Assembly (NCBI RefSeq): GCF_033153115.1 | Contig: NW_026889796.1 | Coordinates: forward strand, 8,494,001 to 8,558,000 | Length of the DNA stretch: 64,000 nucleotides | Origin: Saccostrea echinata | Lineage: Eukaryota | Reading direction: 5' to 3' | Shown: positions 1-64,000 of the stretch, one piece after another | How positions within the stretch are numbered: position 1 is the stretch's first letter | How the letters are laid out: the number at the start of each line of letters is the position of its first letter | The notes under the pieces: model-generated | The model's database searches: none | The model's input: the letters and a program-made list of their open reading frames with translations, nothing else | What the model was told of the DNA's origin: nothing | Translations under genes and position numbers: made by a program

Positions 1-1071
1 GAAAGAAGCTAAGAAAAATGAAATAAACTGAAAATGCATGTGTCACAGAAACTATGAAAACCGTGTCCAATAATTTCATGAAGAGATTGAACATAATCAA
101 AAGCTCCACACTGTAGCTTTTATCCTGATTAATTAACTTTACTTTGATGTTTAATAATTTCAAAGAACTCTCCCTTTCTTCGATATACATTTCATTACAT
201 GTATATTCGTAGGAAATCATCATTAATCGTAGGATTATCGTGTATTGTGTCATATCGTAGTCCTTCGTACGAGTATGTTACCGCGCTTAATCCTTCATCG
301 TAACCAGTTCGTAATGCTGTCGCTCAGTTAGTACTTAAATCGTACAAACATCGTACTTTGTCGCACAGACATCGTAGACACCCTGCTCCGGCAGCAAAAA
401 ATTCTACACCTATGGAAAAATCGCTAGTTTAACCTGGCGATGAACGGCGATTTTCAACTGTTTTTTTAATTCGTGGGTTTTCGTAGCATAAATCGTAATA
501 GTGTGGCACGGCCTTAAATAACAAACAACAACCAACCGTAGAAATGAATTAATTTATTTATTACACAGTCGAGGTACTTATTATCACCATAAATATTATT
601 AGTATCTTAAACACATATGTTCTCAGAATCCATGGAATGAATACCATGCATATGATTCAGATATCAGATAATTTGTAAATAGTGCTACAGAGCATGTTTA
701 TGAGGCATTGAACCATTTTCTACCTACACTAACACTTTACCGTGGGATACCAGAATTTCTGAGAAAATAAGAAATTTTTATTACCGTTATAACGAGAAAG
801 AGGGAGAGAGATTTAACAATAAAAAATTAGTAACCACGATCAAATATCAAGATCGAGTAGAGAGATTATATATTTCACTATAGCGCAATCTTGCCTGGTC
901 GCACGATCATATCCTTTTACGATGAATGGAGAACGGGTAAATTTATTGAAATCTTAAACCTTCTGAGAAAGCTTTACACATGTATATTCATCAAATTAAT
1001 TATATAAAAAAAAAGTTGCAACGACTTCGGAATTTCTGTTTCTTACATATTATATGAAAGAAATTTTGACA

Positions 1072-1412
1072 CTAAGGCCAGACGACACGTTTCTCATTAA
1101 TATATAAATTTTTCATAGAATTTGTCATTGAAGTACTCCTACTTTAACAAGTTTCCTCACAGAAAATTAAGGTACCTTACCAGGCATTTGTGCAAGATAC
1201 CAAAGGATGGTGTTCCCTGTACATGTATAACCCTTTTAGAAATCTGATGAAATGCCAATATTACAATTTTTGGGTGTCTCAATCTACTTAGACATTTTGA
1301 AAATAGTTGAAAACAGTTTAAAATCTCAAGATAATGATAATTATGATTAATTTGTTGTATATTACGAAGAGATACAAAACAGATTATCGAGCAACGTGTC
1401 GTCAGACCTTAG
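1072..1412. mobile_element. MITE-like non-autonomous DNA transposon
   Basis: Terminal inverted repeats: CTAAGGCCAGACGACACGTTTCTC at 1072 and GAGCAACGTGTCGTCAGACCTTAG ending 1412. The interior is AT-rich and non-coding. Confidence 0.65.
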
Positions 1413-1785
1413 ATTAACTATGATGCATTATATCACTTCTTGAAACCTTCGGACTGGTTAAGCCTTCAAACATCTTTGTATCCAAATGAAATTCTTAGCT
1501 GTATGCATTTAAGTATTCTCACCAATCAACTAAATAATTACACTTTATATAAAATACAGTGACCATCTCGTAAAAGTTAACTTTAACAAACAATGTTTTT
1601 GAAAAAACTTTTTTGCGGTAGTTCATACATTGCAGAATACAAGCAGACCTTTGTGTCAGTCATTATTTTCTCCAAGAAATTTAACCCAACATTGCTGCCA
1701 ACCGTAACAGCGAAAGCATAACTGCGCAATTTGTTCAAGGATTTCTATCAAATATTTTGGCGGTTCACCATCACAGAAAAATTAG

Positions 1786-1877
1786 CACGTGATGAAGAGG
1801 CGATATAAAAGATGTAAACAAACATTGTTAACTTATTCTGCTGCAAGGAATATATATTAGACATTCATTTGACGTGA
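1786..1877 (+). promoter_or_regulatory. Putative core promoter of the DUSP-UBL/BTB gene
   Basis: CACGTG E-box (1786-1791), TATAAAA (1804-1810), GTAAACA forkhead-type site (1814-1820) and TGACGTGA CRE-like site (1870-1877). The ATG at 2188 sits just after an acceptor (ttacag, 2186), implying a non-coding first exon in this area. Confidence 0.4.
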
Positions 1878-2187
1878 GGATGTATGTTCTGCGGGAAAAT
1901 GAAATACGGATATAGACGCTGCCGAGATGTAATAAAAACACTTTCAATTAATTAAAATTCTGAGAATTGGCACGCAGATAAAAGTTGGTAATTTTTATTA
2001 CTTCAGATTATTCTACTGGAAAATTTTAATTTCATTCAGGAAAAAGGAATATCTAAATTCTCATATTGTTACTTCACTGACGGAAAGAAATTAAAATCAT
2101 GTCTTTAACATCAAAGTAAATATCACCCTCTGGAGCCTCAAGTTATCTTATGTTTTGAAGTGCTTATCTGAGATTTTTCCTTACAGC

Positions 2188-3420
2188 ATGTCTATGTTGG
2201 AATTTTCCTCTCTGCTGCATTGTAGCAGAGATACAGAGGAGAATACACTAGGAATACCTATCTACCGACAGAGGGCGTCGTGGGGCCAACAAGCAGACAT
2301 GGAATTGGCGGCCAGTCCTGGAATGACGGACCTTTTGACCCAAAGAACTATCCTTGAGCATTTGTTTCTTAAACGCCCGATAGAAGGCGAATTTTGGTAC
2401 GTCATTGTGGCCGAATGGATAGAGCAACTGAAACGATACATAGGTTTACAGACGACTCGGAAGTTTTATCACCAAAGGACGAACCCTGGTCCGATAATCA
2501 CTCGTCGGGACTATGCACATACTGTTGACGTAGTACACGAAGATGCATGGCGTATGATGGTACAATGGTACGGACTAACAGATGGCCATAAGCCGATCAA
2601 ACTTGTTGTGTATAACTACAGACGCGGTCCTGAGATCGAACACAATTTGAATTCTTTCAAGGTGATGCTTAGTATTTCATCTGTCGAAGACTTTCACCAT
2701 GTCAAGTTCAGCAAAATGGAGAAAGTCGGCCATATTGAGTACAAAGTTCGGCATTTGTACTGTATACCAAAAGAAAAACATTCGAGAATATGGGCTAAGA
2801 CAGACACAGACAGCGAATGGAGACTTCTTCTGAATCGAGATAAAACTGTAGGAAAATATCTCGATATCGATTCCGACTTCATTCGTCCAATTGTTGCTCT
2901 TGAAATTTGTGACGAAGAAGGGAAATGGGTAAACGCTCCCCAAGACGCTTGCGCAGTAGAAATTCAAGAGTGCCCAGTAGGACCTTTGTATGAACACGAC
3001 ATCTTCACGGACCTCACGAGCAGCTGGGAGGTAGATATTCACGACCAGATCGACCATATTGGAAAGAGCTTGGTGGATAACCTCCATGTCAATTTTAATG
3101 CTTTCGTGCAGAAAGCGCGGGAATTTGTTGACGAACGAGACTACCATCTGCGTCAACGAGAACGTGATATCTATCGCAGAGAGTCATTTATTGAGGATCT
3201 CACTGAAAAATTGGAAAATAAAGAAAAGGTACTAGACGCTCAGTTGGAATCATGTGAAAGGCAATTGAACGAATGTGATAAACGCAGAAAAGATATTGAA
3301 GTGGAATGCAAGAAGCAAAGGGAAGATTTGGATCGCCTCGAAGAACGGAGGAGAATGGACTTTAATGCACAGAAAGAATCATTTGAAAATGAACGAGACA
3401 AGTTTCACTCAGAATTGCAG
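2188..3420 (+). CDS. Gene 1 coding exon 1: DUSP + ubiquitin-like domains (USP4/11/15-type) followed by a coiled coil
   Basis: ATG at 2188 after acceptor ttacag; donor CAG|GTAAAT at 3420/3421 (phase 0). GEFWYVIVAEWIEQLKRYIG...NPGPI...AWRMMVQWYG...PI matches DUSP (about 2330-2610). KFSKMEKVGHIEYKVRHLYCIP...RIW...ALEICDEEGKW matches the adjacent UBL of USP15/4/11 (about 2650-2935). E/K/R/Q-rich heptad region at about 3110-3420. Confidence 0.85.
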
Positions 3421-3467
3421 GTAAATTATTCAGCATATAGTCTCAAATCCTTTGAGTTGCGTATTCT

Positions 3468-3632
3468 TAAACAATAAAATACTTACTTTGGTTGTTAGTA
3501 TTGGAATTAATGTTGCAGCTGTTGCAGGAAAAAGCACACGATCCGCGTCAGCGGGTTCTGATTTTTTTTTTCTGCAATAGCTGCAACGTTAATTCCCGTA
3601 CTAACAAAGAAAGAAAGACATTTTATTGTTTA
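3468..3632. repeat. Long imperfect palindrome (palindromic MITE-like element) in the gene 1 intron
   Basis: TAAACAATAAAAT...TTGTTAGTATTGGAATTAATGTTGCAGCTGTTGCAGGAAAA pairs with TTTTCTGCAATAGCTGCAACGTTAATTCCCGTACTAACAA...ATTTTATTGTTTA. Confidence 0.75.
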
Positions 3633-3766
3633 TATTTATATTTGTATAAATAATCATTATTAAGTATTTAACATAATATATTATTGGGATACAGGCATGG
3701 AATATATTTTTCTTATATGTAATAACATATTTTCACCTTTCTTTTAACATTTCTTTTTTATCCAAG

Positions 3767-4156
3767 CGTATGTCAGACATGTACAAAATCCAGGATAGTC
3801 GGATCAAACTGGACATCGGAGGTCAGCTGTTTACGACGTCACTAACGACACTTAACCGTGATCCAGACTCCATGTTGGCGGCCATGTTTAGTGGCCGCCA
3901 TGAACTGAAAAAAGAAGATGGTAACGGAAGCTACTTCATAGACAGGGACGGCACACACTTTCGATACATTCTTAATTTTCTAAGAGACGGTGAGGTCAAA
4001 GATGGAACTATTCCTGAAAATCCCAACTTGTGGAGAGAATTGTTGACGGAGGCGGAATACTACCAGATAGGAGGACTTGTGCACTATCTACAATCGCTCC
4101 TTCATAGTCATCAACAACGACACGATTCGCCTTCTAGTGACACAACTTTTGTTTAA
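3767..4156 (+). CDS. Gene 1 coding exon 2: KCTD-type BTB/POZ (T1-like) domain; spliced product about 540 aa
   Basis: A polypyrimidine tract and ccaag acceptor at 3766 join in frame to exon 1. IKLDIGGQLFTTSLTTL...SMLAAMFSG...YFIDRDGTHFRYILNFLRDG...EAEYYQI is the classic KCTD BTB signature. Stop TAA ends at 4156; AATAAA at 4303. Confidence 0.9.
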   Translation, partial: RMSDMYKIQDSRIKLDIGGQLFTTSLTTLNRDPDSMLAAMFSGRHELKKEDGNGSYFIDRDGTHFRYILNFLRDGEVKDGTIPENPNLWRELLTEAEYYQIGGLVHYLQSLLHSHQQRHDSPSSDTTFV

Positions 4157-4619
4157 ACTGGCCTTATAACAGACTTTCGTGTTCAGTACCAAAATTGTAC
4201 GTTTATCAAACGGCCAGATGTTTAAATTTAATATATAGTGCATACCGACTTTCGATGTTATTCGCTCGGTCTGCGAATAAGGTCTTTTTGATTTGTGCCT
4301 AAAATAAAACACAAATTTTGAGCCATAATTATATAATTATCTAATATTTCTAAGCTGTGCAATAATTATGTCAATTACGGTGACTTGAAGTTCTTTGTTT
4401 TTTGATACCATGCTTATTTTCGAAAGCCAGGCTGATGGAAATTAATAGATATCTTGCTAAAACTCCTTACTATATTCTTTAAAATATTACCAAAGTGTAA
4501 AAAAAAAAAAAAAAAAAAAAGAACAACAAATATATACTGGCAATCATTTAAAACGCACACACAACTGTTATAATGATATTTATCATTTTATTTGTGGAAG
4601 TAATAAGATATACCAATAA

Positions 4620-4784
4620 AAGGGTTGTGCCCCATATATAATATTGCTGATATATAGTATACTATAGAAACGTAGCTACTTTATGACCTTTTTTGTCAAG
4701 GAATTATTACATAGTAATACCCCCCCTCCAACAGAAAATGTTTGGTTGTGCTCCCCAAAACTTAAATTTCTTACTACGGACCTG
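4620..4784 (-). mobile_element. Degenerate copy of the MITE family found at 47742 and 53539
   Basis: Shares TTGTGCCCC...TTGTCAAGGAATT...CCCCCCTCCAAC.GAAAATGT.TTG.TTGTGC...CTACGGACCTG with those elements. Confidence 0.55.
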
Positions 4785-7700
4785 TGATTGTCGATGAGTG
4801 TAGTCGTTCACTTATGAGGAGTTATCAAAAAGTTCGCGAATTGATGCGATTAAAATTATATCTAGTCTGTGCTCACAAAACTTAAACGGAACATAAAACA
4901 ACAAAAGTTTAAGAAATACTAAATTTTAGCTTTATACGTCGATAATCTGCAAAGTTGTTATAAAATAAAAAAGACATTATATGATCACCGGCTCTGTCGC
5001 CGTTTAGTTTCATGACGTCCAACAACCTCATTGTGTCTCAAAGTCCGTCCCCTCTACCTCATACACTTATCTTGATGAGATTGTCTGGAGTTTAGTAAGG
5101 ACTTAAGCCCGTCTTGTTTATATGACTTTACAATGTCATGAATTAACAGCTGCTTTCAATACATATTACATGTATATTGTAAATGTATCTACACATAAGG
5201 AAAGATCCTCACTTGATTATGCTAGCATATTTTACTTGTCGGAGTTCAATATCTACCACACATGATCAACGTCACTTTTTGAAGTGACTGACTTTTCAAA
5301 CCCTGACTACAAATCGACATTACATGTAACTGTCCATCTCATCTATCCGACACTCTTTCGGCATTTTAAAACAAGTACTCTGGATGCATTTTATTTCTAT
5401 GTAGCCCGTTTAAACATTTCCTAGGTCTATACCAGTTTTTCCAGGAGCGAAACTTTATAGAATGTTGGAAAAAGAAACCCCTTCCCCCTTCTGACGCCAT
5501 GCTTAAGCTCTTATTTTTTTGGACACTCCAGATAAAATTTACGATAAAGTTTCATAGAACTTATAGAATGAGGTAAAAATTGCAAAATTTACGGAGCAAT
5601 GTGTCATAGTCTCTAAATCATCTTGACCTATGATTTTAACAAGAGGAATATAAAATAAATTATTTAAGAAATTGAAATTGTTTTTTTTAATTATGAACTT
5701 GCACGCTCTTCACTTAAAATTTGACATTTCTTACATAATTAACGTACCGATTGACAGATATTGCCTGAATACTATCGTAACAGTGACGGACAAAACGAAT
5801 GTCTGTTCATGCTACGTGATTCAAACGGGTGCATTCAGATTTATACGTTCAGTGAATTAAACCAAAAAGTATTTTTATTTAAGAATATTAATGTACCATA
5901 AGGCAGAATTTGTCTTTATAACTTAAACAAAACAATTCTGTAGTTGTTTTCTTGCAGTTTTTAAAAAGAATCTGTCAGGGTTACGTGCATCCGTACATGT
6001 TACGATATACTAGGTTTGATCTATATAAAATAATTTATTTTTTAAAATTTCATTAGTATTTTCATAAATAATAATATCTTGTGTATTATAATTTCCAAGA
6101 ATAAAAGATAAGTTTTGAATGATAAATTTTATTGGCTCGTTTTGAACAGGTATTGCTCAAGAAATATCGTAACATGACAGACATGGTGGAAATTTTGTAT
6201 GTTACAAAGCGTATAGCAGAGATTTATTTTTTAAAAATTCAAATTTTATATCTATAAGGAATCAAAATTTGAATAATGTCCATTTCTAACGGCAACGCTA
6301 TCTTTTTGGTAAAATAATGAATGTTTATGGTTGTTTGGCTGGCTAAGTAGAGGAGTCTGTCAGTGTTACGATCATCAGTTTGTGCATCAAAAGTAGCTTA
6401 AAAATCTCTTTTTTTTCTACGTAAGAGTGAAAAAAATTGCATTGTTTAAGGAATTGTTTAATTTAATTTTTTACAGATTATTTGTATTGCTAAGCATCAG
6501 AAATGTAATTTAATCATGTCACGTTTTATTATACGTCTGTCATGTTACGTTATATATCTGTCATGTGTTACGTGACACACATTTCAAACATTATTAAAAT
6601 ATTTTTTTTTTGACTTAATTATCCATTCAAACATGTTTTTGTCCTATTTAGAGTCAAAATTTCAAATACACATAAAGAAATCTAAGAAAAAACGTGTCTA
6701 TAGAATTCTTTATTTGTCCTCCCAGATGTACTCAAGAGCGAATTTAGAGCCCATACCACATGCCTGAATTGACGGGATTTTTGCATAACAAATGCTCATA
6801 TCAACAGAATTTTCTCAGTTACATGTTTACACTCATGCAGGTAGGAAAAAACCCGTCATATTCGAGGTTGCGCCGCCTTGACATACCATTGCTTGCAAAA
6901 ACATGAACAATTTTTCAAAAAATAAAAATTATGATTTATATATGGTTTTTTCTATAAATAGAAAAGATGATGCTAACTAAATGTATAAAAATTCATTGAT
7001 GTACCTAAAGCGGTTTTAATTTTATAACACTAATCCATGAACTTTTTAATAACCTCTCGTACATGTAATATAACTCCGCCCACATTCGAGTCATACCAGC
7101 CCCTCCCCTTCCCAATAGTGAACCAATAATTCGACTTACCCTATTTTAAACACGTTATGTTCACGTAAGGTTCAATTTTTAACAAATTAGCTTAGCAAGG
7201 TATAAAAGATAACCTTGATGATAATTTATATATTATCGTATGTCCAATGCAGGTATGTGAATGAATATGCAAAAGATTGAATAATTTACTTTCGAACCAT
7301 ATAATCTCTAATTTATATGAAATTAACAGCTGTTCTATAAAAAAAAGACATTTTACATAATGCTAAAATGGGTTAATTCCTATATCTCTCTCCAAATATA
7401 TACTGGGATTAGAAACTGGATTACAGAGTGTGCAAAGTGTAAAACGGGATTATGTTTTGTTAATTGAATGAAATGGAAATTAATCTTTTGGACAAATATA
7501 AGCAAATAATTCTCAAAAGGATCTTTTGCACTTATAAAATATTTTTTTGGTTTTAAAAGGCTTTGAGTTCACCGAATCCATGCAATAACTTTTTTTCAAA
7601 TACACGAGAGAAATCCGTGATTTTTAAACGTCTCTTAATAATTTATGCGCAACACTTGCACACATACTTTTCCTGCTCCCTCACACCCCACCCTCAATAT

Positions 7701-8060
7701 CCCTATAAAATAGCAAGTCTTTATTTGCAGCGGTCTTGGATTTGCAAGATTTGTTTTTAAAAATTTACTTGATTTTCTTCACTGTATTTAAAAAAAGGGA
7801 TATTGGGATTCGGATTTTTTGATCTCTCCTAATACTAAAAAGAAAAAAAGAAACTTCGTTGAATTAATTGTGGGATATTCACATCAATATTGCGGGTAAA
7901 TATTATATTTAATCTGATATCAAACAAATGTTTCAATTATTTAAATGACATCGTTACATAAAAAACCTTTTATCAGAATAAGCACTTCAAAAGAAAGATT
8001 TAAAGTCTAGTTCGAGGGTGTGTCCTCATGGATTTGTGATCCAAAAAGATGTATGTACGG

Positions 8061-8091
<31 letters not shown>

Positions 8092-10006
8092 AAGCTTTTC
8101 TGAGCAAAGAGTGCCCGTCGTCCGGCGTCTGTAAACTTTTCGCATTTTTGACGTCTTCTCAAGAACTACTAGGCCACTTTAAACCAAACTTGCCACAAAG
8201 CATCTTTGGGTGAAGGGGTTTTAAGTTTGTTCACATGAAGTGCCACGCCCTAGTTTAAGGGGAGATAATTAAGAATTCGTGAAAATTTGGTGACGTCTTT
8301 TAAAAATCTTCTTCTCAAGAACCACTGGGTAAGAAAAGATGAAACTTATGTGAAAGCTTCAATACGTACTTTAGAATCAAGTTTGTTCAGATCATAACCC
8401 CCGGGGGTAGGGTGGGGCCACATGAGGGTCGAAGTTCTACATGAATATAAAGGTAATGTCTTTAAAAATCTTCTTCTCGAAAACAGCAAAGCCATGATTA
8501 GTCATATTATAACAGAAGAAACTTCAGGTAGTATAGATTCAAGTTTGTTCCAATCATGACCCCTGGGGGTAGGGCAGGGCCACAACAGGGGGTCAAAGTT
8601 TACCATTGGAATATATAGGAAATACCTTTAAAAATCTTCTCACAAACAGCTAAACCATTATTAGTTATATTAATACAGAAGTATTCTCAGGTAGTGTTTG
8701 TTTGTGTGTTGTTTAACGTCCCTCTCGAGAATTTTTCACTCATATGGAGACGCCACCACTTGCCGGTGGAGAGCTGCAAATTTTGTCCTGTACTCGGCAC
8801 TTAAGGCCATTGAGCAGTGAGGGATCTTTTTCGTGCCAGCACCTACTGCGACACGGGACCTCGGTTTATACGGTCTCATCCGAAGGACCGGTCTCCACAT
8901 CCCACAGTGGGATTCGAACCCGCGACGTAAGGATCAACTCCTTACGCCGCGACTCTAGAGCAGACGCTCTAACCACTGCGCCACGCGGGCGACCTCAGGT
9001 AGTGTAGATTCAAGTTTGTTTAAATCATGACCCCTGAGGGGTAGGACGGGGCCAAAACAGTGGGTCAAAGTTTAAGTTAAACGCATTGATGACTTCAGAT
9101 AGTGGAATAACCTGACAACCCTTGGAATGGACTAACCAAACCAAAAGGTATACAACGGCAAAGCTTTGGAGATGTCAGGCATTCAGAAGCTAGCTGAGGT
9201 AGTTGATGTTGAATCAGCAATAAAGAAGTTACGAGTAAGAGCAAAATAAAAGTATAATAGTTATAAACACCAGTGGCAAGTATCCTAGGGAATTGATGTT
9301 AAGTTCTGGGTGTAGTAAATCTGAAGATTGAGTCACCCATTTTTATCTATCAATGGGAACTTAGGGAGAAACACGGTGCAAGTAGTATCTTACCCAGTCC
9401 CTGTCTCTTGATAAGAGAAAATTTAAGTACTGCATGATTTACCCTCAGACAGAGAGTAAATGGAAAACTATATATGCATGTACCTTGTAAGAACCTGATC
9501 ATACAAGTTACATAGGACATATCTTTAAAATCTTCTCAAGAACAACTAAGCCATTATTATTTATTAGTCATATTTATACAAAAGCAATCTTAGGTATTGT
9601 AAAATCAAGTTTGTTCAAATTATGGCCCCCATAGGATGGGGACACAACAGAGAGTCAAAGTTTTGCATAAGAATAAATAGGAATCATCTTGAAAAAATCT
9701 GCTCAACAACAGCAGAGCCATGATAAGTCATATTATTATAGAAATATCCTCAGGTAGTGTAGATTCAAATTTATTCAAATATAGGGTGGTAGGGTGGGGC
9801 TACCATGAGCGATCTGAGTTTTACATGGGAAAATCTGTAAAATTCTTCTGTTAAAGAACAGCAAAGCCATGATCAGTAATATTGATATGGAATTATCCTG
9901 AGGTAGTGTAAATTAAAGTTTATCCCCCCTGTCACTACTGGGCTGATTTCTGCTCTTTTCTAGTCAATGTGCTCAGGTGTGTGATGTGGCCCATGGGCCT
10001 TTTGTT
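8061..10006 (+). mobile_element. Helentron-associated (HINE-like) element with an internal ~165-bp satellite array and nested insertions
   Basis: Starts TTTTTAGCTCACCTGAGCCGAAGGCTCAAGT and ends GCTCAGGTGTGTGATGTGGCCCATGGGCCTTTTGTT (sub-terminal inverted repeat plus 3' palindrome). Internal tandem units read AAGTTTGTTCAAATCATGACCCC..GGGGTAGGG.GGGGCCAC...AAAATCTTCTTCTC. A SINE (8698-8993) and about 430 bp of unrelated sequence (about 9075-9510) interrupt it. Confidence 0.75.
8698..8993 (-). mobile_element. tRNA-derived SINE (Deu/Nin-domain-like core), full length
   Basis: Minus strand shows A-box TGGCGCAGTGG, B-box GGTTCGAATCC, core CCTTCGGATGAGACCGTATAAACCGAGGTCCCGTGT and tail GGGACGTTAAAC(AAAC)n. 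A 12-bp TSD CTCAGGTAGTGT lies at 8686-8697 and 8994-9005. Confidence 0.9.
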
Positions 10007-10390
10007 TAGCTCACCTGAGCCAAAGGCTCAAGTGGGCTTTTCTGATCAAAATTTGTCCGTTGTCTGTCGTCGTTGTGGTCGACGTCGTTGTCATCGTTAA
10101 TTTTTTTTTTACAATTTCATCTACTTCGCTAGAACCACTGGGTATATTCAACCAAACTTGCCGGTGGGGCCACAAGAGGTGATCAAAGTTTTACATAGGA
10201 AAGATTATTAAAATCCCTATTTTCGAGAACAGCAAAGCCATGAGTAGTCATAATATAACAGAACTGAAGCATCCTCAAATAGTATAGATTCAGTATTGTT
10301 CAATTCAGTCAATAACCCCAAAGGTGGGGGGATAAAAGATAAAACTTACAGGAATATAATCTTTAAAAATCTTTAATAAAAGTCATTAAT
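10005..10390 (+). mobile_element. Second HINE-like element (5' part), directly abutting the first
   Basis: TTTAGCTCACCTGAGCCAAAGGCTCAAGTGGGCTTTTCTGATCAAAATTTGTCCG, then a GTC microsatellite and degenerate satellite units. A degenerate 3' end (GCTCAGATTAGCATGTGTCTCTTGGGCCTCT) occurs at about 12915-12945. Confidence 0.65.
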
Positions 10391-10396
10391 AGTATT

Positions 10397-10769
10397 CAGG
10401 GCTCTAATTGGCGACTAATTTAGTCGCCATGGCGCCTAAAAGTTTTGATTGGCGCGTAAGAATTTTCCATAAGTCGCCAAATTGGCGACCATTTTAAATT
10501 GACTTGGCGATCATCGAATTCCAGAAATTTTCACATTTTTAACAATTTTCTGAAAAAGGAAAAAGAATTTTAAAAGAAGAGGAATATTTTTTTTTAGCAA
10601 TGGACATGTCATGTTTTCTTAGGCACGTCATGGGTCCCTATATTCTCTTAACTTTTAAACTTGGCGCCTTAGAAAAATTGCCTGGCGACTAAAAATTTGC
10701 ATTGGCGACTAATTTTTTTTTATCAGGCGCCAGCTGGCGCCTAATTTTTAGAGGCCACTTAGAGGCCTG
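10397..10769. mobile_element. MITE with CAGG...CCTG termini and a 5-bp TSD
   Basis: TIR CAGGGCTCTAA / TTAGAGGCCTG. TSD GTATT at 10392-10396 and 10770-10774. Many sub-terminal TGGCGCC/TGGCGAC motifs in both orientations. Confidence 0.8.
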
Positions 10770-10779
10770 GTATTCAAGC

Positions 10780-11660
10780 TCAAAGTCCATTAAAATAATA
10801 CAAATCGGGAGCAGAGCAAACATGGACCTCCAAAAACACCAAAGATGGGGTCAGGTGCCATGGAGGAGTTAGCATCCCCTGTCGACCGGTCACACCCGCT
10901 GTGTGCTCCATTTCATGATCGGTAAACAACGGAAAAATCCGTCGACAGTGTGTAAATAATGGACTGCTAATTGGCATGAAAAACATCAATCAGCATATGA
11001 CTTAATTAATGATAGATTTTTTGCTGACAAGGTTTTTGTATAGATATAGATAGAACTCACGAAATGATGACTTTAAACGAGACTGTTGATATTCTTGTTT
11101 CATCAACTTGTTTGTCAATAATTTACCTCGTTTTAGAAATTGTTCATACGTAGATCATGTTCTTGCGTATCGAATCAACTGAGAGATATACACCCCATAT
11201 GCAGGTGATGAAGGTATATTGCTGCATAAGTAAGGGAAGTTGACGATTGAAAAGTTAAATTCATCAAGTTTATTATAAAGCTTTGTTGTTAGATTACTAT
11301 TTACCTCTTTTTCTAGTAAAATATCCAAATATGAAACAGATGTGTCAGACTCTGTTTTATCTTTTATTTCAAACTCACTGGGATATATCGTGTCGATATA
11401 TGAATGGAAATAACTATTGTTAATTGATAAATATACGCCGTCGATATATCTTACTGTCGAGTTGAAGTCCACAGCAAAAGATTTCTTTTTCTTAAGTATA
11501 AGATTTTGACTAAATTCTGCTTCATATGAATACAAAAATAGGTCTGCTAACAACGGGGCGCAATTGGTACCCAACAGATTATTGAAAGACATGGTCTCCA
11601 AAATCAACATACATATTGTCAATCAGAAACTCAAGCATTTTTTTAATATCAACTTCATAA
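10780..11660 (-). mobile_element. 5'-truncated, degenerate Penelope-like retroelement (RT C-terminal part and 3' end)
   Basis: ORF 11155-11622(-) reads GTNCAPLLADLFLYSYE...RYID(G)V..INN...SYLDILL...KLYNKLDEFNFSIVNFPYLCSNIP..PAYGVYISQLIRYAR, an RT palm/thumb with the catalytic YIDD decayed. The 3' region GGGTGTGACCGGTCGACAGGGGATGCT.ACTCCTCCATGGCACCTGA recurs at about 49663 and 59875. Confidence 0.75.
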
Positions 11661-12529
11661 ATAAATTCATGTATAAAAATAAACGTTATACTGAAGATTT
11701 TTCAAACTTGCATAATGCTTAACAAGCAAATGTATAACTTAAGAGATTGAGAACTGTGTCTTTTTGAGATTGGGAATGGCATGTTCTATTTACCTGTTTA
11801 GTAATGACGCTGGAGGGCGAGGTAAACATAATGTACAGGACTATCAATTAATATGAGATGTTAGGCAATAATGTACAAACGAAGACCACAGCTCCCCCCC
11901 CCCAGTACCCCATTTTTCTTGATATTTAATATGCAAGTAAAATGCCTTTAATTATTGTATCCCCTTCCCCTTTGAAAAATAATTAAAATTGCCAAAGATC
12001 AAATATTATGGGACATTACCTCATGCAGCCTTAACTAGGATTAAATATAAATCGTTCTAAGTAGACTTGTCTGTAATTAATAGACTGGCAAGGTACATTT
12101 AAGTACTGTGTCCAATTTATGTCATAAAATATTTTGAAAAAAAATATTATACTTTTTAGACTTATTATTGTCAAATGTAATTCATAGGTCGTAGTTAATT
12201 TGTAACAAGTACAAAATCTAATATAAAATTTTTATATCATTGTTTATAATTTCTGTAATAATTTCCGGTAAAACCGGAGGAAAATGTATTTGAAGGCAGT
12301 AAATCTTTAGACTTAGGGTAAAAAGTGAACATGATTTTGTTTCAAAAATACAGCATTTTAGAATTGTCGAAACCGCATCAACATCAGAGGAATTGTGGAT
12401 TTTCGTTCTTTAATTTGTTTTAATTTTAAATCATGCACTGGAGTGAAAAGTCTGATCTTATCAAGTGTTTCCTGGTGTCATAAAAACAAAAGAACTATAT
12501 GCCATCATAAGACAGTTATACCCACAAGT

Positions 12530-24800: not shown

Positions 24801-27800
24801 ATGCAAGAGAATGAAAGAAGTTGGTTGATAAGCAGATGTTTTTAATAAGTTTTGGAATGTTTGAATTTGTAGACTTGTGAAACAAAGATACGCAGAGATA
24901 AAGATGAAATTCGCAAGAAATGTGAAAAGACCAAGGATTGCAAGCCTAAATGTGATGCGAAAGACAAGGAATGCACCATGTGTTGCACCGGGGATCTGTG
25001 TAACAAAGATCATGGTAGGAAGAAAATTAACGTAAAATAACAAAAGAAATTTAAATATAATTCGTGTTTACGGAAGAAATTGTGAAACGTCTTGGAAGAA
25101 TTATGTGTTATAAGAAGTGTGATTTTGTTAATTAGGATATGCTGAGTTCAAAGCTTGGGGACAATGGTCGTCATGTAGCAAACAATGTGGAGGAGGCAAG
25201 CGCAGCAGAAGCAGACAGTGTTCTTCTACAGGCAATCTTCCATGTTCTGGTGATACCAAAGAGGAGCAAGATTGCAACAAGCACTCATGTCCTCCGAAAG
25301 GTAGTGTTGAAAATGTGTTAATTCGTTTTTTCTTATTTTTGAAAGCAGAGGTCTTTGTCTCATTAGAATTAACTTTCGAGTTCTGAAAGAATTAAGGGTA
25401 AGACTTTAATTTTTATGCGTACATAAGTTCGCTATATCATTATCACCTTTCCACGAGATAAATTGAAATGCTTGTCTTTTTGGCGAGTAAACAATTTTGG
25501 AGGAAACGCATACTTGAAAACAATCTGATTGATTTTACAATGAAACTCGTTTTATACGAATATAAAATAGGTTATTTAGATATGCAGCTATAGGCAGCTA
25601 TGTTCTATGGGGTTCCCCAATAAAATTCCAAGTTAGAAAGGTATTGAGAGGAAAAAGAATGAACTGATATTTTCTAATGCAATAGACAGGACTTAAACAT
25701 CCTTAATGTCTTATATTTTCAGGTGTACAGAGATGTTACACGTGCTCACATGGAAAGAAAAATAGTGACTGTACAAAGATAGAAACTTGCAAGAAGGATG
25801 AGGAGGTAAAACTAGCAAATACTTTGAAAGTGGAAAGATGTGCGTAGGGTTGGGCAGATCCATGCTGTTACCAAAGATTCGTTTCAAAAACCATTTGCTA
25901 AACCGTTTTTTGCTTGAATTGATGTACGTTTTAATACATGTTCGTTCTTAGCAATTAAATATTAAGAATCTACGAGGTCTCCTTCCTTTTGTTATCCATC
26001 CAACTGGGAGAAAAATTCAGTCCAGTTAAAAGAATAAAAGAAGTTGGTTGATGAGCAGATGTTTGAAATGAGCTTAAGCTTTTGAATGTTTGATCTTGCA
26101 GACTTGTGAAACAAAGATACGCAGAGATAAAGGCGAAATTCGCAAGAAATGCGAAAAGACCAAGGATTGCAAGCCTAAATGTGATGCAAAAGACAAGGAA
26201 TGCACCATGTGTTGCACCGGGGATCTGTGTAACAAAGACCACGGTAGATAATTTTTTTTTTTTTACAAAATAATTCAGAAAGGATTAAAAGGTGTTCACG
26301 TCAGAAATTGAGAACGATTTTAAAGATTTGTATAGTAAGAAGCAATGAAGTTCTAATTGTGTATTGTAGGATATGCAGAGTTCAAGGCTTGGGGACAATG
26401 GTCGTCATGTAGCAAACAATGTGGAGGAGGCAAGCGCAGCAGAAGCCGACAATGTTCCTCTACAGGCAATCTTCCATGTTCTGGTGATACCAAAGAGGAG
26501 CAAGATTGCAACAAGCATTCATGTCAAACAAATGGTAGTGTTCAAAGAACTGTCTTTTCTGTTTCATCTTGTAATCTGAAGAGCTTTGGCTAAAAAATTG
26601 TATTTGACCGGATATATTTGCTACTTTTATATCATAACGAAAAGGGTGCTGATTGGGAATGACACTGCTTATCTCCCATATTTCTGATATGACCAGTTAA
26701 TAAATATTTGAAATATAATTGTCTGGAGCAACAATGTGATCGACCAACTAAAAGTTTTGCTTTTACATATTCACTTCATTGTCATCTTTGCTGCTTTAAA
26801 ATGGGAAAAAAAGTTGGCTGATTAGATGAAAACGGAGATATCCTTGGGATGGGGAAATGTTTTATAAGGTCATTCAACATTGTTACATTGTTATATGATC
26901 TATTTCCAACACTTCTAAGTAGAATTATTTCCCATAAGAATTGTGCCGTTTTGTGGAGTTTTTTTGTTTGTTTGATTCATGATAACATCAAAAAATTTTG
27001 AATTAATTTATTTTAATATAGTACATAGCTTCTACTTAAAACTAGGTACTACTAGGTACTACTACTTCATGTATTTTTGAAACCCTTAAAAGAAGTGTAA
27101 GTCGTAATTGATGTTGTATTTAATGCGTCTTTTTAAGGTAAGTCTGTAGATCAAACTTGTTACTACCATGTTGATTCTGAAACCTTTCAATGTAGTTTGC
27201 GTGAGCGATTGTAAAGGAAAGAAGAATGGAGACTACCAATCCTGTAGCACGTGTAATGGTTTCATCAAATGCTCCAACTCCAAATTGCATAATTTCAAAT
27301 GCCCAGGATCAACTGTCTGGGATGACAAATCTAAAAGATGTGAATGGACATCAACTACCTGTAATTCTAAACCAGGTAGGAATGAAAATATCATCTGATT
27401 GTTACATCAGTGGTTTTAGTGTAGGCCAGCCACTTTGAATATTTCTTTTAGGTGGGTTGCGATAAGTGGATGAAAGAATTTGGTTTCTAGGTTTATTATT
27501 TTTACAGGCAAATAAAATAAGAACTTCAAAACAGATTTTGAAAAAATATGTACTCTTCGTGCATTTTCCTTCTGGTTTTGTGCAAGCTGACATGAAAGAA
27601 TATAAAGTGATATCTTTTACTGAAATAGAATAAACTGACAATGAATGTGTTTTGTATTTCCAGCTTTACAGAGATGTTACACGTGCTCACACGGAAAGAA
27701 AAATAGTGACTGTACAAAGATAGAAACTTGCAAGAAGGATGAGGAGGTAAAACTAGCAAATACTTTGAAAGTGGAGAGATGTCCATAGATTGGATATATT

Positions 27801-30800
27801 CATGTTCTTCGATGTTTTCCTTTTAAACTCAAAACTGAGAAAATTAAGTGCATGCAAGAGAATGAAAGAAGTTGGTTGATAAGCAGATGTTTTTGATAAG
27901 TTTTGGAATGTTTGAATTTGTAGACTTGTGAAACAAAGATACGCAGAGATAAAGATGAAATTCGCAAGAAATGTGAAAAGACCAAGGATTGCAAGCCTAA
28001 ATGTGATGCGAAAGACAAGGAATGCACCATGTGTTGCACCGGGGATCTGTGTAACAAAGATCATGGTAGGAAGAAAATTAACGTAAAATAACAAAAGAAA
28101 TTTAAATATAATTCGTGTTTACGGAAGAAATTGTGAAACGTCTTGGAAGAATTATGTGTTATAAGAAGTGTGATTTTGTTAATTAGGATATGCTGAGTTC
28201 AAAGCTTGGGGACAATGGTCGTCATGTAGCAAACAATGTGGAGGAGGCAAGCGCAGCAGAAGCAGACAGTGTTCTTCTACAGGCAATCTTCCATGTTCTG
28301 GTGATACCAAAGAGGAGCAAGATTGCAACAAGCACTCATGTCCTCCGAAAGGTAGTGTTGAAAATGTGTTAATTCGTTTTTTTCTTATTTTTGAAAGCAG
28401 AGGTCTTTGTCTCATTAGAATTAACTTTCGAGTTCTGAAAGAATTAAGGGTAAGACTTTAATTTTTATGCGTACATAAGTTCGCTATATCATTATCACCT
28501 TTCCACGAGATAAATTGAAATGCTTGTCTTTTTGGCGAGTAAACAATTTTGGAGGAAACGCATACTTGAAAACAATCTGATTGATTTTACAATGAAACTC
28601 GTTTTATACGAATATAAAATAGGTTATTTAGATATGCAGCTATGGGCAGCTATGTTCTATGGGGTTCCCCAATAAAATTCCAAGTTAGAAAGGTATTGAG
28701 AGGAAAAAGAATGAACTGATATTTTCTAATGCAATAGACAGGACTTAAACATCCTTAATGTCTTATATTTTCAGGTGTACAGAGATGTTACACGTGCTCA
28801 CATGGAAAGAAAAATAGTGACTGTACAAAGATAGAAACTTGCAAGAAGGATGAAGAGGTAAAACTAGCAAATACTTTGAAAGTGGAAAGATGTGCGTAGG
28901 GTTGGGCAGATCCATGCTGTTACCAAAGATTCGTTTCAAAAACCATTTGCTAAACCGTTTTTTGCTTGAATTGATGTACGTTTTAATACATGTTCGTTCT
29001 TAGCAATTAAATATTAAGAATCTACGAGGTCTCCTTCCTTTTGTTATCCATCCAACTGGGAGAAAAATTCAGTCCAGTTAAAAGAATAAAAGAAGTTGGT
29101 TGATGAGCAGATGTTTGAAATGAGCTTAAGCTTTTGAATGTTTGATCTTGCAGACTTGTGAAACAAAGATACGCAGAGATAAAGGCGAAATTCGCAAGAA
29201 ATGCGAAAAGACCAAGGATTGCAAGCCTAAATGTGATGCAAAAGACAAGGAATGCACCATGTGTTGCACCGGGGATCTGTGTAACAAAGACCACGGTAGA
29301 TAATTTTTTTTTTTACAAAATAATTCAGAAAGGATTAAAAGGTGTTCACGTCAGAAATTGAGAACGATTTTAAAGATTTGTATAGTAAGAAGCAATGAAG
29401 TTCTAATTGTGTATTGTAGGATATGCAGAGTTCAAGGCTTGGGGACAATGGTCGTCATGTAGCAAACAATGTGGAGGAGGCAAGCGCAGCAGAAGCCGAC
29501 AATGTTCCTCTACAGGCAATCTTCCATGTTCTGGTGATACCAAAGAGGAGCAAGATTGCAACAAGCATTCATGTCAAACAAATGGTAGTGTTCAAAGAAC
29601 TGTCTTTTCTGTTTCATCTTGTAATCTGAAGAGCTTTGGCTAAAAAATTGTATTTGACCGGATATATTTGCTACTTTTATATCATAACGAAAAGGGTGCT
29701 GATTGGGAATGACACTGCTTATCTCCCATATTTCTGATATGACCAGTTAATAAATATTTGAAATATAATTGTCTGGAGCAACAATGTGATCGACCAACTA
29801 AAAGTTTTGCTTTTACATATTCACTTCATTGTCATCTTTGCTGCTTTAAAATGGGAAAAAAAGTTGACTGATTAGATGAAAACGGAGATATCCTTGGGAT
29901 GGGGAAATGTTTTATAAGGTCATTCAACATTGTTACATTGTTATATGATCTATTTCCAACACTTCTAAGTAGAATTATTTCCCATAAGAATTGTGCCGTT
30001 TTGTGGAGTTTTTTTGTTTGTTTGATGCATGATAACATCAAAAAATTTTGAATTAATTTATTTTAATATAGTACATAGCTTCTACTTAAAACTAGGTACT
30101 ACTAGGTACTACTACTTCATGTATTTTTGAAACCCTTAAAAGAAGTGTAAGTCGTAATTGATGTTGTATTTAATGCGTCTTTTTAAGGTAAGTCTGTAGA
30201 TCAAACTTGTTACTACCATGTTGATTCTGAAACCTTTCAATGTAGTTTGCGTGAGCGATTGTAAAGGAAAGAAGAATGGAGACTACCAATCCTGTAGCAC
30301 GTGTAATGGTTTCATCAAATGCTCCAACTCCAAATTGCATAATTTCAAATGCCCAGGATCAACTGTCTGGGATGACAAATCTAAAAGATGTGAATGGACA
30401 TCAACTACCTGTAATTCTAAACCAGGTAGGAATGAAAATATCATCTGATTGTTACATCAGTGGTTTTAGTGTAGGCCAGCCACTTTGAATATTTCTTTTA
30501 GGTGGGTTGCGATAAGTAGATGAAAGAATTTGGTTTCTAGGTTTATTATTTTTACAGGCAAATAAAATAAGAACTTCAAAACAGATTTTGAAAAAATATG
30601 TACTCTTCGTGCATTTTCCTTCTGGTTTTGTGCAAGCTGACATGAAAGAATATAAAGTGATATCTTTTACTGAAATAGAATAAACTGACAATGAATGTGT
30701 TTTGTATTTCCAGCTTTACAGAGATGTTACACGTGCTCACACGGAAAGAAAAATAGTGACTGTACAAAGATAGAAACTTGCAAGAAGGATGAGGAGGTAA

Positions 30801-33800
30801 AACTAGCAAATACTTTGAAAGTGGAGAGATGTCCATAGATTGGATATATTCATGTTCTTCGATGTTTTCCTTTTAAACTCAAAACTGAGAAAATTAAGTG
30901 CATGCAAGAGAATGAAAGAAGTTGGTTGATAAGCAGATGTTTTTGATAAGTTTTGGAATGTTTGAATTTGTAGACTTGTGAAACAAAGATACGCAGAGAT
31001 AAAGATGAAATTCGCAAGAAATGTGAAAAGACCAAGGATTGCAAGCCTAAATGTGATGCGAAAGACAAGGAATGCACCATGTGTTGCACCGGGGATCTGT
31101 GTAACAAAGATCATGGTAGGAAGAAAATTAACGTAAAATAACAAAAGAAATTTAAATATAATTCGTGTTTACGGAAGAAATTGTGAAACGTCTTGGAAGA
31201 ATTATGTGTTATAAGAAGTGTGATTTTGTTAATTAGGATATGCTGAGTTCAAAGCTTGGGGACAATGGTCGTCATGTAGCAAACAATGTGGAGGAGGCAA
31301 GCGCAGCAGAAGCAGACAGTGTTCTTCTACAGGCAATCTTCCATGTTCTGGTGATACCAAAGAGGAGCAAGATTGCAACAAGCACTCATGTCCTCCGAAA
31401 GGTAGTGTTGAAAATGTGTTAATTCGTTTTTTTCTTATTTTTGAAAGCAGAGGTCTTTGTCTCATTAGAATTAACTTTCGAGTTCTGAAAGAATTAAGGG
31501 TAAGACTTTAATTTTTATGCGTACATAAGTTCGCTATATCATTATCACCTTTCCACGAGATAAATTGAAATGCTTGTCTTTTTGGCGAGTAAACAATTTT
31601 GGAGGAAACGCATACTTGAAAACAATCTGATTGATTTTACAATGAAACTCGTTTTATACGAATATAAAATAGGTTATTTAGATATGCAGCTATGGGCAGC
31701 TATGTTCTATGGGGTTCCCCAATAAAATTCCAAGTTAGAAAGGTATTGAGAGGAAAAAGAATGAACTGATATTTTCTAATGCAATAGACAGGACTTAAAC
31801 ATCCTTAATGTCTTATATTTTCAGGTGTACAGAGATGTTACACGTGCTCACACGGAAAGAAAAATAGTGACTGTACAAAGATAGAAACTTGCAAGAAGGA
31901 TGAGGAGGTAAAACTAGCAAATACTTTGAAAGTGGAAAGATGTGCGTAGGGTTGGGCAGATCCATGCTGTTACCAAAGATTCGTTTCAAAAACCATTTGC
32001 TAAACCGTTTTTTGCTTGAATTGATGTACGTTTTAATACATGTTCGTTCTTAGCAATTAAATATTAAGAATCTACGAGGTCTCCTTCCTTTTGTTATCCA
32101 TCCAACTGGGAGAAAAATTCAGTCCAGTTAAAAGAATAAAAGAAGTTGGTTGATGAGCAGATGTTTGAAATGAGCTTAAGCTTTTGAATGTTTGATCTTG
32201 CAGACTTGTGAAACAAAGATACGCAGAGATAAAGGCGAAATTCGCAAGAAATGCGAAAAGACCAAGGATTGCAAGCCTAAATGTGATGCAAAAGACAAGG
32301 AATGCACCATGTGTTGCACCGGGGATCTGTGTAACAAAGACCACGGTAGATAATTTTTTTTTTACAAAATAATTCAGAAAGGATTAAAAGGTGTTCACGT
32401 CAGAAATTGAGAACGATTTTAAAGATTTGTATAGTAAGAAGCAATGAAGTTCTAATTGTGTATTGTAGGATATGCAGAGTTCAAGGCTTGGGGACAATGG
32501 TCGTCATGTAGCAAACAATGTGGAGGAGGCAAGCGCAGCAGAAGCCGACAATGTTCCTCTACAGGCAATCTTCCATGTTCTGGTGATACCAAAGAGGAGC
32601 AAGATTGCAACAAGCATTCATGTCAAACAAATGGTAGTGTTCAAAGAACTGTCTTTTCTGTTTCATCTTGTAATCTGAAGAGCTTTGGCTAAAAAATTGT
32701 ATTTGACCGGATATATTTGCTACTTTTATATCATAACGAAAAGGGTGCTGATTGGGAATGACACTGCTTATCTCCCATATTTCTGATATGACCAGTTAAG
32801 AAATATTTGAAATATAATTGTCTGGAGCAACAATGTGATCGACCAACTAAAAGTTTTGCTTTTACATATTCACTTCATTGTCATCTTTGCTGCTTTAAAA
32901 TGGGAAAAAAAGTTGACTGATTAGATGAAAACGGAGATATCCTTGGGATGGGGAAATGTTTTATAAGGTCATTCAACATTGTTACATTGTTATATGATCT
33001 ATTTCCAACACTTCTAAGTAGAATTATTTCCCATAAGAATTGTGCCGTTTTGTGGAGTTTTTTGTTTGTTTGATGCATGATAACGTCAAAAAATTTTGAA
33101 TTAATTTATTTTAATATAGTACATAGCTTCTACTTAAAACTAAGTACTACTAGGTACTACTACTTCATGTATTTTTGAAACCCTTAAAAGAAGTGTAAGT
33201 CGTAATTGATGTTGTATTTAATGCGTCTTTTTAAGGTAAGTCTGTAGATCAAACTTGTTACTACCATGTTGATTCTGAAACCTTTCAATGTAGTTTGCGT
33301 GAGCGATTGTAAAGGAAAGAAGAATGGAGACTACCAATCCTGTAGCACGTGTAATGGTTTCATCAAATGCTCCAACTCCAAATTGCATAATTTCAAATGC
33401 CCAGGATCAACTGTCTGGGATGACAAATCTAAAAGATGTGAATGGACATCAACTACCTGTAATTCTAAACCAGGTAGGAATGAAAATATCATCTGATTGT
33501 TACATCAGTGGTTTTAGTGTAGGCCAGCCACTTTGAATATTTCTTTTAGGTGGGTTGCGATAAGTGGATGAAAGAATTTGGTTTCTAGGTTTATTATTTT
33601 TACAGGCAAATAAAATAAGAACTTCAAAACAGATTTTGAAAAAATATGTACTCTTCGTGCATTTTCCTTCTGGTTTTGTGCAAGCTGACATGAAAGAATA
33701 TAAAGTGATATCTTTTACTGAAATAGAATAAACTGACAATGAATGTGTTTTGTATTTCCAGCTTTACAGAGATGTTACACGTGCTCACACGGAAAGAAAA

Positions 33801-36800
33801 ATAGTGACTGTACAAAGATAGAAACTTGCAAGAAGGATGAGGAGGTAAAACTAGCAAATACTTTGAAAGTGGAGAGATGTCCATAGATTGGATATATTCA
33901 TGTTCTTCGATGTTTTCCTTTTAAACTCAAAACTGAGAAAATTAAGTGCATGCAAGAGAATGAAAGAAGTTGGTTGATAAGCAGATGTTTTTAATAAGTT
34001 TTGGAATGTTTGAATTTGTAGACTTGTGAAACAAAGATACGCAGAGATAAAGATGAAATTCGCAAGAAATGTGAAAAGACCAAGGATTGCAAGCCTAAAT
34101 GTGATGCGAAAGACAAGGAATGCACCATGTGTTGCACCGGGGATCTGTGTAACAAAGATCATGGTAGGAAGAAAATTAACGTAAAATAACAAAAGAAATT
34201 TAAATATAATTCGTGTTTACGGAAGAAATTGTGAAACGTCTTGGAAGAATTATGTGTTATAAGAAGTGTGATTTTGTTAATTAGGATATGCTGAGTTCAA
34301 AGCTTGGGGACAATGGTCGTCATGTAGCAAACAATGTGGAGGAGGCAAGCGCAGCAGAAGCAGACAGTGTTCTTCTACAGGCAATCTTCCATGTTCTGGT
34401 GATACCAAAGAGGAGCAAGATTGCAACAAGCACTCATGTCCTCCGAAAGGTAGTGTTGAAAATGTGTTAATTCGTTTTTTTCTTATTTTTGAAAGCAGAG
34501 GTCTTTGTCTCATTAGAATTAACTTTCGAGTTCTGAAAGAATTAAGGGTAAGACTTTAATTTTTATGCGTACATAAGTTCGCTATATCATTATCACCTTT
34601 CCACGAGATAAATTGAAATGCTTGTCTTTTTGGCGAGTAAACAATTTTGGAGGAAACGCATACTTGAAAACAATCTGATTGATTTTACAATGAAACTCGT
34701 TTTATACGAATATAAAATAGGTTATTTAGATATGCAGCTATGGGCAGCTATGTTCTATGGGGTTCCCCAATAAAATTCCAAGTTAGAAAGGTATTGAGAG
34801 GAAAAAGAATGAACTGATATTTTCTAATGCAATAGACAGGACTTAAACATCCTTAATGTCTTATATTTTCAGGTGTACAGAGATGTTACACGTGCTCACA
34901 CGGAAAGAAAAATAGTGACTGTACAAAGATAGAAACTTGCAAGAAGGATGAGGAGGTAAAACTAGCAAATACTTTGAAAGTGGAAAGATGTGCGTAGGGT
35001 TGGGCAGATCCATGCTGTTACCAAAGATTCGTTTCAAAAACCATTTGCTAAACCGTTTTTTGCTTGAATTGATGTACGTTTTAATACATGTTCGTTCTTA
35101 GCAATTAAATATTAAGAATCTACGAGGTCTCCTTCCTTTTGTTATCCATCCAACTGGGAGAAAAATTCAGTCCAGTTAAAAGAATAAAAGAAGTTGGTTG
35201 ATGAGCAGATGTTTGAAATGAGCTTAAGCTTTTGAATGTTTGATCTTGCAGACTTGTGAAACAAAGATACGCAGAGATAAAGGCGAAATTCGCAAGAAAT
35301 GCGAAAAGACCAAGGATTGCAAGCCTAAATGTGATGCAAAAGACAAGGAATGCACCATGTGTTGCACCGGGGATCTGTGTAACAAAGACCACGGTAGATA
35401 ATTTTTTTTTTTACAAAATAATTCAGAAAGGATTAAAAGGTGTTCACGTCAGAAATTGAGAACGATTTTAAAGATTTGTATAGTAAGAAGCAATGAAGTT
35501 CTAATTGTGTATTGTAGGATATGCAGAGTTCAAGGCTTGGGGACAATGGTCGTCATGTAGCAAACAATGTGGAGGAGGCAAGCGCAGCAGAAGCCGACAA
35601 TGTTCCTCTACAGGCAATCTTCCATGTTCTGGTGATACAAAAGAGGAGCAAGATTGCAACAAGCATTCATGTCAAACAAATGGTAGTGTTCAAAGAACTG
35701 TCTTTTCTGTTTCATCTTGTAATCTGAAGAGCTTTGGCTAAAAAATTGTATTTGACCGGATATATTTGCTACTTTTATATCATAACGAAAAGGGTGCTGA
35801 TTGGGAATGACACTGCTTATCTCCCATATTTCTGATATGACCAGTTAATAAATATTTGAAATATAATTGTCTGGAGCAACAATGTGATCGACCAACTAAA
35901 AGTTTTGCTTTTACATATTCACTTCATTGTCATCTTTGCTGCTTTAAAATGGGAAAAAAAGTTGACTGATTAGATGAAAACGGAGATATCCTTGGGATGG
36001 GGAAATGTTTTATAAGGTCATTCAACATTGTTACATTGTTATATGATCTATTTCCAACACTTCTAAGTAGAATTATTTCCCATAAGAATTGTGCCGTTTT
36101 GTGGAGTTTTTTGTTTGTTTGATGCATGATAACGTCAAAAAATTTTGAATTAATTTATTTTAATATAGTACATAGCTTCTACTTAAAACTAAGTACTACT
36201 AGGTACTACTACTTCATGTATTTTTGAAACCCTTAAAAGAAGTGTAAGTCGTAATTGATGTTGTATTTAATGCGTCTTTTTAAGGTAAGTCTGTAGATCA
36301 AACTTGTTACTACCATGTTGATTCTGAAACCTTTCAATGTAGTTTGCGTGAGCGATTGTAAAGGAAAGAAGAATGGAGACTACCAATCCTGTAGCACGTG
36401 TAATGGTTTCATCAAATGCTCCAACTCCAAATTGCATAATTTCAAATGCCCAGGATCAACTGTCTGGGATGACAAATCTAAAAGATGTGAATGGACATCA
36501 ACTACCTGTAATTCTAAACCAGGTAGGAATGAAAATATCATCTGATTGTTACATCAGTGGTTTTAGTGTAGGCCAGCCACTTTGAATATTTCTTTTAGGT
36601 GGGTTGCGATAAGTGGATGAAAGAATTTGGTTTCTAGGTTTATTATTTTTACAGGCAAATAAAATAAGAACTTCAAAACAGATTTTGAAAAAATATGTAC
36701 TCTTCGTGCATTTTCCTTCTGGTTTTGTGCAAGCTGACATGAAAGAATATAAAGTGATATCTTTTACTGAAATAGAATAAACTGACAATGAATGTGTTTT

Positions 36801-39800
36801 GTATTTCCAGCTTTACAGAGATGTTACACGTGCTCACACGGAAAGAAAAATAGTGACTGTACAAAGATAGAAACTTGCAAGAAGGATGAGGAGGTAAAAC
36901 TAGCAAATACTTTGAAAGTGGAGAGATGTCCATAGATTGGATATATTCATGTTCTTCGATGTTTTCCTTTTAAACTCAAAACTGAGAAAATTAAGTGCAT
37001 GCAAGAGAATGAAAGAAGTTGGTTGATAAGCAGATGTTTTTAATAAGTTTTGGAATGTTTGAATTTGTAGACTTGTGAAACAAAGATACGCAGAGATAAA
37101 GATGAAATTCGCAAGAAATGTGAAAAGACCAAGGATTGCAAGCCTAAATGTGATGCGAAAGACAAGGAATGCACCATGTGTTGCACCGGGGATCTGTGTA
37201 ACAAAGATCATGGTAGGAAGAAAATTAACGTAAAATAACAAAAGAAATTTAAATATAATTCGTGTTTACGGAAGAAATTGTGAAAAGTCTTGGAAGAATT
37301 ATGTGTTATAAGAAGTGTGATTTTGTTAATTAGGATATGCTGAGTTCAAAGCTTGGGGACAATGGTCGTCATGTAGCAAACAATGTGGAGGAGGCAAGCG
37401 CAGCAGAAGCAGACAGTGTTCTTCTACAGGCAATCTTCCATGTTCTGGTGATACCAAAGAGGAGCAAGATTGCAACAAGCACTCATGTCCTCCGAAAGGT
37501 AGTGTTGAAAATGTGTTAATTCGTTTTTTCTTATTTTTGAAAGCAGAGGTCTTTGTCTCATTAGAATTAACTTTCGAGTTCTGAAAGAATTAAGGGTAAG
37601 ACTTTAATTTTTATGCGTACATAAGTTCGCTATATCATTATCACCTTTCCACGAGATAAATTGAAATGCTTGTCTTTTTGGCGAGTAAACAATTTTGGAG
37701 GAAACGCATACTTGAAAACAATCTGATTGATTTTACAATGAAACTCGTTTTATACGAATATAAAATAGGTGATTTAGATATGCAGCTATAGGCAGCTATG
37801 TTCTATGGGGTTCCCCAATAAAATTCCAAGTTTGAAAGGTATTGAGAGGAAAAAGAATGAACTGATATTTTCTAATGCAATAGACAGGACTTAAACATCC
37901 TTAATGTCTTATATTTTCAGGTGTACAGAGATGTTACACGTGCTCACATGGAAAGAAAAATAGTGACTGTACAAAGATAGAAACTTGCAAGAAGGATGAG
38001 GAGGTAAAACTAGCAAATACTTTGAAAGTGGAAAGATGTGCGTAGGGTTGGGCAGATCCATGCTGTTACCAAAGATTCGTTTCAAAAACCATTTGCTAAA
38101 CCGTTTTTTGCTTGAATTGATGTACGTTTTAATACATGTTCGTTCTTAGCAATTAAATATTAAGAATCTACGAGGTCTCCTTCCTTTTGTTATCCATCCA
38201 ACTGGGAGAAAAATTCAGTCCAGTTAAAAGAATAAAAGAAGTTGGTTGATGAGCAGATGTTTGAAATGAGCTTAAGCTTTTGAATGTTTGATCTTGCAGA
38301 CTTGTGAAACAAAGATACGCAGAGATAAAGGCGAAATTCGCAAGAAATGCGAAAAGACCAAGGATTGCAAGCCTAAATGTGATGCAAAAGACAAGGAATG
38401 CACCATGTGTTGCACCGGGGATCTGTGTAACAAAGACCACGGTAGATAATTTTTTTTTTTACAAAATAATTCAGAAAGGATTAAAAGGTGTTCACGTCAG
38501 AAATTGAGAACGATTTTAAAGATTTGTATAGTAAGAAGAAGTGTATTGTAGGATATGCAGAGTTCAAGGCTTGGGGACAATGGTCGTCATGTAGCAAACA
38601 ATGTGGAGGAGGCAAGCGCAGCAGAAGCCGACAATGTTCCTCTACAGGCAATCTTCCATGTTCTGGTGATACAAAAGAGGAGCAAGATTGCAACAAGCAT
38701 TCATGTCAAACAAATGGTAGTGTTCAAAGAACTGTCTTTTCTGTTTCATCTTGTAATCTGAAGAACTTTGGCTAAAAAATTGTATTTGACCGGATATATT
38801 TGCTACTTTTATATCATAACGAAAAGGGTGCTGATTGGGAATGACACTGCTTATCTCCCATATTTCTGATATGACCAGTTAATAAATATTTGAAATATAA
38901 TTGTCTGGAGCAACAATGTGATAGACCAACTAAAAGTTTTGCTTTTACATATTCACTTCATTGTCATCTTTGCTGCTTTAAAATGGGAAAAAAAGTTGGC
39001 TGATTAGATGAAAACGGAGATATCCTTGGGATGGGGAAATGTTTTTTAAGGTCATTCAACATTGTTACATTGTTATATGATCTATTTCCAACACTTCTAA
39101 GATAGAATTATTTCCCATAAGAATTGTGCCGTTTTGTGGAGTTTTTTTTTTTGTTTGATTCATGATAACAACAAAAAATTTTGAATTTATTTTAATATAG
39201 TACATAGCTTCTACTTAAAACTAGGTACTACTACTTCATGTATTTTTGAAACCCTTAAAAGAAGTGTAAGTCGTAATTGATGTTGTATTTAATGCGTCTT
39301 TTTAAGGTAAGTCTGTAGATCAAACTTGTTACTACCATGTTGATTCTGAAACCTTTCAATGTAGTTTGCGTGAGCGATTGTAAAGGAAAGAAGAATGGAG
39401 ACTACCAATCCTGTAGCACGTGTAATGGTTTCATCAAATGCTCCAACTCCAAATTGCATAATTTCAAATGCCCAGGATCAACTGTCTGGGATGACAAATC
39501 TAAAAGATGTGAATGGACATCAACTACCTGTAATTCTAAACCAGGTAGGAATGAAAATATCATCTGATTGTTACATCAGTGGTTTTAGTGTAGGCCAGCC
39601 ACTTTGAATATTTCTTTTAGGTGGGTTGCGATAAGTAGATGAAAGAATTTGGTTTCTAGGTTTATTATTTTTACAGGCAAATAAAATAAGAACTTCAAAA
39701 CAGATTTTGAAAAAATATGTACTCTTCGTGCATTTTCCTTCTGGTTTTGTGCAAGCTGACATGAAAGAATATAAAGTGATATCTTTTACTGAAATAGAAT

Positions 39801-42800
39801 AAACTGACAATGAATGTGTTTTGTATTTCCAGCTTTACAGAGATGTTACACGTGCTCACACGGAAAGAAAAATAGTGACTGTACAAAGATAGAAACTTGC
39901 AAGAAGGATGAGGAGGTAAAACTAGCAAATACTTTGAAAGTGGAGAGATGTCCATAGATTGGATATATTCATGTTCTTCGAAGTTTTCCTTTTAAACTCA
40001 AAACTGAGAAAATTAAGTGCATGCAAGAGAATGAAAGAAGTTGGTTGATAAGCAGATGTTTTTAATAAGTTTTGGAATGTTTGAATTTGTAGACTTGTGA
40101 AACAAAGATACGCAGAGATAAAGATGAAATTCGCAAGAAATGTGAAAAGACCAAGGATTGCAAGCCTAAATGTGATGCGAAAGACAAGGAATGCACCATG
40201 TGTTGCACCGGGGATCTGTGTAACAAAGATCATGGTAGGAAGAAAATTAACGTAAAATAACAAAAGAAATTTAAATATAATTCGTGTTTACGGAAGAAAT
40301 TGTGAAAAGTCTTGGAAGAATTATGTGTTATAAGAAGTGTGATTTTGTTAATTAGGATATGCTGAGTTCAAAGCTTGGGGACAATGGTCGTCATGTAGCA
40401 AACAATGTGGAGGAGGCAAGCGCAGCAGAAGCAGACAGTGTTCTTCTACAGGCAATCTTCCATGTTCTGGTGATACCAAAGAGGAGCAAGATTGCAACAA
40501 GCACTCATGTCCTCCGAAAGGTAGTGTTGAAAATGTGTTAATTCGTTTTTTCTTATTTTTGAAAGCAGAGGTCTTTGTCTCATTAGAATTAACTTTCGAG
40601 TTCTGAAAGAATTAAGGGTAAGACTTTAATTTTTATGCGTACATAAGTTCGCTATATCATTATCACCTTTCCACGAGATAAATTGAAATGCTTGTCTTTT
40701 TGGCGAGTAAACAATTTTGGAGGAAACGCATACTTGAAAACAATCTGATTGATTTTACAATGAAACTCGTTTTATACGAATATAAAATAGGTGATTTAGA
40801 TATGCAGCTATAGGCAGCTATGTTCTATGGGGTTCCCCAATAAAATTCCAAGTTTGAAAGGTATTGAGAGGAAAAAGAATGAACTGATATTTTCTAATGC
40901 AATAGACAGGACTTAAACATCCTTAATGTCTTATATTTTCAGGTGTACAGAGATGTTACACGTGCTCACATGGAAAGAAAAATAGTGACTGTACAAAGAT
41001 AGAAACTTGCAAGAAGGATGAGGAGGTAAAACTAGCAAATACTTTGAAAGTGGAAAGATGTGCGTAGGGTTGGGCAGATCCATGCTGTTACCAAAGATTC
41101 GTTTCAAAAACCATTTGCTAAACCGTTTTTTGCTTGAATTGATGTACGTTTTAATACATGTTCGTTCTTAGCAATTAAATATTAAGAATCTACGAGGTCT
41201 CCTTCCTTTTGTTATCCATCCAACTGGGAGAAAAATTCAGTCCAGTTAAAAGAATAAAAGAAGTTGGTTGATGAGCAGATGTTTGAAATGAGCTTAAGCT
41301 TTTGAATGTTTGATCTTGCAGACTTGTGAAACAAAGATACGCAGAGATAAAGGCGAAATTCGCAAGAAATGCGAAAAGACCAAGGATTGCAAGCCTAAAT
41401 GTGATGCAAAAGACAAGGAATGCACCATGTGTTGCACCGGGGATCTGTGTAACAAAGACCACGGTAGATAAATTTTTTTTTTACAAAATAATTCAGAAAG
41501 GATTAAAAGGTGTTCACGTCAGAAATTGAGAACGATTTTAAAGATTTGTATAGTAAGAAGAAGTGTATTGTAGGATATGCAGAGTTCAAGGCTTGGGGAC
41601 AATGGTCGTCATGTAGCAAACAATGTGGAGGAGGCAAGCGCAGCAGAAGCCGACAATGTTCCTCTACAGGCAATCTTCCATGTTCTGGTGATACAAAAGA
41701 GGAGCAAGATTGCAACAAGCATTCATGTCAAACAAATGGTAGTGTTCAAAGAACTGTCTTTTCTGTTTCATCTTGTAATCTGAAGAACTTTGGCTAAAAA
41801 ATTGTATTTGACCGGATATATTTGCTACTTTTATATCATAACGAAAAGGGTGCTGATTGGGAATGACACTGCTTATCTCCCATATTTCTGATATGACCAG
41901 TTAATAAATATTTGAAATATAATTGTCTGGAGCAACAATGTGATAGACCAACTAAAAGTTTTGCTTTTACATATTCACTTCATTGTCATCTTTGCTGCTT
42001 TAAAATGGGAAAAAAAGTTGGCTGATTAGATGAAAACGGAGATATCCTTGGGATGGGGAAATGTTTTTTAAGGTCATTCAACATTGTTACATTGTTATAT
42101 GATCTATTTCCAACACTTCTAAGATAGAATTATTTCCCATAAGAATTGTGCCGTTTTGTGGAGTTTTTTTTTTTTGTTTGATTCATGATAACATCAAAAA
42201 ATTTTGAATTTATTTTAATATAGTACATAGCTTCTACTTAAAACTAGGTACTACTACTTCATGTATTTTTGAAACCCTTAAAAGAAGTGTAAGTCGTAAT
42301 TGATGTTGTATTTAATGCGTCTTTTTAAGGTAAGTCTGTAGATCAAACTTGTTACTACCATGTTGATTCTGAAACCTTTCAATGTAGTTTGCGTGAGCGA
42401 TTGTAAAGGAAAGAAGAATGGAGACTACCAATCCTGTAGCACGTGTAATGGTTTCATCAAATGCTCCAACTCCAAATTGCATAATTTCAAATGCCCAGGA
42501 TCAACTGTCTGGGATGACAAATCTAAAAGATGTGAATGGACATCAACTACCTGTAATTCTAAACCAGGTAGGAATGAAAATATCATCTGATTGTTACATC
42601 AGTGGTTTTAGTGTAGGCCAGCCACTTTGAATATTTCTTTTAGGTGGGTTGCGATAAGTAGATGAAAGAATTTGGTTTCTAGGTTTATTATTTTTACAGG
42701 CAAATAAAATAAGAACTTCAAAACAGATTTTGAAAAAATATGTACTCTTCGTGCATTTTCCTTCTGGTTTTGTGCAAGCTGACATGAAAGAATATAAAGT

Positions 42801-45800
42801 GATATCTTTTACTGAAATAGAATAAACTGACAATGAATGTGTTTTGTATTTCCAGCTTTACAGAGATGTTACACGTGCTCACACGGAAAGAAAAATAGTG
42901 ACTGTACAAAGATAGAAACTTGCAAGAAGGATGAGGAGGTAAAACTAGCAAATACTTTGAAAGTGGAGAGATGTCCATAGATTGGATATATTCATGTTCT
43001 TCGAAGTTTTCCTTTTAAACTCAAAACTGAGAAAATTAAGTGCATGCAAGAGAATGAAAGAAGTTGGTTGATAAGCAGATGTTTTTAATAAGTTTTGGAA
43101 TGTTTGAATTTGTAGACTTGTGAAACAAAGATACGCAGAGATAAAGATGAAATTCGCAAGAAATGTGAAAAGACCAAGGATTGCAAGCCTAAATGTGATG
43201 CGAAAGACAAGGAATGCACCATGTGTTGCACCGGGGATCTGTGTAACAAAGATCATGGTAGGAAGAAAATTAACGTAAAATAACAAAAGAAATTTAAATA
43301 TAATTCGTGTTTACGGAAGAAATTGTGAAAAGTCTTGGAAGAATTATGTGTTATAAGAAGTGTGATTTTGTTAATTAGGATATGCTGAGTTCAAAGCTTG
43401 GGGACAATGGTCGTCATGTAGCAAACAATGTGGAGGAGGCAAGCGCAGCAGAAGCAGACAGTGTTCTTCTACAGGCAATCTTCCATGTTCTAGTGATACC
43501 AAAGAGGAGCAAGATTGCAACAAGCACTCATGTCCTCCGAAAGGTAGTGTTGAAAATGTGTTAATTCGTTTTTTCTTATTTTTGAAAGCAGAGGTCTTTG
43601 TCTCATTAGAATTAACTTTCGAGTTCTGAAAGAATTAAGGGTAAGACTTTAATTTTTATGCGTACATAAGTTCGCTATATCATTATCACCTTTCCACGAG
43701 ATAAATTGAAATGCTTGTCTTTTTGGCGAGTAAACAATTTTGGAGGAAACGCATACTTGAAAACAATCTGATTGATTTTACAATGAAACTCGTTTTATAC
43801 GAATATAAAATAGGTTATTTAGATATGCAGCTATAGGCAGCTATGTTCTATGGGGTTCCCCAATAAAATTCCAAGTTTGAAAGGTATTGAGAGGAAAAAG
43901 AATGAACTGATATTTTCTAATGCAATAGACAGGACTTAAACATCCTTAATGTCTTATATTTTCAGGTGTACAGAGATGTTACACGTGCTCACATGGAAAG
44001 AAAAATAGTGACTGTACAAAGATAGAAACTTGCAAGAAGGATGAGGAGGTAAAACTAGCAAATACTTTGAAAGTGGAAAGATGTGCGTAGGGTTGGGCAG
44101 ATCCATGCTGTTACCAAAGATTCGTTTCAAAAACCATTTGCTAAACCGTTTTTTGCTTGAATTGATGTACGTTTTAATACATGTTCGTTCTTAGCAATTA
44201 AATATTAAGAATCTTCGAGGTCTCCTTCCTTTTGTTATCCATCCAACTGGGAGAAAAATTCAGTCCAGTTAAAAGAATAAAAGAAGTTGGTTGATGAGCA
44301 GATGTTTGAAATGAGCTTTTGAATATTTGATCTTGCAGACTTGTGAAACAAAGATACGCAGAGATAAAGGCGAAATTCGCAAGAAATGCGAAAAGACCAA
44401 GGATTGCAAGCCTAAATGTGATGCAAAAGACAAGGAATGCACCATGTGTTGCACCGGGGATCTGTGTAACAAAGACCACGGTAAATAAACAAAGATTTTA
44501 AAGGCGTTTATTGCTGAAATTGAGAAAGGTTTTTAAAATGTGTATTTGTGTTTCGTAGGATATGCACAGTTCAAAGCTTGGGGACAATGGTCGTCATGTA
44601 GCAAACAATGTGGAGGAGGCAAGCGCAGCAGAAGCAGACAATGTTCCTCTACAGGCAATCTTCCATGTTCTGGCGATACCAAAGAGGAGCAAGATTGCAA
44701 TAAACAACCTTGCGTATCAACACGTACGTTGAAATGAAAATATTTAATTTTTTTTAGAAGTAATATTTATTAATTGATGACAAAGACGATATATATAATT
44801 GGTTTAATTCTTATTTGTAGCAATGAAATGCTTTTCCTGCAGTTTCTCAAGTTCGAACAAGGAATGTAACAAACAAAGAGGAGCTGAGACGTGCAAGAAA
44901 GGTCAAAATGTAAGATATAAGAATGTATGAAAGATAGATTTCGTTGGTTAAATGTATGGCGTCTTATATGTTGATGAAAGAAAAAAAAAAGACTCCCAAT
45001 GGTTTGTTTTTCTTTACTTCTTTTGGTGATGTTGAAGTATTAATTGACCAGTATCTTTTTTTTTAATAAAGATTTGTGGAACAAGGTTAGACAGACGGAC
45101 AAAGAAAGTTATGAAGACATGTGCATCTATGTGTAAACCAAAATGTGACTCAAGGACGTGTACTTTCTGTTGCAATACACCTAATTGTAACGAGGGTATG
45201 CTATTATAATTCTGTTTTATCACATTCTGCTTCACAAATTTATTTTATATAAATGAAATGATATTTTTTTGTTATATCAAACGTTTTTGAATAGTTCTTA
45301 ATTGGGTTTTTGTCACCAAATGTATTTTTAATTCTATTATATACAAGCAGTCCTTTTATAAGGCTGATCCATGGATTTATCAACTTCATTGAATGTATAT
45401 TGATCGAAGTTGAAGTGAGGTCGTACCATAGATTTATCAACTTCATCTTAAAGCATATCCGCATGTAGTGAGCACGAATTGCGAAGATGATTTACTTTTC
45501 TGTGAAAATGAAATATCTAATGGATTGACCGAATTAAGAACACAAATTTTTAATATCATTTTCTTTTGGACAAAAAGATGCAAGGTCACCATAGTAGAGT
45601 ATTTTTGATCGTCTATTTCTACAATGATCTTATCGTAGTTAAAAAAATCTTTGATTTTTTTCCGATTTTGTTTTAGTAAGTCATGTAAATATTGCTAAAA
45701 TAGGATTTAGGTATCATATTAAATTTTACTGAATACCCAGTGATATTAAAATAAAATGATCGTTGTTAAATAACATTTACGGTATACTTACATTGTAGAA

Positions 45801-48800
45801 TATGGAACATATAGTCCATGGTCAAACTGGGAAATTGATACAATAAATAATGTTGATCGACTGAAACGAAAGCGAAGCTGTACTTCTGGCGAATGCTCGG
45901 GAAATCTTGTTGAAACTAAAGCATGTACGCCAACCCTTTGTAAAAGTAAGTAAATTTTTTTATGTTATAACGAACTTTTTTAATATCCCAATACTAAGAG
46001 ATTTCTTGTTCTGTATATAAGTGAGATTTTTTTAAAAATATAAGCTTAGGTGAGTTAACACGACACGCACGTGCAGTTCACACCTGCGGGTTTGTTAAGG
46101 ACAGCAAAGTTATTGTACATAGACTATTCTTTGATGCATGGTATTTATCGCACATGGCGATAAGTGCAATTACCTATGGTATGATTTTCAAAGCTGACGC
46201 CTTACTTGATTTTTATTGTATTTTAAATCAATTTGATCTTCTGAACACATGATCAACAAATGATAAAAATGAAATGAACTTGTACTGTTGTATGTAAATA
46301 AAAGAACAGAAAACGAAACCCTTATAACAAACATTTTTTGCAGAAAGAAATATTTGTGAATACATTTTTTAAAACCAATAGTATAGAGTATCTGCAAGAT
46401 GTTCTTGAAAAGGAAAACTTGTAAGATTTTATTATATTTTTAAAAAAATATATCAAACATTAAGTGCTAAAGAAAAATAATTTTGTGAAATAAAAATTGC
46501 TTCATAAATTACAGGATCTGAATGTTTTACGTGTAGTAATGCAAAATCTAATGAGGAGTGCAATAAAAACGGAGGAGTGAGGAAATGTCGTTCTGGGCAA
46601 AATGTAAGTAAAATATAAAAAGTGGGCACAAAATATATGTACAATGAGGACGAAATGTAAGTTAAGTTAGGGCGAAATATATGCACACTAAGAAAAAAAA
46701 ATGAATTTTCGTTAAGAACGAAATTAATGTTCGGTAAGAACGAAATGTAAGTACACTGAGGGGCGAGATGTATGTACAGTAAGATTAAAATGTACGTACA
46801 ATGAGGAATAAATGTGTGTACATTAAGGATAAAATGTATTTATATATAATGAAGACCAAATGAATGAACAGTGAGGAGGAGGAAATATAAGTACAGTTAA
46901 CCAAAATATGTCTAATATAGCTGAAAATACAAGAATCTAGGTTCAAATTTTTATTACAATATGGAAAAATGTAAATTTCTTTTAGTAATGAATTTAATTG
47001 GGGCAGTTTTCCCTTTGCGGTTTATAAAAAAAGTAAACTGTTCCAACCCAGTTTATACCGTATAAATTCGGTAGGTATTAAATTCATTCCTTATAATTTA
47101 ATTTTCATTCATTTAGTGTAAGACAAAACGATGATTGCGCTTTAAAAAAAAAAGACTTTAAATTTTACAAAATTTGAACGTAACGTCAGGTGGATCGATA
47201 CCTAGTCATTGTGACGTAGTAAATTCTTAATCCAATCAAATACCGCGTTATGATCAGAATTGAAATATAAACCAAAATAAAAGATAAACATATTTACTGA
47301 TATTATTTTTATTCTCTAAACATATAATTTTTTAATTAGATAGCAAGAATAAAAATTCATATTCTCCTATTCATATAATTTATGAGGCAAATCTCATCCA
47401 TAAATTTCATTTCGTAAATGAAGCATTTTGTGTTTAGTTATTTCTAATTGTTTTCGACGTTTAACTTATAAAAGAAATAAAACTGTATAAGAATATCGCA
47501 AGATACATATATTTTTGAAACTCAACGAAAGACAGACTTTACAAAAGAATTAGCGACATAGTTTCTCTCTGTTATGGGCCCGAAAAGTTGCTTTAATTAA
47601 AAACAAGTAATAGCTTTTCAAAAAGCTTGCCCGACTAATCAATCGTTATCTATGGAACGTATAAGCAAGAGAGGTGCTAAACGTTTCATCAAGGAGCGAC
47701 ATAGTTGCGATACTTCATTACACAATCTTGATGTACAATTGCATCGCCGTAGGAACCGGGGGAGGGGGCACGGGAGAGCCGTGCCCCCCCCCCCCCAAAT
47801 AATTTTGCCGATATATAGAATACAATAGAAAACATAGCTGCTATATGCTTGTGCCCCCACAATAATAATAATGTCTGATGACTTTTTTTTGCTTGTCAAG
47901 GAATTTTGGTAGTTCATAGTGCCCCCCCCCCCAACTGAAAATGTATTGTTGTGCCCCCTCAAAGTGAAATTCCCACTGGCCTGAATTGACTTTCTCAGAT
48001 GTCTTAAACAAATACTACAGATTAATAAATATCTAAGACATGCCACTATTTGGTCATTTACTAGTTAGCCCACGAGCTGACTAGTTCCGTTGGGATGAAA
48101 CTGCAAGTGCCCTAGCGTAGATTATAATTCTGGGGAAAATAGTTAGATGATTTGTTTTAAAGAAATTTATATTACATGTACTCTCTTACCAGAGGACGCC
48201 CTTCGTCATGCACACTCTCGTCAGTGATAGATTGATGAGACTGCCTCTATTTATAGACTGGTCTCTTTTCCGTCGTTCTCGACGACGAAGTAAATTATGA
48301 ACACTTTTAACTGGGAAAGTTGTCTTGAAGTGTTTGAGACAAAAATGCTTCAATGCTGCTCTAGAACTCAAAGTAAATGGCCTGTACAGTTTATAGCTAG
48401 AGCAAAACAAGATACTAATAACACCCCTCCCCCCTCTCCGGACAAAACTCACGCAATGATGGTCTTACCATATACATGTACATGTATTATAAATGAGTTT
48501 AAAATACATCCTTTTGTACAGTTTTAAAATTGTTCAGTTTTTCTTTTAAATCGATTTCAGGACCTTTCTCATAATTATAATAACGTGCTTTTTTATGAAA
48601 TGAAAACCAGTATAGATTATATGATGTCTTCTTCATTTTGCCGATTCTTTACTTAGAACCTTATGGGAGTGAAGCCCATTCCTCTACGGGTACTGACCTA
48701 CACTGTTGTCACTGTAATATGCTACTGGCAGACTTTCTAAGCTTTTTTAAAAGCCTAACCTTGTAACGTACTTAATTAATAAATGTAATATTGAAAGAAA

Positions 48801-51800
48801 AGATGGAAAACAGTCTGAATCAAGAAGGGATGTCCCATTTACTAGGTCGAGGGAGTTTGCTTATGATTGGACTAGTTCACTTATGGGATAAATAGTAAGA
48901 ATAATCATCAAATCCATTGCTTTAGTGTTACCTGCCCATATACAATGTGTTCTTTTAAAAAATGAGATAAAATTTACTGTTAATAAAAAATCCGAAGCTT
49001 AAGAATCAGGTTAAAAGAATAAACTTTATTTATTTCCATAGAAGTTATCACACCCATTCAATAGAACAATCCAAGAAAAAGGCGCGAAGATAATTTACAT
49101 GTGACATTTGGCGCAAAATGATTGTGACACCCCTTTCGTAGAAGGCAAATGGACTGATCCAGTAGTTTAGAAACGCAGAAAAAATGTTACACGCCGGGCA
49201 TGTCTATACAAAGAATGCATTGCAAAGAATAAGCATGTGCATGCAAAAAACTGAAGGAATTAAACACATCATTTAATTTGCATCAGTAATATGATTCTCT
49301 CTTCTGTAAACTGTTTTTCTTTAAATGCAGGTAACAAATTCCGTTGTAAATCAGCTTGCACAAAATCTAGTTCATTAAGAATGATTGCTTAGTTTCGGAT
49401 CTTGAAAAAGTTAATCCTAATACTGCCTGACGCACGTGGCGTCAGGCAAAAAAACTACATGTACTGTACGAGATACATAGAAATACACATATAGATTCTT
49501 TCAATCTCTTTCAATCTCTAAAGAACTATTGACGGGGACATACCAAACAAGAGTATTCTTCGAGAGCTTTTATTTGTTTGAAAATATAACATACTGCAAC
49601 CTGTTTGTTTATGTCGATTGTTATCTTCTGACAAGCAAAAAGTTCTTGATTCTATTTTTTTCCTCCATGGCACCTGATCCCACCTCTGATGTTTTGGAGG
49701 CCCGTGTTTGCTCTGCTCCTATTTGTATTGTTTAATGAACTTTTGAGCTTGAATACTGTTCGTTATTTCCATATATTTCATTTGATTAAAATTAGTATAT
49801 ACTTTTATGTCAAATATATCCGTGTTAAGGAACGTGAAAAAAAAAGTTCAACTTTGTCAGAATTCGGTTATTCGTACATGATATTTGATATGTTTTGAAT
49901 TTTTCATGTGTAACAGACATGCTTCACGAGAATAGACAAAAGGACGAAAAAGATAATAAAGGCTTGTACAAATGTATGTAAACCAGTCTGTGACGGGCGA
50001 GCTTGTACATACTGCTGTAATACCCCCGGCTGTAACAATGGTAGGTGTCTTATTAGAAAAATTTTAATTATACTACATTTACTACCAATTGATTTACTCT
50101 ACTCAAGTTTCGTATCGCTTACGAAATCTATGAATTTAATCACAGTTCGTCATCTTCTGGTGTGTTCTACTCTATTCAAGGTTTTTGTCCGACTTAAAAT
50201 TTCCATTTCTCTATATGTTGTTTAAATGTTACCGATCACTGATGAAATGTCTTTTAATAAATACTTGTAATCATAAATAAATTTGAACTACACTATCATA
50301 TAAATACTTAATACAGAATATGGGTCTTATGGACAATGGTCGCCATGGAAACAGGAAACCATTAAGAACATTGACGTGTTGGTCCGGAGGCGGAAATGCT
50401 CAAGCGAGATGTGCTCTGGGAAGAGTGAAGAAACTAAACCCTGTTCACCCGCACTATGTACAAGTAAGTGTGACATTCATTTTATCTGTGTGTAAGGAAT
50501 TAAAGAAAAAGTTATCTTTACATGTTACAGTTACAAGAAGGTTATAAAAATAAAAAAAAACAAAAACAAATTGACACCTGTATGTTATTAGATCGGAACT
50601 TTCTGTCCTTTAAATGAGTTAGTTTGTAATTAATTTGTTTAATCTTTAAAAATGTTTCATCTTTTAACAAACTACACTTATGCATGTAGTATTTCATTGA
50701 TATCATTAAGTAAGAATTTAATAATGAAATAAATAAAATAAATTTTATAGTATGTATAAAAACCCAAATACTTGAATTAATCCAAACAGCTCATATTTAT
50801 TTCTATTCTTATTTAGCCTCAGCCCATCGATGTCATGTGTGCAGCAAAGCAAAAAGTAACAAAGAGTGTTTAAAAGTTGAAACATGCAAAAAGGATGAAG
50901 AGGTAGGGAAACTTTTTTTTTTAAGAGTTTTAAAAAAATCAGCGAGGAAGGTTCTGTGTGTAATGTTGGAACTAAAGTTATATATCGCAAGTACTAAAGA
51001 AACCAAAGATGAAGATTTTAGTTATTTATCAATGGTTACGGAGTATATCTACAATTAAAATTGTAAAAAAAATTGTCTCATATAATTCTGGTTTTACCCC
51101 CTGGAATATTGAATTTTCAAAATTGTGAAGGAACGAAATTCAAGTATTTAATTAATGAATTCTTTGCTAAAATGTTGCAGTCATGTGAAACCAAAGTATA
51201 TCGGAACAGAAATGAAATATCAAAGAAATGCAAGAAAACAAGAGATTGTAAATCGAAATGTGACCCCAAAGACGATTCTTGTGTAACCTGTTGTACAGGA
51301 TCACTGTGCAACAAAGACAGTGGTATGTTAAGGCTGAATATTGAAGAGACGTCACAACACGTGCACGTAACTATTCCATCACAGAATTTCATTATCACCT
51401 GTTAAATATAAGAAAAGTAAAGTTTATGAATATTTATGTGTCGATAACCAACACAGGCGCACATTAAATTCGCACCGGGCTAATTTCAATCATCAAAAGC
51501 ACTAAATATCCTTTCGTGATAGAAATTTAATATTTTGAACCCCGGGGGGAGGGGGGCTAGGGGGGCTTAGCCCCCCCCCCCCCCCACTTTTTTTGCAAAG
51601 ATAGGCATAATATAAGCATTGAAAATTGGTGCTTACCTTTTTTGTTGGTTTAGCCCCCCCCCCCCCCACACTTTCTTCCGACGCCTATGCAAATGAAGGA
51701 GCACATCCTCTTTCTAAAGTATGGGGGATAATCTAGAAATAGTGAAAAACCATTTTTTCAGTTTTTTTAATAGGGCAAGGATGGAGCCACAATAGGGGAT

Positions 51801-54800
51801 TAAAGTTCAACACTGAATTATATACATGTGTATATGTACGTGTACATATATTGGCGTATTCACTGGTTATGAAGATGTTGGTTAAATCATGAATTAGCTA
51901 TACATTATGTCCAGGTCGTATATTATATTTGTAAATGGTTTCTTAGCAGTATTCATGAATTAGCTCAAATATGAAGCCCGCTTTTTTAAGTACACATACA
52001 TGTACAGTAGTTAACAATCTTTTCAAAAATATTCCTTTCTACAACAATAATAACGCCCCGAGGTTAAGGTAGGGGATCAAAGCTTTAGATGCATATGAAT
52101 AAAAGAAATTTTAAAATCTTCTCAAGAACAGTAGGAAGATATATTAATTTGTAATGATGGCAATATAGTACTAAAAATGTAGACCTATTCTCTAGCCACC
52201 ATTTTATCAACATAAATCATTGAACCATTGATGAGTCAAGTGAACATCGTGGCACTTTTTTCCGAAGAATAACTACCACTCATTGCATACAAATGGCAAT
52301 TCTAAAATTGTGACTATAACAATTTAGTGAAGACTATGACGCATATTTAATTTAATTCTCCGGAATTTAGTTTGCAGTAAAAATATAAATTGTACTTTCA
52401 ATAGGTACATATGTATACATCGCTCCCTTCAAAACTTCTCTATTTATTCTTCCAGCATACCGTATTCAAGATAAGCATGGCAAATTTTTTTCTGTAAATA
52501 CAGGTTATGCCGAATGGAGCACCTGGGGCCCGTGGACTTCATGCAATAAGCAGTGCGGGGGTGGCGTTCAGAGGAGGAAGAGGGCGTGTTCTACTACCTC
52601 CTTGCCGTGTTCTGGTGATCAGGAAGACTCAAAGAAATGTAACACACAACCGTGTTCTAATGTGGTTCTTCCTGCAACCATTCCCCCAAATTCGTCAAGT
52701 AGGTCCATTCGTTTTGTTGAGGTTCAGTTTTTGAATTCCAAATTTTCACGAGGAAAATCGTAAATAGAAAACGTAGGCTTCTTTATATTCTCTATTATTG
52801 ATTTTTAAGCAAAACCATTTACAAAATGTGTTGATTTGTAGAGTTTGGCTGTTACATATGCAGTCACGAAAAATCAAGCGAAGCATGTAATATGAAGGGA
52901 ATTCAGGCTTGTCCAAATGGAAAACAGGTAAGAGAGGAACACTCTCTGCTCAATTATTGTAAAAAAAGAAAAAGCTTATATAAAGTATGATTTTCGTCGT
53001 TTTCGTGGTATGAAAAGACCCATGAATTCATTCATGTACTAAATGTTAAAATTCGAAGACGAGTACTGTTCCTATCCTCAACCACAAATTGAAAATCATC
53101 ATAAATCAACAGTTTACACTAGCGCCACGACAACTTAAACCCATACAATTAAGTGATTTTACAGTTGGTGTTAACACGTCAATTAACATGAATATTTTTG
53201 TACAAGACACGCATTAAAAATAATCTTTATCTTGTAGATTTGTGGTACAAGAGTTGACAGAAAGACAAAGAATGTAATGAAAGCATGCACGGCCGTCTGC
53301 AAACCTGGCTGCAACAAGAACGCATGCACGTTCTGTTGTTCATCTACTGGATGTAATAAAGGTGTGTACTAATGATCAAAACCGTTTCTTGTTCATAAAC
53401 TGGCTGTAATTATGATACCGGTATGTATTAAAGATGAACACCTTCAGTTGTTCATTTACTGGCTTTAATAAAGATATGTATTGATGAACAACGCCTTTTG
53501 TTGTTCATCTACTGGTTGTAAAAAACGGTATGAATTAACAGGCCCGTAGGAAGCAATTTCACTTTGAGGGGGCACAACAATACATTTTCAGTTGGGGGGC
53601 ACTATCAATGATCAAAATTTCTTGACAAGCAAAAAAAAAGGTCATCAGACGTTATTATTGAGCGGGCACAAGCATAAAGTAGCTATGTTTTCTATAGTAT
53701 TCTATATATCGGCAAAATTATTAGGAGGGGGCACCCCTGTGCCCCCGGTTCCTACGGCCATGATTAATGATCAACACCTTTTGTTGCTTACCTACTGGCT
53801 GTAACAGAGGTATGTATTAATGATCTACATCTTCTCTTGTTCATCTGATAGTTGTAATAAAGGTATGTTTCTATTAATAACACCTTCCGTCATTCTCCCA
53901 CTGGCTGTAATAAAGGTGCTTGTAATCAAAACCTTTTTGGTGTTTATTTTCTGGCTGCAACTTGGATGCCTGTATGTTGTATTTTTATGGTGATCCACAC
54001 CGTGAAATGTTCTTTAATTTGCTATAATCGAACTTGTAAACTAATGACCACAATTTTTTCATCTTACTGGTTATAATCGAAGTTCCTGAACTGGTTGTAA
54101 TCGAGGTACGTACCCAATGAGCCACAATTTCCGATGTTTATGAACTGATTGTAATCGAGGTACGCAACTTATAATCCACCATTTCCGAATGTTTATCTAT
54201 TGCCTGTAATAGAGATAGAGATATCATCAAAAGATCCGTACTTAATGAGGTCATCTAGTAGTTGTTATAAAGGGCATATATCCACGGTGCAGAAAAAAAT
54301 TTGGTATACCTTCAAATAATTCTAATGACAGACGTTTCAAAAAATACATTTCAAAGAATACACACCATTTGATGTATTTACTCTTTATTAATAATGTTTC
54401 AAAATTGTTAATGTTTTGTAGAATTTGGTAAATATGGACAGTGGTCGTCGTGGAAAGAAAAGAAAACCAAAGGTGGCAAAATATTGGAGCGCAAACGAGA
54501 CTGCACGACGCAAGAATGCTCTGGTGACACCACCGAGACCAAACCCTGCACACCCGCCCTGTGTTCTGGTAGGTGTTCATAATGCTATAGGGAGAGTTTA
54601 TTTAGTTTTGTGATCGATTGTATTTGGCTTTTAAACAGAAAAAGTAAAGAATAATTAATAGTTCAATTGCATATTCTACCTTGTATGTATCATCTTTTTT
54701 AAACAATTTTACCATATGTCAAGAAAGACATTTTACACTTTCTAAAACATTTTTATGTTTCATGAACTTGATATTAATTGTATATGGTATCACAACACGA

Positions 54801-57800
54801 AATATAAAATACAAAATGTTTAATTTGTCGGAAAAAAGAATAAATAAATAAATAAATTAATAAATAATAATAATAAAATGATAATAAAAAAAATATAGAT
54901 TCTTGGAACTGATCCTTATGTTATATTTAGCAATTCATTCTTGTGTATTCTATAGGCTACAAACAACAATGCAACGTCTGCAACAAAGCAAAGAAGAACA
55001 GCGAGTGTACAAAAGTAGAAACATGCAAAAAGGATGAAGATGTAAGAATATATTGTAACGCAAGAATTAATGAGAAATAGTAAGCAAATATATATGCTAC
55101 TATAATGCCCTATGCCCTTGACATGGTATACTGTGACAGGGAATTCAGAATTTTTGAATGACTTTATATATGAATTTTCACCTCCTGAGGGAAATGCACA
55201 ATCGGTGTTTGCTTTGAATTAAATAATGTTTGATTCAAAGAATATCATAGTAACTGATTATATCCTTTTGTTATCACATCGTTTTTGATTTTTTTTTATT
55301 CAGAAGAAAAAGAAAGTCAAGAAACCTGACACATTTTTATATAAGCGAAAAGAAATATCAAAGACATATCTTTAATTTGTTTATCTATAATTTTAGACTT
55401 GCGAAACTCGCGTGGAAAAGAACAAAGCGGAAATAACAAAACGGTGTAGAAAGGAAAAGGACTGCAAACCAAAGTGTGATCCCAAAGATAGTTATTGTGT
55501 TACCTGTTGTAAGGGATCACTGTGCAACAAAGATGAAGGTAAAAATTATTAAATACACGTTAATAATTCCTCAGAGAAGAATAGTCTTCGTAAATTTACC
55601 ATATGAGAAAATTCTGGGATCGTGGATTTTTAGTTCCTTACATAGGCGTCAGAAGAAAATTGAAAGTGGGGGGGGGGGGGGCTTAATCAACAAAAAAAAT
55701 GGGGGTAGGGGTTAGGCCTCAATTTTCACTGCCTATATTAATGTCTAAGTGAGGGGGGAGAGGGGGCTAATCCCCTCAAGCCCCCCCAATCCCCCAGTCC
55801 CGGTTCCGACGCCTATGCTTTAAAACAAAACCCTTATATTCATATGGAAAAAAAATTATGATACGAGGGATGGGGGAAATTACAACTTCCTTATAACCAA
55901 GGAAATCTTTTATCCAAATTCGACATTAGCAAGTTTTACTGCATCAGTTTGGATTTTTGTGCAGCATATGGAACGTATAGCCTCTGGAGTGTGTGGTCTG
56001 CTTGCAGTAAGCGATGTGGTGGTGGTAAACAAAGCAGAACTAGGAAGTGTTCCTCATCGAAATTGCCTTGTGAAGGACCATCCACGGAGGAAAAGGGCTG
56101 CAACACCGCCTCCTGTGTGCAATGTAAGATACAGCGAAAAAATCTTCAAATTTAATTTTAATCACAATTTCAGTATTCGTTTAATTTGTGAATGTAGCTA
56201 CAACATTTGTTTTTATAAGCTACAATTTACTTTTCAATAGCATCAGAATGCCAGAAGTGTACAAGTGCCAAAAATAATGCAGAGTGTAACAGACAAAATA
56301 AAGAAATTTGTTCAGCCTATCAGGTGAGCAAATTTTAATTTTTGTAAAGGTTTTTGAAAAAAGAATATTATTGTTCATAAATTCAGAGTGAGACATGTTT
56401 GATTAATGAAAAAAGGGTGAAATTTAACTTGGTAAATTTATATGTACGATGGATTTCTACTTTTGGGTTCTTTTTGGAATCTTTGGTTTTAATTTTGATA
56501 TTTATTCCTGTGATTAAAATAGTTGATTGTTGTTTTCTTATATGATTGCTAGTTTGTACATTCGTCCAGGGCAACATTTCTAGTCAAACTCAAACTAACG
56601 CAACGCAATACTTTGGTTTTCGGCAAGAAGAACAATGAATGTCGTTCCTTAAAAGTTTGAAATTAAATTTATATTTATTTTTCACGCCATATAAAATTTA
56701 TTGAAAGAGGCCTTCTTTTAGGAGAGATTAATAAATAGAAAAAGTATATATAACTCCATAAACCAGTTGTTACCCGATATAGTACATTTGACTTTTTCAG
56801 TCCTGCGAGACAAAGATTGATCGTCGGACCAAAGCACTGACTAAGAAATGTACGCCAACATCTGCATGTAGAACCCTCTGTCACGGCAACTCAGCCGTCT
56901 GCACTTTCTGTTGTCAAGGAGATAACTGCAACGAAGGTCTGCCATTTTTACTTATCTAATATTACTATTTATTAATATATACGAAAATTGTATATTCATG
57001 AATAAATTTCGTTTAATTACTAAATATTCAAACCACATTTGTCGTTAATATAAATTACTTTAAGACGTTGTATTTATATTTTTCGGTAAGTTCTAGACAA
57101 TTTGGCTACACATTGCTGTCGTGCGATAAGGTCAACCTTAATTACATTCTTAAAATAATTTCATTTTAATAAAATATTCTAATAAATGACAGCTGCGAAG
57201 GTAAATAATGAGTAAGCAATAAGAGTATTAATTAAATTCCAATTAATTTCATTTTTTATAAACTTTTACAGTTTATGGTGAATGGGCTCCTTGGAGTGCA
57301 TGGGCACTAAAGAATGGAAAGAAGATCAGAACTCGGTCCTGTAATACTATAGAGTGTTCAGGTGATAGTGTAGAGGAGCAAACCTGCACTGGTACAGCAT
57401 GTTCAGGTACATAACAGAAATCAGGTTTTAATGAATTCGCTATTTAATGGGGAAAAAACTCTCACATATATAAATATATAAATTTTTCAAATTTCATATC
57501 TTGTATGTCTTTAAATCGAAAACAGATACATTTTCTGAATAATATTTCAAATATCAGAAAATGGATACGTTTTGTACTTTAGCAGTAAAATGTCATATGT
57601 ATTAAGAAGTCTTTTACTTTACTTGTACAGAAAAACATATTGTGAAGATCGAATTTTAATTCACACACATCTGTTCACGTTGACCACTCAAAAAAATGTT
57701 TACACAGTTTTCCGCGTTTCCTTCTAAATATGTCTGAAATATCACCGTCAAATCATCATTATATCATTTACAACTAATCCTTAAACATCTCTCACTAACA

Positions 57801-60800
57801 TTGATTTTTTAAATGAAGAGTTTTTTGTTTATAGGAGTACAAAATTTCCAGTGTAGAAGCTGTACAAACGCCAGGTCTGACGCGGAATGTAACTTTGGAA
57901 ACTTTGTCACATGCCCTGCTAATCAACAAGTTAGTAATTCTGGGATAAAATTACACACGTCAGGAATAAATAATATAATATTAGTACAAAGTACAAAAGA
58001 GATAAGTACCAGAGAATTCAAAACGTGGTTATAAAAAAATGTATACCATTGTACAATTATAGTATTTAGAATCGCTTACAAAAGTGCATAAGTAAAACAG
58101 ACAAAAGGGCAGAGAGCCATTATTGATTAAATGTCTTAAAATATTCTCAGACATGCCAAACCAAAGTTGTTCGAGGAACTGGTCTAATTACAAAAGGATG
58201 TGCTGCGCCAACTTCATGTACACCATCCTGTACAGCGGGAAGCCAGACCTGTACATTCTGTTGTTCAGGCTCTCAGTGCAATGAAAGTGCGTAGTTTATT
58301 TCCAGTATGGTTGAAATTCAAATCATGGTAATTTTTCAAATAAAAAAGTATTTATGAGGAGTTGATAGTATCAGTGACCATCTTCATTATAATTACTTTT
58401 ATGCAGATTTTGGTTCATGGGGAATGTGGGGCTCATGGTCCGTGACTGGCACTAAAGGAAGCATGATGACCCGAAAACGCACCTGTACTTCTATCGAATG
58501 TTCTGGAGAGACTGAAGAGACTGTAAAGTGTCAGGGACCCATTTGTTCACGTAAGATATAACTGGAAATTGTCTACTCATTGTCAAACAAGTTTGATACC
58601 GAATGTATTCTGTGGAATACATTCTCGAAGAAAATACTCTAATTTTATAACAATCAGCAACCTGGGTTAGCATCGTTATGATTGTTGTTTGGTTGGTTGC
58701 TTGTTTGTTTTATGTCCCTTCGAGAATATTTTACTCAGGTTGGAGGCCCCCGAGTGCCAACAAGTGCCGGTGGATGGCTGCAAATTTAAGTCTATTTCAG
58801 CCCTTGAGCACTTTAATTTAAGCACTAATGACCATTATGTAGTGAGGGATATTATACGTTCAAGCAATATACTGCAACAAGAGACTTCGATGTTTCCGAA
58901 ATCAACCGAAGGACCATCATCAAGTTCTGCAGTGAATTCAATCTCGCGAATTGATGAACTCTTGAATAACGCTCTACCTACTGCACCATTGACGTTTTAT
59001 TTGACAGAAGCTTATCTTTTGTGGCTATATTTACAGAGTTTAGATGTCAAGCCTGTAACAATGCAAATTCAAACGAGGAATGCAACAAACAAGGTTTCCA
59101 GACTTGTTCCCAAGATCAAGATGTAAGGCCTATTTAGTTTAAGGAATTTATTATTAACTTTTAATTCCATTTTACAGTAATGGTTATATCTCATTTACTC
59201 AAACAGTGATTTCGTTTCACTAAGGCAAATATTCATATTTGAGTAAGTATATGGAACGGAAAATTTATTTTTATCCAAATACGATTCACCTGAATACAAC
59301 TCAATAAAAGAAATATTTTTTTATTGTAGACTTGCGGAACTACAGTTGAACGGGCAACAAAGCGCATGTCAAAGGGTTGTAAAGCTAAAGGCGCATGTAC
59401 ACCATGGTGTGACGCAGTATCTTGTACCTTCTGTTGCAAGGGAGCTTACTGTAACGACGGTAAGTTTCATGCACTTGTTAATGGGAGACTATTTAATTGA
59501 TTTTTTTTTTATTTTTTGAAATTATAGAATGTCGGTCAAAAAGTTCTAAAGAGCTTAAAAATAATAATGTTTTTACAAGCCAAACTATTTTTATTTAATT
59601 ATTGTTTTACGCAAGAGCATGCTCCAAGTACAAACAATTTATAAAACGAGGCAAGCTATTAACAAAGATGTTGATGTACCAAGGATATCAACAGTCTCGT
59701 TTAAATTCATCATTTTGCAAATTATATGGTTGATATAATGACCTTGTCAGCAAATATAAGCTATTATTAACCCGAATGCTGACTGATGTTGTTCATACTA
59801 ATTGTTAAGCCATTATTTAAACACTGAATTGTCTACGGGTTTTTCCGTTTCCCGATCATGACAATGAGCACACGGCGGGTGTGACGGGTCGACGTTTATT
59901 TAGGTAGATTTGTCATTGCTTTGGATTACTTACATATATTTGACATTAATTTGGATTACTTTGGTTAGATTTGGATTACTTGCGTCGATCTGACACTTAC
60001 TTGCATGTATGACATTTCTTACAGTTTATGGTGTGTGGCAGCTATGGACATCTTGGAAGGTGGTCCTAGAAAACAATGTATATATCAGACAGCGAACACG
60101 TGACTGCGTTACTACAGAGTGTTCCGGAAACGGCATAGAAAAGGAACCGTGCACAGGATCAATTTGTACAAGTAATATTAAAAAGTCTAATTTCACTGCA
60201 TTATTTTCAAGAATTTGTTTTCATTGAAAACAGTTAATTTCCTATAAAGTGCTAAATGTAAAAGCACAAAGATACAAAACAACAACAACAACAAAGAATA
60301 CAGAGATATTAAAAATCAGTATTTTTTTTCAAATATTTATTGATTTTATTAGACTTAAGAAAAACAAGGAGATAATTATGAAAAATTTCATTTTAATTCA
60401 TCTTTCATTTCATTAATTCTTATTTTATCAAAAAAGTTATAGATTTTTGGTAAAAGATAAATATCAATTCATCTAATTTGAGTCCTGTTAAATTGTGTTG
60501 ATATTAAAGGTGGCGTAAAGCCTGCTGTAGACGGAGGATTCACTGATTGGTCCACCTGGTCGTCTTGTTCTAAGACCTGTGGAACTGGAACAGCCGAGAG
60601 GTCTAGGACATGTACCCAACCTGTCCCAGAAAATGGCGGGAAAAACTGTACTGGGGTGTATTCGGAATCCAAAGCGTGTAGCACACAGCCATGTGCAGGT
60701 AAATCTAAAACTAGTACCAGGAAATTGGACATGATAGGAGATAAACCATAAAAATCAAACAAAACGCAAGAGCGAAGTTACTGTACTAAATTGAGAAAAG

Positions 60801-61585
60801 GATTGGTTATAATGTTGTTATGTGCGAATGTTTACAGTGGATGGCACGTGGGGAGTTTGGGGACCCTGGGCACCATGCTCGAAGACCTGTGGGGGTGGGA
60901 AACAACATCGTGAGAGAAAGTGCGACGACCCCGCCCCCGCTCATGGCGGCAGCGACTGTACAGGGGACTCTACACAGCTAGACGACTGCAATACTATTCT
61001 ATGTCCTTTGCCCTCATCGGGTCAATATGTGCAAGTAAGTATATTAAAAATTATTCACCAGTTTATTGTCATAAAGATATAACCATGTTGAGGCATCCAA
61101 TCTTAGTAGTGTGTTGTTCACGGTTTTCAATTTTTTTCATTTGACAAAATGGGCACACATAAGTTGTACTTGTCATTTTTTATAGAAATGCCCAAAGTTG
61201 TACCTGTCATTTTTTATAGAAATGCCCAAGGGGCTGGTTTACCTGTAAGAGTGGTGGCATCACCTGTATCGATGAATCGTTCAAGTGCGATTGTACTAAC
61301 GACTGCGACGACGGAAGTGACGAAGAAATTGCGTATGCTTCATGTACCATATCACAAATGCAGGGCTGTCAAAGTGGAACTGGTATTTTTTTCTTCTTTT
61401 TTTGTAACTGAAATAAACATTGGTATTTAATAGCATTGATAAAAAATTTCGTTATTTATTTTATATCCATGGTAGATTTGACTTGAATCTAATTAATTTT
61501 CAAAATAAAATTTACAGATCATGTGAAAATATCATGGTGGGTTCTGCTGCTGACGGTCTCCGTTGGACTTCTTGTACTGCATTAA
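14052..61585 (+). CDS. Gene 2 (span of ~88 coding exons): giant GPI-anchored Ly6/uPAR-TSP1-CBM14-LDLa repeat protein, about 3,858 aa
   Basis: Hand-assembled GT-AG exons all join in frame (sum 11,577 nt). Architecture: SP - 25x[LU(12 Cys, CCxxxxCN)-TSR] with 7 CBM14 - 2 TSR - LDLa - GPI-type tail. Whether all exons are used in one transcript is not shown by the sequence. Confidence 0.8.
14193..14214. promoter_or_regulatory. Overlapping NF-kB-like and STAT(GAS)-like motifs in gene 2 intron 1
   Basis: GGAAATTTCC (14193-14202), TTCCCGGAA (14199-14207) and GGAATTTTTCC (14204-14214). Motif match only. Confidence 0.3.
16219..16558 (-). mobile_element. tRNA-derived SINE, second family (different head, same core and tail)
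   Basis: 14-bp TSD ATGACGTTTTATGA at 16205-16218 and 16559-16572. Minus-strand head CCGTAGCTCAGTCGGTAGAGCG...GTGAGTTCG, shared core CCTTCGGATGAGACC..AAAAACCGAGG and (CAAT)n tail. Confidence 0.85.
18093..18596 (+). pseudogene. Dead CBM14 exon (pseudo-exon) of gene 2, split by a SINE
   Basis: DYQSLSTCNRFIKCSNPRLYDFKCPGSNVWDDK is homologous to the 20019 exon and continues after the SINE (TGTAAATGG...AAACCAG). The acceptor AG is lost, there is a frameshift, and the donor is mutated (CCAG|ATATAA vs CCAG|GTATAA). Confidence 0.8.
18237..18540 (-). mobile_element. tRNA-derived SINE nearly identical to the 8698 copy
   Basis: Near-identical sequence, with an imperfect TSD AAATTTAACTATGT (18223-18236) / AATTCAAACTATGT (18541-18554). 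Confidence 0.9.
18731..18815. repeat. (AT)n microsatellite
   Basis: About 42 uninterrupted AT units. Confidence 0.95.
18967..20198 (+). CDS. Gene 2 first module: LU (exons 18967-19049, 19279-19420), TSR (19558-19725), CBM14 (20019-20198)
   Basis: LU: RCYTCSYGKKNSDCTKIETCKKDEE|SCETKIRRDKDEIKMKCRKTKDCKTKCLPNDKECTRCCTGDLCN. TSR: WGQWSSCSEPCGGGKRSRSRQC. CBM14: CVKDCKGRKNGDYQSCSTCNGFIKCSNSKLHNFKCPGSTVWDDKSKRCEWTSTTC. Splice sites are canonical. Confidence 0.85.
20701..24096 (+). CDS. Gene 2 LU-TSR modules 2-3 (exons 20701-20783, 21007-21148, 21284-21448, 22146-22228, 23673-23814, 23932-24096)
   Basis: Same 83/142/165-nt exon triplet with GT-AG boundaries and phases 1-0-1-1. Introns have diverged from the downstream array. 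Confidence 0.85.
22450..23610. mobile_element. ~1.15-kb insertion (probable HINE/Helentron-type element) in an LU intron
   Basis: The paralogous intron motif AGTCCAG.TAAAA...AAGAA(A)GTTGGT..ATGAGCAGATG is split by this block. It has diverged internal repeats (CATGCATGT, AGCCAATCA, TTTTAAATTTCAAAGTA) and a terminal GTTC..AAACTT.GGGAAC hairpin. Confidence 0.6.
24613..44483 (+). repeat. Tandem array of ~6.5 copies of a ~3.02-3.05-kb, 7-exon LU-TSR-LU-TSR-CBM14 cassette (960 coding nt, 320 aa per unit)
   Basis: Unit starts at 24613, 27664, 30714, 33762, 36811, 39833 and 42856 (partial). CBM14 exons start at 27196, 30246, 33294, 36343, 39365 and 42388. Exons and introns are nearly identical between units. 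Unit 1 exons: 24613-24695, 24873-25014, 25136-25300, 25723-25805, 26102-26243, 26370-26534, 27196-27375. Confidence 0.95.
44559..60171 (+). CDS. Gene 2: TSR 17 plus eight older, diverged LU-TSR modules (18-25)
   Basis: Exons 44559-44723; 44821-44909/45072-45195/45799-45945; 46515-46603/49917-50040/50317-50463; 50817-50902/51181-51322/52504-52698; 52842-52927/53238-53361/54422-54568; 54956-55041/55397-55538/55965-56123; 56241-56323/56801-56936/57272-57406; 57835-57929/58151-58286/58407-58550; 59037-59122/59330-59459/60025-60171. Each LU keeps CxxC...CCxxxxCN. Confidence 0.85.
46620..46910. repeat. Degenerate ~22-bp minisatellite just after a splice donor
   Basis: Units resemble GTACA.T(G/A)AGGACGAAATGTA(A/T). 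Confidence 0.6.
47742..47983 (-). mobile_element. MITE with 5-bp TSD AATTG (same family as 53539)
   Basis: CATCGCCGTAGGAACCGGGG...GGCCTG flanked by AATTG at 47737-47741 and 47984-47988. It is the reverse complement of the 53539 element. Confidence 0.8.
49424..49458 (+). mobile_element. Helitron-like 3' terminal hairpin
   Basis: Perfect 10-bp GC-rich stem TGCCTGACGC-acgtg-GCGTCAGGCA followed by AAAAAACTAC (degenerate CTRR). Confidence 0.4.
49663..49780 (+). mobile_element. Short 3' fragment of the Penelope-like element
   Basis: CCTCCATGGCACCTGATCCCACCTCTGATGTTTTGGAGGCCCGTGTTTGCTCTGCTCC matches the reverse complement of 10808-10866. Confidence 0.65.
51450..52260. mobile_element. MITE remnant (ending GACGCCTATG at 51689) followed by a degenerate HINE/satellite remnant
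   Basis: G/C homopolymer-rich segment with the same terminus as 55641-55817. AAAATCTTCTCAAGAAC and GGGGAT.AAAG motifs of the 8061 satellite follow. Confidence 0.45.
53330..54215 (+). repeat. ~52-bp minisatellite derived from an exon 3' end and donor site, interrupted by a MITE
   Basis: The unit TGTTGTTCATCTACTGG.TGTAATAAAGGT(A/G)TGTATTAATGATCAACACC repeats the last codons (CCSSTGCNK) and donor of exon 53238-53361, decaying downstream. Confidence 0.75.
53539..53762 (+). mobile_element. MITE with 5-bp TSD ATTAA
   Basis: TIR CAGGCCCGTAGGAA / TTCCTACGGCCATG, with ATTAA at 53534-53538 and 53763-53767. Confidence 0.85.
55641..55817. mobile_element. MITE with CATAGGCGTC / GACGCCTATG termini
   Basis: Perfect 10-bp TIR, G/C homopolymer-rich interior, imperfect flanking CCTTA/CTTTA. 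Confidence 0.75.
58682..58990 (-). mobile_element. Old, degenerate copy of the SINE family
   Basis: (GTT/GGTT)n tail, GTCCCTTCGAGAAT.TTTTACTCA, GTGAGGGAT, CCGAAGGACC and ACGCTCTACC.ACTGCACCA. Confidence 0.65.
60510..61034 (+). CDS. Gene 2: two hemicentin/properdin-style TSR exons (60510-60698, 60838-61034)
   Basis: [43 protein letters not shown] and VDGTWGVWGPWAPCSKTCGGGKQHRERKCDDPAPAHGGSDCTG. Confidence 0.9.
61161..61228 (+). repeat. 34-bp tandem duplication spanning the LDLa-exon splice acceptor
   Basis: AAGTTGTAC(T/C)TGTCATTTTTTATAGAAATGCCCA at 61161-61194 and 61195-61228, one mismatch. Confidence 0.9.
61220..61382 (+). CDS. Gene 2: LDL-receptor class A domain exon
   Basis: KCPRGWFTCKSGGITCIDESFKCDCTNDCDDGSDEEIAYASC... 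contains the DCxDGSDE Ca2+-binding motif. The phase-0 acceptor at 61219 fits the preceding exon. Confidence 0.85.
61518..61585 (+). CDS. Gene 2 last coding exon: GPI-anchor-type hydrophobic C-terminus
   Basis: ...CQSGT|DHVKISWWVLLLTVSVGLLVLH-stop: small residues (S,G), a short spacer, a hydrophobic tail and no cytoplasmic part. AATAAA at 61647 and 61935. Confidence 0.8.
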
Positions 61586-61989
61586 AATCAACACAAAAAT
61601 ATTTAAAATGGAAAGGCAAATAACTGTAAAAATCCTGAGTGCTTTTAATAAAGGCCAAATTGCGATACATATATATGATTTCTGATTTGGAGCTCAGCAT
61701 GTCTTGTTTTTTCGGAGTTTCTTGACAAGGCGGGCCGGGGAAGGGAAATGGATTTACGAAAACAAGTTTTGAAAACATCATCAACGTCCTCTCGAAATCA
61801 ATGTCATATTTGTTAAGCACGTATCATTTATAAGACATAAATGATATTAAACTATTGAAGTCTAGTAAACTGATCAGGACATATTAATTTGAATGTTTCA
61901 GTATTTGATTTAATTTGAACATATTTTATTATGTAATAAAACATAAATGGATTGGGCAGCAGGCTTTGCCTATATAAGCCCATATGTTT

Positions 61990-62250
61990 TAGTATTGTGT
62001 CATAATGTAACTATTATGACTGATATGTAATAATGTAACAGGATTGTTTTTCATAATAGAATAGGTTTGTTATGTCATATTGAACAGTTGCTTGGATTTT
62101 TATGTCATTATGTAACAGGATTGTTATGTCATGATGTAATGATATGCCATAACGTAACAGATAAGACTGTTGTGTCATTATGTAACAGTGAGAATTATTA
62201 TGTCATAATGTACATGTAACAGTTAGAATGGTTATGTAATAATGTAACAG
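61990..62250. repeat. Degenerate ~24-bp minisatellite
   Basis: Repeated TATGTCATTATGTAACAGGATTGT-like units. Confidence 0.7.
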
Positions 62251-64000
62251 GGCTGGGCACAAGCTCTTGACACATCGTCCCTCCTTGATGTGTTGTTTTG
62301 TTATTTTTTTTAAGGTAAACTTTTTCAACAATTTCCTTTATCTTTTGGTTATCCTTTACCTGTATATTTTTTAAAGAACACCGCTTATGACAATTTAAGG
62401 TGACAAAATATACCCCTCCCCCCCCCCCCATTGAAACGGGAGGATATCATACTTTGTTGAATGCTCGTCTGTCTTTCACAGGTAGATTGACACCTTCCAT
62501 TGAAATGAACTAAAACTTTATTAAGTTTTGGATCATGATATAAAAGGATAACATGATCGGAATTCATTTTGACAGATTTAGTTTGGGTAAAATTATTGAA
62601 GCTGTTTTTAAATGGAATAAATTCAACCATTAGAATACTGTCGCTCATAAGGGTGTGTCAAATAAGGCGTCAATACTATATCGCATAGTTATTTAAAAGT
62701 TGTCTGCTCAATAACTTAAGTACATGTACTTTTATTGGAATAACTTCTATTCTACCCATAACCAAATAATTCTCAACTGATTAAATGACACATCAAATAA
62801 AAAAAAAAATGAAATTGGGGTGAGTTTAAAATCATGTCGAAATTCTTGCATGGGTTGTATTCTGTAGAAAAAAAATATATGATTTAAGATTTAGCAGGTT
62901 CTTGGGGATAAAAATACAAACTAAATTCTCTACCCTTCAACCACACCCAAACTGTACATTGGAAGGTATAATTAATTTTAAAAAAAATGTTCTTTTTTAA
63001 AATCCTAATTCGAGTAGAATTTGAATTCCTACTTGAGAAAATGGTAAATTGAACGGAATTTATAAAATTCATTTAATTTTAAGCTATATGTCCAGTTATT
63101 TAGTTCTATTTTATCTATAATTGGAATATATTTGCCTTATAGTTCATAGAATTTGACAAAAACGCACATACTTGCATCTTTTAAGGCTTTATTTTGTCCA
63201 CGGAGGATAAAATGTACGATATGTACCCGTAAGTAAAAATTTTGTATAATACTATATTACTCCAGTTAAAAGTATTTGAAACATAATTTCAAAAGCTGAC
63301 ATAAAACATGAAACAAAGAGGAATGAATAAATAAAATATATTTTTTTAAAGTTTTATTTTCTGCGTTGGTGATTTCAATTTCTGGAGACATAATCAACCG
63401 TGATTATTGCGTATTGAGTTCATGGCTATTTCTCTCCTTGCACCATAATGTTGAAATCCTTTAATCGTTAAAATATAAGTAATACAGGCCTAAATTGGGC
63501 CATGATAGACACTTTTAATTTGAAAAATAAATGATACAGTGCGAATAATGAGTCCTCAAATAGGATAAACACATGCTAAAGGTTTAACCCGGTGACACGC
63601 CAAAAGTCAAAGGGCCAAAAAATTATAATTCTAATCTTCTTATTCGAATAATTGTCTTTTGTGTTTTCTTTTTGGAATGACGTACCTTAAATATTATGCT
63701 CTAGACCAAATGAAAACATCAAAGTAGTTTTAGGAAAATTGCCAACCATTAAGGCTACAAGTACCGAAGCAAAACCTATAGTCATATCTTTCGATCAATT
63801 TAGGGCTTCAAAAACATATTTAATTTTGATGTCAGTTTTTTTTTTTAATTAGCGCACCATTTCATCCATTCGCTAATTTAAAAAAAATGTTATAATGGAG
63901 TCGTATCCATTTTTATATGTATATACACTATCTTATCTTAATATACTTGTATTTTCGAAACCATCATTTACTATTTTCATATCACACTAGTGCTTTAGCT

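Follow-up and report, generated by a model that had tools for sequence, protein, structure and literature searches.

Can the recognition module of a deubiquitinase be carried by a protein that bears an adaptor domain of ubiquitin ligases, and what would such a protein do? The question is raised by a locus in the window analyzed here, a 64,000-nucleotide stretch of Saccostrea echinata DNA. A preliminary description, made from the letters alone, had proposed that this locus encodes a protein in which a DUSP-UBL module of the USP4/11/15 type is fused with a coiled coil and a BTB domain of the KCTD type, that the product might act as a Cullin-3 (CUL3) adaptor, and that it could reverse the sign of regulation on USP15-type partners.

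The gene lies on the + strand. Its first coding exon (2188..3420, 411 codons) encodes a variable N terminus, the DUSP domain with its finger, the UBL domain, a linker, and most of a long helix, and the second coding exon (3767..4156) encodes the helix end, the BTB domain, a short variable tail, and the stop. The two are separated by a phase-0 GT-AG intron of 346 nt (3421..3766), and the signals are the ATG at 2188, the donor GT at 3421, the acceptor AG at 3765-3766, and the stop at 4154-4156. Splicing of 2188-3420 to 3767-4156 yields a frame of 540 amino acids with zero internal stops. The anticipated junction 3420/3767 was borne out, since exactly 346 nt with GT..AG ends were absent from contigs in 4/4 runs, one of which is recorded as RNA while three are presumed to be RNA. 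A 3′ untranslated stretch (4157..4377) with an AATAAA at 4303 was taken from a spliced contig of run X2, the end of which need not be the true RNA end. The assignment of 2188-3420 as exon 1 stands for the coding sequence, but this is only the first coding exon: an optional GT..AG intron in the 5′ untranslated region (1984..2186) lies upstream, skipped in one X2 contig whose shorter flank has 30 letters, and contigs of runs X1 and X5 continue through it unspliced. A protein translated from a 1,988-nt contig (P0001) is 97.4% identical to the window protein across 540 amino acids without a gap. When coding differences were listed for the best-supported rows only (18 listed, 297 further rows), 17 of the 18 were synonymous, versus 20% expected. 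The gene is real, spliced, and conserved.

Several other features were seen in the window. A multi-exon gene in a tandem array occupies about 19000-46000 (+), with a further exon near 52400; the repeated unit of ∼3.05 kb is present in about seven copies of 97 to 99% identity between 24.5 and 44.5 kb and shows a strong GC skew, and its exons, read by eye, encode what we take to be thrombospondin-1-like, chitin-binding-like, and cysteine-rich three-finger-like modules. An open frame at 11155-11622 (−) resembles, by eye, a retroelement reverse transcriptase fragment. Dispersed repeats lie at about 1100-1400 and 4900-5500, where many unrelated contigs map with loose ends.

The order of parts in the 540-residue protein is DUSP, UBL, a predicted helix of ∼150 residues, and a C-terminal KCTD-type BTB. 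The DUSP domain (residues ∼47-139; 2326..2604) is matched by Pfam at residues 67-142 (E 4e-7) and the UBL domain (residues ∼156-249; 2653..2934) by Ubiquitin_3 at residues 166-247 (E 1.8e-8), both over the curated cutoffs. Between them lies the DUSP-UBL β-hairpin finger (2599..2646). The exon 1 part of the predicted helix or coiled coil covers residues 272-411 (3001..3420), and the KCTD/T1-type BTB spans residues ∼423-522 (3800..4099), with BTB_2 (PF02214) detected in exon 2 at E 4.6e-20, also above the cutoff. As had been noted, a deubiquitinase domain is missing: Pfam found no match to a USP catalytic domain (Cys/His boxes, UCH/peptidase family) in either exon, and the frame stops after the BTB. 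Pfam and the alignment likewise revealed no KCTD C-terminal domain behind the BTB, where the remainder is an 18-residue variable tail.

Structure comparisons gave the same assignments. The best solved relatives of the head are the DUSP-UBL structures of USP15, USP4, and USP11 (USP15, E 2.8e-15), at an identity to USP15 of only about 24%, and the closest solved relative of the BTB is KCTD7 (8i79, E 5.8e-22). An AlphaFold2 model of residues 44-335 built from 76 sequences reached a pLDDT of 92.1 and a pTM of 0.77, and its top Foldseek matches were again the USP15/USP4/USP11 DUSP-UBL structures (best E 5.7e-18), which agrees with the proposed USP15-family arrangement of exon 1. The full-length run with 25 sequences did not resolve the DUSP domain (pLDDT 61.9, pTM 0.31), and only the helix and the BTB were used from it. 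In that model a single unbroken helix is predicted for residues 272-420 (285-433 of P0001), with a hydrophobic period of about 3.6 to 3.7 and well-conserved initial ∼60 residues, consistent with the coiled coil that had been placed between UBL and BTB.

We then ask how widely this arrangement occurs. Both ends, DUSP-UBL and BTB, were present in 32 of 55 homologues, and 23 of 55 were without the BTB. Carriers include the bivalves Crassostrea, Mizuhopecten, Sinanodonta, Ruditapes, Mya, and Mactra; the gastropods Haliotis, Patella, Littorina, Pomacea, Aplysia, Lymnaea, and Biomphalaria; Octopus; the chiton Liolophura; and the annelid Owenia. The window protein is 85% identical to a Crassostrea virginica protein, and the ESM Atlas cluster of orthologues holds 50 members. 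A sequence labeled as coming from a gregarine data set (P0200) groups with the annelid sequence in the DUSP-UBL tree and is therefore probably host derived. Among the best 150 of 14,045 matches of a deep search, 23 more distant DUSP-UBL-BTB proteins were found, some of them partial; these are mollusc paralogues (Sinanodonta, Mercenaria, Haliotis asinina), a set referred to here as group B, and the hemichordate protein XP_006813504 of Saccoglossus kowalevskii (P0067), which aligns with P0001 end to end at 30% identity over 503 columns with 8% gaps. The suggested check of taxonomic distribution thus returned full-length orthologues in molluscs and an annelid, along with a hemichordate protein that is collinear with them. 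Among the named matches listed, none carries the name of a vertebrate, arthropod, or nematode. No longer fused form (969 to 2765 amino acids) was present among 103 candidates, which is weak evidence. Searching with a profile of divergent members gave six proteins, of which five were known homologues and one was BTB only, and no additional taxon name; 13 pattern matches in viral contigs contained zero relatives. Four distant DUSP-UBL-coil-BTB members (P0073, P0127, P0178, and P0099) were found as whole proteins on contigs of 0.15 to 2.3 Mb and may be fully intronless copies. As judged from these sequences, the fusion is ancient and conserved, with paralogues, and is not a chimera of one genome.

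Gene structure bears on how the fusion arose. The window encodes its DUSP-UBL in one exon, whereas in two USP4/15-type loci (L003 and L004) the matched region is interrupted by three GT-AG introns. Likewise, 26 of 30 BTB-less homologues are unbroken across DUSP-UBL. Eleven of the 30 terminate at the residue of the window's intron, followed by Val, and those that do not end there stop at what appear to be further introns in the coil; we infer that the intron position is common to homologues from other bivalves and from gastropod-like, chiton, and annelid-like sources. The intronless DUSP-UBL region, which had been read as a hint of retroposition or exon shuffling, thus contrasts with the intron-split USP4/15 genes. 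This fits retro-copying, in which a USP4/15-type mRNA would have supplied its 5′ part as a copy placed ahead of a coiled-coil-BTB cassette that already existed, and intron loss may also account for it.

Such copying probably took place once, before the protostome-deuterostome split. The DUSP-UBL tree (37 rows) unites group B and the mollusc paralogues with the mollusc-annelid clade (support 100/98); Saccoglossus falls outside the other fusions and nearer the USP outgroup, and the window clade sits on a long branch from USP4/15. A constraint placing all fusions together was not rejected (p-AU 0.153). The BTB tree (148 rows, 124 columns) grouped the mollusc-annelid orthologues (SH-aLRT 92) and has too little resolution for dating the fusion. 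A coil profile placed Saccoglossus at 1/55 and above 500/500 shuffles, yet barely over an unrelated coil-BTB protein (53.6 versus 48.8 bits). A single origin that would include the hemichordate form is a possibility favored by collinearity and, to a weak degree, by the coil profile. One Gly of the UBL was considered as a shared derived mark of all fusions and rejected, as the BTB-less L001 has the same Gly.

What, then, might the head bind? In USP4 and USP15, SART3 is bound through the β-hairpin finger (GLFVKH/QGMFVKHC; F127, V128, and H130) together with W54, and USP11, whose finger is three residues shorter, does not bind SART3, according to the available text of PMC4914101. The window finger is three residues shorter than that of USP4/15, as in USP11, it lacks the SART3-binding F-V pair, and a Thr occupies the W54 position; these features recur in all mollusc-annelid orthologues displayed. 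Since the finger and W54 contacts are lost, the proposal that the protein captures SART3 fails for the window protein, and sign reversal on the same clients is unsupported there. The head of the hemichordate protein resembles that of USP15 (E 1e-58) and includes a full-length finger and the Phe equivalent, and it is only there that the SART3-finger features are partly present. Another ligand of DUSP-UBL is the coiled coil of the E3 BRAP, and the USP11 module binds a longer BRAP fragment (PMC3522295, in part); as USP11 has the short finger, clients that do not depend on the finger are possible.

A further activity of the module concerns the enzyme itself: free USP4 DUSP-UBL added in trans raises catalytic-domain activity about ninefold, and R40E lowers USP4 activity (PMC4243247, available text). 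With equivalents placed by spacing on the USP15 alignment, R40 corresponds to Glu, F51 to Leu, and Y136 to Asn in the window protein, and E134 is kept, its equivalent being invariant (25/25). Across 34 orthologues, positions conserved in at least 90% number 53/100 in the BTB, the highest of any region, 42/93 in the DUSP, and 8/16 in the finger. Conservation of DUSP and finger within the clade suggests that the head is under selection with a surface of its own, and, as it is strong despite the changed USP contacts, it points to a new, fixed partner. The remodelled mollusc-annelid head thus likely binds a partner other than SART3.

At the other end of the protein, the identification of a C-terminal KCTD-type BTB was confirmed, and its closest matches are the CUL3 binders KCTD7, KCTD10, and KCTD13. 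KCTD7 contacts CUL3 through D74, M76, M80, R84, H85, D98, and Y131 (PMC10856315), and identical counterparts are present in the window BTB for 7/7 of these. The first five lie in the α2-β3 loop, DSMLAAMFSGRH (3866..3901), as putative CUL3 contacts. In the 34 full-length orthologues, the equivalents of M76, M80, R84, and D98 are each retained in 34/34 and that of H85 in 33/34; Y occupies the Y131 position in 26 and F in the other 8, and the D74 position varies (D in 13, N in 15, other residues in 6). Contacts are looser in the 23 more distant proteins, with M76 in 10/23 and H85 in 13/23. In KCTD1 and KCTD15, both CUL3 nonbinders (PMC10856315), the α2-β3 loop differs from the KCTD7/window type, and the D98 motif is common to all. 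The suggested reading as a CUL3 adaptor is thus supported by the retained contacts and the differing KCTD1/15 loop. Likeness of the BTB is not proof of CUL3 binding, since KCTD14, which groups with KCTD7, is a nonbinder (PMC10856315), the D98 motif occurs in nonbinders, and the residues of the loop have a part in the BTB fold as well.

Tails of the coil-BTB type also occur behind other N termini, namely Kelch repeats (P0153) and low-complexity sequence in land snails (P0114 and its relatives), suggesting that the tail is a reusable cassette. In P0114, P0239 to P0241, P0115, and P0130, a Gln/Asn/Arg-rich N terminus and a C-x2-C...H-L-C motif precede a coiled coil and a C-terminal BTB of similar kind, and three of these land-snail proteins bear consecutive locus numbers in Bradybaena.

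Compared with known systems, the protein shares with USP4, USP15, and USP11 (PDB 4a3p, 3t9l, 3jyu, and 4mem) the order DUSP-finger-UBL, a predicted common fold, and the matching G-x-W point after the UBL at which the module ends; it differs in that it is without the catalytic domain, has a finger as short as in USP11 and has lost the SART3 contacts, and encodes DUSP-UBL in one exon. With KCTD7 (8i79, its complex with CUL3), KCTD10, and KCTD13, it shares the T1/KCTD-type BTB and the CUL3-contact loop, whereas its BTB is C terminal, after the helix of ∼150 residues, the KCTD C-terminal domain is absent, and the putative substrate module is the N-terminal DUSP-UBL. KCTD3, SHKBP1, KCTD9, and Plasmodium Kelch13 also join a KCTD-type BTB to an unrelated binding domain, and none of them has DUSP-UBL. 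In these four proteins, the binding domain comes after the BTB. The Kelch13 BTB matches that of the window (E 6.9e-13), and in Kelch13 a coiled coil lies ahead of it. KCTD3, SHKBP1, and KCTD9 bind CUL3, and the KCTD family is defined by a BTB in the N-terminal region (PMC10856315, in part). By these comparisons, the protein is neither a USP nor a canonical KCTD, and its mode of action would resemble that of BTB adaptors, with a substrate module that is so far unreported.

We therefore propose, with a probability of roughly 0.5, that the protein forms oligomers and serves CUL3 as a substrate adaptor, its recycled DUSP-UBL binding a new partner. Most KCTDs are pentamers. A ring of BTBs would dock CUL3-RBX1; the helix, about 20 nm long if each of 150 residues adds 1.5 Å, would be a stalk that bundles the heads; and these would expose a captured protein to ubiquitination. 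The BTB closest to those of CUL3 binders, the retained CUL3-contact residues, the conservation of BTB, DUSP, and finger, the end-to-end alignment of the Saccoglossus protein, and the DUSP-UBL at the substrate end of a RING-B-box-coil scaffold (L002, described below) argue for this proposal, and a binding role of the head is plausible since DUSP-UBL is an established binding module for SART3 (PMC4914101) and for the BRAP coiled coil (PMC3522295). Against it, the C-terminal position of the BTB and the length of the stalk could keep a bound substrate remote from the E2, the CUL3 contacts are looser in the more distant proteins, and KCTD14 is a nonbinder despite its grouping with KCTD7.

Other explanations share parts of this evidence. 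If the adaptor took the clients of USP4/15 (SART3 or BRAP-like coiled coils), or USP15 itself, it would oppose the deubiquitinase; the USP15-like hemichordate head with its full-length finger and Phe, the BRAP binding by short-fingered USP11, and the single USP4/15 gene reported for invertebrates (PMC4624187, available text) speak for such strict sign reversal, but the absence of the F-V pair and the W54 equivalent in the window clade, its long branch, and the ∼24% identity to USP15 make it unlikely. We hold it similarly doubtful that the protein is a CUL3-independent scaffold or decoy, in which BTB and coil multimerize the heads to cluster or sequester a partner without ubiquitination, as in KCTD1/15 and KCTD8/12/16. 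The long stalk would suit that role, the ligase function is itself putative, and for nine human KCTDs CUL3 binding is lacking or was unreported in the available text of PMC10856315; yet KCTD1/15 have replaced the α2-β3 loop, which is kept here from oysters to an annelid.

Regulation of a USP15-type enzyme in trans appears still less probable. Here the head would dock on the catalytic domain and activate it or bring it to CUL3 complexes, with shielding from self-ubiquitination, in line with the ninefold effect of the free USP4 module and the invariant E134 equivalent; however, the Glu at the R40 position is the very change that lowers USP4 activity, and Y136 and F51 are replaced as well. As for an assembly or gene-model artefact, in which a USP15 fragment was joined to a neighboring KCTD gene, the 23 homologues without a BTB might suggest it, but most short homologues are open frames running into an intron, 32 homologues have both ends, 17 of the 18 listed differences are synonymous, and the junction in contigs of all four runs refutes it, leaving it a negligible chance. 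The CUL3 adaptor with a new partner is thus the reading we prefer.

DUSP-UBL was also found on another ligase scaffold. At L002 1183-2862 (+), one open frame of 559 amino acids in one contig encodes a RING, a B-box, a coil-like stretch, a DUSP (E 1.9e-16), and a UBL (E 2.9e-18); as predicted from this frame, it shows a TRIM-type E3 scaffold with a USP15-type DUSP-UBL where the substrate domain normally sits. Stand-alone DUSP-UBL derivatives were observed as well: L001 (4-840, +) is a frame of 278 residues in which a basic tail, and no catalytic domain, follows DUSP-UBL, and L011 is similar and partly intron-split. One could go further and regard the fusions as ancient bilaterian E3 adaptors with a head stolen from USP15, through which a CUL3 ligase would ubiquitinate what the deubiquitinase protects, with the hemichordate form still directed to the spliceosome factor SART3 and the mollusc-annelid form to a new client. 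In this view, DUSP-UBL would have been moved to ligase scaffolds several times independently (to a BTB here, to a TRIM-type RING in L002). We consider this extension speculative and rather improbable; if true, the theft of modules from deubiquitinases by E3s would be a recurrent route to antagonists.

No description of the DUSP-UBL-coil-BTB architecture was found in the literature searched, most subscription journals and supplements lying outside its scope. For motor neuron L7, one study names the Aplysia orthologue only as an uncharacterized gene with slight down-regulation (PMC11488329, in part), and the terms DUSP and BTB are absent from the available text of a review of deubiquitinase evolution (PMC5381560). 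Orthologues are already in databases under automatic names, either DUSP domain-containing protein or BTB POZ domain-containing KCTD7 (for example, Octopus P0025 and Owenia P0053). The architecture is conserved and apparently undescribed.

To our knowledge, DUSP-UBL has been studied only as a targeting arm of ubiquitin-removing enzymes. In molluscs and annelids, it is kept under purifying selection on what is apparently a ubiquitin-adding adaptor, and this architecture would be a natural counterpart of engineered fusions of a target module with an E3. The series is graded, from the USP15-like head of Saccoglossus through the remodelled mollusc head to the more divergent paralogues, and it makes a change of partner from eraser to writer testable, with orthologues in tractable animals such as Aplysia, Lymnaea, Biomphalaria, and oysters.
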